DNA from: an uncultured archaeon
GTDB lineage: Archaea > Asgardarchaeota > Thorarchaeia > Thorarchaeales > Thorarchaeaceae
Assembly: GCA_964458565.1 (NCBI GenBank)
Contig: CAYWJO010000001.1
Coordinates: 128,001-192,000 of the forward strand
DNA length: 64,000 nt
Direction: 5' to 3'
Within the stretch, counting starts at the first letter, position 1, and every line of letters starts with the position of its first letter. Shown here piece by piece: positions 1 through 64,000 of this stretch. The notes beneath the pieces were generated by a model, which was not told the DNA's origin, did not search any database, and saw only the letters and a program-made list of their open reading frames with translations. The position numbers and the translations under genes are program-made.

Positions 1-209
1 AAGAGACAGAAGGAATGATTACTTTATTTTATCCAACGACCGATGTTGTTGACAACATGTATAGAGAACTCAGAGATATCTCAACAACACAACCAGAAGA
101 GAATGAGAAATTTGGTATTTATCATTTCTTCGCTTGTGATCCAGAAGGGCGGTCTCTAGAGTTCCAGTGCTTTCTACACCCCATAGATTACAATTTTGAA
201 GAGTTCTAG
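1..209 (+). CDS. VOC/glyoxalase-family protein, C-terminal part (frame open to window edge)
   Basis: Motif 'IYHFFACDPEGRSLEFQ' is typical of the VOC C-terminus; no upstream in-frame stop inside the window. Confidence 0.7.
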   Translation, partial: ETEGMITLFYPTTDVVDNMYRELRDISTTQPEENEKFGIYHFFACDPEGRSLEFQCFLHPIDYNFEEF

Positions 210-215
210 GATATG

Positions 216-1211
216 TTATCCTACCATCTCTTTAATTGTTACAAAAGGAATCTTCCAAACACTTCCGGTCATTAGACATGTATAGATATAGGCAGAATCA
301 GTGGTGATGTCTTTGATTCCCCGTCCATTAAGTACTGCACAAAGAATTTCGTCATGACTATTGACATCATACACCCGCAAAGACCCATCATCGGATACCG
401 AAAGAAGCAAGCTTTCATGAAGAGCAAGTGCATTAACATTGTCACTATGACCTTCTATCATACCAAGACACTCCCATGTGTTTTTTTCCCAGATCCGGAT
501 TGCGGTTTCAAACTCAGGTGGTCTCGGAGAACCAGGTCCACCCCACCAGATTTCACCGGAACCTGAGTATAGACGAGTCTGATTGCTAATGAGAGAAAAT
601 ACACTAGCGTCCGTACCCCTCAATTCTGTCACTAATTTCAAATCGCTAATTGTTAAGACGTCGATCTTATTTCCAATCCCACCTGTGTAGATGTAGGCGT
701 CATCAACTACTACAGAGAGAAGTATGTCTTGGTCAGATTTGTAGGTGTTGATGTTTTCGTAGGTGGTTTTATCCCAGACACGTATTTCAGAATCCGAAGA
801 ACAGGAGATCAAGAGCTCAGAGTTACCAGTCAAATCTGAAATCGAACTTGTATGACCATCAAGTATCTTGACGACTTCTAGGTTCTCCTTGTCTAGTACA
901 CGAATACGATTATCTAGATAGGAACTTCCAGTATACAGAAAATTCTCATCAATATGCATGCTATTGATGATAGCTCCTCGAATGGTAGTGGAGCAAGCAA
1001 AGGACAGGTCATCTAAATTCCATTTGACAATCTTTCCACTACTGTCTGCTGAGAATACGGAATTAATATCCACAGAAATACATGATAAATCAATACTATG
1101 AATTGATTCATCAGATTTGATAGAACTCCTCCTTATGATGTCATGTCCTAAGTTCTTCGTCTGAATCACACTCTTCGATTTCAATGAATTAAAACAGGAT
1201 TTGAATCTCAA
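216..1211 (-). CDS. WD40-repeat beta-propeller protein
   Basis: Repeats such as GHTSSI..SCSSDSEIRVWD, GHSDNVNAL..SVSDDGSLRVYD, SADSSGKIVKWN; start uncertain. Confidence 0.85.
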   Translation of the reverse strand: MRFKSCFNSLKSKSVIQTKNLGHDIIRRSSIKSDESIHSIDLSCISVDINSVFSADSSGKIVKWNLDDLSFACSTTIRGAIINSMHIDENFLYTGSSYLDNRIRVLDKENLEVVKILDGHTSSISDLTGNSELLISCSSDSEIRVWDKTTYENINTYKSDQDILLSVVVDDAYIYTGGIGNKIDVLTISDLKLVTELRGTDASVFSLISNQTRLYSGSGEIWWGGPGSPRPPEFETAIRIWEKNTWECLGMIEGHSDNVNALALHESLLLSVSDDGSLRVYDVNSHDEILCAVLNGRGIKDITTDSAYIYTCLMTGSVWKIPFVTIKEMVG

Positions 1212-1790
1212 TTAGATTATAGACACAATATTGCTATCTTCAGGTGTCCAACCAAGCTGTTTTGCCTTTTGAAATGCGTCATCTGCTTTCTTATATTTAC
1301 CCTGCAACCAGAGAAGAATTCTCAATTGATTCCAAATTTCTGGGCTATCAGGTCCACCCTTCATTTGTTTTCTTATACAATCTTCCATTTTCTTGCACTG
1401 TTCAACCTCAATCTCACGCATCTCAGAAGCCGTCGTTAGTAGATTGTGGACATATTCGGGATGTCGAGTGAGAACATAATTAAGAAACTCAGAAGGTCTA
1501 TCTCTCATGAATGCTTCAAGAACTGATTTAGGTGTGTCAGTTGCGTGTTCTAAATCACCTTCCACAATTTTACGCTCATAATCACTTTTCATGAACTGTC
1601 TGACTTCATCTAGATTTTTTGTAATAATGTCCTCAGCGCCTCGAGTGAGCGTAGAGTTGTTCCATTCAGTATAGATTAACTCTGCGCCGAATTTGTACAG
1701 GATGCGTGGTGTCGGATTGATTTTCTTCAGATCAGTGACCAAGTTCTTGATTGCATATTTTTTTCTCTTCTTGATCTCCATTGAAATCAC
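1212..1790 (-). CDS. Hypothetical protein with C-terminal TPR-like repeat
   Basis: 'PDSPEIWNQLRILLWLQGKYKKADDAFQKAKQL' resembles a TPR; GGTGA RBS near the start. Confidence 0.6.
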   Translation of the reverse strand: MISMEIKKRKKYAIKNLVTDLKKINPTPRILYKFGAELIYTEWNNSTLTRGAEDIITKNLDEVRQFMKSDYERKIVEGDLEHATDTPKSVLEAFMRDRPSEFLNYVLTRHPEYVHNLLTTASEMREIEVEQCKKMEDCIRKQMKGGPDSPEIWNQLRILLWLQGKYKKADDAFQKAKQLGWTPEDSNIVSII

Positions 1791-1980
1791 CTAACACATC
1801 GCATGTAAATATGCACAATTCCACATAAGTGATATGAAGATGTAGAAATTATGAGGAATATTGGTTAGGTTCTCAAACTTAAATAGTAATTCTATCAATA
1901 TCGAACATCCTGAAGTCCATTCAAGGTCATATAGAGAGCTTTCTCAAGGATTGCGTGCTCATTGAGCAATCGATTCGTTT

Positions 1981-2751
1981 CTAGAAGGGGAGCCCTATTA
2001 GCATCCAATCAGGTAAACCAACAATAAGATTCACGTATAAGACTAGTGTGAGTATGAAAAGAGACAGGATGACAACTGCCCAATCTCGTCTGCGAAATGC
2101 TAATTTCTCCAAATACGTTCTATTCTCACAAGCACCAAAAGCACGAGATTCCATGCTCTCTGCAACTGAGAGCGCACGCCTAATTGAGACAATGATGAGT
2201 GGAACAATAATTGGGACAATATTTCTTATTCTTGTGAGTAAGTTTCCCTTGTCTAGTTCAACGCCTCTTGCTCTTTGTGCATCCATTATGGCATAAGCCT
2301 CGTTTCCAAGAGTTGGAACATATCGCATAGCCATACTTACTGCAAATGCAAACTCAAATCGAACACGCATCTGAATAAGTGCCTGAGACAATTGATCAGG
2401 ATGCACTGTTAAGAAGAAGAGTGAGAAAGAAGTCATGAGGTTCACAAGTCTGAATGTAAGAGCTAAAGAATACGAGAAGGGATATTCAGCACTTGAAAGC
2501 AATGTATTGAATACAAGAATGAATATGAGTAGAACAGAAAGACCTCTCATACTCTTAGTCCAACGCCGCACAGATTTTGATGCCACAATGAGAGGAAAGA
2601 TGAATAGAAACACAATGATATGAGGAATAATTGCGGAGAATAGGAGTGAAACCGTTGCTAGAGCTATAGATAGAACAAGTTTTGCTCTTGGATCAAGATT
2701 ATGAATCACTGAGTCCTGTCTAGTGTATTGAAATATTTCAAGGAAACTCAT
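1981..2751 (-). CDS. ecfT: ECF transporter transmembrane component T
   Basis: LDPRAKL, AQRARG and AESMESRAF motifs; hydrophobic. Confidence 0.92.
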   Translation of the reverse strand: MSFLEIFQYTRQDSVIHNLDPRAKLVLSIALATVSLLFSAIIPHIIVFLFIFPLIVASKSVRRWTKSMRGLSVLLIFILVFNTLLSSAEYPFSYSLALTFRLVNLMTSFSLFFLTVHPDQLSQALIQMRVRFEFAFAVSMAMRYVPTLGNEAYAIMDAQRARGVELDKGNLLTRIRNIVPIIVPLIIVSIRRALSVAESMESRAFGACENRTYLEKLAFRRRDWAVVILSLFILTLVLYVNLIVGLPDWMLIGLPF

Positions 2752-3578
2752 TGAATACCACTCCCAAGGATTTGCATAATTGCATACTCAAGTTCATCTA
2801 GTTGGGTCAAACGCGGGGATATATCAGAATACAATTTCCCTAAAGCCTGAGCTGCCTGAGTCATTTGTGGACTGGTCAGTGAACAAATATTGAGTACTTC
2901 TTGGTTACTCAAAACTGACCCAGTTGGACCATCAGCAATTATTCGACCATCAGCCATGGCTATTGTTCGTGGAAAATGCTCTATTACAAACTCGATGTCA
3001 TGAGTGACAACAATGACTGTTTTCCCCTCACTATTCATTTCCATTAGAAGTTCAGCTAAATACCTTTTTTGAAGCGCATCTTGGCCAATTGTAGGTTCAT
3101 CCAGGGCGAGAATCCTAGGTTGGCTCGCTAGAACCGAAGCAAGAGCAACACGCTTACGTTCGCCACCAGAAAGAGAAAAGGGAGAGCGTTCCACCAAATC
3201 AATTATACCCAGTTTTTCTAGAGTTGCTTGAGCTTTTTCGTTTGCTTCATCCTCTGAGAACCCCAATTTCTTAAGACCAAATAGAACCTCCTTTTCTACA
3301 GTATCCAAGAATAATTGGTGGTCAGGATTTTGAAAGACTAAACCCACTTCACGAGCGATTTCTGCAACTGACATATGAGAAGTATTTCGATCATCAAGGA
3401 ACACTCTTCCTTTTTGAGGCCTCAATAGACCGTTGATGTGTTTTATCAGAGTAGTCTTCCCAGCACCATTTGAACCCATTATTGCGACCAGTTCATTGGA
3501 GTCAATTTGTAGTGATACCCCTCTGAGAGCAGTATAGATTCCCTCGTAGGTGAAATGAATGTTCTCAAGCATTATCAT
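2748..3578 (-). CDS. ecfA2: ECF transporter ATPase
   Basis: Walker A GSNGAGKTT, FQNPDHQL, LSGGE, LDEPT. Confidence 0.9.
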   Translation of the reverse strand: MIMLENIHFTYEGIYTALRGVSLQIDSNELVAIMGSNGAGKTTLIKHINGLLRPQKGRVFLDDRNTSHMSVAEIAREVGLVFQNPDHQLFLDTVEKEVLFGLKKLGFSEDEANEKAQATLEKLGIIDLVERSPFSLSGGERKRVALASVLASQPRILALDEPTIGQDALQKRYLAELLMEMNSEGKTVIVVTHDIEFVIEHFPRTIAMADGRIIADGPTGSVLSNQEVLNICSLTSPQMTQAAQALGKLYSDISPRLTQLDELEYAIMQILGSGIQ

Positions 3579-4417
3579 CTTCTTGAGACCTCCTTCACCA
3601 TTTGAGCCAACTCTTCACCTGAGAGGGGGACGTCTAGAAGATCTATTCCATGCAGATGAAGTCGTTTATAGATTTGAGTCGCCTTCGGGACACCCACCCC
3701 TATTTCATCACAGAGGCCCATAATTAGAACCTCCTTTGGTGTACCGTCCGCAACTATTGATCCTTGATTCATCAGGATGATCCTAGATGCATCTTGAGCA
3801 ACAAGGTCTAACCGATGTTCCACCAAGACTATGGTCATTCCTTGTTTGTTTAGGGAAGATAAAATTTTGAGAATAGATTCTGCACTCTTTGGATCTAGAT
3901 TCGATGTTGGTTCATCAGCAACAAGAATTCTCGGTTTCATTGCAAGTGTAGAGGCCATGGCAACTCGCTGTTGTTCACCGCCAGACATCTCATGCGGATG
4001 TTTATCACGCAGATGTGTGAGATCAAATAAATCAATTAATTCCTCGACCCGTATCCGGATTTCTTCTGGAGGGACACCAAGATTCTCAGGGCCGAAGGCA
4101 ATCTCTTTCTCAACATTGAGTGTGACTAGTTGATTTTCAGGTTGTTGAAACACCATACCAGCTATAGTTGAAAGAGTCGCAACCTCATTCTCTCTAGTGT
4201 CCATGGAATCAACATAGACGTGGCCAGCAATGTAACCACGATGAAATTGTGGAACTAAACCATTTATCGCTCGACAAAGAGTTGTTTTACCACAACCAGA
4301 GGGTCCAGTGATGACAACATATTCGCCTTCGTCGATGGAGATATTTATTTTTCTAAGCGCTAAGGAATCAGCTCCAATGTATTTGAAGCTGAAATTATCA
4401 AAAGATATTAGCGCCAT
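3575..4417 (-). CDS. ecfA1: ECF transporter ATPase (likely start 4417, MALISF)
   Basis: GPSGCGKTT, FQQPENQL, MSGGEQQR, DEPTSNLD. Confidence 0.9.
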   Translation of the reverse strand: MALISFDNFSFKYIGADSLALRKINISIDEGEYVVITGPSGCGKTTLCRAINGLVPQFHRGYIAGHVYVDSMDTRENEVATLSTIAGMVFQQPENQLVTLNVEKEIAFGPENLGVPPEEIRIRVEELIDLFDLTHLRDKHPHEMSGGEQQRVAMASTLAMKPRILVADEPTSNLDPKSAESILKILSSLNKQGMTIVLVEHRLDLVAQDASRIILMNQGSIVADGTPKEVLIMGLCDEIGVGVPKATQIYKRLHLHGIDLLDVPLSGEELAQMVKEVSRR

Positions 4418-4430
4418 AGTTTTCACCTTA

Positions 4431-5432
4431 TTAAGATTCACAATCAGAGGGGTTTCGTTTCTCAATAGCCTCCCTGATAAGCTCTACTGAACGAAGCAGT
4501 GCCTCCTCTCTATTTCGAGTGCCATTTGCGCCAGCAGCATTTGCATGACCGCCACCCTCACCCCCTATTATCTCACCTAATGGCTCCATCACATCAGTAC
4601 CAAGATTCACACCAGTTTCTCTGAAAAATTCCGAGGTGCTTCTTGAACTCAAGCGGACTTTGTCTTTTGCTTGTTTACCACCAATTATAGCTACATCAGC
4701 ACCAAGATCTATCAGACCACGACATGCACTCGCTTCGTAAGCTCCAATCTTTGAAATCACTATAACCCAGCCATGTATATCATAAACACGAAGGCGTCCT
4801 GCTGCTTTTAATCTTGCAATTCGCTCTGATCTATCTGGACGTATTATCAGTGACTCAACACAAGCAAGATAATCGGCTCCAGATTCAATCAAGTGGATTG
4901 CAGCTTCCAGAGTTCTCTGATCTGCATAGAAAAAACGTCTGGTATCAAATAATATACCTGTAAGAAGAAGATTAGCTATTTTTGAAGAGAATTCGACCCT
5001 GAGATCCTGAAATAATGATACGAGTATCTCACAAGTTGAGAATCGATCACTTTCTACTATAGCATGAGTTGTTATCTTTTCGATGTCTGGATTTTCCTCA
5101 TGGTGATCTATCACAATGGTTTTGTCGGGACAATCAAATGAGTTTTCCAGAGTTGGACCTAGTTGATAGCGGCTATTGGTGTCTAGGAGGACATATAGAT
5201 CAGGATCTTCATCAATTGAATTTATAATTTCAATAGGACCATAAAAAGTATTCATTACCTGGACCGCAACACGGCTTATATCATCACAAGCAAATGATAC
5301 GAGTCCATCAGGTCTAATTGATTTATACAGCTCTTTGAATGCAATCATTGAACATATAGCATCAGGATCTGCGTTATGATGACCAAGAATAATAATTGAA
5401 GATGCTGACTCCAGCCGACTGATGATATTCAA
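4431..5432 (-). CDS. DHH/DHHA1 family phosphoesterase
   Basis: HHNADPDA, DT, IDHH and GGGHANAAG motifs; typical member of the archaeal exosome superoperon. Confidence 0.9.
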   Translation of the reverse strand: MNIISRLESASSIIILGHHNADPDAICSMIAFKELYKSIRPDGLVSFACDDISRVAVQVMNTFYGPIEIINSIDEDPDLYVLLDTNSRYQLGPTLENSFDCPDKTIVIDHHEENPDIEKITTHAIVESDRFSTCEILVSLFQDLRVEFSSKIANLLLTGILFDTRRFFYADQRTLEAAIHLIESGADYLACVESLIIRPDRSERIARLKAAGRLRVYDIHGWVIVISKIGAYEASACRGLIDLGADVAIIGGKQAKDKVRLSSRSTSEFFRETGVNLGTDVMEPLGEIIGGEGGGHANAAGANGTRNREEALLRSVELIREAIEKRNPSDCES

Positions 5433-5740
5433 TCACCTTTCATCTCCCGCAATTCTTTCTCTAGCCAGCTCATACCAAACTCCGCAGCTTGTGTAACTAA
5501 GACATCTAAATCCTGTCCATTATCATATTTTTGAGAGATGTCAATAGCAATGTCTACATCAAGTTTGTTTGTGAATTCAAGTGAGCAGCTTACTGAGAGC
5601 TCTTCAATACTCTTCTGCGGGATTCTTGAAAGGAGATAATTTGTTACTTCATTCTCGCAGGCTTCAGCTAGAGATTCGAGATCATCCTCGGATAACAGAG
5701 GAAGTCCAATTTCTGTAAAATTATCATTCATCTCTCTCAC
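5429..5740 (-). CDS. DUF3194-like small acidic protein
   Basis: Size and position between pfdB and the DHH gene; IGLPLLSEDDLE N-terminus. Confidence 0.6.
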   Translation of the reverse strand: MREMNDNFTEIGLPLLSEDDLESLAEACENEVTNYLLSRIPQKSIEELSVSCSLEFTNKLDVDIAIDISQKYDNGQDLDVLVTQAAEFGMSWLEKELREMKGD

Positions 5741-6099
5741 TGAAGTTTTAGATTTTGCTTGCTCAACTCAACCTGTATCTTATTCTGGAGCTCTGTGAGC
5801 TTCTCAGTTAGAGTCTGAATCTGTTTCTTGGTTGATGCAAGACGCATGTCGAGAGTTTTCTCACGGTCCTGTAAGTCGTCAACAAGCTTTGGTTTTTCCA
5901 CCTTGAACATGATCTGACCTACGGCTTTGTAGGTTAGAGTGTCTTCAGGTTGCCCTTTAAGCTCTTCAAGTGTGGCTTTTGTTTCTGAGAGTTCACTCTG
6001 CATAGTCTGTGCCATCGATTGAAGGGTTTCAAGATTTCTTCTCATAGTGTCAAATTTCTGCAGTTCTTGTTCAAGTGCAGGGGGTATAGTCTGGGCCAT
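5737..6099 (-). CDS. pfdB: Prefoldin beta subunit
   Basis: Coiled coil / 'TYKAVGQIMFK' hairpin / coiled coil; superoperon position. Confidence 0.92.
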   Translation of the reverse strand: MAQTIPPALEQELQKFDTMRRNLETLQSMAQTMQSELSETKATLEELKGQPEDTLTYKAVGQIMFKVEKPKLVDDLQDREKTLDMRLASTKKQIQTLTEKLTELQNKIQVELSKQNLKLQ

Positions 6100-6185
6100 T
6101 TTATATCATCCTCATCATAAGGCCGATTCACACTTCGCCAAAGTTATGTTGACTTAAGCATTTTGGCATATTACCATCTTTCACA

Positions 6186-6437
6186 TTACTTATCGTTGGT
6201 CAATACTTCCAATGTTCGTTGACATGATGAAATCCAAGCAAGAAATGAATTCATTGATGCCCTAAGTGCAGTCAAATCTTGAGCTTCTATAATAAGATGG
6301 ATCCCATTTTCTTTCTGGACAGCTGTAGTCGTAGCACGTTCTGATGCCACTTCCTTTGTTTCAGGTTCTAATGCAGAGAGAACAACTGATGCAGCCTGAC
6401 TTGATGAAAATTCAATATTTAATTCAGCCTTAGCCAT
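6186..6437 (-). CDS. pcc1: KEOPS complex Pcc1 subunit (likely start 6437)
   Basis: 'ALEPE...IEAQDLTALRASMNSFL' signature. Confidence 0.88.
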   Translation of the reverse strand: MAKAELNIEFSSSQAASVVLSALEPETKEVASERATTTAVQKENGIHLIIEAQDLTALRASMNSFLAWISSCQRTLEVLTNDK

Positions 6438-6491
6438 AGTAAGAAAGGATTTTGAATCGGGCTCAGAAAGATCTGTCAACATATCTACATC

Positions 6492-7046
6492 CTAGAAATT
6501 CGATTTAATAGACTTAATACGCACTCTTGGACCAATCTCATTTCCTGTACGAGCATGGTAATAAGTCCAAATAATCCTTGACCCCGTTGACTCTAGCCAG
6601 CTCACAGCTTGATGGTCACCATTCTCCAGAAGGGGAATATCAGACATTTCCATGGCGTCTACATTGAATAGCGAAGAAAGGAAATTGGATAATATTCGAG
6701 TTTCCTCATTTGACTCAGGTCTAACACAGAGATAGGATATTTCATGAATACGGGGAGTCTTTGTTCTATTTACTTCTCGCCTTAGAATTGCACTTTCAAT
6801 ATTTACCTCTAGAATAAGATCACCTTGCTCATTGTAGAACATCAATGCATCAGGGTTACCACGAAATATTGTGACTACAATGATTGCCTGAGCGCCAGTT
6901 TGATGGACCCTTGCGAAAAGTTCCTCTTGATTTAATGAACCCCTATTGAATCGTTCACTATCCGGAATAACTGTGGAAAGGTCTCGTACAAATGAACGAA
7001 CTCTGTTAGAGGTTCGCCGAGAGGTGGTTATAAGAACTGAGGGCAC
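6492..7046 (-). CDS. Brix-domain ribosome biogenesis protein (Imp4-like)
   Basis: 'LITTSRRTSNRVRSFVRDL...NRG' and 'GPRVRI'. Confidence 0.88.
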   Translation of the reverse strand: MPSVLITTSRRTSNRVRSFVRDLSTVIPDSERFNRGSLNQEELFARVHQTGAQAIIVVTIFRGNPDALMFYNEQGDLILEVNIESAILRREVNRTKTPRIHEISYLCVRPESNEETRILSNFLSSLFNVDAMEMSDIPLLENGDHQAVSWLESTGSRIIWTYYHARTGNEIGPRVRIKSIKSNF

Positions 7047-7075
7047 GTTCGCCCCCTCACAATTTTAGGCAGAGA

Positions 7076-7534
7076 TTACTCTGCGTAATCCTCATCCGCC
7101 TCGGTGTCAGGCTCAAATTCATCATCAAACTCATCGTCTAACTGAGCTTCTATCTCAGCTTCAAGAGCATCGAGTTCTGCTTCCCTCTCGCGAATCGTTT
7201 CATCGATTGGAGTCATAAATTCAGGGACAACCTCATCCTCAGTATCATCACGCAGAGAAAGAAGTTCATCAGATGTCCTCTGATCGATGGCGCGTCTAGC
7301 GGCTCGGCCTGCATCAGTATAGGGAACATACGCACCACCTGCAAAGAGAATGTCACATTTCCCACATCGCCAAAGACCAGCAGCAGTTCGTTTCAAAGAT
7401 CCCTTTGTAGCGCAGGATGGACAACGATGAGGCTCGCTACGTCGCTTATCAATATCGAGTACCCTACGTCTGAGTTTGGCTCCATATCGAGGACCAAATC
7501 TTCCTGTGCTACCAACCTTCTTGGTACGTGCCAT
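7076..7534 (-). CDS. rpl37ae: 50S ribosomal protein L37Ae (eL43) with long acidic C-terminal extension
   Basis: GRFGPRYG, CPSC..CGKC zinc ribbon, GGAYVP. Confidence 0.95.
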   Translation of the reverse strand: MARTKKVGSTGRFGPRYGAKLRRRVLDIDKRRSEPHRCPSCATKGSLKRTAAGLWRCGKCDILFAGGAYVPYTDAGRAARRAIDQRTSDELLSLRDDTEDEVVPEFMTPIDETIREREAELDALEAEIEAQLDDEFDDEFEPDTEADEDYAE

Positions 7535-7603
7535 TATTTTCTCACCCTGTATCTTGGGGTTATCAGTCGCCCTTCAATTTCACTTATTAGCATATCTATG
7601 TGT

Positions 7604-7635
7604 CAGAGGAGGAATCTGGAAAATCCAGACTCTCC
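7604..7635 (-). terminator. Stem-loop just downstream of the rrp42 stop (terminator or processing site)
   Basis: TCTGGA-AAA-TCCAGA inner stem extended by GGAG/CTCC. Confidence 0.35.
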
Positions 7636-7645
7636 AAGACAGTTA

Positions 7646-8482
7646 CTAATCTGTACCCTTTATTGTACGTTTTAGCAAAGTTCTGAGATCCTTTGTACGC
7701 TCCAAAGCAATACCCATTGCATGGTCTATGTCTTCAATAGAAAGCGGGCCTACACCACCACCCTTCTGTAGTGCGGTGAAATTGTCCTTCTCATCCACAG
7801 CCATGGTGAGTCTACAATCCTGAACCATTTCTTCACGCAGGGTTGGATCAAGAACGAGGTGTTTCCCAATTCGAGCAACCGTACATTCAATGGCCATATT
7901 TTGAATTGGAACTTCGAGTTCTTTTCCGGTCTGAACGAGTTCTCCTCCTTCAAGCTTCATCTCAGGAAACCTTGAAGTCATCATGGCAGCATTTGCAGCC
8001 AATGACGATGCATCTATTAGATTACCATCGTATTCGAGCGGATAAATATCGACAAATACCATGTAAACACTCTTGCCTTTCTCGATGCAGAGCTTCTTAA
8101 CATCAACAGTTTCGGACTCCCGGACTCCTCTATCAACAACTCGTGCTAATTCAATTGCGTCTTCTTTAGGAGGCCCTAGTTCAAACAACGGAGATGCAAT
8201 CGGTGGCATCTCAGCAGTAACCATCACAACACCCTCATCGGGATTGTCTGAATATGGTTCACCTGTCAGAACTTTGACTCCTGCAACAACAGTTGTATCG
8301 CCTATCCGAACAATTGCAGACCCCTCTGCTTTTGCAGGCACAACATCCATTTCAATTTGAATTTCTCGATATTCATCAAATGCACGTCCATCTACACGTT
8401 CATTCTTAGCTAAGAGATCCAACATGAAACGTCTGTCAATTTGACTAATTACTTCGGAACTAAAATCACCCATTTGACTCAT
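7646..8482 (-). CDS. rrp42: Exosome subunit Rrp42
   Basis: RVDGRAFDEYR, AEGSAIVRIGDT, ELARVVDRGVRES, DGNLIDA. Confidence 0.95.
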   Translation of the reverse strand: MSQMGDFSSEVISQIDRRFMLDLLAKNERVDGRAFDEYREIQIEMDVVPAKAEGSAIVRIGDTTVVAGVKVLTGEPYSDNPDEGVVMVTAEMPPIASPLFELGPPKEDAIELARVVDRGVRESETVDVKKLCIEKGKSVYMVFVDIYPLEYDGNLIDASSLAANAAMMTSRFPEMKLEGGELVQTGKELEVPIQNMAIECTVARIGKHLVLDPTLREEMVQDCRLTMAVDEKDNFTALQKGGGVGPLSIEDIDHAMGIALERTKDLRTLLKRTIKGTD

Positions 8483-9294
8483 TCCTCCATCAGGTCGGAT
8501 TCTCCAAGATCCGTTTCGAGATCATCTTCATAATCATCATCTTCATCATCATCTTCATCGAGCTCTGAAACTCGCTTTGCATATGCTCTCTTGAGAGCAT
8601 CTTTCTGGAGCTCATGGATATACTTCATCGCATTGATACCCAGCTGCATAGCCTCTAGAAGCTCTTCACGAGTGAAAGAGCCATCTTGCTGTAAGAGAGT
8701 AATTTCTCCTGTATCAGGAAGAATCGCCATGGGAATATCTCCCTGACCATACTTGTCCTCTTCATCTCCCAAGTCAACAAGTAATTGACCATCAGCTTTA
8801 CCCACAGCGACAGCAGGTACAAGAGTTTTCATAGGAATTCCTGCATCAGCAAGTGCCAATGATGCAGCGTTTATTGCTGCACATCTTGTTCCACCATCTG
8901 CTTGAATCACTTGTATAAACACATCAATAACAGCTCGGGGAAATTCCTCTAAGAATAATGCGGGTTGCAATGCATTAGAAATGACCATCGAAATCTCTCG
9001 CTCTCTTCGAGAAGGAGCGGGACGTTTTCGATCTGGTACAGAGAATGTTGCCATTCTGTACACACATCTTAGATAGGCTCTATCATTCAAAGTTAGGTGT
9101 CGTGGGTGTAACTCACGAGGACCATAGACGGCGGCAAGTATGTAAGTCTTCCCTTGTCTAATTAGGGCCGAACCGTCAGCCTGTTTTAAAACACCTACCT
9201 CTAATTGTATGGGACGCATCTCATCTGGACGTCTACCATCAACTCTCAATCCTTCAGGACTAATAAGAAAGTCCGGTTTAACTTCGGGGCTCAT
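8479..9294 (-). CDS. rrp41: Exosome catalytic subunit Rrp41 with acidic tail
   Basis: RVDGRRPDEMR, VYGPRELHPRH, ADGGTRCA. Confidence 0.96.
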   Translation of the reverse strand: MSPEVKPDFLISPEGLRVDGRRPDEMRPIQLEVGVLKQADGSALIRQGKTYILAAVYGPRELHPRHLTLNDRAYLRCVYRMATFSVPDRKRPAPSRREREISMVISNALQPALFLEEFPRAVIDVFIQVIQADGGTRCAAINAASLALADAGIPMKTLVPAVAVGKADGQLLVDLGDEEDKYGQGDIPMAILPDTGEITLLQQDGSFTREELLEAMQLGINAMKYIHELQKDALKRAYAKRVSELDEDDDEDDDYEDDLETDLGESDLMEE

Positions 9295-10205
9295 TATTCT
9301 ATAACATCCTCCTCATTTTTATCAACATCTTCTTCATCTTTGGATTCCGTGAGAGTTTCTTCCTCTACCGGATCGACAATCTCATCTGATTCTGCTTCTT
9401 CTACTTGTGCTTCGTCCTCTTCAGGTTCTACTTCAGTAGTTTCTTCTTCATCAGGAATATCTGAGATGACCTCTATATCGTCATCGGCCTTTTCGTCAGT
9501 GGATGAATCTACTTCCTCATCCCTAAGACTCGCCATCTCTTCAACAAGCATTTGATTTACTCTGTCAGTCAACTTTGATGTGTGAGCTTCATCTTCAATC
9601 ATTCTAAATGCTTTAATTGCGAGACGAAGTATTGGGATATTGGGAGCTTTAATCCAAATTCTACCATTTTGTCCTACAACTGTTTGAATCTGAAGTTGAT
9701 TATTTACCATATTAATCATTGACCCTCTACGACCGATGATACGAGGTATCTTTGCGGGACTCACACGTAAAATCATTCCATCAGTAAGCTTGCGAAGACC
9801 ACGTCCCTTCATCGATAGATAGGGACCACTAACTCGATCAAATGCAATTACTTCTGCAGTCACAACATCTCCGATATCCATGTATCGTGAGATATCATCA
9901 TCATATGGACGTCTCAAGGCATTGTTTGCATGCAATGAGGCCTGATATGGACCTCCGATGTCAATCTTCCAATTGTTTCCTGCAACTATTGTTATTGTTC
10001 CAAGTACAAGGTCTCCTTCTCGCGGAATATATACACCCTCGAGAGGCACAACCTTTACTGTATTACCACGAAGCTCTGCAAGCCCGACTACTGCGGCAAA
10101 TATCCGCTCACCATCATCGTAAGTTCCTACTGATGGTCGGTATCTGCCTTCTGCAAGTAACTGGCCTGGTACTACAACTTCGCGTTTCTGAAAATATACT
10201 GCCAA
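9294..10205 (-). CDS. rrp4: Exosome RNA-binding subunit Rrp4 (S1+KH) with long acidic tail
   Basis: VVPGQLL, YIPREGDLVLG, IPRIIGRRGSMI, VGQNGRIW, EAHTSKLTD. Confidence 0.95.
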   Translation of the reverse strand: MAVYFQKREVVVPGQLLAEGRYRPSVGTYDDGERIFAAVVGLAELRGNTVKVVPLEGVYIPREGDLVLGTITIVAGNNWKIDIGGPYQASLHANNALRRPYDDDISRYMDIGDVVTAEVIAFDRVSGPYLSMKGRGLRKLTDGMILRVSPAKIPRIIGRRGSMINMVNNQLQIQTVVGQNGRIWIKAPNIPILRLAIKAFRMIEDEAHTSKLTDRVNQMLVEEMASLRDEEVDSSTDEKADDDIEVISDIPDEEETTEVEPEEDEAQVEEAESDEIVDPVEEETLTESKDEEDVDKNEEDVIE

Positions 10206-10254
10206 TTTATTCCCTCTATTATTTTATTATCGTAATTTCTGTCTTGATTAGTAA

Positions 10255-10977
10255 TTATCTGACTATGTCTATCTTTACTTGGCCCTTTGTTAGTTTGGAG
10301 AGATCATCATACAGACTCTGTCTTTGTGACGCCGGTAATTCTACTAGGCCAGTCCATGATCCATTTTGCTCCCAAGATTCGGATTTGATTATTCCAGCTG
10401 AGGCAACCATATTGTATCCCTTACCAGAGAAAGCAGCTGGAATCGTTATTTGCAGCTTCACACTCTCAAAGGAAATTGGTAGAATCACAAGTAAGGACTT
10501 TACAACGGTTTGAACCTGTTCTTCAACATCGATAAAAGGATTCACATGAATCTTGGCCTCTTCCATTGCTTGGCGAATCCGATCGGGAGGGTGTGGATGA
10601 CCAGTCTGCGGATTCATAGCACGTTTTGATATGTATGTGATTATTGCCTCAGTTTTCTCCGCCTCAAGCTGTTTCCGTTGTTCATGAGTTAGCTTGAATT
10701 CACCATGCTTGATTATCTCCTGAGCTATCTCAAAGATATCTGTTGAACCAAAATGATCTTCTAGCAACTCATCCTGAGCTCTCTCTCCACGTCTTGCATC
10801 TTCATACAGTTCATATGATTTGAGAATAGATTCAATTGGTATATCTTCTCCACGTCTATATTTGAAAGCCAAATCTGTGTCCACAAAAATCTCATAACGT
10901 AAATGCTCCCTCTTCAGACCAACCACTACTGCATCTAGGTCTAACCACTTTTCTCCGGACTTTCTCTCACCAGCCAA
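10255..10977 (-). CDS. sdo1: Ribosome maturation factor SBDS/Sdo1
   Basis: 'MNPQTGHPHPPDRIRQAMEEAK' signature. Confidence 0.95.
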   Translation of the reverse strand: MAGERKSGEKWLDLDAVVVGLKREHLRYEIFVDTDLAFKYRRGEDIPIESILKSYELYEDARRGERAQDELLEDHFGSTDIFEIAQEIIKHGEFKLTHEQRKQLEAEKTEAIITYISKRAMNPQTGHPHPPDRIRQAMEEAKIHVNPFIDVEEQVQTVVKSLLVILPISFESVKLQITIPAAFSGKGYNMVASAGIIKSESWEQNGSWTGLVELPASQRQSLYDDLSKLTKGQVKIDIVR

Positions 10978-10992
10978 TTATCAATTCATCTC

Positions 10993-11727
10993 CTAATCGT
11001 TTGATTTCGGACTCGTTGGGTTCAGGAAAGCATCAATCTCATTTGATTCCAGTTTTTTGTATTCCCCTGTTTTCAAAGGAATGTGAGCAATTTCAGTATT
11101 TTCTGTTGAGAATTCAGTGTCTGTTGCATTTCGTAATGTGTCAAGTGCAAGGTTTGTTGCTTGTTTTAGCGTCATCGTTTTCTTGTAATGTTTCAGAAGG
11201 TATTCTCCAGCAGCAGCAGCCCCACGGCCAATAACGGCTGCAAGGTATCCCCAATAAGTACCAACAGGATCAGTGACAAATAGTCTGGGAGAGTTATCAG
11301 GATCAACAGAACCTATAATCATGGCAACTCCATACGGACGCGCTCCACCACCTTGTGTGTATTGTGCCTTCACATCACATATATGTTCAGCTAGTGCTTC
11401 AGCTGGGATTAGTTCTTCATAGGTCAGCCAATAAGATTGAGCCTTTACTCTTGCCTCTTGAATTAACCTTCTAGCATCTGCCATGAAACCTGAGGTGGCT
11501 ACTCCGATGTGTGTATCAATCTTCGATATCTTCTCTACACTATCAGCCTCTTGGAGAGGAAGTACTCTCTTCTCTGCGAGTAAAACTACACCTTCCTTGC
11601 AGAGAACACCTATCGATGTGGCACCTTGCTCAACTGCTTTCTTTGCATATTCTGCTGCAAAGATACGACCTTCAGGGCTGAATATGCTTGTGGACATGTC
11701 ATATCCAGCGCCAGATACACCAAACAC
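10993..11727 (-). CDS. psmA: Proteasome alpha subunit
   Basis: GYDMSTSIFSPEGRIFAAEYA, YTQGGGARPYGV. Confidence 0.95.
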   Translation of the reverse strand: MFGVSGAGYDMSTSIFSPEGRIFAAEYAKKAVEQGATSIGVLCKEGVVLLAEKRVLPLQEADSVEKISKIDTHIGVATSGFMADARRLIQEARVKAQSYWLTYEELIPAEALAEHICDVKAQYTQGGGARPYGVAMIIGSVDPDNSPRLFVTDPVGTYWGYLAAVIGRGAAAAGEYLLKHYKKTMTLKQATNLALDTLRNATDTEFSTENTEIAHIPLKTGEYKKLESNEIDAFLNPTSPKSND

Positions 11728-11914
11728 GCGCTTTCCTCCAATTAGTCTGTCTGCGGCGCTCCGGAAGCTAGAACCTCATAAGAATGGGCGTAACCCAGCA
11801 ATTCCGGTCAGCTGAATCAAGACTATAATAGCAAGAGAGTATAATGTCTCTTTGCTTCATCGAGCTATCCTTGGTCAAGCCAATTAAAGCTTCTGGTAGG
11901 CATCTGAATCAGAA

Positions 11915-12316
11915 TCATTCTTGAAGTAGATAGAGATACCCAATAAATGCCAAAGATAAGACTCCGGTCGCCAATCCAACGCTATCGCCAAACATCATCC
12001 ACGATATTGCTACGACTATAATGAAAACAAGGATGATCTCAGTCCATCCAGCACGAATTCTTGTCATAAACAATCGAAGATTGATAGTTGTAGTAGTAAG
12101 AAACACAAAAGCGAGGAACATTGTGAACACTTCAATAACCGGTGCTAGTACCGGATTTACTGTATTTAACCATGTTACTGGAGTTGCTACTTCAGAAGCT
12201 GTCCACGCCCAAAATGCAATTGCAATAACGAGGAAAACTACTGTGAAGAATACTGTGATGACCGTTGATCTAACAATCTCGTCTCTTTCGGGGATGTCAT
12301 CGCTCACTTTCGTCAC
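11915..12316 (-). CDS. Small four-TM hypothetical membrane protein
   Basis: Four hydrophobic segments; no family recognised. Confidence 0.6.
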   Translation of the reverse strand: MTKVSDDIPERDEIVRSTVITVFFTVVFLVIAIAFWAWTASEVATPVTWLNTVNPVLAPVIEVFTMFLAFVFLTTTTINLRLFMTRIRAGWTEIILVFIIVVAISWMMFGDSVGLATGVLSLAFIGYLYLLQE

Positions 12317-12368
12317 ACCGACCTTTGCCCTCGAAAAATCTGTTCCTTACTTAAACGTAGCGACCGGT

Positions 12369-13547
12369 TCAAGTTTGTTCTCTTTTTGGGATAAATGTGA
12401 AAATTATCATCGCTGCTGCGAAATTCATTAACGCCTTAACAAAGAATGGAAGTTGAGGAGAGATTGTTATTAGAAATGCAGCGAGCAAGGGACCCACAAA
12501 TAGACTTGATCGAATGACCATTGAGAATAAACCCATCCTAGTAGCTCGTTCGGTTTTAGGATATAAGTTCGAGATAATCAATGGAGGGATTGCTGTGTCA
12601 ACAGTGTCTAAGGCAACCCAGATACAATACAAAAGAAGACTATAAACAGGATTGACAAATATTCCAAAAAGAGTGACCGTTATTGCTAAAGCAATCCATC
12701 CTGGTACAAGGGATGCCTTTATTCCAACACGGTCTATAAATAAACCGGATAGTAGACTAAACAAAGCAATAACAAGAGTTGATATCGATATCATTGTTCC
12801 ATATAGTAGAGCGTTGTCTTCTCCAAGAAATAATGGAACGTACCATGAGAGACCCTGAGATGAAATCCCATCCAGCGCAAAAGCTAAGACAATAACAAGC
12901 ATCAAGCTCTCAACCGAAAAAGACCTAGTTTTATCAGTCTCGGAGGATTGCAACTCTTCAATATCAGAGATTTCCTGAATTGGAATCAATGCAATCGCAG
13001 ATAGAGCTAGTCCTAATGCACCAATGAATAGCATCACTTCCAACTGACCTATGACGTAAAGGTATGCACCAATATAGACAGTGAGGGCAGGAGGGATTGA
13101 TGGGAGCACCCGTTCTGCAAACATATAGTTACGTGTCTTTTTCCTTGGTTGACTGCTTTCCATAAGTAACATTGATGCAGCAGGCAATCGAATTCCACCC
13201 CCTATGAAAACAAGGAGATACCCCATGATGGAGCCAATGATTATTGTAGTGAGGTCCGTTACTAACAGACGGAGAAAGAGAATGAACAGAGGACCAAAAA
13301 TAGATATCAATCTTCCTGCCATAATAAGAGCAGAGCGGCCTATTCTATCTGCGAGATGGCCTCCAATAGGATAGAATATCGCTGATGCTAATGCGACGAT
13401 TGAGAAGAATAGACCAACGAACGCAACAGAACTAAAGAGCTGTCCAAAATAATAGGGCATAAACATTATCCAGATACCATTCGCTGTAACTGCTATGGTG
13501 TTGCTAATCGTCATTGATAATACATTGTTCGTACCCTCTCTCTTCAT
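12369..13547 (-). CDS. MFS transporter
   Basis: About 12 TM segments; motif A 'GHLADRIGR' and 'GLFIDRVG'. Confidence 0.88.
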   Translation of the reverse strand: MKREGTNNVLSMTISNTIAVTANGIWIMFMPYYFGQLFSSVAFVGLFFSIVALASAIFYPIGGHLADRIGRSALIMAGRLISIFGPLFILFLRLLVTDLTTIIIGSIMGYLLVFIGGGIRLPAASMLLMESSQPRKKTRNYMFAERVLPSIPPALTVYIGAYLYVIGQLEVMLFIGALGLALSAIALIPIQEISDIEELQSSETDKTRSFSVESLMLVIVLAFALDGISSQGLSWYVPLFLGEDNALLYGTMISISTLVIALFSLLSGLFIDRVGIKASLVPGWIALAITVTLFGIFVNPVYSLLLYCIWVALDTVDTAIPPLIISNLYPKTERATRMGLFSMVIRSSLFVGPLLAAFLITISPQLPFFVKALMNFAAAMIIFTFIPKREQT

Positions 13548-13592
13548 GAAATTTTATCAATTAGGCGATGCATATTAATTATCACATTACTG

Positions 13593-14546
13593 TCAGTGAT
13601 CAGTTGAATGGTTGGGTGTACCGCCTTCAAGTGTAGTTTCGCGGAAGATCTCAACAGAGGAATATGACGGAGGAGGGATATCTTCCTCTGGGACCCTATT
13701 CCGATAAGACCGAATTTGTAGGGCGACAACATACGACATTGCTGCGACAATACCTGCAATTGCACTAGGTGATGCTCTGATAGCCAGTGAAGAAGCCAAT
13801 CCAATCATTTCTGAAAAGAGTGCAATGAAAAATACAGCAACCATTACTGAACGAACTGAATTGAAAATCTCATTGGATGCTGCTGCGGGTGCGACCAGAA
13901 TTGCAAAAACAAGAATAGCTCCAACAGCTTTTGTAGCAAGAGCAATAGCAAGAGCTGATGTTATGAGCATCAGATAATGATATGCACGTGCATTCATTCC
14001 ATGAGCCAATGAGCCTTCCATATCAACACTGACATAGATGAACTCCTTATTGAAAATTAAAGTGATAATCACCAGAAGGATTGCAATAGCTGCAAGAAGC
14101 ACAACATCTACGTAGCCAAGTAATAGAATATCTCCCACTAAGTATCCCCATACTTGTGGGACCTGAGTCGGAGGAATATAGTACATTAGAAATACTGCGA
14201 TACTCATAGATAAAGCAAAAGAAACTCCAACTGCAACCTCCATTCTTTGTGAGATTCCGGTTTCTCCTGCATAGCCTGTGACAATAGCCACAAAAACGCT
14301 GAAAATGAGTGCACCCATCATAGGATCAAACCAGGGTATAATACCAGAAGTCTGGAGGAATAAACCAAGAGCTGCACCCCCAAGAGCTGCATGAGCAACA
14401 CCTGCTGTCAGGAATGATAATCCTCTGAATACCAAAAATGTACCGCTACTTGATGCAACAAGGGCGATAAAAATGGACCCAATTATTGCACGGATAATGA
14501 AGGGAGAAGATAGAATCTCTTGAAAAATATCAATCATGGCGATCAA
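13593..14546 (-). CDS. znuB: Zn/Mn ABC transporter permease
   Basis: 'GVAHAALGG', 'YLVGDIL', 'VGAILVFAILVAPAAA'. Confidence 0.88.
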   Translation of the reverse strand: MIAMIDIFQEILSSPFIIRAIIGSIFIALVASSSGTFLVFRGLSFLTAGVAHAALGGAALGLFLQTSGIIPWFDPMMGALIFSVFVAIVTGYAGETGISQRMEVAVGVSFALSMSIAVFLMYYIPPTQVPQVWGYLVGDILLLGYVDVVLLAAIAILLVIITLIFNKEFIYVSVDMEGSLAHGMNARAYHYLMLITSALAIALATKAVGAILVFAILVAPAAASNEIFNSVRSVMVAVFFIALFSEMIGLASSLAIRASPSAIAGIVAAMSYVVALQIRSYRNRVPEEDIPPPSYSSVEIFRETTLEGGTPNHSTDH

Positions 14547-15333
14547 ATCCTGAGTCTCTTGTCACGCAATATCGATGACCCGCGTATTCAACTACTTTAG
14601 CAGTGGGGCCATAGACCTTTTTTAGAATCTCTGGATCCATTACATCACAGGGAGTCCCAATACCTACTATTGTGTTTTTCAAAAGAAGAACGTCGTGCAC
14701 ATAACTATGAATAGGATTCAAGTCATGAGTGATCATGATTATGTTCACATTGTTTTCCTTATGGAATTTGCCAAGAGCCTCTACTATCAAATCCTGACTT
14801 TCAGCATCAGTACCGGCCAAAGGCTCATCAAGAATCATCACAGACCCCTCACTTGCTAATGCTCTGGCAACAAGTACTCTCTGGCGTTGTCCACCTGATA
14901 ACTCTGGAAATGGACGATTCCAAAAATCTTCCATATGGACTTGTTTCAATGCGTTACGAGAGAGTTCTTTATCTTTTCCCGATGTAAATCTTGGTGGACT
15001 CTTCTTAAGTAAGCGGCCCATCAAAACTATATCTTTCACCTTAAGTGGTACGTTTTGCTCTATCCGGTCTTTCTGAGGTACGTACCTCACAAGTTTCCTA
15101 ATCTTTTGCGTTTCCTTGACAGAATCATATCCCATTATCTTGATGTACCCCTGAAGAGGAGTAAGTAATCCCAGGGCGGTTTTGACCAAGGTGCTTTTTC
15201 CTGACCCATTTGGTCCAATAATTGCTGTGAAACTTGGCGCATTGATACTGAAACTCACATTATGAAGAGCTAGCTCTCCATTTGGATATCTGACTGCAAG
15301 CCCATCGGCTTCAAACATCGGAGGTGATGACAT
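14530..15333 (-). CDS. znuC: Zn/Mn ABC transporter ATPase
   Basis: GPNGSGKST, YVPQ, LSGGQRQR, ITHDL. Confidence 0.88.
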   Translation of the reverse strand: MSSPPMFEADGLAVRYPNGELALHNVSFSINAPSFTAIIGPNGSGKSTLVKTALGLLTPLQGYIKIMGYDSVKETQKIRKLVRYVPQKDRIEQNVPLKVKDIVLMGRLLKKSPPRFTSGKDKELSRNALKQVHMEDFWNRPFPELSGGQRQRVLVARALASEGSVMILDEPLAGTDAESQDLIVEALGKFHKENNVNIIMITHDLNPIHSYVHDVLLLKNTIVGIGTPCDVMDPEILKKVYGPTAKVVEYAGHRYCVTRDSGFDRHD

Positions 15334-15466
15334 TAGAGTAACCTCAATCTATATGATTCAACAAACAAACAGATACAGTTTGTGATTCTTTAATAAGGTC
15401 CCCATTCAATAGGGTTTTTATCATTATCAACTGCTTACATTAAGTAGAAGATGGAGGTCTCGAATC

Positions 15467-16522
15467 TTGAATAAACACAAGTCGATAATCATCGTATTCT
15501 GCCTTTTCCTAGCTGGAATATATATTCAAGGTGCGACACAAGCTCAAACAACATCACTTTCAGTTGTTGTATCAATAGCACCACTTGCAGGGATTGTTCA
15601 AGAGGTTGGAGGTGAATTGATAGATACCTCTGTGATTATGCCTGAAGGTATTGAACCACATACCTTTACCTTAACACCTGAAGATGTGCTTCTAGCAGAA
15701 TCAGCAGACCTCCTAGTACTCACAGGTCATTTTACTTGGGAGGCGGATCTTCTTGAACAAGTAAATACTAGATTCATTACATTCGACAACCCGGAATCCA
15801 TAGCAAACTACAAGGATCAGGGAGCAAGATATTCCCCCATGCCAGGGCATCATGTGGAGGATAGTGAGTATGGTCATGAAGATGGAAACCCTCATGCATG
15901 GTGGATGTTACCTTCAAATGCACTTGCAATAGCAAACACAACAAAGATTGCACTGTCTTTATTGAATTCTACAGCCGCTGCAACTTGGAATGCAAATTTT
16001 GAGGAATTTGTCAGAGATATTGAAACATTTAATGATCTCATATCCACAATAGACGATGCCTATGGTTTCTCGAACATGCATGCAGTCACTGTTTTTCCAG
16101 CAGAGGCGTATGTTGCAGAAGCATTCGGAATAACAGTTACAGCTGTACTTCAGGTAGATCAGGTATTCATAGACGCAGCAGCACTATTAGAGGTTGAGGG
16201 GGGCTTACGGAATGGATCAATACAGTTGATATTAGGATCTGACGTAGCTCGATTGCAAACAGGTGGTCAATTTGCACTACAATTATCACAAGACTCTGGT
16301 ACTCCGCTGATTTGGTGGCAGACTCTCTTCTCTGATGGGCTCTCAGACTATCTAGCTATTATGACAATCAATTTGGGTGCTCTGACAACAGGATTAGATG
16401 AAGATGTAGGCCCAGCAACCTCCGAAGCTATTAACATTGTTCTGTTAGCGATAGTGGGAGTATTAGGAGTGATTGTTGTTATCGAAACTCTACTTATTGT
16501 ACTGAGAGCAAGAGTGGAGTGA
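15467..16522 (+). CDS. znuA: Zn/Mn ABC substrate-binding protein with C-terminal TM anchor
   Basis: Signal peptide, EPHTF, His-rich loop, NPHAW, C-terminal hydrophobic helix. Confidence 0.88.
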   Translation: MNKHKSIIIVFCLFLAGIYIQGATQAQTTSLSVVVSIAPLAGIVQEVGGELIDTSVIMPEGIEPHTFTLTPEDVLLAESADLLVLTGHFTWEADLLEQVNTRFITFDNPESIANYKDQGARYSPMPGHHVEDSEYGHEDGNPHAWWMLPSNALAIANTTKIALSLLNSTAAATWNANFEEFVRDIETFNDLISTIDDAYGFSNMHAVTVFPAEAYVAEAFGITVTAVLQVDQVFIDAAALLEVEGGLRNGSIQLILGSDVARLQTGGQFALQLSQDSGTPLIWWQTLFSDGLSDYLAIMTINLGALTTGLDEDVGPATSEAINIVLLAIVGVLGVIVVIETLLIVLRARVE

Positions 16523-16535
16523 GGAAACGTAGAGA

Positions 16536-16856
16536 TTACATCTCAACATTTGTGCCTAATCGCATATTGTAAATCTCAAACTCTAGACGTGTCAATTCAT
16601 CTTGAATCTGTGTGTACTGTTTTTCAAACTCGGTGGAGCCAAGAATTCCAGCTTTTTTTGCCTCTACGAGACGCTTGAGTTCTCTTTGCTTCTCTGAAAT
16701 CTGTCGTTTGAGCTCTTCCCATTTTTCTGGATCTGAATGTATAGATGAGTCCCAAGATGCACTGGAACCTTTCGTTTGATCAAGTTTTTGGACAATGTCA
16801 TTCAGTGAGTCACGAATCTTATCATTCGAATCAGTATCCTGAGAGTCCTTACTCAA
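16536..16856 (-). CDS. Small coiled-coil hypothetical protein (likely TTG start 16856)
   Basis: GGTGA RBS before the TTG; helical, charged sequence. Confidence 0.55.
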   Translation of the reverse strand: MSKDSQDTDSNDKIRDSLNDIVQKLDQTKGSSASWDSSIHSDPEKWEELKRQISEKQRELKRLVEAKKAGILGSTEFEKQYTQIQDELTRLEFEIYNMRLGTNVEM

Positions 16857-16914
16857 ACAAATCACCAGCAAACGAATCCAAGTAATTACCCGTTTTATGC
16901 ATTGAGATATATCG

Positions 16915-17841
16915 TTATTGAAGCAAGAATGGAAGTATTGGGACAAGTGGTAGGAATAGAAGAGTCCCGACAGTTACAATTGTTGCGGCATATCCTGAAT
17001 CCAAATCAAAATTTGAGGAGAGAACAACATTCAGCACAGCAGGTGGCATCATAGCCTCAAGAAGAATCACATCTCTTGTAGAATCTGTAAGGCTGAAGAG
17101 AGGTAGAATAAGAAGAATGATGAGAGGTACAATGAGTTGTCTGATAGAAATTGGTTCTAGTGTTGAGCGGATTGCTTCTATTGAGAACCGATTTCCAACT
17201 TCAAGGCCTACTACAAATAGAGCAAGATAGGTCACGGTTGGTCCGTTGAATGACAATAAGGGTACAATATCAGAAGGTAGAGAAAAGCCTACTAAGAGAA
17301 GGATAAGTGAGGGGATAGCTACAAGGAATGGGGGAAAAAGCAATGACTTCTTCATTGTGGTTCTATAGTCACTCTCCTGCTCGCCATACTTTGAGCCTAA
17401 GAAAGCACCAAATGTGGCAATAATGGTCATCTGGGCAACCGACCAAAATGCAAGAATGACTACACCAGAAGTACCAATGAACATTAGAATAAGAGGTAAT
17501 GGGAGAAATACGCCATTATTGAAAGTAACGCACAGGAGCATAGCACCTTGTTTTTTTGGTTCTAATTCGGACCTTTGAAGACGGAGATAAAGGATAGAAA
17601 AGCCCAGAAATTGAATGATTATTGTTAACGCTACAACAGCGGGGAGTTCAGTAATTGTGTCAATCTCAGCTGTAAGAAGAGCTTCAATCAATAGAAGAGG
17701 TAGTAGAATATTGATAACAAGCTTTGTGATTATTTTGGTCAAGTCATTAGATCTTTGTGATGCTTTTGCCACCAGAATCCCTAACAATATGACTACGTAG
17801 AAGAGACCTATTCGAATTACTAACTCTTCCACGGTTTGCAT
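16915..17841 (-). CDS. AEC (auxin efflux carrier) family transporter
   Basis: 'FNNGVFLPLPL' and 'LEAMMPPAV' motifs; about 10 TM. Confidence 0.85.
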   Translation of the reverse strand: MQTVEELVIRIGLFYVVILLGILVAKASQRSNDLTKIITKLVINILLPLLLIEALLTAEIDTITELPAVVALTIIIQFLGFSILYLRLQRSELEPKKQGAMLLCVTFNNGVFLPLPLILMFIGTSGVVILAFWSVAQMTIIATFGAFLGSKYGEQESDYRTTMKKSLLFPPFLVAIPSLILLLVGFSLPSDIVPLLSFNGPTVTYLALFVVGLEVGNRFSIEAIRSTLEPISIRQLIVPLIILLILPLFSLTDSTRDVILLEAMMPPAVLNVVLSSNFDLDSGYAATIVTVGTLLFLPLVPILPFLLQ

Positions 17842-17986
17842 TATAGCACCTTGAATGTTGCAATTGAGAGTCAGGGATGAAGTTATCGGAAGAGGTATAC
17901 TACATAAAGTACCGAAATCGTATACACCAGACTGTTTTTATTCACGCCAATCTAGGCGAAATGCGGATTGAATTTACTCTGAGGCA

Positions 17987-19078
17987 ATGTTTATGACAGT
18001 TGAACCAACATCTTTTGAAACTCCAGATTCACAGAAAGATGTAGTTTCAACAGGAAAATCAAGAGAAACATACTATGCATGGACTGGATTAATCATTTTT
18101 GCTATTGTTTATACAGTTTTGATTTACTTACTCGGTCCGCTTTTAGATAGATTCATTCTATTACCTGACCAAGGGGCAGATTGGTATTATTGGAAATTAC
18201 CAACTCGCAATGACTTTGCTATGCTTGTCACATGGTTTCTTTATTTGAGCCATCAATTCATAGTGTGGGTACTGATTTTCTTAGCTGCAAGAATTTACAA
18301 AGAATCTAACAGTACAAAACTGAGAGGATACAACTATGCAATGATTTTCACAACTATAGTCTTTTCACTACTACACTTAGCCCAGACCCATGTGAATTTC
18401 GATGGACTCGCACAGGATATCCCAATCTGGACAAGTCAAGGCTCTGTCATTGTAATGCTAGCTCTGGTTCTGGTTATGGAGAATCCTCGAAGAGGCCTTT
18501 TCCTAGGGAAGAAAGCCGGAAAACCCATGACAGCAAGAGTTGTTGGGGTTCTCCGTAGAAATCACAGTTACATCATTGCATGGGCTCTTGTCTATACATT
18601 TTGGTTTCACCCTGCTACAAGTGATCCACAGTTGTTGACTGGATTCATCTATATGATGTTATTATTCACCCAGATGTCACTTGCTTACACGGATGTTCAT
18701 CTCAGGGCAGGATGGATTGCATTTTTAGAGTCGTTTGTTGCAATTCATGCGTTCGTTGTTGCAATTAATAACACACTGAACCCACAGATTAACAGCGCAG
18801 ATATGTGGCCCATGTTCCTATCTGGTTTCGCATTTATGGTGGTCTTCACTTACATTTATGCATTCAAACCTAGAAAGGAGATTCGTGTATTCGCAGTACT
18901 TGCATACTTTGCAGGTTTAATATGGATATATCTTCCTGCACCCATTGGATATGGAAGGGACCCCATGCGAATAATGATGGTTGAGTTCCTATGGATTCCT
19001 ATTACACTATATCTGCTAGCTTATGTATTTGCAGGGTTTGGCTACATATACATAAAGATGAGAAAAAGGGAAACATGA
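17987..19078 (+). CDS. Multi-pass membrane protein of unknown function
   Basis: About 10 TM; motif-like segments DQGADWYYWKL, HLAQTH..FDGLAQD, YTFWFHP. Confidence 0.75.
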   Translation: MFMTVEPTSFETPDSQKDVVSTGKSRETYYAWTGLIIFAIVYTVLIYLLGPLLDRFILLPDQGADWYYWKLPTRNDFAMLVTWFLYLSHQFIVWVLIFLAARIYKESNSTKLRGYNYAMIFTTIVFSLLHLAQTHVNFDGLAQDIPIWTSQGSVIVMLALVLVMENPRRGLFLGKKAGKPMTARVVGVLRRNHSYIIAWALVYTFWFHPATSDPQLLTGFIYMMLLFTQMSLAYTDVHLRAGWIAFLESFVAIHAFVVAINNTLNPQINSADMWPMFLSGFAFMVVFTYIYAFKPRKEIRVFAVLAYFAGLIWIYLPAPIGYGRDPMRIMMVEFLWIPITLYLLAYVFAGFGYIYIKMRKRET

Positions 19079-19294
19079 ATGGAGTTCTTACCTTTTTCAA
19101 CTCCTGTTACCTATGCAATTCCCTTCAGTGTTGGCATAAAATCACCATGTAGACTATATGCAGGAAGACGATGAGTCTTAAGCACTCACGCGATTTTTCC
19201 CGGGGACAGGCTGCTGATAACAGTCAGGACAGAATAGTTATATCGACTCATCGGTCATTGCGGCCGTCAACACACCTCGAGGGAAGCGGTCCTT

Positions 19295-22200
19295 ATGGTC
19301 AGTGAATCAGCCAATAAGACGAGTGAACCATCAAAACCAACTGATGTTCTCATCATTGGTGGAGGCATGGCAGGCATCAATGCGTCTCTTGATCTTGCGA
19401 ATGCTGGGCATCATGCACATATTATCGAACGTAGTGTGAGTATTGGTGGTAACTATGTAGCTGTCTACAAGATATTTCCAGCATTGGAATGTTCTGCTTG
19501 TGTTATGACCCCTCTAACAAGTTTTGTGGGAAAACATCCAGGTATTACAATCCACGCATTGTCTGAAGTTGAGAAGATTGAGGGCGATGTAGGAGATTTC
19601 ATTGTCACTATTCGGAAGAAAGCAAGATATGTTGACGAGAATACTTGTACAGGTTGTCAATTATGTATACGAGCGTGTCCAGTTGAAGTGCCAAACGAAT
19701 ATGACTTTGGCCTCTCATTGCGAAAGGCAATATACATGAACTTCGCACAACAGATTCCACTTATTTCTACTATAGATCGCGAAGTTTGTATAGGCTGTGG
19801 GACCTGCGCTGCGGCATGTCCACAAGGTTGTATCAATTTTGAGGATGAGGATAAGGTCTTTGATCTTAATGTTGGAGCAGTAATTGTCGCAACAGGGTTC
19901 CAAGAGTACAAACCGTTGGACTATGGAGAATATGGTTATGGTATCTATCCTAATGTCATCACATCACTTGAATTAGATCGACAAAGTCACCCTACAGGTC
20001 CAACTGATTCTCATATCGTGCGACCTTCTGACGGGAAGGAACCTGAGAAGGTGTTGTTCATCAATTGTGTTGGAAGTCGTGATGTGCGAGAAAACATAGG
20101 TGGGTACAGTCAACACTGTAACAGGGTCTGTTGCTCATTTGGTGTGAAACTTGCTAAGGTCACACGGATGCATTATCCAAAGGACCACTGTGAGATAATT
20201 TACACCTACATCGATATTCGGACGGCAGGGAAGGCACTGGAAGAGTTCTATTGGGATGCTGAACATGGTGACCAAGATATCAAGTTCATCAGAGGACGTG
20301 TTGCTGAAATTAATGAGGACATTGATACACATGATCTCTCTGTGAAGATGGAAGACACAGAAAATGGTCAGATTATAGAGATTGATAATATTTCGATGGT
20401 CGTGCTCAATGCCAGTTTTAGACCGCCAGAGGGAAATGAGGACCTTGCTCAAATCTTAGGAATTGAGCTTGAAGAAACAGGGTATGTTAAGTCAGCTCAT
20501 CCGAATGCACGAGCAATTGAAACAACAAGACCAGGTGTGTTCGTAGCGGGTTGTGCGCATGGCCCACGAGACGGTACTGACACAGTGAATGAAGGAAAAG
20601 GTGCTGCTATGGCAGCTCACTCACTTCTACCAATCCCAGAGCCTCTTGCAAAGGAAGAGATACCTCCTGCTGAGCTAGGTGATGAACCACGTGTGGGAGT
20701 CTTTGTATGTCATTGCGGAGGTATTATTGGAAACGAAATTGACGCACCGGGTCTTGGAGAGTGGGCTAAAGATTTACCAAATGTGGCGTACTCTACGGAT
20801 TATATCTTCATGTGTAGCGATCCAGGTCAAGATTATGTTACACAGGCAATTAAAGAACACAAACTGAATAGAGTGGTTGTGGGTTCTTGTTCACCATTAC
20901 AGCATGAAGCAACGTTCAGAGCAGCATTGGAAGCAGCAGGTCTTTCGGGCTATTATCTTGTTGGACCGGTTGGTCTAAGAGAACATCTCACTTTGGTGAA
21001 CACTCAAGCTAGTCGCGATGAGAGGCAAGAGAAAGCTCAAGATATGATTCGCAGCGCAGTTGCGAAAGCTGTCAACAATGAAGAGGTTCCTGTGAAGACA
21101 GTAGAGGTGACCAAGAGAGTAATGGTCCTAGGTGGCGGTGTTTCGGGAATGACTGCAGCATTGGACATCGCGAAGAAGGGTTTTGAGGTTGTGTTAGTAG
21201 AAAAGACTGACAAGCTAGGTGGGAGATTAAATGACCTCTACAGGGTATTTCCCAACATGGAAGATGCACAGGAAATAGTGGGAGCACTCTTAGAGAGGGT
21301 TGAGAAAGAAAAGAAAATTACAGTTATACTGAACTCTACAGTCACTAGTCGTGATGGAACATATGGTAATTATGAGATGACAGTAAGGAATCACAGTTCT
21401 AATGAAAATACAGTTTATACAGTCGGTACAATGGTGATAGCAGTAGGTACAGATACTTATGAACCCAAGAATGGCGAGTATGGATGGGAAGAAGTACCCT
21501 GTGTCATGACCACACTTGAACTTGAAAAGAAGCTGAAAGCCGGAGAGATTACCAAAGCCCCAAAGAATCCTGTTTTCATACATTGTGTAGGGTCTCGTCA
21601 GACTCCAGGTGAAGGAAATCGGTATTGCTCACGAGTATGTTGTTCTGCAGTTATCACTATGCAGCATGAACTCAAAGAGATGTTCCCAGACATTCGGATA
21701 TTCTCCGCATATAAGGAACAAATACGTCCTTATGCCAATGGAATGGAAGAGTTATGGAGAGAGAACCGAAGAAAGGGTATTTCCTATCTAAGATGGGTGA
21801 GGGAACGACCAGTCACGGTTGAAAAAGCTCCGGACTCGGATGAAGCAATTGTAACAATTTATGACACGCTATCGCAAGAAACATTCAAGATTAGATCGGA
21901 TATGGTAATTCTTGCTGTTGGTATTGAAGCTCCCCATGATGTGAATAACCTTACGAAAGCAATTGGAATCAGTAGAAGTCAGGATGGTTTTCTTGCAGAG
22001 ATGCATATGAAATTCAGACCCGTTGAAACAACTGTACCTGGCGTTTTTCTTGGAGTGACTTATGCAAAGAATATTGCAGATTCTATTAATCAAGCCCGAG
22101 GAGCGGCTAGTGAGGCAACTATTCCTCTGAATCTCGGAAAAGTAGATATTGAACTTCTTACTGCAGAAGTTGATGAGGAGCTTTGTGTTGGATGCGATCT

Positions 22201-22402
22201 TTGTTCTTACTCAGAGATCTGTCCATATGATGCAATCTCAATGGTTGAGAGAGAACCAGGGGTGAAAAAGAGCGTAACGGATGAGATGCGTTGTGAGGGA
22301 TGTGGAGCGTGTGTGGCAATATGTCCAACTGGTGCCAGAGACCTCAGATGGTGGCGTGAAAAGAGTATACTAGATGAGATTGAGGAAATGTTGAAGGAGT
22401 GA
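19295..22402 (+). CDS. hdrA: Double-module HdrA-like flavin/Fe-S protein
   Basis: Two GGG FAD motifs, ECSAC, two CVGSR...C(N/S)RVCC clusters, internal RVGVFVCHCG HdrA N-domain, two 2[4Fe-4S] ferredoxin domains. Confidence 0.9.
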   Translation: MVSESANKTSEPSKPTDVLIIGGGMAGINASLDLANAGHHAHIIERSVSIGGNYVAVYKIFPALECSACVMTPLTSFVGKHPGITIHALSEVEKIEGDVGDFIVTIRKKARYVDENTCTGCQLCIRACPVEVPNEYDFGLSLRKAIYMNFAQQIPLISTIDREVCIGCGTCAAACPQGCINFEDEDKVFDLNVGAVIVATGFQEYKPLDYGEYGYGIYPNVITSLELDRQSHPTGPTDSHIVRPSDGKEPEKVLFINCVGSRDVRENIGGYSQHCNRVCCSFGVKLAKVTRMHYPKDHCEIIYTYIDIRTAGKALEEFYWDAEHGDQDIKFIRGRVAEINEDIDTHDLSVKMEDTENGQIIEIDNISMVVLNASFRPPEGNEDLAQILGIELEETGYVKSAHPNARAIETTRPGVFVAGCAHGPRDGTDTVNEGKGAAMAAHSLLPIPEPLAKEEIPPAELGDEPRVGVFVCHCGGIIGNEIDAPGLGEWAKDLPNVAYSTDYIFMCSDPGQDYVTQAIKEHKLNRVVVGSCSPLQHEATFRAALEAAGLSGYYLVGPVGLREHLTLVNTQASRDERQEKAQDMIRSAVAKAVNNEEVPVKTVEVTKRVMVLGGGVSGMTAALDIAKKGFEVVLVEKTDKLGGRLNDLYRVFPNMEDAQEIVGALLERVEKEKKITVILNSTVTSRDGTYGNYEMTVRNHSSNENTVYTVGTMVIAVGTDTYEPKNGEYGWEEVPCVMTTLELEKKLKAGEITKAPKNPVFIHCVGSRQTPGEGNRYCSRVCCSAVITMQHELKEMFPDIRIFSAYKEQIRPYANGMEELWRENRRKGISYLRWVRERPVTVEKAPDSDEAIVTIYDTLSQETFKIRSDMVILAVGIEAPHDVNNLTKAIGISRSQDGFLAEMHMKFRPVETTVPGVFLGVTYAKNIADSINQARGAASEATIPLNLGKVDIELLTAEVDEELCVGCDLCSYSEICPYDAISMVEREPGVKKSVTDEMRCEGCGACVAICPTGARDLRWWREKSILDEIEEMLKE

Positions 22403-22409
22403 ACTCTAA

Positions 22410-22979
22410 ATGACATCGATAAAGAGTCTCACCCATACATGGTCAGTTCTCAATAATCTCATCGGTGAGATGGAGAAAGCAGGTATCTTCATACCAGATT
22501 TGACCTACGGGGACTTAAGAAATGCAAAGATGGTTATTGAGTATTTGCGTTCATTCGGAGAGGAGATATCTGGAGACCGAAATGCAGACTTGACACTTCA
22601 AAATGAGGTAGAGTACAAACTCGAGATTCTCAAAAAGTCATTATTAGCATGGGCGGAAGAAGCACGAGGACAGGAATATAGGAGGAGTTGGGAGAAGCAA
22701 TTTGATGATGATATCATGCTTGAAGGTGGGTTTGATACGAAAGAAACAGTTCCAATATCTGATCTACCTCATGAGAAGGATATTGGATTCTTCAGGATTC
22801 GACTTCCCGACGATATTCCTGTAGAAGTTATAAGCGAGATTGCAGAAGACTGTGAGGTTTTGATACACTTAGATGGCGACCGACATTTGCAGGTCAGTGG
22901 TAAAAGAGCCTGTGTTCGGGATGCAATGAAACGTATTGGTGAGTTGTTCTATGGAAAATCTCGATTTGAAAAAATATGA
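22410..22979 (+). CDS. DUF2096-like archaeal protein
   Basis: 'WSVLNNLIGEM...DLRNAKMVI' N-terminus resembles DUF2096. Confidence 0.6.
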   Translation: MTSIKSLTHTWSVLNNLIGEMEKAGIFIPDLTYGDLRNAKMVIEYLRSFGEEISGDRNADLTLQNEVEYKLEILKKSLLAWAEEARGQEYRRSWEKQFDDDIMLEGGFDTKETVPISDLPHEKDIGFFRIRLPDDIPVEVISEIAEDCEVLIHLDGDRHLQVSGKRACVRDAMKRIGELFYGKSRFEKI

Positions 22980-23110
22980 TTCGTTCTCTCTGACACTAAG
23001 TGATAGGTATACGGATTACAGATAAAGACCCATTCCATCTCCAATTGTTGAATCCACCATAACAAAAACATTAATCCTAATAGGCAAGCGACCTACATTG
23101 TGTGAATGTA

Positions 23111-24385
23111 TTGGCACAGAAAGCGATCTACGAATTTGATGCAAAGAATCTGATTGGAGTGAATCTGAAGAAGTATTCCAGAGATGTATGGAATTATGAG
23201 AGAATCACGATGATTAGTGTGGATACTGACATCGGAAAATGGGAAAAAGAGAATCCATGGCTTAAAACCAGTAGGTTGGTAATTAAACCCGATGTGTTGG
23301 CTGGAAAAAGGGGAAAATCTGGTTTCATCGGATTAGACTTGAAGTTGGATGAAGTAAAGGAGTATCTTCGGAAGAATTTGGGGCAGGAAGTAAAAGTTGG
23401 TAACGATAGAGGTGTATTATATCGGTTCATTGTAGAACCGTATATACTTCATGAGAAGGAATACTATGCATCAATAAGTTCGAATAGGACTCATGAAATA
23501 GTCACATTCTCAGATATAGGTGGAATGAATATTGAGGAAGAGTGGGAAAAGACTCAGAGTATCCAAATACCCATTGGGTGTGATCCAAGTGATGTTGATT
23601 TTGGTCAATTGTTGACTAAATCATCTGAAAATGCACAAGAAATTACAAAATTTTTAGAGAACCTTCTAAGAGTGTATATAGAACAGGATTTTTGCTTCAT
23701 TGAAATCAACCCATTTACTATTGTAAAAAATGTAGTGATCCCATTGGATGCGAAAGCAAAATTAGATGATACATCTCATTTCTTACACAAGGATACATGG
23801 GGTAATCCTGAGAATCCGGTTTCATTTCCAACTGGATTTGGACAGACGAAAACAAAGGAAGAGGTATTTATTCAACAACTAGACAAAATGACTGGTGCCT
23901 CTCTTAAATTGACCATACTAAATGCGGAAGGGAGTATTTGGACAATGATAGCTGGTGGGGGAGCGAGTGTTATCTATGCAGACACTATTGTTGACCAAGG
24001 TTTTGGTCATGAACTAGCAAACTATGGAGAATATAGTGGAAATCCCACAGAGGAGCACACCAAGCTTTACGCTCAGACTCTTATTGACTTGATGTGCAGC
24101 AATAAATCTGAAAAGAAAAAGATACTCATTATCGGTGGTGGAATTGCTAATTTTACTGATGTCAGAAAGACCTTCTTGGGCATAGCTGCTGCGATACGAA
24201 AATCTTCTTCAAAATTAATTACAGAAAATGTCAGTATCTATGTGCGACGAGGTGGGCCCAATGAGAAAGAGGGATTGATGATGATGACAAAATTGGGAGA
24301 GGACTTGGGTATTCCAATCCATGTCTACGATAGATATACACCGATGATACGTATTATCCGATATGCTCAGGAGGAATCACATTGA
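23111..24385 (+). CDS. aclB: ATP-citrate lyase, ATP-grasp/citrate-binding subunit (likely TTG start 23111)
   Basis: AQKAIYEFDAK, KPDVLAGKRGK, EINP, AGGGASVIYAD, NYGEYSG, GGIANFT, RRGGPN. Confidence 0.93.
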   Translation: MAQKAIYEFDAKNLIGVNLKKYSRDVWNYERITMISVDTDIGKWEKENPWLKTSRLVIKPDVLAGKRGKSGFIGLDLKLDEVKEYLRKNLGQEVKVGNDRGVLYRFIVEPYILHEKEYYASISSNRTHEIVTFSDIGGMNIEEEWEKTQSIQIPIGCDPSDVDFGQLLTKSSENAQEITKFLENLLRVYIEQDFCFIEINPFTIVKNVVIPLDAKAKLDDTSHFLHKDTWGNPENPVSFPTGFGQTKTKEEVFIQQLDKMTGASLKLTILNAEGSIWTMIAGGGASVIYADTIVDQGFGHELANYGEYSGNPTEEHTKLYAQTLIDLMCSNKSEKKKILIIGGGIANFTDVRKTFLGIAAAIRKSSSKLITENVSIYVRRGGPNEKEGLMMMTKLGEDLGIPIHVYDRYTPMIRIIRYAQEESH

Positions 24386-26220
24386 AAGATTTTGAACTAT
24401 TCACCAAAGAAACTCAAGGGATTGTCTATGGATACCAGATAAATGCAGTTCAGGGAATGCTTGATTTTGACTATTTGTGTCAAAGAGAGGTACCAAGTGT
24501 TGCTGCAATTGTCAGACCAACCCAGTCCCCAACTGTAGTAAAACAGAAGGTGTTTTGGGGTTTTAAAGAAATAGTAATTCCGGTTTACAGGACACTTGAA
24601 ACTGCCCTCAAGAATCATATCAATGCAGATGTACTAATCAACTTCGCTTCGTATAGATCAGCTTTCCAAACGACCAAGTTAGCATTGAGTGCGGACACCA
24701 TCCGAACTGTTGTAATAATCGCAGAAGGTGTACCAGAACGACAGAGTCGGGAACTCATTAAACTTGCAGAAGAAAAGAAGAAAATAATCATAGGACCTGC
24801 AACTGTTGGGGGAATAAAAGCGGGTGCATTCAGGATAGGAAACACAGGAGGTACTGTTGAAAATATCAAGTTATCAAAGCTTTATCGACCTGGAAGTATT
24901 GGTTTTGTATCAAAATCCGGAGGAATGAGCAATGAGATGTATTTTCAGATATCTCAGAATACAGACGGTGTGAATGAAGGCATATCAATTGGAGGTGACA
25001 AGTATCCGGGTAGTAAATTAATTGACCATATCCTAAGATTCGAGAAGAATCCTGATATCAAAATGATAGTGTGCCTTGGAGAACTAGGTGGTCATGACGA
25101 ATACGACATTGTTGATGCAGTGAGAGAGAGCACTGTAAAGAAACCAATCGTTATGTGGGTCACAGGGATTTCAGCAAAGATACTTCCACAGGGAATTCAA
25201 TTTGGTCATGCTGGTGCGATGGCGGATAGTGAAGGCGAAACTGCAGACGCCAAGAATAGAGCACTAGCTGGAGTTGGGGTTATTGTACCTGATTCATTTG
25301 ATGATTTCAGTGATAAAATTCGCGAAACTTTTGAAACACTCAGAGAGAAGGGAGTCATAAAAGAGAGAGAGGAGATTGAACCACCTAATATGCCGATGGA
25401 CTTCGACGAGGCTCTGAAACTTGGCATGGTCAGAAGACCTACCAGTATAACCTCATCAATCTCAGACGATCGAGAGGAGACGTTGACCTATAATCGAATT
25501 CCAATTGATGAGATAATTAAGAATGGAAAATCTCTTGGGTATGTCATAGGCCTTCTCTGGTTCAAGAGAGAATTGCCTGAATTTGCTCAGGAATATATAG
25601 AGTTGATTTTGAAAATCGCCGCAGACCATGGTCCAGCAGTTGCAGGTGCACATAATGCAATTGTAGCAGCAAGAGCCGGAAAAGATTTGATGGCCTCGCT
25701 CTCAAGCGGATTGCTGACCATTGGACCACGTTTTGGAGGTGCAATATCAGATACAGCCAAGTATTTCAGAGATGCAATTAAGTCCGGTAAGAGCCCTCAA
25801 GAGTTTATTGAATATATGAAGAACGAGATAGGAATGAATATTCCCGGTATAGGTCATAGAGTGAAATCGATTCAAAATCCGGACACGCGGGTCGAGCTCA
25901 TAATAGATTTTGTTACTGAATCATTCTTGGTACATCCCAATTTAGATTATGCCATTGAAGTTGAGAAACTTACAACCTCAAAACGGAATAACTTGATTCT
26001 TAACGTGGATGGTTGTATTGGGGTCAGTTTTTTGGATCTCATGCTAAACTTGGGTTTAACAGATGAAGAAATGACTGAAGTGATTGAAGCAGAAGTTCTG
26101 AATGGTCTATTTGTACTTGGACGATCAATAGGAATAATGGGGCATATCTTTGACCAGAAACGCCAACAAGCTGGGCTATACAGACAACCATATGATGAAA
26201 TATTGTATCTGGATGAATGA
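24382..26220 (+). CDS. aclA: ATP-citrate lyase, CoA-binding/citryl-CoA lyase subunit
   Basis: NFASYRSA, IIGPATVGG, phospho-His motif QFGHAGA, ADHGPAVAGAHN, GIGHRVKS, LNVDG. Confidence 0.93.
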   Translation: MKDFELFTKETQGIVYGYQINAVQGMLDFDYLCQREVPSVAAIVRPTQSPTVVKQKVFWGFKEIVIPVYRTLETALKNHINADVLINFASYRSAFQTTKLALSADTIRTVVIIAEGVPERQSRELIKLAEEKKKIIIGPATVGGIKAGAFRIGNTGGTVENIKLSKLYRPGSIGFVSKSGGMSNEMYFQISQNTDGVNEGISIGGDKYPGSKLIDHILRFEKNPDIKMIVCLGELGGHDEYDIVDAVRESTVKKPIVMWVTGISAKILPQGIQFGHAGAMADSEGETADAKNRALAGVGVIVPDSFDDFSDKIRETFETLREKGVIKEREEIEPPNMPMDFDEALKLGMVRRPTSITSSISDDREETLTYNRIPIDEIIKNGKSLGYVIGLLWFKRELPEFAQEYIELILKIAADHGPAVAGAHNAIVAARAGKDLMASLSSGLLTIGPRFGGAISDTAKYFRDAIKSGKSPQEFIEYMKNEIGMNIPGIGHRVKSIQNPDTRVELIIDFVTESFLVHPNLDYAIEVEKLTTSKRNNLILNVDGCIGVSFLDLMLNLGLTDEEMTEVIEAEVLNGLFVLGRSIGIMGHIFDQKRQQAGLYRQPYDEILYLDE

Positions 26221-26686
26221 ATCACGTTCAACGATAATACACTCGACTTGGATTCTTCTTAGCAATAGTGAGTTTGTTCTATCAAAAGGAGGGTCCGTCG
26301 ATTTATTGAAATTTATTAGTAAATAACGAGCATTAAAGGCGCCAACTATGAGAATTTCATACTGAGAACTGATGAAGTTAAATATTACACAGATAATATG
26401 TGGATGATATGAAGGCTACTAGGATCTATACACGCGCTTGCATCTCAAGAATGCGTTCTAGGCAGCCTAGTGAGAGGGGCGAGGATTTATCAAAGGTTGA
26501 AGTTAGATTCGAATTTAAACCCAATTAGATATCTAGAATCTAAGACCATATTTTGAAGTATTTAGAAGAATTATAGAACTCAAAATAGTATTCTGGAGAT
26601 TATGAGAAATCATTAGAACTCCATTTCAATATCCTTCTTCATTTTCATTATATATACTATTGTGAAGTAGTATCAAGTGAAAGATT

Positions 26687-27961
26687 ATGAAACATGAGCG
26701 TGCGACAAAGATTACTGCTATTCTTATGCTTTTTATTTTATTCTCATCAATAGGCGGAGTGTTGGCCTTTCAAATTGCAGATGATGATCCGACAACAACT
26801 GACTCCGATGATGAAACTGAAGTTGAAACGGAAACTGAAATTGATGAGTATGAACCGGAGTATGAACGTGATAGTAACGGAACTGTCTGGGTTCAGTCAG
26901 ACATTATGAGCGTTCGATTAGATTCGAACCACCCATCATACCAATTCTGGTATAGTAACGATGTAAATGGAAGTTTAGCCAAATTTAGTGTAAGCTATCG
27001 TATGGTAGTTGAATTTGAAGACTTGAATGGAGATGGGGTATATCAAGTTAATGAAACCATAGCATTCGTGCCTCTTGATGCATTTGACTGGAATCTACAG
27101 ACTGGCTCAATCACGAACGAAGCAGGTCGAAATGAGGAAATCTATGTCACGTATATCAAAGGTGGTCTCAGCTCTGATGAGTATGAAGATGGTTGGTTTG
27201 ATGACTGGATGCCAGGATACGACCACAATGAGGGTGATTTTATTTCATCGGACGATGATGGACTAGACCTCTCGAAATATGAAACAATGACTCTACAGTT
27301 CTATGGTCACATCTACATGGATGACTACATGGGACTGGTTTCTGATGATGAAGGAGTACAGGCTAATTATACCGTTAGCGGAGGTGTTGAATTCAAGATA
27401 GATATTGAGATTGGTAATTTCCCCTTTGAGTCGAATACCTCAAAGATAGCCATCCTGAATTATCTTGAGGAGGACCTAGCTTCCAATGAAGATTCCAATC
27501 ACAGGTTTGTAACTCATGAAGATGATGGTGATAAGGAACTTGAGTCTGAAGACATTGATGAAACTTATGGTGAAAAGTTTGATGATGTTGATGACAATCA
27601 TGATGGTGAAGATGATGATATTCAGGGTATTGCCCTCACTGAAGGCTCCACAAACACAACAAGAGGATTCTATCGTTGGGTAGACAGCGCTCTAATGACT
27701 CTTCCAAACAGTACTACTCAAGCAGTCAATGTAGGAGCGTCTTACTGGACTAATGGCGAAGCAATGCTTTTGTTCCTCGCATATCCTAATTTTGATGGCG
27801 GTTCCTTGATTCATGATCCATCACTGAAATTGGAGGAACAGTCCAATCCAGTTCCGTTCACTCCCACCACCAATCAGAACTTCCCAATTGAATTTGGAAT
27901 AGCTGCAGTAGGTATTGTAGCAATCATTGCAATAGCTGCCATTGCAATGAAAAAGCGATAG
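26687..27961 (+). CDS. Secreted, highly acidic, C-terminally membrane-anchored surface protein
   Basis: Signal peptide, DLNGDG Ca-binding-like motif, IHDPS, C-terminal TM followed by KKR. Confidence 0.75.
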   Translation: MKHERATKITAILMLFILFSSIGGVLAFQIADDDPTTTDSDDETEVETETEIDEYEPEYERDSNGTVWVQSDIMSVRLDSNHPSYQFWYSNDVNGSLAKFSVSYRMVVEFEDLNGDGVYQVNETIAFVPLDAFDWNLQTGSITNEAGRNEEIYVTYIKGGLSSDEYEDGWFDDWMPGYDHNEGDFISSDDDGLDLSKYETMTLQFYGHIYMDDYMGLVSDDEGVQANYTVSGGVEFKIDIEIGNFPFESNTSKIAILNYLEEDLASNEDSNHRFVTHEDDGDKELESEDIDETYGEKFDDVDDNHDGEDDDIQGIALTEGSTNTTRGFYRWVDSALMTLPNSTTQAVNVGASYWTNGEAMLLFLAYPNFDGGSLIHDPSLKLEEQSNPVPFTPTTNQNFPIEFGIAAVGIVAIIAIAAIAMKKR

Positions 27962-28035
27962 TCTATTTGGACGGGGGTATACCTCCGTCCACCACACTGT
28001 TTTTGAAGTAGTTTGATGATGGAGAAAGCAGTAAG

Positions 28036-29043
28036 ATGAATTACATGAATCAGAGAAGCTTGCATAGAAATGCAATACTAAGTGTAATCTTAGTGCTCAC
28101 TCTATTTGGATTGATTCCCTTTAATGTCAATGCTCAGACAGACAACATTCTGATGAATAATACTACAGTCCGGAGTTCTATGTTATCTAATGGAACAACA
28201 ATCATAGAATATTCTTCAACAGTAGTGAATCGAGGCACGACCGACATAAATCGATTAGAATTACGATTTGATGTTCGCACACTTGTCATTTATCATGGAG
28301 CCTCTAGTTCAGAAGTCAGCAGTATTTCAGCAACACCAATCGATACATACAACGTGCTTCTGGTACAACTCGCAGCCCCCTTACTATCAGGTGCTACCAC
28401 TAATGTGTTTTTAAAATTCAAAACAACTGACCTTCAAGAACAATACGGAATATGCCCGGATACAGGTCTATGTCTACACAACATGATTTTCTATTTGCGA
28501 CCTACGTATGAACATAGGAATTTTACATATATTGCGAAAATACCAACTCATGCAGTTCTAGCAGATGACACTTCACCTCTATTTCCTGAAGCTGACGGGA
28601 ATTTCACTGACGGGAATACTCTAGGATTCTCTTGGTTTATAGAAAAAATCCTTCCAGGACAAGAGAGAGTCTTTATTGTAAAGTACGGACATTTAGTCAC
28701 GGCACAGGCACCAGTAGAAATACCAACAGATATGACACTATTACTAATTATTGCACTTTTTTCAGGAGCGCTGATAGCAGTTGTGATAGAAAGAACACCC
28801 AAGTTACTAGCCCAACTCAGAAAACAGGAGAAATCACTTATTGTTGGTGTAACAAGTCACGAGAATGATGTGCTACGTCTATTAAAACGCAAAGGTGGGT
28901 CCTGTCCTCAACGGTTAATCTACGAGGAGCTAGATATGTCACAGTCGCTAGCGAGTATGATTCTGACAGGTCTTGAGGAACGTGGATTGATTAAGAGATT
29001 AAGAGATGGACGGGAGAATATGGTTCATATCATTGAGGACTAG
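28036..29043 (+). CDS. Extracellular domain-TM-winged-helix protein (COG2512-like membrane-tethered regulator)
   Basis: Signal peptide, one internal TM, C-terminal 'SQSLASMILTGLEERGLIKRLRDGREN' wHTH. Confidence 0.8.
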   Translation: MNYMNQRSLHRNAILSVILVLTLFGLIPFNVNAQTDNILMNNTTVRSSMLSNGTTIIEYSSTVVNRGTTDINRLELRFDVRTLVIYHGASSSEVSSISATPIDTYNVLLVQLAAPLLSGATTNVFLKFKTTDLQEQYGICPDTGLCLHNMIFYLRPTYEHRNFTYIAKIPTHAVLADDTSPLFPEADGNFTDGNTLGFSWFIEKILPGQERVFIVKYGHLVTAQAPVEIPTDMTLLLIIALFSGALIAVVIERTPKLLAQLRKQEKSLIVGVTSHENDVLRLLKRKGGSCPQRLIYEELDMSQSLASMILTGLEERGLIKRLRDGRENMVHIIED

Positions 29044-29960
29044 GATTCGACTTTGAGACCAAGTCGTTTCCAATTTGGCTCGCTCTTTCGTTGTATATAC
29101 TGTAAATGCGTTTCTAAACCAAACTCTTCAGGTTCATGACCAAATGCTAATGCAAGAAGTTCAGATACATGAATTATATCGTATTTATACTCAACTTCGA
29201 AATGTTTCTGAATTTCCACCTGTCCTAAATCAAGCTGTAGCTCACAGAATGGACAAGGTGTAACTATCATATCAGCACCACCCGCAGCCTCCAGACTATC
29301 AAATTTCTGCTTTGTGAAATCTAGAGCAACCTTCACATCTGCTGTTCGCACTGCGCCTCCTGCACCACAACAAATTAGTTCGTCCTTATACGGCACATAT
29401 TCAGCACCGGATGCTTCGCAGAGATCTCTAAAAATGTGCGGATGTTCGGAATCGTCTTTCTGCTTCACATTCTTTGGCCTCATCCAGTGACATCCAGGAT
29501 GAAGGGCCATTCTTACACCTTTGAAGGGTCTTGTGACTCGCTCCCTGATTTTTTCAATGCCTACCATACTATATAGAGCATCAACATAATGATACACTTC
29601 AATGGATCCTTTGAATTCTCGTCCAACTTCAGCTAGAGCTACATTGACTGCGGCACGAAGTTCATCGTCATGCTTGAGCTCATGATTTGCATCCCAGAGT
29701 GAAGCAAAACATCCGTTACAGCCGGTTGTGATTGGATGTCCACCTTGCTCAGCAATTGTGAGATTCCTTGCCGCTATTGAAGCCCAAGTGACTCTGTCAA
29801 ATGAACCAAAAACACCAGGAGCAGGACAACAAGTTGCACCTTCCATATCTAAAAGGTCCATTCCGAGATCGGCAAAGACCAATTCGGTTGCTTTCTGAAT
29901 ACTAGGATATCTATGGGGAATAATACATCCTAAGAAATGATAGAATTTAGGATTAGTCAT
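29040..29960 (-). CDS. hdrB: Heterodisulfide reductase subunit B
   Basis: FLGC, CCPAPG, CNGC, HPGCH, CCGAGG, CPFC. Confidence 0.93.
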   Translation of the reverse strand: MTNPKFYHFLGCIIPHRYPSIQKATELVFADLGMDLLDMEGATCCPAPGVFGSFDRVTWASIAARNLTIAEQGGHPITTGCNGCFASLWDANHELKHDDELRAAVNVALAEVGREFKGSIEVYHYVDALYSMVGIEKIRERVTRPFKGVRMALHPGCHWMRPKNVKQKDDSEHPHIFRDLCEASGAEYVPYKDELICCGAGGAVRTADVKVALDFTKQKFDSLEAAGGADMIVTPCPFCELQLDLGQVEIQKHFEVEYKYDIIHVSELLALAFGHEPEEFGLETHLQYIQRKSEPNWKRLGLKVES

Positions 29961-30508
29961 TGTTCAGCCTCCTGCTTGTCAGCGACCAACTTATCAAAAC
30001 CAGTCTTCTTTGCAATTTTCATGATCTCCTCAATCGCTTCGGGATGGCTACTGGCATTTGGGGGTCGGGTTGGAAGATGAACCTTCTCTCGTAATTTCTC
30101 CCAAGTTTCACTATCAAGAGGCACAGCATGTCCTGTTTCGAGAACCTTCTGTGCTACTTTTTGATGAGGTTTGAGCATATACCCTTCTGCAACAGCCACA
30201 TTCCGGATTGCTTTAATTACATCAGTTGGTGCAACATCTTGAGGACATCTATCGGTGCATGTATAGCAGGTTGTACAATACCAGAGTTCAGGGGAAGAGA
30301 TACACTGTTCTTTGAGTCCTAAGAGTGCTTTTCTGATTATACCACGAACAAGATAATTCGTCCTTACACCAGCAGGACAACTTCCAGAACAAGTTCCGCA
30401 CTGGTAGCAACTCTGTATGTTTGGTCCGCCAGTTTTCTTAATCATCTGGACGAATCCAGTATCGACTTCATCGATATCGATTGCGAATTTATCTTCAGTA
30501 CTAGTCAA
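29957..30508 (-). CDS. hdrC: Heterodisulfide reductase subunit C
   Basis: CYQCGTCSGSCP, CTTCYTCTDRCP, TGHAVP. Confidence 0.93.
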   Translation of the reverse strand: MTSTEDKFAIDIDEVDTGFVQMIKKTGGPNIQSCYQCGTCSGSCPAGVRTNYLVRGIIRKALLGLKEQCISSPELWYCTTCYTCTDRCPQDVAPTDVIKAIRNVAVAEGYMLKPHQKVAQKVLETGHAVPLDSETWEKLREKVHLPTRPPNASSHPEAIEEIMKIAKKTGFDKLVADKQEAEQ

Positions 30509-30739
30509 GAGAGTGCACCGACACTTTGTCCTTCCAAGATTTTCAGCCTTAAATCCATTGTCAAATGGTAAAGAGTTTGACCCTATTCAAGCTCTTTAAA
30601 CCAAGAGAGATGGGTTCTGCGTATTTCAAATCCAAATCTCTTGTACATCCGATTAGCTTCTCTACGTCCTAACCCACTACCTGCGATAGCTTAATCCAGA
30701 CCTCTTGTTTTCAGCTCTTTCAATAATTCATGAAAGAGC

Positions 30740-31903
30740 ATGTACCCAACCCCGCTATTTTATGAGTATGGGACAAGCAAAGATTCATCATTAATAGAGT
30801 CTAAAAGTAGTACAATGTCGACATTTTGTCCTTCACATAAAAAAGGAGAAAGAATCGCATCGAGTGCAATAGGTTATTGTGGATCATGTCTTTCTAGTCA
30901 TACAGCATATATGCAACATGCACTAGAAAACCATCGTTCAATTAGAACGCAAGAGGGTCTTATTGCATCAGTCCCTTCCGAAGGAGCTATTGTCTGTCCA
31001 GACTGTGGAAATCATTGTAGACTCATTGAGGGGGAAACTGGATTCTGCCATCTCAGAAGGGCTAGTGAAGGGCAGGTGACTGAAAAATATTCAGGAAAGA
31101 CAATAGTGTCATGGTATTTTGATCCTTTACCAACAAACTGTGTTGCGGATTGGGTCTGCCCTGTGACTAATTGTGAAGAGATTGGTTTTGGAAAAGAGAG
31201 ACTGAATAATCTCGCAGTCTTCTATGGCTCATGCAACTCGGATTGTCTTTTCTGCCAAAATGCTAGTTATCGCGAGATGATGGTAAGAGGAAGCCCTCTA
31301 CAGACACCTAGAGAACTCGCGGATGCAGCAAATGATAAGACCGCATGTGTCTGTTACTTTGGTGGAGACCCAGCATGCAATCCTGAGCACTCTCTGAAGA
31401 CTTCACAACTTCTCTATCAGGAGAGAGGAATAAGGGTGTGCTATGAAACTAACGGAAACATCTCAAGAAAGTGGCTACATTCAATAACAGATATTATACG
31501 TGAGAGTGGTGGCACAATGAAATTTGACCTGAAGGCAATCACTCCACAACTCTATACCGCACTCACTGGTGTTTCTAATCAAACGGTGTTGAATAATTTC
31601 AAACATCTTGCAGCCCAGGCTAGAGATAGAGAAGGGGAATTTCTGGTGGCTAGTATCCTTCTAATACCAGGATATATTGGAGTCGCGGAAGTTCGGAGAA
31701 TTTGCGAATTCATTGCTAAATGTGATTCAAGTATTCCAACTGCGCTCCTAGGCTTTTATCCACATCATGCTATGAAGGACCTTCCGAGAACTAGCCTTAG
31801 ACACGCGAATTCAGCTCTTCTTGAAGCACAGGAAGCTGGACTCTCTAATGTGAGGATTGGAAATGTTCACCTTCTCTCAAATGAGAAGTATGCATTTGAC
31901 TAA
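30740..31903 (+). CDS. Radical SAM protein (PflA/AmmeMemoRadiSam-like) with Cys-rich N-terminus; start may be ~30815
   Basis: CNSDCLFC motif, FGGDP, YETNG, FYPHH, VRIGN. Confidence 0.85.
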   Translation: MYPTPLFYEYGTSKDSSLIESKSSTMSTFCPSHKKGERIASSAIGYCGSCLSSHTAYMQHALENHRSIRTQEGLIASVPSEGAIVCPDCGNHCRLIEGETGFCHLRRASEGQVTEKYSGKTIVSWYFDPLPTNCVADWVCPVTNCEEIGFGKERLNNLAVFYGSCNSDCLFCQNASYREMMVRGSPLQTPRELADAANDKTACVCYFGGDPACNPEHSLKTSQLLYQERGIRVCYETNGNISRKWLHSITDIIRESGGTMKFDLKAITPQLYTALTGVSNQTVLNNFKHLAAQARDREGEFLVASILLIPGYIGVAEVRRICEFIAKCDSSIPTALLGFYPHHAMKDLPRTSLRHANSALLEAQEAGLSNVRIGNVHLLSNEKYAFD

Positions 31904-31972
31904 AAAGAAATATGACCTATCCAGCATTCTTATAACGCCTCATACTAGGTCAGCTTATTCGGAGGTTTCCTT

Positions 31973-32521
31973 GTGACTGACTCCATAACTCGTGAAACAA
32001 TAGGCTCTGATGATATCGATCCTGACTTTGTTAACGTATTGGTGAAAGCTGGTGCAGATAGAATCAGAACTTGTATTCAATGTGGAACATGTTCGAGTGT
32101 ATGTCCTAGTGGAAGACGAACTGCATTTAGAACACGTGAGTTGATCCGGAAAGCACTACTTGGGCTTCGGGAGGAAGTCCTGTCAAGTCCGGACTTATGG
32201 TTGTGTGTCACATGTCACACTTGTCTCGAACGGTGTCCTAGGCAAATCAAGATAACTGATGCAATCATCATTATGCGAAACATGGCTGTTCAGGAGGGAT
32301 TCATGCTTCCTCAACATAGAAAGGTTTCACAGAAACTACTTGAAACAGGACACGCTGTGCCAATCGATGAGAAGAATATGGAGATGAGAAAGGAGTTAGG
32401 TATTGGAGAGATTCCTCCAACTGTGCACTCTAGTGAAGATGCTCTTGATCAGGTCAAGAAAATAATGGAGATTACCGGTTTCAAGAAACTGATTGAAACT
32501 GAAAGGGAGGAGAAAGAATAA
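31973..32521 (+). CDS. hdrC: Heterodisulfide reductase subunit C (second copy)
   Basis: CIQCGTCSSVCP, CVTCHTCLERCP, TGHAVP. Confidence 0.93.
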   Translation: MTDSITRETIGSDDIDPDFVNVLVKAGADRIRTCIQCGTCSSVCPSGRRTAFRTRELIRKALLGLREEVLSSPDLWLCVTCHTCLERCPRQIKITDAIIIMRNMAVQEGFMLPQHRKVSQKLLETGHAVPIDEKNMEMRKELGIGEIPPTVHSSEDALDQVKKIMEITGFKKLIETEREEKE

Positions 32522-33417
32522 TGACTGAAGCACGACACTATGCACTTTTTCTCGGTTGTGTTATGCCAAACCGCTTCCCGAACATTGAGAAGAGCCTTAG
32601 AGTTGTACTTTCTAAAATTGGAATAAATCTTGTCGATCTAGAGGGGGCAAGTTGTTGTCCAGCACCAGGAGTTGTTCGTTCTTTCGACGAGCCTACTTGG
32701 CTAGCTTTAGCTTCAAGAAATCTAGCTCTGGCTGAGAATATGGGTATGGATATCGTTACAGGCTGCAATGGTTGCTACGGAACATTCAAGGAAGCTCTCC
32801 ATGTAGTACATGAACACCCAGAACGACTGAAAGCTGTCAAGAAAACTCTCAAAGATGTGGGGATTAAATACAAAGCAAATGTTGATGCCAAACATATTGT
32901 TGAACTACTCTATGAGATTGGTCCAAGCGGCATCCAGAAATTTGTAACTCGACCCCTGGAGGGTCTGAGAATTGGAGTACATTATGGGTGTCATCTCCTA
33001 AAGCCAAGTAAATTAAGACCATGGAAACATACTGAGCGGCAGACATTTCTCGATGAATTAGTTGAAGCAACTGGTGCTGAGAGTGTCAGTTATCAAGACA
33101 AATACCTCTGTTGTGGCGCAGGAGGAGGATTACGAAGTAGCAGTGCAGATGTTAGTACGGACATAGCGAGGGAAAAACTTGACCACTTGCTAGATGCAAA
33201 AGTTGATGCAATTCTCAATGTATGTTCTTTCTGCCATCTACAATATGAAGTTTCACAGGTACAATTGAACAAGGAACTTGGTGAGAATAAGTACCAGATA
33301 CCAGTTCTGTACTATACTCAATTGTTAGGTTTAGCAATGGAAATTGATCCTGTTGAACTTGGTTTGGATAAGCATATGATAAGCACAAAACCAGTACTTG
33401 AAAAGCTTGGGCTATAA
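32521..33417 (+). CDS. hdrB: Heterodisulfide reductase subunit B (second copy)
   Basis: FLGC, CCPAPG, CNGC, HYGCH, CCGAGGG, CSFC. Confidence 0.93.
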   Translation: MTEARHYALFLGCVMPNRFPNIEKSLRVVLSKIGINLVDLEGASCCPAPGVVRSFDEPTWLALASRNLALAENMGMDIVTGCNGCYGTFKEALHVVHEHPERLKAVKKTLKDVGIKYKANVDAKHIVELLYEIGPSGIQKFVTRPLEGLRIGVHYGCHLLKPSKLRPWKHTERQTFLDELVEATGAESVSYQDKYLCCGAGGGLRSSSADVSTDIAREKLDHLLDAKVDAILNVCSFCHLQYEVSQVQLNKELGENKYQIPVLYYTQLLGLAMEIDPVELGLDKHMISTKPVLEKLGL

Positions 33418-33421
33418 TGTT

Positions 33422-34432
33422 CTAAAGTTTACGTCCTGCAATATAATATACAAAAACAGCCAAAATAGCACTTCCAATTATAGCGGATGACAGGATAATT
33501 GCTAGAGCACCACTAGGCGCTGGAGTTGTGGGGGCTGTGGTTGCAGTTGTTGTTGGAGTAGTTGTGGTTGAAACAATCGTAGTAGTACTCGATGTAATAG
33601 TCGGTGACGTGATTGTAGGAGAGATGCTAGAGGTAGTGGGTTCCGAGGTTGTTTGTGTTGTTGGCGTGACTACAACACTTCCAGCTGTAAATGTACCATC
33701 AGAACGATCAAATGCTGTATAGATACCATCAGATACTCGAACCTCTATCAGATATGTAGATCGTAGAAGAAAATCAGTACTATTCCATGGAAACCATTGT
33801 TCTTCGAGATTAGTAGAGAGAAGCATGAAGCTCTTTCCACCATCAGATGAGAGAAGCACTTCGAATGTCAGAAGTTCTACGGTATTGTTATCCCATGCCT
33901 TCCAGGTAATATTGTTAATACCGGTCCATGCCTCACCACCATTGGGTGTGAGTACTGTAATTCTAGGTGTGAAAAAGTTACCAAGAAATACGTTGTATAT
34001 TCTTTCACTGAGTATTGAACCGTTTACGAGCGATGCAATCATATTGATAGTGCAGGTATGATTTGCTCCAAGAGCTCTAGTATTAATTTCCACAGACGAA
34101 TCATCAGTTTCAGCAGTAATCCAATATGGGACAGCGGTTGCATTGACAATAATTTGAGTGTGGTTGACATCTTCACCTGCAATCCAAGTCGCGTTAAGAA
34201 TTATCCTATCGCCAATGACACGATCACCATTTTTCACAATCGTTTGTGTTGAATTCCACACAGAACTAAAAGTCAGATTGAACAGGCCAGTCCCGGAAAC
34301 AACTGTGGAATCACCGGGCGGATGGAATACCTCTGGTTTTGATATATTGTCAAACGAAGTGATAGGAATAGCAGAAATGCCTAGAAGAAGAATTGTCAAT
34401 ATGAATAGGTATGATTTTTGGATGTACTTCAT
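33422..34432 (-). CDS. Secreted Ig-like protein with Thr-rich linker and C-terminal TM (likely start 34432)
   Basis: Signal peptide MKYIQK..., 'TPNGGE...ITWKAWD...SSDGG' Ig-like motif, Thr/Ser/Pro linker, TM. Confidence 0.75.
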   Translation of the reverse strand: MKYIQKSYLFILTILLLGISAIPITSFDNISKPEVFHPPGDSTVVSGTGLFNLTFSSVWNSTQTIVKNGDRVIGDRIILNATWIAGEDVNHTQIIVNATAVPYWITAETDDSSVEINTRALGANHTCTINMIASLVNGSILSERIYNVFLGNFFTPRITVLTPNGGEAWTGINNITWKAWDNNTVELLTFEVLLSSDGGKSFMLLSTNLEEQWFPWNSTDFLLRSTYLIEVRVSDGIYTAFDRSDGTFTAGSVVVTPTTQTTSEPTTSSISPTITSPTITSSTTTIVSTTTTPTTTATTAPTTPAPSGALAIILSSAIIGSAILAVFVYYIAGRKL

Positions 34433-34518
34433 TCCTAAACCTCTGCGATGCAACCGAGCCAGATATTTATCGTCGGATATTATTACTCGACTTCTATTGA
34501 TAGTTCTATTTCTAGAAC

Positions 34519-34983
34519 CTAGTCTGTATCTTCCGGAAATGGTTGTTGCCTCCATGTTGTAAAAGCCTCATACCAAAATATCATACATACTGAAGCAAGT
34601 AGGCCAAGGACAAACCCTGAATACCAATCAAAGTATTGCCAAAGGATTGTTCCCAGAGCAGCTGTTAGTGATGTGTAAAAGGTCGCATAGAATAGGAACC
34701 TAGGAACCATAAGTCGTCCGCTACCAATAAACTGCCGCAGGATTCCAACTCTAACATCACGAATTACGGTATACTGACCATGAACATTCTTGTCTACCAG
34801 ACCAAAGTCTCGTAGACGCTCCAAATGATGCATTGAAAGGGATGGGCTTGATAGATCAGCTCCTCTTTGAATTTCACGTGCTGTAAGCGGTTCGGGATGA
34901 CGGAGCATGTACCAATAAACACGTAGAGTCCTACCCTTGAGAGAAGCTGCTAGCTCATCCTCAGTCATCTCATCATGGGTCAA
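34519..34983 (-). CDS. ArsR-like wHTH regulator with two C-terminal TM helices
   Basis: 'TLRVYWYML...AREIQRGADLSSPSLSMHHLERL...GLV' followed by hydrophobic helices. Confidence 0.8.
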   Translation of the reverse strand: MTHDEMTEDELAASLKGRTLRVYWYMLRHPEPLTAREIQRGADLSSPSLSMHHLERLRDFGLVDKNVHGQYTVIRDVRVGILRQFIGSGRLMVPRFLFYATFYTSLTAALGTILWQYFDWYSGFVLGLLASVCMIFWYEAFTTWRQQPFPEDTD

Positions 34984-35192
34984 GACTTATCACCGCTCAT
35001 TGCACTACATTGAAGATTATGTAAATCATTCTCTTAACTTTGGTCATTATCGAATTCCAAGAATGTCCACATAAGTAAGGCTCTTATAGCTCATCGCGCC
35101 GCGATTGTTTCAACGGGTTATGCAATCTCAAGATTGCCCTCCTAAGAGTATGGTGAACTGACTGTCACAGATAAGGAAGAGGAACATAACCG

Positions 35193-35534
35193 ATGTCAAC
35201 TGTTCGTAAGCCAATTACACCAAAACCTCCCCGGACAAGACAGAAGGTCTTGGTCATTCTTCAAGAACAATGTAAACAGTGCAGTCTCTGTGTTGAATTT
35301 TGCCCAAAGAAAGTCCTTTGTTTCGATACTTCAAAGTACAATCGAAAAGGGTATCATCCAGTTACAGCATGCGATATTGACGCGTGCGTAAATTGTGAGT
35401 TCTGTGAACGAATCTGCCCTGATATGGCCATTTTCTTAGCCGACAGGGAGGAAGCTCGAGTAGCTTATGAGAAGGGTGCGATTGAGGAAGGTACACTCAT
35501 TCCTGAATTTGAAGAGGAAACCAAGGAGGAATGA
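35193..35534 (+). CDS. korD: 2-oxoacid:ferredoxin oxidoreductase delta (ferredoxin) subunit
   Basis: CKQCSLCVEFCP and CVNCEFCERICPDMAI. Confidence 0.85.
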   Translation: MSTVRKPITPKPPRTRQKVLVILQEQCKQCSLCVEFCPKKVLCFDTSKYNRKGYHPVTACDIDACVNCEFCERICPDMAIFLADREEARVAYEKGAIEEGTLIPEFEEETKEE

Positions 35535-36676
35535 AATCGATGCCTGAACGTGTTATGTTTACAATGGGAGACATCGCTTGTGCAGAAGGAGCTTTGAGTG
35601 CAGGATGCAGATACTTCGGAGGGTATCCAATCACACCAGCTACAGAGATTGCTGAATGGATGGCACTCAGAATGCCAGAGCTGGGAGGCGCATATGTTCA
35701 ATATGAAGACGAGATTGCATCCATAACAAGTGTCATTGGTGCATCTTGGACTGGTACAAAATCTATGACAGCTACTTCGGGACCTGGAGTCAGCTTAATG
35801 TTAGAAGCAATCGGACTTGCTGTTATGACAGAGACCCCATTAGTTCTTGTCAATATCATGCGCGGTGGACCCAGTACTGGACAGCCAACCAGGGGTCAAC
35901 AAGGTGATGTCATGCAACCGAAGTGGGGTAGTCACGGAGATTATCAAATAATCGCCTTAACTCCTGCGTCAGTTCAGGAAATGTTCGATCAGACTGTCAA
36001 AGCATTCAATCTCGCTGAGAGATATCGTACGCCTGTTTTCATTCTTGCAGATGAAACTGTTGGACATATGAGAGAGAAATTAGTCATACCAGATGGAAAG
36101 GATCTCAATCTGGTATATCGAAAGCTTCCTACTGTTGATCCTTCAGAGTATCTTCCCTTCAAGCCAGATGAGGACTTGGTTCCTCCAATGGCTCTTCTTG
36201 GCTCTGAGTATCAATTTTATGCAACAGGATTAACTCATGATGAACAAGGGTATCCAAGTGACAAGGAAAAGGTTCAGATAGACCTTATCACAAGACTCAA
36301 TGATAAAATCATCAAAAACTCTGACAAGATTATCGATATCGAGAAATTCATGCTTGATGATGCAGATATTGCAGTTATAGCATATGGTACACCTTCTCGA
36401 AGTGCTAGGAAAGCAATCAAAGATGCTAGAGAAGAGGGAATCAAAGCTGGAATGCTCAGGTTCAAGACCGTTTGGCCGTTCCCAGAGAAGGAAGTTCAAG
36501 AACTTGCCGCAGAGGTCAAACATATTATCGTTGCTGAACAAAACTTGGGACAGTTGTATTACATGGTGAAAGCAGAAGCAGCCCCAACACCTGTACATTT
36601 GATGACAAAACCTGCAGGAATGCCTCAACTACCACATGAGATACTTAGCAAAATCAAGGAGGTCAAATCGTTATGA
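35531..36676 (+). CDS. korA: 2-oxoacid (probably 2-oxoglutarate):ferredoxin oxidoreductase alpha
   Basis: GYPITPATE, EDEIAS, ATSGPG, RGGPSTGQPT. Confidence 0.88.
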   Translation: MKSMPERVMFTMGDIACAEGALSAGCRYFGGYPITPATEIAEWMALRMPELGGAYVQYEDEIASITSVIGASWTGTKSMTATSGPGVSLMLEAIGLAVMTETPLVLVNIMRGGPSTGQPTRGQQGDVMQPKWGSHGDYQIIALTPASVQEMFDQTVKAFNLAERYRTPVFILADETVGHMREKLVIPDGKDLNLVYRKLPTVDPSEYLPFKPDEDLVPPMALLGSEYQFYATGLTHDEQGYPSDKEKVQIDLITRLNDKIIKNSDKIIDIEKFMLDDADIAVIAYGTPSRSARKAIKDAREEGIKAGMLRFKTVWPFPEKEVQELAAEVKHIIVAEQNLGQLYYMVKAEAAPTPVHLMTKPAGMPQLPHEILSKIKEVKSL

Positions 36677-37518
36677 CTGAAACAGTACCAATCTTAAAAC
36701 ACCCAATGGCGAAGTACATTCGAGAAGATCGTCAACCTTGGATATATTGCAGCGGTTGCTCTATAGGTATTGTGTCACAGATGTTAGCAAGAGCTATTGA
36801 TAACCTAGGCATAGATTTTCACAAAGTTGTCGTTGTAAGTGGCATAGGATGCACAGGAAGAACTTCGGGTTATTTCAAAACAGGCACCTACCACACAACT
36901 CATGGGAGAGCAATCGCATTTGCGGAGGGTGTGAAAATTGCTAATCCCGAACTTGAGGTGATTGTAGTCAGCGGGGATGGAGATATTGCGGCGATTGGAG
37001 GAAACCATCTCATTCATGCTTGCAGAAGGAATATCGATATCACAGTCATATGCATCAATAATATGAACTACGGTATGACAGGTGGTCAGTTTGGACCTAC
37101 TACTGAGCACGAGAAAATTTCACAGACTAGTCCAGGTCCAATTGGAAACCTTGAGCATCCGTTTAATTTAGTTCAACTCACAGCAAGCTCAGGTGCAACA
37201 TTCGTTGCAAGATGGACTGCAGTACAAGCAAGAAGAGCAACAAAGTCGATTGAGAAGGGAATTAACAAGAAAGGATTCTCATTCATTGAGATAGTAGGAG
37301 CTTGCCCAACGGCTTACGGTAGAATGAATAGGTTGGGGGACGGTGTCCAAATGCACCAGCATCTCATCGATGTTGCAGAGATTCAGAACGGACTCGAGCC
37401 ACACCTTGCAGAGATTGACTACGACAATAGAATTGTCTGTGGTGAATTTGTGGAGATAGAAAAGCCCGAGTATACTGCAGTTTTACGAGCAGCCCAAGAG
37501 AAATTCAAGAAGAAGTGA
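36673..37518 (+). CDS. korB: 2-oxoacid:ferredoxin oxidoreductase beta
   Basis: CSGC, SGIGC, HGRA, TPP motif GDGD...NN, YGMTGGQ. Confidence 0.88.
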   Translation: MTETVPILKHPMAKYIREDRQPWIYCSGCSIGIVSQMLARAIDNLGIDFHKVVVVSGIGCTGRTSGYFKTGTYHTTHGRAIAFAEGVKIANPELEVIVVSGDGDIAAIGGNHLIHACRRNIDITVICINNMNYGMTGGQFGPTTEHEKISQTSPGPIGNLEHPFNLVQLTASSGATFVARWTAVQARRATKSIEKGINKKGFSFIEIVGACPTAYGRMNRLGDGVQMHQHLIDVAEIQNGLEPHLAEIDYDNRIVCGEFVEIEKPEYTAVLRAAQEKFKKK

Positions 37519-37524
37519 GTTGCA

Positions 37525-38081
37525 TGAGTCGTTACGAAGTGAGGATTGGTGGATTTGGTGGGCAGGGTGTCGTTACTATGGCAGTAGTTCTTGGAGAGAC
37601 CCTATCACTAATAGACAAGAAGTTCGTAGTACAGACTCAGAGCTATGGTCCTGAAGCCCGAGGGGGAGCAAGTAAAAGCGAGATAGTCATTAGTGATGAG
37701 GAGATAGATTATCCTAAGGTACAAGCACCAGATGTGTTCATCGCATTGAGTAGAGCGGCATATTTAGAGTATATCGACGGGCTGAAAGAAGATGGAATTT
37801 TAATTGTCGATGAGGATCTAGTAGATATAGAAGGCGATCTTCCTGATAAACTGAAAATCTACAAGGTACCTGCAACGCGAATTGCAAATGAGGATATAGG
37901 TAATAGACAAGCAACCAATGTTGTCATGCTTGGTGTATTCTGTGCGATAACAGGTATGGTATCGGTAGAAGGGCTTAAACAGCAAATTGAGGAACGGTGG
38001 CCAAGATTCAAGGATTCCAATTTGAAGGCAATTGAGCTGGGTCTAAAGGCAGGTAAAGAAGCGGTTCTGGTTCATGCGTAG
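37525..38081 (+). CDS. korC: 2-oxoacid:ferredoxin oxidoreductase gamma
   Basis: GFGGQG, QSYGPEARGG, NVVMLG. Confidence 0.88.
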
Positions 38082-38213
38082 TCAGTAGTTCATTGGATAG
38101 AACTGGAGGTCCTTCATTAGTAAAATCTCCGCATGTAGAATTATACAAAGGAGACAGAATACTACAAGAGTTATAGAGAAACGATTTACGATAGAGTTGT
38201 ATAGTATTATAGA

Positions 38214-39011
38214 CTATTCAAACGCCAAGAGAGCAGCGCCTAAGGCACCTGTGAATTGTGGATCTTTTGGCATCCAAAGTGTACATTCAATTTGCTTTGA
38301 GAGATAATGACGAAAAGCGGGATTTAATGATACTCCACCCGTCACTCCTACAGGAGGCTCTATCTTTACTTGTTTTGCTAATGATCTTACTTTTGACGCC
38401 ATTGCTAGATGAACACCTGCCGCTATATCTTCAGGAGCATCACCAGACCCAATACGTCCAATTACCTCACTCTCAGCAAATACAGTACAGGTACTGCTGA
38501 TTTGACTAGGGTTTTTAGATTTTAGAGCAAGTGGTCCTAACTCGTCTAATGATACATCAAGAACTCTGGCCATGACTTCAAGAAATCGACCGGTACCAGC
38601 ACTGCATTTATCATTAAGCTGGAAATCTTCAGGACGCCCATTCTTCCCTATTCGAATAGCCTTGGAGTCTTGTCCGCCCACATCAATAAGTAAGCGAATG
38701 TTTGGATTCAGATGATGTACACCAATACTATGACAAGTAATCTCAGTAACATTGCGCATGGCAAAATCAACGCTCGCTCGGCCATAACCTGTAGCAATAA
38801 CCGTACATTGTTCTCTTGACACACCTGCTGCATCACATAATCTTTCCATGATGCTATTTGCTGAAGCAGATACAGATGCACCTGTATTCTGTAGATATTT
38901 GGTTAACACAGTTTTGTCAGGATTTAACAGCACTCCCTTTGCAGTTGTAGAACCGATATCTAGTCCAACAGGAATAGCAGGAAGCTCGGCCAAAATACTA
39001 ACCTCAGACAA
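38214..39011 (-). CDS. 2-hydroxyacyl-CoA dehydratase activator (HgdC/BadFG ATPase)
   Basis: GLDIGSTTAK, ATGYGR, DVGGQDSK, NDKCSAGTG, STCTVFAESE. Confidence 0.92.
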   Translation of the reverse strand: MSEVSILAELPAIPVGLDIGSTTAKGVLLNPDKTVLTKYLQNTGASVSASANSIMERLCDAAGVSREQCTVIATGYGRASVDFAMRNVTEITCHSIGVHHLNPNIRLLIDVGGQDSKAIRIGKNGRPEDFQLNDKCSAGTGRFLEVMARVLDVSLDELGPLALKSKNPSQISSTCTVFAESEVIGRIGSGDAPEDIAAGVHLAMASKVRSLAKQVKIEPPVGVTGGVSLNPAFRHYLSKQIECTLWMPKDPQFTGALGAALLAFE

Positions 39012-40254
39012 ACATCTCTAATAGTGCATCAACGCGAGTCTGAATCTGTGCTTCATTGAACAGTCTACTGTCCACCATATCACCCTCGATGATTACTCCA
39101 GGTACTCCCGTTCTTTCTGTGACAATTTCTTTGGATGCCATCTGACCGAGGGAGTATCTCTTACAGGATCTCACAGAAAACATGATGAAGCCATCAAGAT
39201 CATAATCCTTAATCAGTTGACACATCTTGTCAATCTTGGCGTTAAGCCCCTTGTTGAGGTATACATTTGAATACATACCTACCATCTCATCCAGAATGGA
39301 GCTTACATCTACACCTTCTATTGCGCCAGACCATGCATGCGTATATGTATCCGCAGGAAAACTAACACCTCTGGCAGCAAGTTGGTTGAAGAAACGTAAA
39401 ATGAACCATGGAGGAATATTGTCCCATAATAGACGTATCTTCTCATCTCCGACTGCACCGATATTCTGTTTGACCCGGTCTTCCACCTCTGCAAATAGCA
39501 TCTCATAGAACTCAACACAATGTTCAGTTCCTCGACTGGACACGACTGGAGCCATTGTCAAGAATCGATCTGCACAGTTCAAAGGACTCGGTTTATTCTT
39601 ACATGCCTCAAGGGAATTGGTCCATAGATTAATTGCATTACTAGAGAGGTCAGCAACATTGCGGAATTTATCATCCTCAAGAGTCGTGTTGAATGTACTT
39701 GATAGAAATCCAACCAATTCGTTCAAACCATTTCTCACGTAAGCACGATGATGAGGAAGTTGTTCACCTTCAACCGGAGGTGTATCTAACAAGAAAACAG
39801 GTGCTCCAGTCATTTCGGATATTGCATCATACCATCGAAGCACTGTTCCACAGATATTGTTACATGCAAGAAGAGCTTGAGGAGGTGGGAGTGATCCCAT
39901 AGGGACATCATCAGGTCGTTGTGTAGAACCTATACTTGCACGTGCGTACGAGCAGAGTTCCTGTGAATAACCTAAGTCCTCGGCATAACCACAGACTTCA
40001 GGGCCTATCTTTTGTGCACCAATAATTGCACCGGCCTGTTCTGGATACACAACTCCAACGTCCATAGCTATGGGTATCTCCACCGGAAAACCAGAAGTGA
40101 CCCAAGTTAGACGCCCATTTTCACTAGCCTCAAGCGCTTCAAATCCTTGACGAAAAGCTATCTGTTGCAGAAATGCTTGTGTTTCCAGTTTTCTGTATGG
40201 TTTTTCGGTTTTTTCTCTCTCTTCGGTCATTTCAACACCTCTACTCTGACTCAA
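39004..40254 (-). CDS. 2-hydroxyacyl-CoA dehydratase (HgdA/B, BcrB-like) subunit
   Basis: ELCSYAR, CNNIC, RSCK, EGDMVD, TRVDAL. Confidence 0.85.
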   Translation of the reverse strand: MSQSRGVEMTEEREKTEKPYRKLETQAFLQQIAFRQGFEALEASENGRLTWVTSGFPVEIPIAMDVGVVYPEQAGAIIGAQKIGPEVCGYAEDLGYSQELCSYARASIGSTQRPDDVPMGSLPPPQALLACNNICGTVLRWYDAISEMTGAPVFLLDTPPVEGEQLPHHRAYVRNGLNELVGFLSSTFNTTLEDDKFRNVADLSSNAINLWTNSLEACKNKPSPLNCADRFLTMAPVVSSRGTEHCVEFYEMLFAEVEDRVKQNIGAVGDEKIRLLWDNIPPWFILRFFNQLAARGVSFPADTYTHAWSGAIEGVDVSSILDEMVGMYSNVYLNKGLNAKIDKMCQLIKDYDLDGFIMFSVRSCKRYSLGQMASKEIVTERTGVPGVIIEGDMVDSRLFNEAQIQTRVDALLEMFV

Positions 40255-41431
40255 GTTGTTCGAGGAAACTCTGAATTCTTACACCAAGCCTTGATAGATC
40301 TGAGAGTTCGGGATCTATTGGTAGACGTACAATAGGGAGATTCATCTCTGAAACCGCCTTCTCTAACGAAGGTGTTTCGAATTCATCTGGATCACAGAAT
40401 GACTGCTCACATACTATCAGCCCGTGAATATTGAGATTCGAAATCAGATCTTTTAGGTAAGTTACTCTATTTCGAAGTCCCTCCTGCGTTGGTTCTCCAG
40501 GGGATGCTAAAATTGATTGTGCCATTGCACTGAAGGGGTCACTCCCATCAGGTGGTGGTGTGAATACAGTCTTGAATCCAAATGATAGAATATCGAGCAC
40601 AATTACAGAGTCAGATGTCTTGGGAAGGATTTCAATAATTTTTGCTATAGCCTCAGGTTCTGTCATACCACCAAGGACAGCAATACGAGGACGAGGTAGA
40701 TTAGGAGGCAACTTGATATCTTGAAATTGGTGAGTTAGGATACCTTTTCTAATCCGTTCAATGTCTTCTCTGAAACCACTCTCATCCACAACCTGTTTTG
40801 CAGCTGTTCTTACACGCTCAAGTGCTCCATCTCCGGGTGCTGATAGAAAACCCCGCACAAGTGATGCTAATGAAGAGTAAGTGATGATATCAGGAACAAG
40901 AAGACGGACAATATAGAGAGTCTGAGCGGCCTCACGAAAACTTTGCATGAAATCAACAGCTTTACTATACTCATCATCAAAAAAAGGCTGGCCTAGTTCA
41001 TTTGATAGCTTCTCACTAAGTAACCTGAGCTCTTCGGCTAAGAATCTGATAGAAGCCTCACTCGTATCCGCAACCGGGTATGTTAATCGAAATACATTAT
41101 CTTCAGGAAACCTGACACGCCAAACATCACCTAAGTTCTGAAGTGAATCACACGTATTTCCGGGAAAAATAAAACCTGACACTTCGGGTAATTGATTCAT
41201 TTCACGTTGGCTATACATATTACGTATTAGTGAACAAGCAAAGGTCTGAAGAGATGTTTCGTATGCGCCACCAATGTTTGAATCAGTTCTAAGTAGAGTA
41301 GGAATGAACCCATGCGCAAGAATAAGTTCGTAAGGAGCATGAGGATAAAAAATACCAATAGCTAATCGACCAGATTCAACCATCTCACCAAGTTCAACCT
41401 TAGACTGCTCAATTACTTCATCAAATGTCAA
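40241..41431 (-). CDS. 2-hydroxyacyl-CoA dehydratase (HgdA/B, BcrC-like) subunit
   Basis: PYELILAHG, FACS, NTCDSLQ, FCDP, RIQSFLE. Confidence 0.82.
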   Translation of the reverse strand: MTFDEVIEQSKVELGEMVESGRLAIGIFYPHAPYELILAHGFIPTLLRTDSNIGGAYETSLQTFACSLIRNMYSQREMNQLPEVSGFIFPGNTCDSLQNLGDVWRVRFPEDNVFRLTYPVADTSEASIRFLAEELRLLSEKLSNELGQPFFDDEYSKAVDFMQSFREAAQTLYIVRLLVPDIITYSSLASLVRGFLSAPGDGALERVRTAAKQVVDESGFREDIERIRKGILTHQFQDIKLPPNLPRPRIAVLGGMTEPEAIAKIIEILPKTSDSVIVLDILSFGFKTVFTPPPDGSDPFSAMAQSILASPGEPTQEGLRNRVTYLKDLISNLNIHGLIVCEQSFCDPDEFETPSLEKAVSEMNLPIVRLPIDPELSDLSRLGVRIQSFLEQLESE

Positions 41432-41674
41432 TGTGGTATGCCTCTTGAGAAAATGTGATTCGCCCTGATGACTATTTAATTTGATAGCGTTAGAGAGGTC
41501 TTATTTGTTGTGTTCGAAAGAATTAAAGTAAAAATATCGTTGAATCCATACAATTTTTCAATTTCACTACCCGTAGAAGGCTATATCAGTAAGAAATCAT
41601 CAATATATCAGAAGATTTGTGGTCATTTCATTCGAGAAAAGACCATGATTAAAATATAAGAGGAAGAGAGAAAA

Positions 41675-43417
41675 ATGGAAGAGATGCTATGGCATAAGAA
41701 TAGATGGCCTCAAACTGTCAAGAAATCGCTAGATTATCCTGATGAACCACTTTATACACTGCTTGATCGGATAGCTGACAAACATCCTGATGCCCCGTCC
41801 ACACTATATTCGGGAGTTGCACGGACTTTTTCAGATGTACGTGATTCAGCCAACAAGATTGCAAACTTCTTGGAGAGTAAGGGTATCAAGAAGGGAGACA
41901 GAGTTGCTATTTTTCTACCCAATATGCCACATTACCCGCCGGTATTCTTTGGAATTCTAAAAGCGGGAGCTACAGCTGTTACTTGCAATCCAGCATATAC
42001 AGCTGGTGAACTCAATTTTCAACTTAAAGATTCAGGTGCAAAAGCAGTCTTTGTTCTAGATCATCCTAAATTCACACCACTTGCATACGACGCTATTGAG
42101 GGAACAGACGCTAATATTGTTATAGTCTGTGGTGTTAAATCATTCTTACCAAAGGCTAAAGCTGTGATAGGAGGATTACTTGGAAAGATACCAAAAAGTG
42201 CATTCTACAAAGAGGGAATTACATACCATTATGATGATATTATGATGAACAATGAAGCTAAAGCCCCAGACGTCACAATTAAACCAAAGGAAGATTTAGC
42301 ATTAATTCTCTACACTGGCGGAACCACAGGAACGCCAAAGGGTGCGATGCTTACTCATAGTAATCTATACAGTAATGTCATCCAAATCGATGAATGGGTT
42401 CAATTAGAGCCTCCTGAGGGTGGTGCGCCTCAGAAGCTGAAGCCTGGTGAAGAGGTCTTTGTGGGTGCCTTGCCCTGGTACCATTCATATGGGCTGACCC
42501 TAACAATGGTTGCTTCATATCTTACAGGTGGTGCCTTAGTCTGTATTCCAGACCCAAGAGCAGGAAAACCACCTATGTCTGAATTACTCTCGGAGATTCA
42601 GAAGAATAAGGGAACTATCCTTCACTGTGTCCCAGCCCTATATGCAGGAATCGTGAACCATCCGAAAATCGGAGATTACGACCTATCAACCGTTAAGGCA
42701 TGTGGATCTGGAGCGGCTCCACTTCCACCAGAATTGGCAAAACAATTCGAGGCAGTGACAGGCGCTACACTGTTTGAAGGCTATGGTCTTACTGAAACGG
42801 CTCCTCTTGCCACAGCTAATCCTTCACTCAAAAGTCTTAGGAAATTTGGCTCGATTGGAGTACCAATATCAGACACATATGTTGCTGTTGTAGATCTCGA
42901 AACTGGAAATAAGGAGCTTGGAGTTGGCGAAACCGGTGAGATTGCCATCAGCGGTCCGCAAGTTATGAAGGGTTACTGGAACAAACCAGATGAAACTGCA
43001 GCAGTATTTCGCGAGATTGGTGGAAAGCGATATTTCCTTACAGGAGACATCGGAAACATTGACGAGGATGGCTTCTTTACAGTATCAGACCGGAAGAAGG
43101 ACATGGTGAATGTAGGTGGTCTTAAAGCATATCCAAGAGAAATAGAAGATATTCTCTTTGAGCATCCTGCTATATCAATGGCTGCAGTCATCGGACTCCC
43201 ACGTGAAGATGACCCAAGCAATGAATATGTAAAAGCATACGTCATTCTGAAACAAGGGGCAACTGCAACACCTGACGAAATAATAGCATGGGCTAAGGAC
43301 AAGATGGCTGGCTATAAGAGGCCAAAAGAGGTTCAAATTGTCGACACTCTACCTATGAGTGCAGTTGGAAAGGTGTTACGAAGAGAACTTCGTGATGCGG
43401 AATTAGCCAAGAAATAG
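41675..43417 (+). CDS. fadD: Long-chain fatty-acid-CoA ligase
   Basis: YTGGTTGTPKG, EGYGLTE, TGDIG, DRKKD, GKVLRR. Confidence 0.9.
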   Translation: MEEMLWHKNRWPQTVKKSLDYPDEPLYTLLDRIADKHPDAPSTLYSGVARTFSDVRDSANKIANFLESKGIKKGDRVAIFLPNMPHYPPVFFGILKAGATAVTCNPAYTAGELNFQLKDSGAKAVFVLDHPKFTPLAYDAIEGTDANIVIVCGVKSFLPKAKAVIGGLLGKIPKSAFYKEGITYHYDDIMMNNEAKAPDVTIKPKEDLALILYTGGTTGTPKGAMLTHSNLYSNVIQIDEWVQLEPPEGGAPQKLKPGEEVFVGALPWYHSYGLTLTMVASYLTGGALVCIPDPRAGKPPMSELLSEIQKNKGTILHCVPALYAGIVNHPKIGDYDLSTVKACGSGAAPLPPELAKQFEAVTGATLFEGYGLTETAPLATANPSLKSLRKFGSIGVPISDTYVAVVDLETGNKELGVGETGEIAISGPQVMKGYWNKPDETAAVFREIGGKRYFLTGDIGNIDEDGFFTVSDRKKDMVNVGGLKAYPREIEDILFEHPAISMAAVIGLPREDDPSNEYVKAYVILKQGATATPDEIIAWAKDKMAGYKRPKEVQIVDTLPMSAVGKVLRRELRDAELAKK

Positions 43418-43428
43418 TCAAACGATAG

Positions 43429-43453
43429 AGGAGGTTTATCCTCCTTTTTTTTT
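43429..43453 (+). terminator. Hairpin plus T-run terminator
   Basis: GGAGG-TTTAT-CCTCC followed by a run of T. Confidence 0.7.
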
Positions 43454-43542
43454 ATAATTCATCTTTTTTATTCTACTAAAAACATATCAACCACATTGGT
43501 ATATCGTTATGAATAGCAAATCAGTAAGGAGTAAAGAGAAAT

Positions 43543-45291
43543 ATGGAAGAGCAGTATTGGCATAAAAGTGCTGTTTGGCCTAAAAAGACCCCTGCATCAT
43601 TAGAATATCCAGAAGAGCCACTATTTGCAATGCTCGACAGGGCTGCAGATACAAGTGGTGATTTGCCTTATACATGGTACATGGGAGTTACAAGGACATT
43701 TGCACAAGTAAGAGATAATGCAGACAGGATAGCTAATTTCCTCGTTAGTCGAGGTATACAGGAAGGAGACCGTGTAGCTATTTTCATGCCCAATGTCCCA
43801 CATTATCCAGAAGTGTTCTTTGGATCACTCAAGACTGGAGCAAAGATTGTCACTTGCAATCCACTTTACAAAACAGGCGAACTAAACTATCAGCTGAGAG
43901 ATACAGGAGCTAAGGTAATCTTTGCGTTCGATCATGGTACGTTCGTACCAACATGTTACAAAGCACTAGAAGGAACCGACATTGAAACGGTGGTCGTTTG
44001 TAGCATAAAATCATTCTTACCAAAAATAAAAGCAGTATTGGGGGGAATACTAGGTAAAATACCAAAGAGTCCATATTATGAAGAAGACAAGACATTCTTT
44101 TACGAAGATATTCTTACCAATTACGAACCACATGCACCCAATGTCACCATTGACCCATACAGTACTGCGTTACTCATCTACACTGGTGGAACTACAGGGA
44201 CTCCGAAAGGTGCAGAATTAACGCATCATAACCTCATATCAAATGTACTCCAAATCGGAGAGTGGGTGTATCTAGAGGAAGAAGATGTTGGTCGGTCAGG
44301 TGGGGTTAGGTATGGAGAGGAGGTGTATGTAGGGGCAGTTCCATGGTATCATTCCTACGGGATGACTCTAACGCTTCTGATGTCCACGCATTATGCAGGT
44401 CAGCTAGTCTGTATACCAGATCCTCGAGCTGGAAATCCACCTCTGACAGATTTGCTTAAAGATCTAGAAAAGTCAAAAGGAACGGTTTTGAACTGTGTAC
44501 CTGCCCTCTATGCAGGTATTATAAACCATCCAGACATAAGAAATTTCGACCTTTCTGAAATTAGTATATGCAGCTCAGGGGCAGCGCCATTGCCTCCTGA
44601 ACTTGCCAAATCATTCGAAGCAGTTACAGGTGCAATTCTCTTTGAGGGTTATGGGCTAACAGAAACATCACCTGTAACCCATATCAATCCTACAAACAAG
44701 CGAGACCGTAATTTTGGATCAATTGGAATTCCTATTTCGGACACAATTTGTAAGATTGTCGACCTTGAAACTGGGAATAAAGAGATGCCAATTGGAGAAA
44801 CAGGTGAAATTGCCATCAACGGTCCCCAGGTGATGAAAGGATATTGGAATAAACCAGAAGAAACAGCCAATGTCATGCGTGAATTTGATGGAAAACGATT
44901 CTTTCTAACCGGAGATGTTGGGCACATGGATGAGAATGGTTTTACATATGTATCAGATAGGAAGAAGCAGATGATCAATGTAGGTGGTCTGAAGGCATAT
45001 CCAAGAGAGATTGAGGATATCTTATTCACCCATCCGAAAGTCAAGATGGCAGCAGTGGTAGGAATACCACGAGATGAAGACCCAAGCAACGAGTTTGTCA
45101 AAGCATTCATACTGCTAAAAGATGGAGAGACTGCCACCGAAGAGGAATTTATTGCATGGTGTCGAGAACAGATGGCGGGATATAAGCGACCCAAGGAGGT
45201 CGAGTTTAGAGAGACATTGCCAATCAGTAATGTTGGAAAAGTACTAAGACGAGTTCTACTAGAGGAAGAACTCGAGAAAAGAGCAAAATAA
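43543..45291 (+). CDS. fadD: Long-chain fatty-acid-CoA ligase (tandem paralog)
   Basis: Same AMP-binding motifs; colinear with the upstream paralog. Confidence 0.9.
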   Translation: MEEQYWHKSAVWPKKTPASLEYPEEPLFAMLDRAADTSGDLPYTWYMGVTRTFAQVRDNADRIANFLVSRGIQEGDRVAIFMPNVPHYPEVFFGSLKTGAKIVTCNPLYKTGELNYQLRDTGAKVIFAFDHGTFVPTCYKALEGTDIETVVVCSIKSFLPKIKAVLGGILGKIPKSPYYEEDKTFFYEDILTNYEPHAPNVTIDPYSTALLIYTGGTTGTPKGAELTHHNLISNVLQIGEWVYLEEEDVGRSGGVRYGEEVYVGAVPWYHSYGMTLTLLMSTHYAGQLVCIPDPRAGNPPLTDLLKDLEKSKGTVLNCVPALYAGIINHPDIRNFDLSEISICSSGAAPLPPELAKSFEAVTGAILFEGYGLTETSPVTHINPTNKRDRNFGSIGIPISDTICKIVDLETGNKEMPIGETGEIAINGPQVMKGYWNKPEETANVMREFDGKRFFLTGDVGHMDENGFTYVSDRKKQMINVGGLKAYPREIEDILFTHPKVKMAAVVGIPRDEDPSNEFVKAFILLKDGETATEEEFIAWCREQMAGYKRPKEVEFRETLPISNVGKVLRRVLLEEELEKRAK

Positions 45292-45359
45292 TAGAAAATT
45301 AGAATCAAAAAAATGAGAAGATATATCTCTGAATACATCGCATCAACATCGGTGTCATT

Positions 45360-45695
45360 ATGAATAAAGAGGAGATTTTAGCAGAGCTTCAAACAATGGC
45401 AAGTAGATTTGATGATCCAAAGATTCAACGACGTTTCAAGGAGTACAACAAGACCCTTCAATTCAGCTTTCCTGATCTTGATGCACATCTCTTCATGAAA
45501 ATAGGTGACGCTGAACTCCTCGAGGTCGGTGAAGGGCAAATTGAAGATGCTGAACTTAGTGTCACAATGGACTCGACCATCTTCAAGAAAATCATTGAAA
45601 AGACAGAGAGTCCAATGGCAGCGTATTCAGAAGGGAGACTCAAAACAAAGGGAGAGGTACCAGACCTTTTGAAATTACAGAAATTATTACTTTGA
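45360..45695 (+). CDS. SCP2 sterol/lipid-binding domain protein
   Basis: 'ELSVTMDS...SPMAAYSEGRLKTKGEVPDLLKLQKLL'. Confidence 0.85.
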   Translation: MNKEEILAELQTMASRFDDPKIQRRFKEYNKTLQFSFPDLDAHLFMKIGDAELLEVGEGQIEDAELSVTMDSTIFKKIIEKTESPMAAYSEGRLKTKGEVPDLLKLQKLLL

Positions 45696-45712
45696 AAGGT
45701 AAGTTAGGAGGA

Positions 45713-46720
45713 ATGAGTCTGAAAGTACTCATCACAGCTCCATTGACCCAAGATTCACTCGATGAGCTATTTAGAATGGGTCTTGAAATAGAGTATCATC
45801 CATGGCATGCAACAGGAAAGTTGCACTTGAGTGATTCACTATTGAGCATCGTTAAAGATACCAATCCTGATATCCTAATTGTTGAGGGAGATGAAGTAAA
45901 GGAAGAAATCATTACAGAGAGTAGTTTGAAGCTCATCGGAAGTGTGCGTGGAACCCCCAATAATGTCGATGTTGATTTTGCAACATCTAAGAACATTCCA
46001 GTGGTGGCAGCTCCTGGAAGAAATACAAATGCTGTCGCGGAATTAACTTTGGCACTGATTCTCAGTCAATCACGGAATATTGTGAAGACTGATAGGATGC
46101 TGGTAAGAGATGAGTTCATGGTGGATAATTTTAGCGACTTTGCTAAGATGTACACTTCATCAATGGGTTTCGAACTTGCAGGTAAGACTGTAGGAATCAT
46201 AGGTCTTGGAAGAATTGGATATGAAGTTGCTAAAAAGCTCAGATGCTTTGGAGTCAAACTACTCGTGTACGACCCCTTTGTTCAAGTAGATAAATTAGAA
46301 TCAATCGATGCAGAGAATATGACACTTGAGAATCTGCTTAGAGAATCGGATATAGTAACAATCCATTGTATGCCGACTCCTGATACTAAAGGTATGTTGG
46401 GAAAGGAGGAATTTGCGATGATGAAAGAATCATCTATCCTCATCAATACATCACGAGCTTCGATTACCGACGAGTATGCACTTCATGATGCTCTCAAAAA
46501 TAAGAAAATAGCTGGAGCAGCTTTAGATGTATTCTCAATGGAACCAGTAGATTGTGACAATGTATTTCTAGAACTTGATAATGTGATTGTGACACCCCAT
46601 ATTGGCGGAAACACAATAGAAACAATTGAGCGACAGTCAAGGATCATACTGAATGAAATCAAGGCATTTGTTAATGGAGAACAACTTGAGTTCTGTCTTA
46701 ACCCCGAAGTCTTCGAATAA
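45713..46720 (+). CDS. D-isomer-specific 2-hydroxyacid dehydrogenase (SerA-like, no ACT domain)
   Basis: GIIGLGRIG, NTSRA, LDVFSMEP, TPHIGG. Confidence 0.88.
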   Translation: MSLKVLITAPLTQDSLDELFRMGLEIEYHPWHATGKLHLSDSLLSIVKDTNPDILIVEGDEVKEEIITESSLKLIGSVRGTPNNVDVDFATSKNIPVVAAPGRNTNAVAELTLALILSQSRNIVKTDRMLVRDEFMVDNFSDFAKMYTSSMGFELAGKTVGIIGLGRIGYEVAKKLRCFGVKLLVYDPFVQVDKLESIDAENMTLENLLRESDIVTIHCMPTPDTKGMLGKEEFAMMKESSILINTSRASITDEYALHDALKNKKIAGAALDVFSMEPVDCDNVFLELDNVIVTPHIGGNTIETIERQSRIILNEIKAFVNGEQLEFCLNPEVFE

Positions 46721-46733
46721 GGAGGAATCAATT

Positions 46734-48233
46734 ATGTCAATAGCAGCTATCGATGCTGGAACAACTGGTGTTCGTTGCATGATTGCAGGAAATAGAGGAG
46801 AGGTTCTATCAATTGCTCGTCGCCATTGGGATTATATTACTCCACAGCATCTAGAAATTGCAAAGGAATTTGATACCGAAAGATTCTGGGGATTGACCTG
46901 TGATGTAATCAAAGAAGCAATTCGTAAATCTGGCATCTCGGTTTCAGATATCGAAGGTGTAGCGACTACTAGCCAAAGACACGGAATTGTCCTTCTAGAT
47001 GCAGATGGAAAAGAGCTCTATGGAGGGCCTAACATCGATGCACGGGGAGCTATGACGCAGTTCGTCATAGAGGATTCGATTGGTGAGAAGTATCATGAGA
47101 TCACAGGTTGCTGGCCACCCATGATGTTCGCTCCCACAAAGGTAGCTTGGTTTGAGGAGGAAGAACCTGATATTCATGAAAAGATTGCGCATCTATTACC
47201 GATTAGTGATTGGATAACACACAAACTCTCAGGGGAATGTGTCACAGAGCCCTCCTCTGCTAGTGCAACAGGATTCTATGACATAAATAAGTGGGAATGG
47301 AGTCCTATCGTTATATCAGCAGTAGATATGGACAGGAATATCCTTCCGGATGTGGTTCGAGCAGGAGAGATTGTTGGTGAGGTGAACAGGAAAGCTGAGG
47401 TTGCGTGTGGACTCCCACAAGGCTTGCAAGTAATTCAAGGAGGGACAGATACACACTGTGCGCTCTTAGCCTGTGAGGTAAAAATGAATGAAATCACAGC
47501 TATCGCAGGAAGCACAACGCCAGTAATGACGATTATGAATAAGATAGTATGCGCACCTGAACAGAGAATGTGGACCTCTTGTCATATCTTACCTGGACAG
47601 TGGACGATGGAAAGCAATGCAACATTGACTGGCGCATATATTGAATGGGTTATTGGGCTCCTCTGTGAAAAATCAGATGATTCTGAAAAGTGTCGAGAAA
47701 AAATCCTCGATAATTTATCAGAAATTCTAAAGGATGTGCCACCAGGAAGTAACGAAACCATGACTGCCCTTGGTCCAAATGTAATGGACTGTCAGAAAAT
47801 CACGGATATTCCACTAGCTAGAATGTATTTCCCACAACCTGCTCTTCCCCAGGTCAAATCGCTTGATGCAGCTAGTATGATTCAGTCAGTCATAGAGAAC
47901 ATCGCGTACGCTGTTAGAGGTAACTATGAACAGTTATCAGATTTCTTTGAATTTAGCAGCATCAAAACAGTTGGAGGAACAACAAAGTCAAGGGTCTGGG
48001 TGGAAATATTAGCAAATGTGCTCGGAAGGGAGGTATACTATCCAATACAGCCCGAGGGCAGTCTACTTGGAGCTGCTATTTGTGCAGCTACTGGCATGCG
48101 ATGGTACGATAGTATCAACGAGTCAGCCCAGAATATGGTGCAATGGCATCCGAAAGTGGTACCAGATGAAAGGTCCGAAGACTATCAGGCGTACTACAAT
48201 CGATGGAAGGAAACTTGGATTGGATGTGTATAG
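46734..48233 (+). CDS. FGGY-family carbohydrate kinase (LsrK/XylB-like)
   Basis: AIDAGTTG, TSQRHGIVLLD..NIDARG, GGTDT, GG..KS..W; GGAGG RBS before 46734. Confidence 0.85.
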   Translation: MSIAAIDAGTTGVRCMIAGNRGEVLSIARRHWDYITPQHLEIAKEFDTERFWGLTCDVIKEAIRKSGISVSDIEGVATTSQRHGIVLLDADGKELYGGPNIDARGAMTQFVIEDSIGEKYHEITGCWPPMMFAPTKVAWFEEEEPDIHEKIAHLLPISDWITHKLSGECVTEPSSASATGFYDINKWEWSPIVISAVDMDRNILPDVVRAGEIVGEVNRKAEVACGLPQGLQVIQGGTDTHCALLACEVKMNEITAIAGSTTPVMTIMNKIVCAPEQRMWTSCHILPGQWTMESNATLTGAYIEWVIGLLCEKSDDSEKCREKILDNLSEILKDVPPGSNETMTALGPNVMDCQKITDIPLARMYFPQPALPQVKSLDAASMIQSVIENIAYAVRGNYEQLSDFFEFSSIKTVGGTTKSRVWVEILANVLGREVYYPIQPEGSLLGAAICAATGMRWYDSINESAQNMVQWHPKVVPDERSEDYQAYYNRWKETWIGCV

Positions 48234-48235
48234 AT

Positions 48236-48871
48236 ATGTTCGAAGAAAAGAAACAGGAACTGCTAGGCATCACTCATGAGATGTTAAGAGAGAATTTGGT
48301 GATTGGATCTTCAGGAAATGCTAGTGTCAGAGTTGAAAATAATGTTGTGATAACTCCAAGTGCTGTGAAATATGCTACAATGTCTGTTGATGATATTATG
48401 ATATTAGATATCGATGGAAATGTAATAGAGGGGTATCGTAATCCAAGTGTTGAAAGCCCAACACATCTAGAAATCTATCGTCGCCGAAATGATGCAAAGG
48501 CGATTGTACACGCTCATAGTATCTTTGCAACTGCGCTCGCTCTCTTAGATAGGCATTTACCTCCAGTCATAGACGAAGTTGTTCCAAAGCTTGGAGGGGA
48601 TATTAGACTAGCTAAATATGCAATGCCAGGTACAAAGGAACTCGCTAACAACGTGGTTCAAGCACTTGAAGACCGGAGTGCAGTCTTCCTCAAAAATCAT
48701 GGTGCACTCTGCATTGGTAAGTCTCTGGATGATGCACTTCACAACTCAATCCTACTTGAACGTACATGTATGATTTACATAACAGCTTTACAGATTGGAA
48801 AACCAACAGAACTTCCAGAGGATGTAGTTGATGATGAAATGGATCTCTGGTCTATGATGTCAAAATACTGA
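48236..48871 (+). CDS. Class II aldolase/adducin family (FucA-like)
   Basis: GSSGNAS, ITPS, PSVE..TH, HAHS, KNHG. Confidence 0.9.
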   Translation: MFEEKKQELLGITHEMLRENLVIGSSGNASVRVENNVVITPSAVKYATMSVDDIMILDIDGNVIEGYRNPSVESPTHLEIYRRRNDAKAIVHAHSIFATALALLDRHLPPVIDEVVPKLGGDIRLAKYAMPGTKELANNVVQALEDRSAVFLKNHGALCIGKSLDDALHNSILLERTCMIYITALQIGKPTELPEDVVDDEMDLWSMMSKY

Positions 48872-48882
48872 GGCATACTAGA

Positions 48883-50661
48883 ATGAAGGGGTATAAAGGA
48901 AAAATCCTGGATATTCAACTAAGCAATGGCTCAATAAATACGATTCCACTTGACGAAAAGCTTGCAAGGAATTTTCTTGGAGGAAGTGGCTACGCTGCAA
49001 GATTACTATACAATTTGATAGACTCATCAATCAATCCAATGGGTCCTGATAATCCATTACTTTACATGACCGGACCTCTCACAGGAACATTAGCACCTTG
49101 CTCTGGAAGACATGTAGTTTGTGGCAAGTCACCATTGACGGGGTTTTGGGGTGAGAGTCACGCAGGGGGTCATTTTGGAGCGAAACTAAAGTCAGCTGGA
49201 TATGATGGCATCCTAATACGAGGTAAAGCTGATTCTCCAGTCTACATAAGCATTAACAATGAAACGGTCGAAATCCATTCTGCAGAGCATCTATGGGGAA
49301 TGACAACGGACAAGACTCAAGCCAAATTGCGGAGCGAGCTGGGACGTGTTCAAGTTTCCTCTATTGGCCCAGCAGGTGAAAATCTTGTTAGGTTTGCTAG
49401 TATCATGAATGACGAACGAGCCAATGCAAGATGTGGGCTTGGTGCAGTGATGGGTTCAAAACTGTTGAAGGCCATTACAGTTCAGGGAGATACAAAAGTC
49501 AATCTCGCAGATGCGGAGAGTTTTCAGAAACTTGCATTAGAATCTTCGAAGATTCTTGGCGAAATCATGACCCATCTACGTGATTCTGGCACTGCGATTT
49601 ACGTCGACGTGGGTGCTGACTTCAATGACATGCCAATCAAGTATTTTCAGGAGGCAGAGTGGGATGACATCTTTGAACTCAGCTCATCGGTGATGAAAGA
49701 GTTTCTCACTGGAAGGTCTGCTTGTCATTCGTGTCCAATAGGATGCGGACGTAAAGTGACTCTTCCTGAATACGATCTGGAGAATGTTGCAGGTCCTGAA
49801 TATCAAACTATAGCTGCATTCGGATCCAACCTACTGATCTCAGACCTAAGAAAAGTTTCCCGGATGAATTTTCTATGCAATCAGTTTGGTATGGATACGA
49901 TAAGCTGTGGAAGCACAATCGCCTTTGCAATGTATCTTTCTGAACTAGGTAAGATGGATTATGGTCTCAGATGGGGAGATTCCGACGCCGTAATTGGATT
50001 GATTCATGCTATCGCGAATCGTGAAGGGATTGGTAACGAACTGGCTGAAGGTACACTGCGACTTAGCCAGAAGTATAATGCACAAAATCATGCTATACAT
50101 GTAAAGGGACTTGAAGTACCCAATCACGACCCTAGAGCGTTTGGTGGAATGGCAGTAGTCTATGCAATGGCTTCCAGAGGAGCATCTCATCTAGAAGGAG
50201 ATATGTATAGTGTAGACATGGGTGTTGAGGTAAGAGAGATTGGTATAACAAGTGGGGATAGACTTGAGAATGAGGGTAAGGGGATAATAGCGGCCCGTGC
50301 TCAGGATTTTAGGGCATTCTTCGATTCAATTATCATGTGTCATTTTGCGATAGTTCCTACAGAGAAGATTGTTAGAATGCTGAATCATGCAATAGGCGCC
50401 TCATACACATTAGAGGATATTCTGAAAATTGGTGCTCGTGCAGTTACTATGAAGAGATTAATCAATTTGAAATGCGGGTTAACACCAAGTCTGGATATTC
50501 TTCCAGAACCACTCTTGCAGCCTTTACCAGATGCTGCAACATACGGATTTGTACCTGATATTGAATCGCAAGTAACTGAATATTATCGATATAGAAATTG
50601 GGACAAATATTCTGGACAGCCGTCAACTGATGTACTCAAGGATCTTGATATAGATCTCTAA
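48883..50661 (+). CDS. aor: Tungsten-dependent aldehyde:ferredoxin oxidoreductase family
   Basis: KSPLTG, IGPAGE, GAVMGSK, CHSCPIGC, PEYQT, GMDTIS, HVKGLE. Confidence 0.9.
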   Translation: MKGYKGKILDIQLSNGSINTIPLDEKLARNFLGGSGYAARLLYNLIDSSINPMGPDNPLLYMTGPLTGTLAPCSGRHVVCGKSPLTGFWGESHAGGHFGAKLKSAGYDGILIRGKADSPVYISINNETVEIHSAEHLWGMTTDKTQAKLRSELGRVQVSSIGPAGENLVRFASIMNDERANARCGLGAVMGSKLLKAITVQGDTKVNLADAESFQKLALESSKILGEIMTHLRDSGTAIYVDVGADFNDMPIKYFQEAEWDDIFELSSSVMKEFLTGRSACHSCPIGCGRKVTLPEYDLENVAGPEYQTIAAFGSNLLISDLRKVSRMNFLCNQFGMDTISCGSTIAFAMYLSELGKMDYGLRWGDSDAVIGLIHAIANREGIGNELAEGTLRLSQKYNAQNHAIHVKGLEVPNHDPRAFGGMAVVYAMASRGASHLEGDMYSVDMGVEVREIGITSGDRLENEGKGIIAARAQDFRAFFDSIIMCHFAIVPTEKIVRMLNHAIGASYTLEDILKIGARAVTMKRLINLKCGLTPSLDILPEPLLQPLPDAATYGFVPDIESQVTEYYRYRNWDKYSGQPSTDVLKDLDIDL

Positions 50662-50996
50662 GCTTTCAAGAGATGTTGCAGCTTCATCAAATCACGTGCA
50701 GGACCATCTGCTTTTATCTTTCCAGTCATGAACGCACGCATTGCTGAGAGAGAACCATCAAGTATACTAAGGATAGTCTTGCTATCAGTAGTCACAGTCA
50801 TGTCAGGCGCGTTCAAAGACCCTTCAGTAGCAACTGCTTTACCATCTTCGAATTTTATGGTTATATGGAGGTCTAGATCATTGTAGGTCATGAGCATTGT
50901 TCGATTGAATTCTGCAAATCGCTTTTGTAATTTCGGAGTCTCGATTTTAGCAACCATCCGTTGAATAGCAGCGATTACCTCTTCATTGGTTGGCAT
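50658..50996 (-). CDS. SCP2 sterol/lipid-binding domain protein (second copy)
   Basis: 'PDMTVTTD...SAMRAFMTGKIKADG...LMKLQ'. Confidence 0.85.
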   Translation of the reverse strand: MPTNEEVIAAIQRMVAKIETPKLQKRFAEFNRTMLMTYNDLDLHITIKFEDGKAVATEGSLNAPDMTVTTDSKTILSILDGSLSAMRAFMTGKIKADGPARDLMKLQHLLKA

Positions 50997-51158
50997 ATTA
51001 GAGAACTCCTGAATGGTAGAAGGAGAATTACTTGAAAAATCTGTTGTGTGGTTTATTCATGTATTCATCTTGTAATCTTCTTGTTTCCTTATAGAATGAA
51101 ACATAAATGTATCAAAACTCTGAAATCGGTTCATAGAACTATGCGTTGTGAAGATAAA

Positions 51159-51806
51159 ATGTACGAAGTTGAAAGACAGAAATTGCTTGAGATAACATTA
51201 CAGATGCTGAAACATGATTTAGTCATTGGTTCATCAGGTAATGCTAGTCTGCGAGTAGGGGATCATGTGCTAATCACTCCGAGTTCAGTTCGATATGACA
51301 CAATGGTTGTGGATGATATTGTGGTGCTTGATTTGGAGGAAAAAATCATCGAGGGTCATAGAACGCCTAGTATAGAGAGCCCAACCCATTTAGCAATTTA
51401 CAAACAGAGAACTGATGCGAAAGCTATTGTTCACTCACATAGTGTATATGCAACGGCTTTTGCATTGCTTGATAGAGCATTACCTCCAATCATTGATGAG
51501 GTAGTACCCAAACTTGGAGGTGATGTAAGATTAGCAAGATATGGCATGCCTGGAACAGACGAATTAGCTGAGAATGTAGTCGAGGCTCTTGAAGAGCGTA
51601 GTGGAGTCTTCATGAAGAATCATGGTGCCCTATGCATAGGAATGGATCTTGATGATGCGATTCACCTTACCATTCTTCTTGAACGAACATGCAAAACATA
51701 CCTTTTAGCTCTGCAAGCAGGAAAACCAACTGTTCTACCGGATGATGCGGTTGATGTTGGAAGGAGTCTTTGGGAATTTAAGAGAATGTCACGTCTGAAT
51801 CAATAA
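51159..51806 (+). CDS. Class II aldolase (paralog of 48236-48871; likely start 51159)
   Basis: GSSGNAS, PSIESPTH, HSHS, KNHG. Confidence 0.88.
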   Translation: MYEVERQKLLEITLQMLKHDLVIGSSGNASLRVGDHVLITPSSVRYDTMVVDDIVVLDLEEKIIEGHRTPSIESPTHLAIYKQRTDAKAIVHSHSVYATAFALLDRALPPIIDEVVPKLGGDVRLARYGMPGTDELAENVVEALEERSGVFMKNHGALCIGMDLDDAIHLTILLERTCKTYLLALQAGKPTVLPDDAVDVGRSLWEFKRMSRLNQ

Positions 51807-51894
51807 TAGACTACTTCAGTGACACTTTGGAATCTTGCCTTGATATAGAATATTAAAGCAGACTGTGGATATGCAATTAAAAGGCGGCTGTGCG

Positions 51895-53883
51895 ATGAAG
51901 ACAAAATCGATTTCAATTTTATTCTCGCTCATATTATTGACTATACCAATCATATCTTTTCACGCAATGAGAAGCTATCAGGAAATTGAAAAGTCATCGG
52001 AATCAGAATATCAGAAAGCAGTGGAAATCAATGAAGATTATTCAAACATCACACTATCAATCACGCTTGATGATGCAGCCTCGACGGTAGGGGGGAATCT
52101 AACAATCGACTACTATAACGCCGATGCTCTTACGATCACTCAAATTCCATTCCATATTTATCCATCAGGAATGCATTATCACCTCAGGCATGGGAATCTA
52201 GAAGTATTCAATGTGACCACAGATGCAGAGCCCAAGATTATACTAGAATACAATGTAATTTCGTCAGCCCAACTTATGTGGGTCACCTTGGATGCCCCCC
52301 TACCTCCGGGGGAGAGAACTCAATTCACCATCGAATTTTTGACAACACTTCCAGATGGAGGATTGGATCGAGCTAACTCAAATGGTACAGACGGAGAACT
52401 CAATAGAATCTATACATTTGCAAGCGCTTATCCGATTCCTTGTGTCTATGATGTAATGGATGGATGGAATGTGGACCCGTATATACAGATAGGGGACCCA
52501 TTCTACTTGGACATGGCATATTACGATGTCTATTTGGAAGTTGATGATGAATTCCGAGTTGCGGCTACAGGCGAACTAACGGATTCGATAATAATTGGTG
52601 ACAATGTCATACACCATTACAGGGCAAGTTTTCCTGTCAGAGAGTTTACTTTTGCTGCATCAAAATACTTCATCATCGAATCACAGGAAGCCAATGGAGT
52701 TGCCGTGTCGACTTATTATCTACCAAGTGCAGAACAATACTGGAACGAAACTGCTCTTCTCCACGGTCTTCACGCCCTTGAGCTGTTCAATGAATCGTTT
52801 GGGAATTATCCGTATTCTACTCTCAATGTTGTTGAGAGTCACGGTAATTTTGGAGGGATGGAATATCCATGTCAAGTCTATATCGCTCATTCTATCATAG
52901 GATGGATTGATACAGGTCAAACCACAGAATACTATCTGGAGCTTGTCATCGCCCACGAGATAGGCCATCAATGGTGGTATCAACTTGTAGGAGTTGACGA
53001 AGTAGACCAAGGCTTTATGGATGAAGGTTTGACTTGTTGGTCGCATCACTACTATGCAGAAGTATATCATGGAAGTTGGGATTTCTTTCAGTATACAAAA
53101 TTGTGGGATTACATTAGAACGTACTATAGTGATACAGGGTTAGAGAATAAGATAGACCAATCGCTCCTTGAATTTGATGATCAAAGTGTCTATTATTATA
53201 CAGCGTACAACAAAGCTCCCCTCATTTTTCAGAAACTCAGAGTCTTTCTTGGGAATGAGGTTTTCTTTGATGGATTAAAGTTATTCTTTGAGAGATTCGC
53301 ATTTAAGAATGCATTTCTTGCGGACTTGGTTGGAGCTATGGAAGACGCATCTGATTTAGAACTTGACTGGTTCTTTGATCCATGGTTTGAGAACTCACTT
53401 TTACCATACTATGAATTCGACTCAGTAGTATATTTTCAGAATTCAAACATTGTCAACATAACTATCAGTGATTTAAATGAGGATACAAATGAATTTCCAT
53501 ATTCTCAGCGTGTGCCCCTTGAAATCTATGCGGGACTGGATACAATATACCAAGATGATGTTTGGATAAATGGAACTACATCGATTCTGATACAGTTAGA
53601 CGATGAGCCATCAGCTGTAAGCATCATGATAACCAACTATGTGTTAGTTCAACTCGATGATGTTATGACTAGTTCAATTAGTACAGATGAGATTACATTT
53701 ACAAACTCTACTTCATTGACAGTTACATCAGAACCAGTTCCCACGATTACAACTCCATCTACAAATTCATCTTCATCCACAACCGAATCGTTACCACCCA
53801 ATGATGTGTTGATACCAATCATTGTGATGGGAATTGGCCTAGTCATTTTGGGAATTGCAGTCTTAATGATTCGACGTAGATAG
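51895..53883 (+). CDS. Secreted M1-family metallo-aminopeptidase with C-terminal TM anchor
   Basis: GGMEYP, HEIGH-x18-E, YNKA; Ser/Thr linker and TM. Confidence 0.88.
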   Translation: MKTKSISILFSLILLTIPIISFHAMRSYQEIEKSSESEYQKAVEINEDYSNITLSITLDDAASTVGGNLTIDYYNADALTITQIPFHIYPSGMHYHLRHGNLEVFNVTTDAEPKIILEYNVISSAQLMWVTLDAPLPPGERTQFTIEFLTTLPDGGLDRANSNGTDGELNRIYTFASAYPIPCVYDVMDGWNVDPYIQIGDPFYLDMAYYDVYLEVDDEFRVAATGELTDSIIIGDNVIHHYRASFPVREFTFAASKYFIIESQEANGVAVSTYYLPSAEQYWNETALLHGLHALELFNESFGNYPYSTLNVVESHGNFGGMEYPCQVYIAHSIIGWIDTGQTTEYYLELVIAHEIGHQWWYQLVGVDEVDQGFMDEGLTCWSHHYYAEVYHGSWDFFQYTKLWDYIRTYYSDTGLENKIDQSLLEFDDQSVYYYTAYNKAPLIFQKLRVFLGNEVFFDGLKLFFERFAFKNAFLADLVGAMEDASDLELDWFFDPWFENSLLPYYEFDSVVYFQNSNIVNITISDLNEDTNEFPYSQRVPLEIYAGLDTIYQDDVWINGTTSILIQLDDEPSAVSIMITNYVLVQLDDVMTSSISTDEITFTNSTSLTVTSEPVPTITTPSTNSSSSTTESLPPNDVLIPIIVMGIGLVILGIAVLMIRRR

Positions 53884-53889
53884 AAGAGA

Positions 53890-54412
53890 CTATCCTTTAC
53901 TCATCTCTTCCTTATGCTTTCGACCAAGCTCTACATATAGCTCAGCACCAGTACTGAAAGCTACGAGTAGTTCATCTGATACTTCCTTTACCACTTTGCC
54001 AGGAATCCCTAGAACTAGACTTCTATCAGGTATCACTGAACCTTGCGTGACAACTGTCCCAGCTCCTATTACACATTCATTTCCAACTTTAGCTCCATCT
54101 AGAACAATTGCACCCATCCCCACAACGGTTCTATCACCTATCTCACAAGCATGAATCAGACTATTGTGTCCAGCCGTGACATAGTCACCAATAACTGATG
54201 GGTTTACAAATGTCGTATGTACAGTAGCATTATCTTGAATCGATGTGCCCTTTCCAATCCTAATGTAGTTCATATCTGCACGGAGTACTGCAAACTCCCA
54301 AATACTGGAATCTGCACCTATTTCCACATCACCAATCACGGAAGCTCTCGGAGAAATATACGCATCTGGATGTATCTTTGGTAGCTTACCATCAAACTTG
54401 TGGAGTCCCATA
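53890..54412 (-). CDS. Gamma-carbonic-anhydrase family hexapeptide-repeat protein
   Basis: IGDVEIG, LRADMN, IQDNATVH, GHNSLIH. Confidence 0.9.
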
Positions 54413-54495
54413 TTCTTCAACCAAAGCATCGGTACAATCATCAGACTATAAGATTATTGAATAGGCAGAGATGCAATAGGATTTTTGTGAGTATA

Positions 54496-55098
54496 ATGCC
54501 GTTCACACCACTGCACATTCCTTTCGCATGGATAATCTCAAGATTAGACAAACGATTGCCTTTGCCGGCATTGATTGTGGGGTCAGTCATTCCAGATATA
54601 GAATGCCCCTTTTTGATCCTGTTCTTTTCTGGGGTTCTACCTGACCACTATATCCTTCATAGTTTGATAGGTGCGTTGTCAATCGGATTAATCTTAGCTG
54701 TGATTTTAACGGCATATGTTTACGCTGATGTTGCATCCTTTTTGTTTGGTATTGAGAAAAAAGAGTTGAAAGAGAGGTGTAAGGTGACTAGATTCACAGT
54801 ACTAGCGGCGGCAATTGGGGTTCTTAGTCACCTCTTAATTGATTATCCAATGCACCCTTACAATCAGATATTGTGGCCATTTGTGGATGCCAATAAACTT
54901 GTGGGGCCATTAGTTTCATTTTTTGCAATGGGTGGCAATATCACTATGGGATATTTGATAGCAAACATACTAACCAGCATGGTTTCAATCATGCTCTGGA
55001 TAGCTATAGTCTATCACATCAGGGATGAATTATGGAAAAGAATGTGGATGGGAGATACTACTGAGGAAACTCATGATGCTGTAGGTGCTTCCCATTGA
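54496..55098 (+). CDS. DUF4184-like membrane-bound metal-dependent hydrolase
   Basis: MPFTPLH, GSVIPD, HS, SHLLID. Confidence 0.75.
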   Translation: MPFTPLHIPFAWIISRLDKRLPLPALIVGSVIPDIECPFLILFFSGVLPDHYILHSLIGALSIGLILAVILTAYVYADVASFLFGIEKKELKERCKVTRFTVLAAAIGVLSHLLIDYPMHPYNQILWPFVDANKLVGPLVSFFAMGGNITMGYLIANILTSMVSIMLWIAIVYHIRDELWKRMWMGDTTEETHDAVGASH

Positions 55099-55559
55099 AT
55101 CTTGAAAAACATGTCAATGATTACTTGGGGCCAGCTTCCTACAGATCGTAACAGAAGATTTGCGGTGGGAACGGTGAATCCATCAATCTTGAATTCCTTC
55201 AACTCAGGACAGTGAAAGAGGGGAGATATATCAAGAGATTCTATTTGATTTCCCTGGAGTGTGACTTCTGTGAGCTTCGGACAATCGCACAATGGGTTCA
55301 AATCTATTTCCTGCAATTTATTATTGGATAATCTGATCCCTTCCAATTTCTTGCAATTACTTAGCGGTGTGAGATCAATTCTAGTCAATTGATTACTTCT
55401 GATGCTAAAATAATGCAAATCACGACAAAAAACTAGAGGGAGTAAATCAACAGCCACTATATCACGAAGGTCCATGTTGATTTCAGTTTCATTCACATCA
55501 AAGGACATGCGCCTTTCATCACCTGACACTGTCCAATACCAAATGTGAACCTCATCCAC
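55071..55559 (-). CDS. Leucine-rich-repeat protein
   Basis: Repeats of LxxNxLxxIDLxPLxxCxxL. Confidence 0.88.
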   Translation of the reverse strand: MDEVHIWYWTVSGDERRMSFDVNETEINMDLRDIVAVDLLPLVFCRDLHYFSIRSNQLTRIDLTPLSNCKKLEGIRLSNNKLQEIDLNPLCDCPKLTEVTLQGNQIESLDISPLFHCPELKEFKIDGFTVPTANLLLRSVGSWPQVIIDMFFKIQWEAPTAS

Positions 55560-55773
55560 GCTATATCACCAACTAGTTTTGGGTATTCGCTTATTTTCTT
55601 AGATTCTGTCTTTGGCTATAGAGTTTGTCCTCACAGATATCGTGATGATGATTCTCTGATTGATAGTTAAAATAAAATAACATAGATGTGTCATTCATAT
55701 TGCTTAGAATAGTTGTGAATTCCAATCACAATGAATTCTGTTCTAATACATATGATCCAAGGAGATTGTATTA

Positions 55774-56676
55774 ATGAGGAAGTTCAATCATGAGCCATCA
55801 ATTGCGATTCCATCAACGTACTCAATCGTCGCACGTGATTCTGAAAATGGCGACCTCGGAATAATCGTACAGTCCAAGTTCCCTGCTGTTGGATCTCTGG
55901 TACCATGGGCAAGAGCTGGTGTGGGAGCTGTTGCAACTCAAGCCTGGGTTGAACCAGCTTTTGGTCCTTGGGGTCTTGAGTATATGTCAAGAGGAAAATC
56001 AGCAAAAGAAACATTGAAGGAACTTCTACGAAAAGATGATGAATCAATGCGAGAACATCGACAGTTTGGTCTTGTCGATTCTAAGGGCAGAGCTACTGCA
56101 TTCACTGGAAAAGATTGCATGGACTGGGCTGGTCATATTGTTGGTGATGGATATGCATGTCAGGGGAACATATTGACTGGAGAACAAGTTGTTGAAAACA
56201 TGGCAGAGTCATATGAAAAAACAGAGGGGGATATTGTCGATAGACTCTTTGCGGCCCTGAACGCAGGTCAAGCGGCTGGTGGCGACAAGAGGGGTATGCA
56301 GTCTGCCGCAATCTATGTTGCAAGAGATGGTGGATGCTATGGCGGAAACCTAGATCGATGGATCGATGTTAGGGTGGATGAACATTCTAGTCCCATTAAA
56401 GAACTTGAGCGTATCTTTCGGATTTACGATATGACTTTATTAAATCGTGAGGACCCAAGTAGGTTGCATAAACTTGAGGGGGATTTAGCATTAAAAGTAC
56501 AGAGAGCATTAGCTAAACTTGGTTTTATTGAAGATGTGAATGCAGAAATATTTCCTAATGATGCATTAGAAAAGTGGATGGGAGTCTATAACTTTGAGAA
56601 CAAGATGCGTGATGATGGAACAATTTGGCAGAGCGTTTTAGAATATATGTTTAAAGAAGCAAATCTAGATTCATAG
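55774..56676 (+). CDS. DUF1028 (Ntn-hydrolase-like) protein
   Basis: TYSIVARD, GAVATQA, QGNIL, GGDKRG.QSAA, DVRVDEH. Confidence 0.9.
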   Translation: MRKFNHEPSIAIPSTYSIVARDSENGDLGIIVQSKFPAVGSLVPWARAGVGAVATQAWVEPAFGPWGLEYMSRGKSAKETLKELLRKDDESMREHRQFGLVDSKGRATAFTGKDCMDWAGHIVGDGYACQGNILTGEQVVENMAESYEKTEGDIVDRLFAALNAGQAAGGDKRGMQSAAIYVARDGGCYGGNLDRWIDVRVDEHSSPIKELERIFRIYDMTLLNREDPSRLHKLEGDLALKVQRALAKLGFIEDVNAEIFPNDALEKWMGVYNFENKMRDDGTIWQSVLEYMFKEANLDS

Positions 56677-56755
56677 ACTTGGATACTACCTTATTAGGAA
56701 GACTACCTCTTGTATAGAAATAGCAATTTAATCTATTATGTATCAGGTGATTAAT

Positions 56756-57379
56756 ATGATAAAGAATTGGTAGAGACTTGGTGCCTGGTGTGGTATTGTG
56801 GCAGGAATCCAGTTTGTAATAATTACATTCACTATAATGATTCCATACCCTGAGGGATACTCTTTCCTTGAGAACAGCTTTAGTTCGTTAGGATTATCGG
56901 TGACTCGAGGCTATCCAACACCTTGGAATTGGTTTCTTTTTGCAACAGCCACAACACTAGCTGGAGTCCTATCAATACCATTCTGGCTTTCGATACGTAC
57001 TCTATTCACAGAAACATCAGTGGAAAAGATACTAAGTGGATTAGGTACTGTGTTGGGGATTATTGCAGGGCCTTGCCTTGCAGGAGTAGGTATTTTTGCA
57101 GGAGATCTATACGGAACAGAACATGGTTGGTCAACAATCTTGTTTTTCTTGTTATTTTCTTCAGCTATTATCATATACTCTATTGCGATTCTTATTAACA
57201 AAGACTACGAATGGGTCTATGCTCTCATTGGCATAATTGTTGCAATCATTTGTTATACCTATATCTTAGCCCCGGGTTTTGGAAATGCAGCAATGCAGAA
57301 GCTGGCGGTTTACTCATTGATACTGTACTCAGTATTCCAAGGGTATAAGCTACTGAAGGTTTTCAATGGAAATGTGTAA
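56756..57379 (+). CDS. DUF998-like membrane protein; in-frame TAG at codon 6 (possible pseudogene or readthrough)
   Basis: AGGTGA RBS, ATG 56756, MIKNW*RLGAWCGIV continuing in frame into the 56798 ORF; YPEGYSFLENSFSSLG motif. Confidence 0.6.
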
Positions 57380-57429
57380 ATGATTTCAAATTGAATACAA
57401 TCATGTAATACTCTTGATGAATGAAATGC

Positions 57430-58371
57430 TTACATGATTTGATCTATGAACCACTCCTCCATTGAAAGGTGCGTCTGAGTATCTAGAATATTCTCATCCT
57501 CGTAGAGTGATCGAACAAAATGGTTGTATGAATCTACATTCGGTGCCCGAACTGTGGTAAATAGACTGAAATCTTCACTTGTTCTGCTTAGATCCCATAC
57601 CTCATTCATTTCAGCAATTCTGTGAGCTGTTTCAGCAACTGTTCCAGGTTTTACTCTAATCTGTAGAAAGAATTTGAGCGGCAGCCCGATAAGTGTATAA
57701 TCAATAGCTGCAGAATACCCAGCAATAACACCACGAATCTCTAATCGCTGCATAGCCTTCGAAACAGCCGATTGGGATACACGCGATTTCATTTCATTCC
57801 CGATTTCCTCTTGTGATAGCGGAAGAGGATGGTCAACGCTTGGATGTTGCTTTGAGATAACAGATAGTAGCTCTAAATCTCTTTTTGATAGAGGTTTATC
57901 GTCGGTTTCAGTCTTCTTCATTTTGATACTGTGCGATTTGTAGGTTGTAAGAACTTGAGCCATCTTGTACTTACCTTCACTTGTTTTTGCAATCACATTA
58001 TCTATCGTATCAAGAAAATCTTCAAATCCGACTGAAGGTAGGTTTCTGAAATGAGCCAACAGTGAATAATCACCTGTAATACCATCAAGAGATTCTAATC
58101 CAGGCATCTGAAGAAGATCCAGACTTACTTCATGCTCTCTCGGATTCGACTTGATAAAAAGGAGCGTGCTGCGTTCAGAAGAGACCTTTGCAGGATCGAC
58201 TACAGTAATGTAAGATCGAATGACTCCATACTTTGCAAATCCACGAATAGTTTTTGATACCCAGTTTCGGCTTTTACCGACTAATGAACTGTAGACTGAA
58301 ACGGGTTGTCGAGAGTTTCTTATGATTGATTTGAGTAAGGACTGTTCAGGCTCTGTAATAGATTGCATCAT
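57430..58371 (-). CDS. Tandem (double HTH-RAM) Lrp/AsnC-family regulator
   Basis: Two modules, each HTH..GVIxxY..D followed by a RAM domain (ITGDYSL; TSEDFSL). Confidence 0.8.
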   Translation of the reverse strand: MMQSITEPEQSLLKSIIRNSRQPVSVYSSLVGKSRNWVSKTIRGFAKYGVIRSYITVVDPAKVSSERSTLLFIKSNPREHEVSLDLLQMPGLESLDGITGDYSLLAHFRNLPSVGFEDFLDTIDNVIAKTSEGKYKMAQVLTTYKSHSIKMKKTETDDKPLSKRDLELLSVISKQHPSVDHPLPLSQEEIGNEMKSRVSQSAVSKAMQRLEIRGVIAGYSAAIDYTLIGLPLKFFLQIRVKPGTVAETAHRIAEMNEVWDLSRTSEDFSLFTTVRAPNVDSYNHFVRSLYEDENILDTQTHLSMEEWFIDQIM

Positions 58372-58457
58372 TTTTTGTTACATCTTATGCATTTTATGAA
58401 TTATGAGAATGAAGGATTCATATACTTATGCATCGGACCTCAGAGCGGGAAAAAATA

Positions 58458-59748
58458 ATGGCAGACTACAAGGTGAAAGATATTGGTCTTGCTGCAGAAG
58501 GCAGGATGTTGATTGAGTATGCGGAGAAGCACATGCCTGTGCTTATGCATCTTCGAAAGAAGTATGCTGAAACAAAGCCACTCAAAGGAATGAAGATTGC
58601 AGGTTGTCTACACGTCACCAAAGAGACCGCAGTTCTGATAGAAACACTTCGTGCGGTTGGTGCGGAGGTAGCATGGTCAGGATGTAATCCATTATCAACA
58701 AATGATAAAGTGGCGGCAGGTCTCGCAGCTAATGATGTTCCAGTATATGCATGGCATAACCTAAGCACCGAGGAATACTATTGGTGTATTGAACAGACTC
58801 TCAAGACTGAACCGACACTCACACTTGATGACGGTGCAGATCTCATTTTCACACTTCATAACAAGCATCAGGAATTGATACCGAATCTCTATGGGGGTTC
58901 TGAGGAAACAACAACTGGAGTCATTCGAGTTCGTGCAATGGCTGAAGATGGTGCTCTCAAGTACCCAATCATGGCTGTTAATGATGCTGATACTAAGCAT
59001 ATGTTCGATAATGTATATGGTACAGGTCAGAGCGTATTTGATGGTGTCATGCGAGCCTCTGCGATTCTCATTGCTGGGAAGACGGTGGTAATTGGTGGAT
59101 ACGGCTACTGCGGTAGGGGTATGGCTGAACGAGCACGAGGTCTTGGGGCTAATGTTATTGTCACAGAAGTGAACCCAATTCGCGGACTTCAGGCCAGAAT
59201 GGACGGTTTTCGAGTAATGCCGATGGGCGAAGCAGCTCCTGAAGGGGATTTGTTCCTTACAGCTACAGGGATGAAAGATGTAATCACCGCTGAGCATTTC
59301 AAGGTCATGAAGGATGGTGCGATGTTTGGTAATGCAGGTCACTATAACGTTGAAATCAACGAACCGGATCTCATCTCTCTCAGCAAGGGACCAAAGAGAA
59401 GGGTTCGACATGCACTTGATGAATACGAGATGATGGATGGGCGAATACTCTATCTACTAGGTGAGGGAAGACTTGTGAATCTCACAGCTGCGGAAGGTCA
59501 CCCGAGTGAGAAGTTAGCATTCGTTGCTGCTTCCTAGAAAGGTGATGGACCTCAGCTTCACAGGCCAGCTCAACGCAATGCTCTGGATGACTAAGAATGG
59601 AAAGGACTTGAAACCAGCTGTCTATGAATTCCCCAAAGAACTCGATCAACAAACTGCTTTAGCAAAATTGGAAACTATGGGCTTAAAGATAGACAAGTGG
59701 ACACCCGAGCAGGAAGCATATGCAAGAGCTTATGCTGAAGGCACATAG
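58458..59748 (+). CDS. ahcY: S-adenosyl-L-homocysteine hydrolase, join(58458..59508,59540..59748), 419 aa after removal of a 31-nt putative BHB intron
   Basis: GCLHVT, SGCNPLST, DDGADL, EETTTG, KHMFDNVYGTGQS, GYGYCGRG, GRLVNL..AEGHPSE | VMDLSF; the two ORF halves join in frame after a 31-nt deletion. Confidence 0.93.
59509..59539 (+). other. Putative 31-nt bulge-helix-bulge mRNA intron in ahcY
   Basis: Exon helix UCACC/GGUGA, central helix CGAG/CUAG (one G-A), 3-nt bulges UGA and AAA, intron hairpin; canonical cuts restore the reading frame. Confidence 0.8.
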
Positions 59749-59759
59749 CTGTTTGTCTA

Positions 59760-59790
59760 AAGGGGCTACAAACCCCTTCCCTCTTTTTTT
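59760..59790 (+). terminator. ahcY terminator
   Basis: AAGGGG-CTACAAA-CCCCTT hairpin followed by T7. Confidence 0.7.
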
Positions 59791-59831
59791 GGCTTAATTC
59801 ATTCATTCCAATGCGTTTACGTACTAGTTTA

Positions 59832-60083
59832 ACCAAATATGGTGCACCGGACAACTCAGTTACAATCAAGGTGAATTATCAACAGTGGGACCAGATATGA
59901 TGATTCCTTACTAGGGGATGACTGTGTCCTAGCGATTTTCCTTTTCTGTGGTACCTATTCCCTACCAAGACAGAGGACTGGAGTTTCAGTTCCTCTATTG
60001 TTACTCCGTGAGAAGGTTCCCCGACTTTCTCGTTACCTACCTCAAGGAAGGATGGTCATGACCTTGAACCAGCCTCTCGCCAT
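59832..60083. other. Structured non-coding element (ncRNA or non-autonomous mobile element), flanked by CTAGTTTA direct repeats
   Basis: Several consecutive hairpins; no credible ORF; direct repeat at 59824-59831 and 60084-60091. Confidence 0.4.
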
Positions 60084-60088
60084 CTAGT

Positions 60089-60322
60089 TTAGATGGCAGC
60101 CTGACAATTCTGACACTTTGTGATTCCCTGCTCGTTTTTTGAGCCGCAATAGGGGCAGATTACAAGCACAACCTTTTCGACTGTACGCTGTTCTGTCACA
60201 ATCTTTGGCTTTATCACAGAGTCTTGACTCCGTCTACGGCGGAGATAGAGCATTACAATGATTACTAAAACCAACCCAAAAATGAGTGGCAACATCCAAT
60301 TCGGTATCGCAGCTGTTTGCAT
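60089..60322 (-). CDS. Small membrane-anchored zinc-ribbon protein
   Basis: N-terminal TM followed by RRRR; CPYCG...CQNCQ. Confidence 0.8.
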   Translation of the reverse strand: MQTAAIPNWMLPLIFGLVLVIIVMLYLRRRRSQDSVIKPKIVTEQRTVEKVVLVICPYCGSKNEQGITKCQNCQAAI

Positions 60323-60440
60323 CGTTTGTCGTCCTCTATTTGTGTAGTAGTATCAGTACATGTTGATTTGGAATTCACCAATCAAGAGTAAATGATTCAC
60401 TTCATTATGAAACCAGTAGATAGCCAATAATCAATCTATT

Positions 60441-60518
60441 GAAACCATGGGAATCAAGATTGACAAGTGGACTCCTGAACAGGAAGCATACGCTAGAGCA
60501 TATGCAGAAGGTACATAG
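60441..60518 (+). pseudogene. ahcY: Orphan fragment: last 25 codons of a second ahcY allele
   Basis: Translates ETMGIKIDKWTPEQEAYARAYAEGT*; 24/25 aa and 65/78 nt identical to 59671-59748. Confidence 0.9.
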
Positions 60519-60562
60519 TCTTCACAGACATATGCACATCCACCTATATCCAAAGTGGTTCA

Positions 60563-61378
60563 TCACGAAGTCACACGCTCTGATACATCGACTCCATCAT
60601 GTTCAATCATTTGGAGAAGAAGTGGAATCAATGACTCATCTATAGCAATTAGATATGCCAGTTTCTTTTTAGTATAAGTTCTAGCGCCACTATTTAGTAG
60701 TTCCCAGAGCCGGCGATAGGAATACATAAGCTTACTATATTCATTCTGAAGTATGCTGAATCCATTCTTTTCTTTGAGTGAATCCGAAATAAATTGATCT
60801 AGGTAAGGTGTATCAACAGCCAGCCCTTTTGAGATAAACGTACCCATCTGAAGATCAAAAATGGTGGGTCTCATTCCACTAACATTATCAATCTCATCAT
60901 AACTGATTACAAAGAGGGAGGTTCTCTGTTTCGTGAAGAGCGCGTCAAGTTGGTTTTTTACAACGTTCGCAATTCGTGTGTTGTTATGAACCAGGTACAA
61001 GAAATTGCCCATGATAAGTTGAGCGATAATCTGAGCAAAGGAACTGATTGCAGCTGTTTGTTTCTCACCAAAAGCACTTATGATTTCACTGAGATTTGGA
61101 AGTTCCTCGTCCTCATCTTGAGTAATATGTTCGATGTTGATAGATGCACTTTCGGCAATTTGTAAATAAGTAGGATACTCTGTACCACGAATCTTATGTT
61201 TCACATCCAGATAGACGAGAATTGCATGAAACGGTTCGCCATGAACAGAGAGAACTGTGGCAATCCCTCCTTTCGTCTTGCCTACATCTATATCAGTAGC
61301 ATCTAGTGCGATGTTCTCCTGACAAATGTTGCAGAAAACATACACTTGCTTAGCTACATTTTCGGACATTACAGTCAC
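60563..61378 (-). CDS. Hypothetical protein with N-terminal CxxC...H..H putative metal-binding domain
   Basis: CNIC and 'HGEPFHAILVYLD...IRG'; long clean ORF. Confidence 0.65.
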   Translation of the reverse strand: MTVMSENVAKQVYVFCNICQENIALDATDIDVGKTKGGIATVLSVHGEPFHAILVYLDVKHKIRGTEYPTYLQIAESASINIEHITQDEDEELPNLSEIISAFGEKQTAAISSFAQIIAQLIMGNFLYLVHNNTRIANVVKNQLDALFTKQRTSLFVISYDEIDNVSGMRPTIFDLQMGTFISKGLAVDTPYLDQFISDSLKEKNGFSILQNEYSKLMYSYRRLWELLNSGARTYTKKKLAYLIAIDESLIPLLLQMIEHDGVDVSERVTS

Positions 61379-61463
61379 TAGAGTTATTTTCAGATATTAA
61401 ACAATGTTCATATATAGTCTGGTTAGATTTTGGGTCCTATTATCTCGATTAGAAACAAATGGA

Positions 61464-61991
61464 TTAGCTCAATTTCAATTTGAACGTCTTCTCAAACTTC
61501 TCGAGTTTTGGAGCAATCACATAACGACAGTAACCTTGATTGGGATTCCGTTTGAAGTAATCCTGGTGGTATTCTTCAGCTTCATAGAATTCAGAGAAAG
61601 GTTCTATCTTAGTCACGATGGGATCCTTCCAATTCTTACTCTTATCATATTCGCCCTTAATTCTCTCAGCCACCTCTTTCTGTTGTTCGGAATGATAGAA
61701 AATAATCGAACGATATTGAGTTCCAACATCATTGCCTTGACGATTCAGAGTAGTAGGATCATGAATTTCGAAGAATACTTCAAGTATCTCTTCATAAGAA
61801 ATTATTGAAGGATTAAACTCTAACTGAATAACTTCTGCATGACCAGTTTTACCGGTTAGGACTTGTTCATATGTAGGATTCTCTAAGTTTCCTCCAGAAT
61901 AGCCCGATTTGACGGAGATTACACCTTTCAATTGTTGATACACAGCTTCTGTACACCAGAAGCATCCTGATCCGAGAGTTGCTAATTCCAT
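61464..61991 (-). CDS. msrA: Peptide methionine sulfoxide reductase A
   Basis: [40 protein letters not shown]. Confidence 0.96.
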
Positions 61992-62197
61992 GTTTTACAC
62001 TCTATTCTAACATTAATCAACTATTAGAAAGCGGAATATATGAGAGAAAATCCACCTACCTCAAATGGAGCAGTACAAGAGCGGAATCAGCAAAATTATG
62101 GTGATTGCAAGATTTTATAACGAAATTATCCTGAATTTATAATAACTATAGTTAATTTTGACATTGGTATGTCGAATATAGAATCAAAGGTATGTAT

Positions 62198-62684
62198 TAT
62201 GAGAGACTACAAGATATTTCCAAAAGTTACAGGTAGCAATCTGAATAAGACGACAATGAATATTCCCGAAGATCTTGGTGGAGAATATAACTTAGTTATT
62301 GTGGCTTTTCAGCAACGACAACAATATGACGTCAACACGTGGATTTCATTTCTTGACGCTTTGAGTAGCAATAACTCTGATTTTGAGTATTATGAACTTC
62401 CAACCATTCGAAGTATGAATAGGTTCTATCAGAGGATTATTGATGGCGGAATGCGAGCTGGAATTCCATCAATTGATACCAGAGAACATACTATCACTCT
62501 ATATATTGATAAAAAACGGTTTCAGACAGCATTAGAAATCGAAAACGAAGATGACATTCATCTGTATCTAGTAGACCGAATTGGAAAGGTGTATGGAGAG
62601 TGGGTAGGTCCATACAATGAACAAGCCGCAACTGAGCTTGCAGAAATACTTACCGAGGTTAGAATTTCTTCCAAGGATTTGTGA
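62198..62684 (+). CDS. Thioredoxin-like fold protein of the ATP10-like prokaryotic family
   Basis: FPKVTGSNL, VAFQQRQQYDVNTW, IDGGMRAGIP, YLVDRIG. Confidence 0.6.
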
Positions 62685-63294
62685 GTGCTGCTGTTATTAT
62701 TACCATTCCTAATGCAAGCACAAGGTCAACAACAAGACTCAGTCCAATTGCATCAAATGGCACTCGCATTACCTGTGAAGCTAAGGTGATTCCTAAACCG
62801 ATAACCAATATACCACTTCTTACTTCTTGAAGTCTTCCTGTTTTCCAAGTAATTACAAAGGTTGCCATTAATACTACACCCATAATTAGCATCACAGGCA
62901 TAACAGCAGTGATTATCATTCCTGAGCTAGTACCTAAAAGAGTCATGGCAATCCAGTAGACAAATACTACAGTAATTATTCGTGGATGCTGCTTCTGATA
63001 TTTTTGCAACCAGATATCTAGAATTGCTACAAACATCGGGAGTGTTATGACTCCAACCATTAGAGCCCGTAGACGAAATAAATCAAGTGATTCAACCAAG
63101 ATTTCAGTTCGATACAAAAATTGTAGTGCCATGACGGCTATAAGACCAGAGAAGGAAATTCCAAAGATAAGTGGAAGATCTGTATAAAGACGGTTTTCTT
63201 GACTATACCATTCCTTTAGAAGATAGGTAGAAAGTACACTTGTGAATAAGATAATGAGAACAGTGGGAATAGCTGTTACTAACATATACTGCAT
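62659..63294 (-). CDS. Multi-pass (about 7 TM) hypothetical membrane protein
   Basis: Hydrophobic helices throughout. Confidence 0.65.
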   Translation of the reverse strand: MQYMLVTAIPTVLIILFTSVLSTYLLKEWYSQENRLYTDLPLIFGISFSGLIAVMALQFLYRTEILVESLDLFRLRALMVGVITLPMFVAILDIWLQKYQKQHPRIITVVFVYWIAMTLLGTSSGMIITAVMPVMLIMGVVLMATFVITWKTGRLQEVRSGILVIGLGITLASQVMRVPFDAIGLSLVVDLVLALGMVIITAALTNPWKKF

Positions 63295-63374
63295 TGTTTA
63301 CACCAGGTGTTATTCTCAGACAATTATGACGAATTGAAACATAAAAGCACCAATATAATCTGAAATAGTAAATT

Positions 63375-63719
63375 TCACTCAGATAGAATTTCTTCATCTG
63401 GTTCTATACAATCATCATCCGGGGATAATAATAGAATTTCTTCAGTATCTAATTCACTGTGGACTAGAACCATTGATATCCAACCCATAGGAATTATACT
63501 TGAATGAACCGGTCTCCGTGGGCCAACTATGAAATAATCATCACCAACGTAGATGATTCGTACTCCATGTGTTTCAGAAACCATTTTTTCTCTATCTTCA
63601 GAATGACCATAAGCTCCTGTGCATAGATATACATCCACAAGAGATTCTGCGTCAGCTAACTTTTGAAGCATACTCTTCCAGTTCTGCCCATATTCAAGTG
63701 CGCTTGCAACTCTTTCCAT
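63375..63719 (-). CDS. Small hypothetical protein (possible Sm/Hfq-like beta-barrel) with acidic tail
   Basis: GGAGGT RBS 6 nt before the ATG; helix followed by beta-strand pattern. Confidence 0.55.
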   Translation of the reverse strand: MERVASALEYGQNWKSMLQKLADAESLVDVYLCTGAYGHSEDREKMVSETHGVRIIYVGDDYFIVGPRRPVHSSIIPMGWISMVLVHSELDTEEILLLSPDDDCIEPDEEILSE

Positions 63720-63879
63720 GTGGTAACCTCCGGGGTTTCCTCGTGATTAACTCCGATGGATGGATTTAAGGTGCATTCGATTGCGGGAAGCCTTTCACAC
63801 CCTTCCTGTATTATGGCAAACTTTGCCTGATGGTTGCTGTAGACATAGACCTTTTCTTCTTTCAAGCACTATGTAGTTT

Positions 63880-64000
63880 ATGTCGCGAGTTGGAGATGTA
63901 GTTCTTAGTGTTGATGGGCTCCGTGCATACCATTCCTCTAAGGATGGAATTGTAAAGGCGGTTGATGATATTTCGTTCTCAATACGAAAAGGTGAAGCAG
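63880..64000 (+). CDS. Oligopeptide/dipeptide ABC ATPase (OppD/DppD-like), N-terminus, runs off the window
   Basis: Manual translation MSRVGDVVLSVDGLRAYHSSKDGIVKAVDDISFSIRKGEA. Confidence 0.8.
   Translation, partial: MSRVGDVVLSVDGLRAYHSSKDGIVKAVDDISFSIRKGEA

What the first reader, a model, noticed from the sequence alone, without database searches (positions are those of the whole stretch)
59497..59546. Bulge-helix-bulge intron interrupting a protein-coding gene (ahcY): candidate archaeal mRNA splicing outside cbf5
Seen in sequence: AhcY reads normally up to AEGHPSE, then 8 unrelated residues and a TAG. The expected continuation VMDLSF...EGT* resumes in another frame 31 nt later. The junction folds as a BHB: exon-exon helix G59497-C59502 (GUCACC) with G59541-U59546 (GGUGAU); central 4-bp helix C59503GAG with C59534UAG (three Watson-Crick pairs plus one G-A); 3-nt bulges U59507GA and A59538AA on opposite strands; and an intron hairpin GAAG-U-UAGCA-UUCGU-UGCUG-CUUC. 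Established: archaeal tRNA splicing endonuclease (EndA) cuts after the second nucleotide of each bulge and RtcB ligates. Applying that rule (UG|A, AA|A) removes 59509-59539 and gives CAC CCG AGU GAG GUG AUG = H-P-S-E-V-M, a 419-aa AhcY. The cut sites predicted from structure therefore match the deletion required by protein homology. The established precedent for archaeal mRNA introns is the BHB-type intron in crenarchaeal cbf5. Inference: this is a functional mRNA intron in a central metabolic gene of a probable Asgard archaeon, relevant to the origin of endonuclease/ligase mRNA splicing such as eukaryotic HAC1/XBP1.
Basis: partly seen in the sequence, partly recalled or inferred. Interest (0 to 1): 0.96.

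Follow-up and report, generated by a model that had tools for sequence, protein, structure and literature searches.

The report
tRNA-type intron inside Asgard ahcY gene
The only S-adenosylhomocysteine hydrolase gene found in this Thorarchaeota (Asgard) genome is broken by a 31-base insert shaped like the introns archaea cut out of tRNAs, and relatives keep that shape at the same codon, so the mRNA is very probably spliced, which in print is shown for only one archaeal coding sequence (cbf5).

Summary
ahcY (window 58458-59748, +) loses its frame after GHPS. Removing 59509-59539 (31 nt) restores GHPSEVMD and a 419-aa protein. The junction fits a bulge-helix-bulge (BHB): a 6-bp exon-exon helix, a 4-position central helix (three pairs plus one G.A), two 3-nt bulges and a 9-bp intron hairpin.

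Comparative data support the intron reading. The same codon is interrupted in 18 Asgard reference genomes from three families and in 13 metagenome contigs. The inserts come in nine lengths (20-59 nt, every residue modulo 3). In all of them, cutting after the second nucleotide of each bulge gives ...HPS-E-VMD.... The hairpin shows compensatory changes. The third base of the exon's Pro codon covaries with its intron partner. Exon 2 is under purifying selection. Four independently assembled DNA runs carry the insert. The genome encodes two EndA paralogues and RtcB. The same cut rule reproduces seven of its own tRNA intron boundaries.

No RNA data could be obtained, so splicing itself is inferred (confidence 0.88). 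The window's copy has a weakened central helix. The eukaryotic HAC1/XBP1 link is speculation.

In print only cbf5 is documented, so this is a new member of a known kind. Earlier unchecked notes of this scan report similar mRNA introns on other DNA and in this genome; I verified the actin one and one EF-1alpha one.

The parts
58458..59508 (+). ahcY exon 1: codons 1-350 (M...AAEGHPS) plus the first base (G) of Glu351
   Evidence: Translation; Pfam AdoHcyase 1-140 and AdoHcyase_NAD 1-161/162; 81-93% identical to relatives' AhcY
59509..59539 (+). 31-nt BHB intron (A-GAAGUUAGCAUUCGUUGCUGCUUC-CUAG-AA); carries the TAG (59535-59537) that ends the unspliced frame
   Evidence: homologous 28-59-nt inserts at the same codon in relatives
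59540..59748 (+). ahcY exon 2: last two bases of Glu351, 68 codons (VMDLSF...AYAEGT) and stop TAG 59746-59748
   Evidence: Translation; Pfam AdoHcyase positions 225-291/299; nonsynonymous differences 0.04-0.25 against saturated synonymous differences 0.62-1.0 among intron-bearing genes
59497..59502 (+). 5' strand of the exon-exon (outer) helix, GUCACC
   Evidence: Pairs with 59541-59546, 6 of 6. The three pairs next to the junction are kept in nearly all relatives
59503..59506 (+). 5' strand of the central 4-position helix, CGAG (exon: Pro codon bases 2-3 plus AG of Ser)
   Evidence: Faces CUAG 59534-59537 with C-G, G.A, A-U, G-C. Relatives have perfect CUAG/CUAG or CCAG/CUGG
59507..59509 (+). 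5' bulge UGA; predicted cut between 59508 and 59509
   Evidence: Geometry; cut rule stated in PMC2738675 and reproduced on this genome's tRNA introns
59510..59533 (+). intron hairpin: 5 bp, one bulged U, 4 bp, loop UUCGU
   Evidence: Present in the MFE fold. Paired in 100% of cells across 7 sequences, 3 of 9 pairs changed on both sides
59534..59537 (+). 3' strand of the central helix, CUAG (intron)
59538..59540 (+). 3' bulge AAA; predicted cut between 59539 and 59540
59541..59546 (+). 3' strand of the exon-exon helix, GGUGAU (end of the Glu codon, Val, start of Met)
   Evidence: Glu is GAG in 11 of 12 intron-bearing genes against 22 of 48 intronless genes

Best explanation
The 31 nt at 59509-59539 are a tRNA-type (bulge-helix-bulge) intron in the coding sequence of ahcY. 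Shown: the gene cannot give full-length AhcY unless exactly these bases are removed; the pre-mRNA can fold into a relaxed BHB whose two 3-nt bulges bracket exactly those bases; relatives conserve this fold, not the sequence or the length, at the same codon. Inferred: after transcription the (alpha-beta)2-type splicing endonuclease made from the genome's two EndA paralogues cuts after the second nucleotide of each bulge (UG|A and AA|A). RtcB then joins the exon ends and probably circularises the 31-nt intron. Only the spliced mRNA is translated into the 419-aa enzyme. Unspliced mRNA would give a 359-aa product lacking the C-terminal 69 residues. The Thor-family introns (28-59 nt) share the core GCAUUCGYUGC and so have one origin. 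Their scattered presence means many precise losses, repeated gains or both; this is unresolved.
For: (1) Removal of 59509-59539 restores GHPSEVMD, the motif in about 60 uninterrupted relatives. (2) Only one ahcY copy was found, and Pfam coverage is continuous across the junction. (3) The insert is identical, without gaps, in contigs assembled independently from four DNA runs. (4) The same codon is interrupted in 13 of 74 readable Thor-family genomes, 2 of 3 genomes of family f13 and 3 of 3 of family f31, and in 13 metagenome contigs. The nine lengths (20, 21, 22, 28, 31, 32, 33, 34, 59 nt) cover all residues modulo 3. One cut rule yields HPS-E-VMD in all. (5) Covariation: the hairpin is paired in 100% of cells and 3 of 9 pairs change on both sides; the covariation score is 0.190 against 0.105 in shuffles (0 of 500 reach it) and 0.045-0.073 with slid partners. 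The exon's Pro third base matches its intron partner: CCU with CUAG, CCC with NUGG. (6) Codon constraint at paired exon bases: Ser is AGY in 12 of 12 intron-bearing against 38 of 61 intronless genes; Glu is GAG in 11 of 12 against 22 of 48; Pro CCA in 0 of 12 against 21 of 58. (7) Exon 2 shows pN 0.04-0.25 with pS saturated at 0.62-1.0, while the 31-nt introns stay 68-97% identical. (8) Machinery is present: two EndA paralogues, each with N-terminal and catalytic domains, and RtcB. Asgard EndA is published as (alpha-beta)2 with the L1 loop that gives broad specificity (PMC5829648). (9) Internal control: seven tRNA introns of this genome have a 4/4 central helix and an outer helix of at least 5 bp exactly at ARAGORN's boundaries under the same rule. 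PMC2738675 states the same rule for cbf5. (10) Two more core genes of this genome carry 30-nt stop-containing BHB inserts: EF-1alpha and actin.
Against: No RNA evidence: neither the spliced junction nor a circular intron has been seen. The window's own central helix has a G.A mismatch (Pro CCG, where its nearest intron-bearing relative has CCU), and its BHB fold is 3.3 kcal/mol above the MFE. In most relatives the outer helix is only 3 bp. Three of the four 32-nt reference-genome introns and the nine 32-33-nt metagenome introns also have a G.A at one central position. The intron is absent from the closest sister of almost every intron-bearing gene, so it is dispensable and gives no sign of a function of its own. 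The genome is 93% complete, so a second intact copy cannot be fully excluded. Related sequences are not independent, so the codon and covariation counts overstate significance.
Confidence: 0.88

Rival explanations
1. The gene is a pseudogene, inactivated by a 31-nt insertion, and the BHB-like fold is incidental.
For: The unspliced frame ends after 359 codons. The window's central helix is imperfect. Many relatives lack the insert.
Against: Only one copy was found. There is no other lesion. Exon 2 downstream of the break is under strong purifying selection in all intron-bearing genes. The insert persists with compensatory changes across three families. Insert lengths vary, yet one structural rule always restores the frame.
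Confidence: 0.03
2. ahcY is a split gene. A 359-aa N-terminal protein and a separately initiated C-terminal peptide of about 70 aa (TTG 59524 or ATG 59545) assemble into an active enzyme without RNA splicing.
For: An ORF from TTG 59524 covers exon 2. AGGUGAU just before ATG 59545 resembles a Shine-Dalgarno sequence (read).
Against: The Shine-Dalgarno-like bases abut the ATG with no spacing, and they are not conserved (GGUAAU, GGUCAU, GGUUAU in relatives). A split gene would not need a conserved BHB, exon-intron covariation or AGY/GAG codon constraint. In f31 the inserts are 20-22 nt with no room for initiation signals.
Confidence: 0.03
3. The ribosome passes the insert by translational recoding (frameshift or a gene-60-like hop) on unspliced mRNA.
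For: A stable hairpin and a nearby stop codon are also features of known bypass sites.
Against: Insert lengths of 20-59 nt cover all three residues modulo 3, even within one genus (20, 21, 22 nt), so no fixed frameshift fits. There are no matching take-off and landing codons: GAG at 59508-59510, but AAG at 59539-59541 (read). Conservation follows BHB geometry.
Confidence: 0.02
4. The insert is an assembly or binning artefact.
For: The genome is a 93-contig metagenome-assembled genome.
Against: Contigs from four separately assembled runs carry it with 0 differences and 0 gaps. Homologous inserts occur in dozens of other assemblies.
Confidence: 0.01

Closest known systems
BHB intron in the cbf5 pre-mRNA of Crenarchaeota (Watanabe 2002; Yoshinari 2006; Yokobori 2009, PMC2738675)
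   Same: A short intron without an ORF inside a coding sequence. A relaxed BHB with cuts between the second and third bulge residues. The host has a hetero-oligomeric EndA. Phylogenetic distribution is patchy, with gain and loss. The unspliced frame is broken.
   Different: A different gene (ahcY, methyl-cycle metabolism) and a different phylum (Asgard). cbf5 in this genome is uninterrupted. The site is occupied in three Asgard families by introns of unrelated sequence. Splicing is not yet shown experimentally, whereas cbf5 splicing has cDNA and in vitro support.
Archaeal pre-tRNA BHB introns, including this genome's own
   Same: The same geometry and cut rule, and the same size class: about 30 nt in tRNA-Thr, Ala, Leu and Gln of this genome. 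The same predicted enzymes (EndA, RtcB).
   Different: The flanking helix is made of codons, not a tRNA stem, so the exon half of the motif is constrained by both protein and RNA structure.
BHB intron in the 5' UTR of Haloferax volcanii HVO_1309 (Schwarz 2020, PMC7714728)
   Same: An mRNA substrate of the splicing endonuclease; the excised intron was found as a circle and cleavage was confirmed in vitro.
   Different: It lies in the untranslated leader, so the reading frame does not depend on it. Here the coding frame does.
HAC1/XBP1 unconventional mRNA splicing in eukaryotes
   Same: Spliceosome-independent cut-and-ligate removal of a short frame-changing mRNA intron; the ligase in animals is RtcB (established knowledge).
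   Different: That cleavage is by IRE1 in the loops of two hairpins, not by the tRNA endonuclease in BHB bulges. No evidence here for regulation or common descent.

Membership tests
Archaeal BHB (tRNA-type) intron, substrate of EndA | Two 3-nt bulges on opposite strands separated by a 4-bp helix | tested here: met
   Bulges UGA and AAA flank CGAG/CUAG, which has three pairs plus one G.A, so the motif is relaxed in the window. The helix is fully paired in 10 of 14 reference sequences and in f31.
Archaeal BHB (tRNA-type) intron, substrate of EndA | Flanking helices on both sides of the motif (h and h') | tested here: met
   Outer helix 6 bp in the window and at least 3 bp in relatives. The inner hairpin stacks directly on the motif and is 100% paired.
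Archaeal BHB (tRNA-type) intron, substrate of EndA | Cuts after the second nucleotide of each bulge give the functional exon junction | tested here: met
   HPS-E-VMD is restored in all 18 reference genomes and 13 metagenome contigs across nine insert lengths. The rule was validated on seven tRNA introns of this genome and is stated in PMC2738675.
Archaeal BHB (tRNA-type) intron, substrate of EndA | Structure maintained by compensatory change | tested here: met
   3 of 9 hairpin pairs change on both sides. Covariation is 0.190 against 0.105 in shuffles (0 of 500). Exon CCU/CCC covaries with intron A/G.
Archaeal BHB (tRNA-type) intron, substrate of EndA | Host encodes the splicing endonuclease and the RtcB ligase | tested here: met
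   Two EndA paralogues (187 and 212 aa, both with PF02778 and PF01974) and one RtcB.
Archaeal BHB (tRNA-type) intron, substrate of EndA | Spliced RNA and excised (circular) intron exist in vivo; EndA cuts in vitro | not testable with these tools
   No RNA run is listed for this stretch. No wet assay was possible.
cbf5 intron family | Intron located in cbf5, at the catalytic Asp codon | tested here: not met
   The intron is in ahcY. cbf5 of this genome (C1:70649-71602) matches TIGR00425 positions 7-322 in one open frame with no stop.
S-adenosyl-L-homocysteine hydrolase (AhcY) | AdoHcyase and AdoHcyase_NAD domains with the GHPSEVMD motif, collinear with relatives | tested here: met
   Pfam E = 7e-61 and 2e-50 on exon 1; exon 2 covers model positions 225-291 of 299. 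81-93% identity to family members.
IRE1-type (HAC1/XBP1) mRNA intron | Splice sites in the loops of twin hairpins, cut by IRE1 | tested here: not met
   Both predicted splice sites lie in 3-nt bulges of a BHB, not in hairpin loops. IRE1 itself was not searched for.

The most novel reading that the evidence does not exclude
The GHPS|EVMD codon of ahcY holds an intron older than the split of three Asgard families, or is a hot spot that tRNA-type mini-introns invade repeatedly. It would belong to a small set of roughly 30-nt introns in core genes of Thorarchaeota (ahcY, actin, EF-1alpha). Their removal by EndA/RtcB would be used to gate how much active protein is made. That would be regulated, spliceosome-independent mRNA splicing in the archaeal lineage closest to eukaryotes.
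Probability: 0.15. Interest if true: 0.9.

Novelty: new member of a known kind. Interest (0 to 1): 0.72.

Why it matters
In the searchable literature, archaeal splicing of a coding sequence is documented for one gene only, cbf5 in Crenarchaeota. A 5'-UTR case in Haloferax is the only other mRNA substrate, and nothing was found for ahcY or Thorarchaeota.

This case has unusually strong comparative support. Three families, nine insert lengths, exon-intron covariation and codon constraint all point the same way. It lies in a central metabolic enzyme of an Asgard archaeon, next to similar introns in actin and EF-1alpha.

If confirmed, the tRNA-splicing machinery of the closest archaeal relatives of eukaryotes routinely processes mRNAs. 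Such genes are currently miscalled as truncated or frameshifted in Asgard MAGs. The case also gives a compact, testable substrate (about 50 nt) for Asgard EndA.

Tried and rejected
No RNA holder was listed for the stretch, so expression and splicing could not be examined.

Rfam and ARAGORN found nothing in the window.

Genome-wide structure-plus-frame scans for further mRNA introns failed to give a count. The first scan showed no length enrichment over a reversed-sequence control. The second used wrong-phase joins as control and gave 412 true-phase hits against 417 and 421 control hits, or 26 against 21 and 21 at strict settings. Apart from ahcY, the best candidates read as neighbouring gene pairs. 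The filters also miss actin and EF-1alpha by design, because their flanking frames are short.

A search for other copies of the 30-nt intron in the genome (up to 7 mismatches) found none, and the core motif occurs at about background rate. A dispersed mobile family is therefore not supported.

Tests for transfer or co-conversion were inconclusive. Excess synonymous similarity appears at codons -4 to +8. However, flanks outside the six BHB codons follow the gene tree. Sister-pair differences at the junction codons are not clearly above the intronless control of 3.66 of 6.

The MAFFT alignment of all intron classes together (A1) misaligned the 32- and 34-nt classes, so class-specific alignments were used.

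No interrupted ahcY was seen among the non-Asgard loci fetched (Bathyarchaeia, Altiarchaeota, bacteria).

Five genome pattern hits and two metagenome hits had no ahcY context and were discarded.

Exon-1 dN/dS pairs with pN near 0.65 are artefacts of a one-codon indel and were ignored.

Full report
**What is in the sequence.**
The window encodes an S-adenosyl-L-homocysteine hydrolase on the + strand. From ATG 58458 the frame gives 350 residues ending ...LVNLTAAEGHPS. It then reads EKLAFVAAS and stops at TAG 59535-59537. A different frame from 59542 reads VMDLSFTGQ...AYAEGT and stops at 59746-59748. Pfam places AdoHcyase and the whole AdoHcyase_NAD domain on the first piece and AdoHcyase model positions 225-291 of 299 on the second. 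Joining 59508 to 59540 gives CAC CCG AGT GAG GTG ATG, that is HPSEVM, and a 419-aa protein. The minimum-energy fold reproduces the outer helix and the hairpin (z = -2.12). The central helix contains a G.A, so the BHB fold is 3.3 kcal/mol above the MFE for this copy.

**Origin and reality of the insert.**
Named relatives identify the organism as a Thorarchaeota (Asgard) MAG. The runs that hold it are salt-marsh metagenomes. The window is G000:C1:128001-192000 in a 3.7-Mb genome that is 93% complete and shows a single ahcY match. Logan contigs assembled separately from four runs cover the junction with no differences and no gaps, so the insert is not an assembly artefact. No RNA run was available.

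**Relatives.**
Most family members have an uninterrupted GHPSEVMD. The same codon is interrupted in 13 of 74 Thor-family genomes whose junction could be read:
- G000, G342, G023, G006, G021, G001, G012 and G356 carry 31 nt.
- G002, G343, G346 and G376 carry 32 nt.
- G347 carries 59 nt with a duplicated hairpin.

It is also interrupted in 2 of 3 genomes of a second family (f13, 34 nt, unrelated sequence) and in all 3 genomes of a third family (f31, 20-22 nt). A pattern scan of metagenome contigs added 13 Thor-type genes with six distinct introns of 28, 31, 32 and 33 nt. In every case, cutting after the second nucleotide of each 3-nt bulge yields ...HPS-E-VMD.... The nine lengths cover all residues modulo 3, even within one genus. 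This rules out translation of the insert or a fixed frameshift. It fits excision defined by RNA structure.

**Structure conservation.**
On the seven 31-nt sequences compared, the hairpin is paired in 100% of cells. Three of its nine pairs change on both sides and two change on one side. The central helix is paired in 96% of cells, and the only break is the window's G.A. The covariation score is 0.190 against 0.105 in shuffles (0 of 500 reach it) and 0.045-0.073 with slid partners.

Across intron classes, the third base of the exon's Pro codon matches its intron partner: CCU with CUAG, CCC with CUGG or AUGG. Codons that supply paired bases are constrained:
- Ser is AGY in 12 of 12 intron-bearing genes against 38 of 61 intronless genes.
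- Glu is GAG in 11 of 12 against 22 of 48.
- Pro CCA is used in 0 of 12 against 21 of 58.

These sequences are related, so the counts are descriptive and not independent tests.

**Selection.**
Among intron-bearing genes, synonymous sites are saturated (pS 0.62-1.0). Nonsynonymous differences in exon 2 are 0.04-0.25. The 31-nt introns stay 68-97% identical. The part of the gene downstream of the frame break is therefore translated in the frame that splicing would create, and the intron itself is under constraint.

**Machinery and internal control.**
The genome has two EndA paralogues, each with the N-terminal and catalytic domains, and one RtcB. Asgard archaea are published as having (alpha-beta)2 EndA with the L1 loop linked to broad substrate range (PMC5829648). 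ARAGORN of 32 tRNA genes with an intron, many of them about 30 nt long. For seven of these, my BHB rule gives a 4/4 central helix and an outer helix of at least 5 bp exactly at ARAGORN's boundaries. The cbf5 paper states the same cut position.

**Other mRNA introns in this genome.**
Following unchecked notes of this scan, I confirmed two cases. EF-1alpha on C45 carries a 30-nt, TGA-containing BHB insert at 20426-20455, and its removal gives GHKDFI|KNMITG. Actin on C1 (109551-110684, minus strand) carries a 30-nt, TAA-containing insert with a CCAG/CUGG central helix and a 9-bp stem. cbf5 is uninterrupted. My own genome-wide scans could not count such introns. They are few compared with the background of neighbouring gene pairs.

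**Evolution.**
On the AhcY tree, intron presence needs 13 changes, at least 11 of them forced by supported branches. That is no more clustered than shuffled labels. The Thor introns share the core GCAUUCGYUGC and have no other copy in the genome, so they have a single origin and are gene-specific. Flanks outside the six BHB codons follow the gene tree, and junction-codon differences between sisters are not clearly above control. Many precise losses, repeated gains or short conversion events all remain possible. Occupation of the same codon by unrelated introns in three families points to either an ancient intron or an insertion hot spot.

**Verdict.**
Splicing itself remains inferred. Rivals (pseudogene, split gene, translational bypass, artefact) together hold under 0.1. 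In print, coding-sequence BHB introns are known only for cbf5, plus one 5'-UTR case. No paper was found on ahcY or Thorarchaeota. This is a new member of a known kind. Earlier notes of this scan report similar cases on other DNA. The HAC1/XBP1 connection is speculative.

Noticed in passing
G000:C45:20100-21608 (outside the window): EF-1alpha is in pieces. A 30-nt BHB insert with an in-frame TGA lies at 20426-20455 (central helix 4 of 4 pairs); its removal gives GHKDFI|KNMITG. A further frame break lies near 20259-20289. A third break is only a scaffold gap of Ns flanked by duplicated sequence.
   Followed up: partly
G000:C1:109551-110684, minus strand (about 17-18 kb before the window start): The actin gene carries a 30-nt insert containing TAA between ...LKTFQ and MWVSRKEF. 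It has a CCAG/CUGG central helix, AAU and UAA bulges, a 9-bp stem and only a 1-bp outer helix.
   Followed up: partly
G000, whole genome: ARAGORN finds only 32 tRNA genes, and 22 of them are called with an intron (three calls are implausibly long). Many introns are about 30 nt, the same size class as the mRNA inserts. Other tRNA genes probably have non-canonical introns and are missed.
   Followed up: partly
L188, L189, L190 (G328-G330, family f31), minus strand of each locus: ahcY in these genomes has two mini-introns only 9 nt apart. One is the 20-22-nt intron at GHPS|EVMD. The other is a 30-nt insert between AAA and EGHPS with a perfect CCGC/GCGG central helix, AG|G and AA|A bulges and no adjacent outer helix. 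This suggests ordered or composite splicing. The 21-nt insert of G330 has no in-frame stop.
   Followed up: partly
L147:234-311, minus strand (G347): A 59-nt version of the ahcY intron holds two copies of the GCAUUCGYYGC-type hairpin inside a 7-bp closing stem. This looks like an internal duplication of the Thor intron.
   Followed up: no
G000:C7:61508-62329: A second actin-family gene matches Pfam Actin in two separate pieces (model positions 6-167 and 306-400) in different open frames. It could be a divergent Arp or another interrupted gene.
   Followed up: no
window 57430-58371, minus strand: A 313-aa ORF is transcribed divergently from ahcY. Its family was not checked.
   Followed up: no
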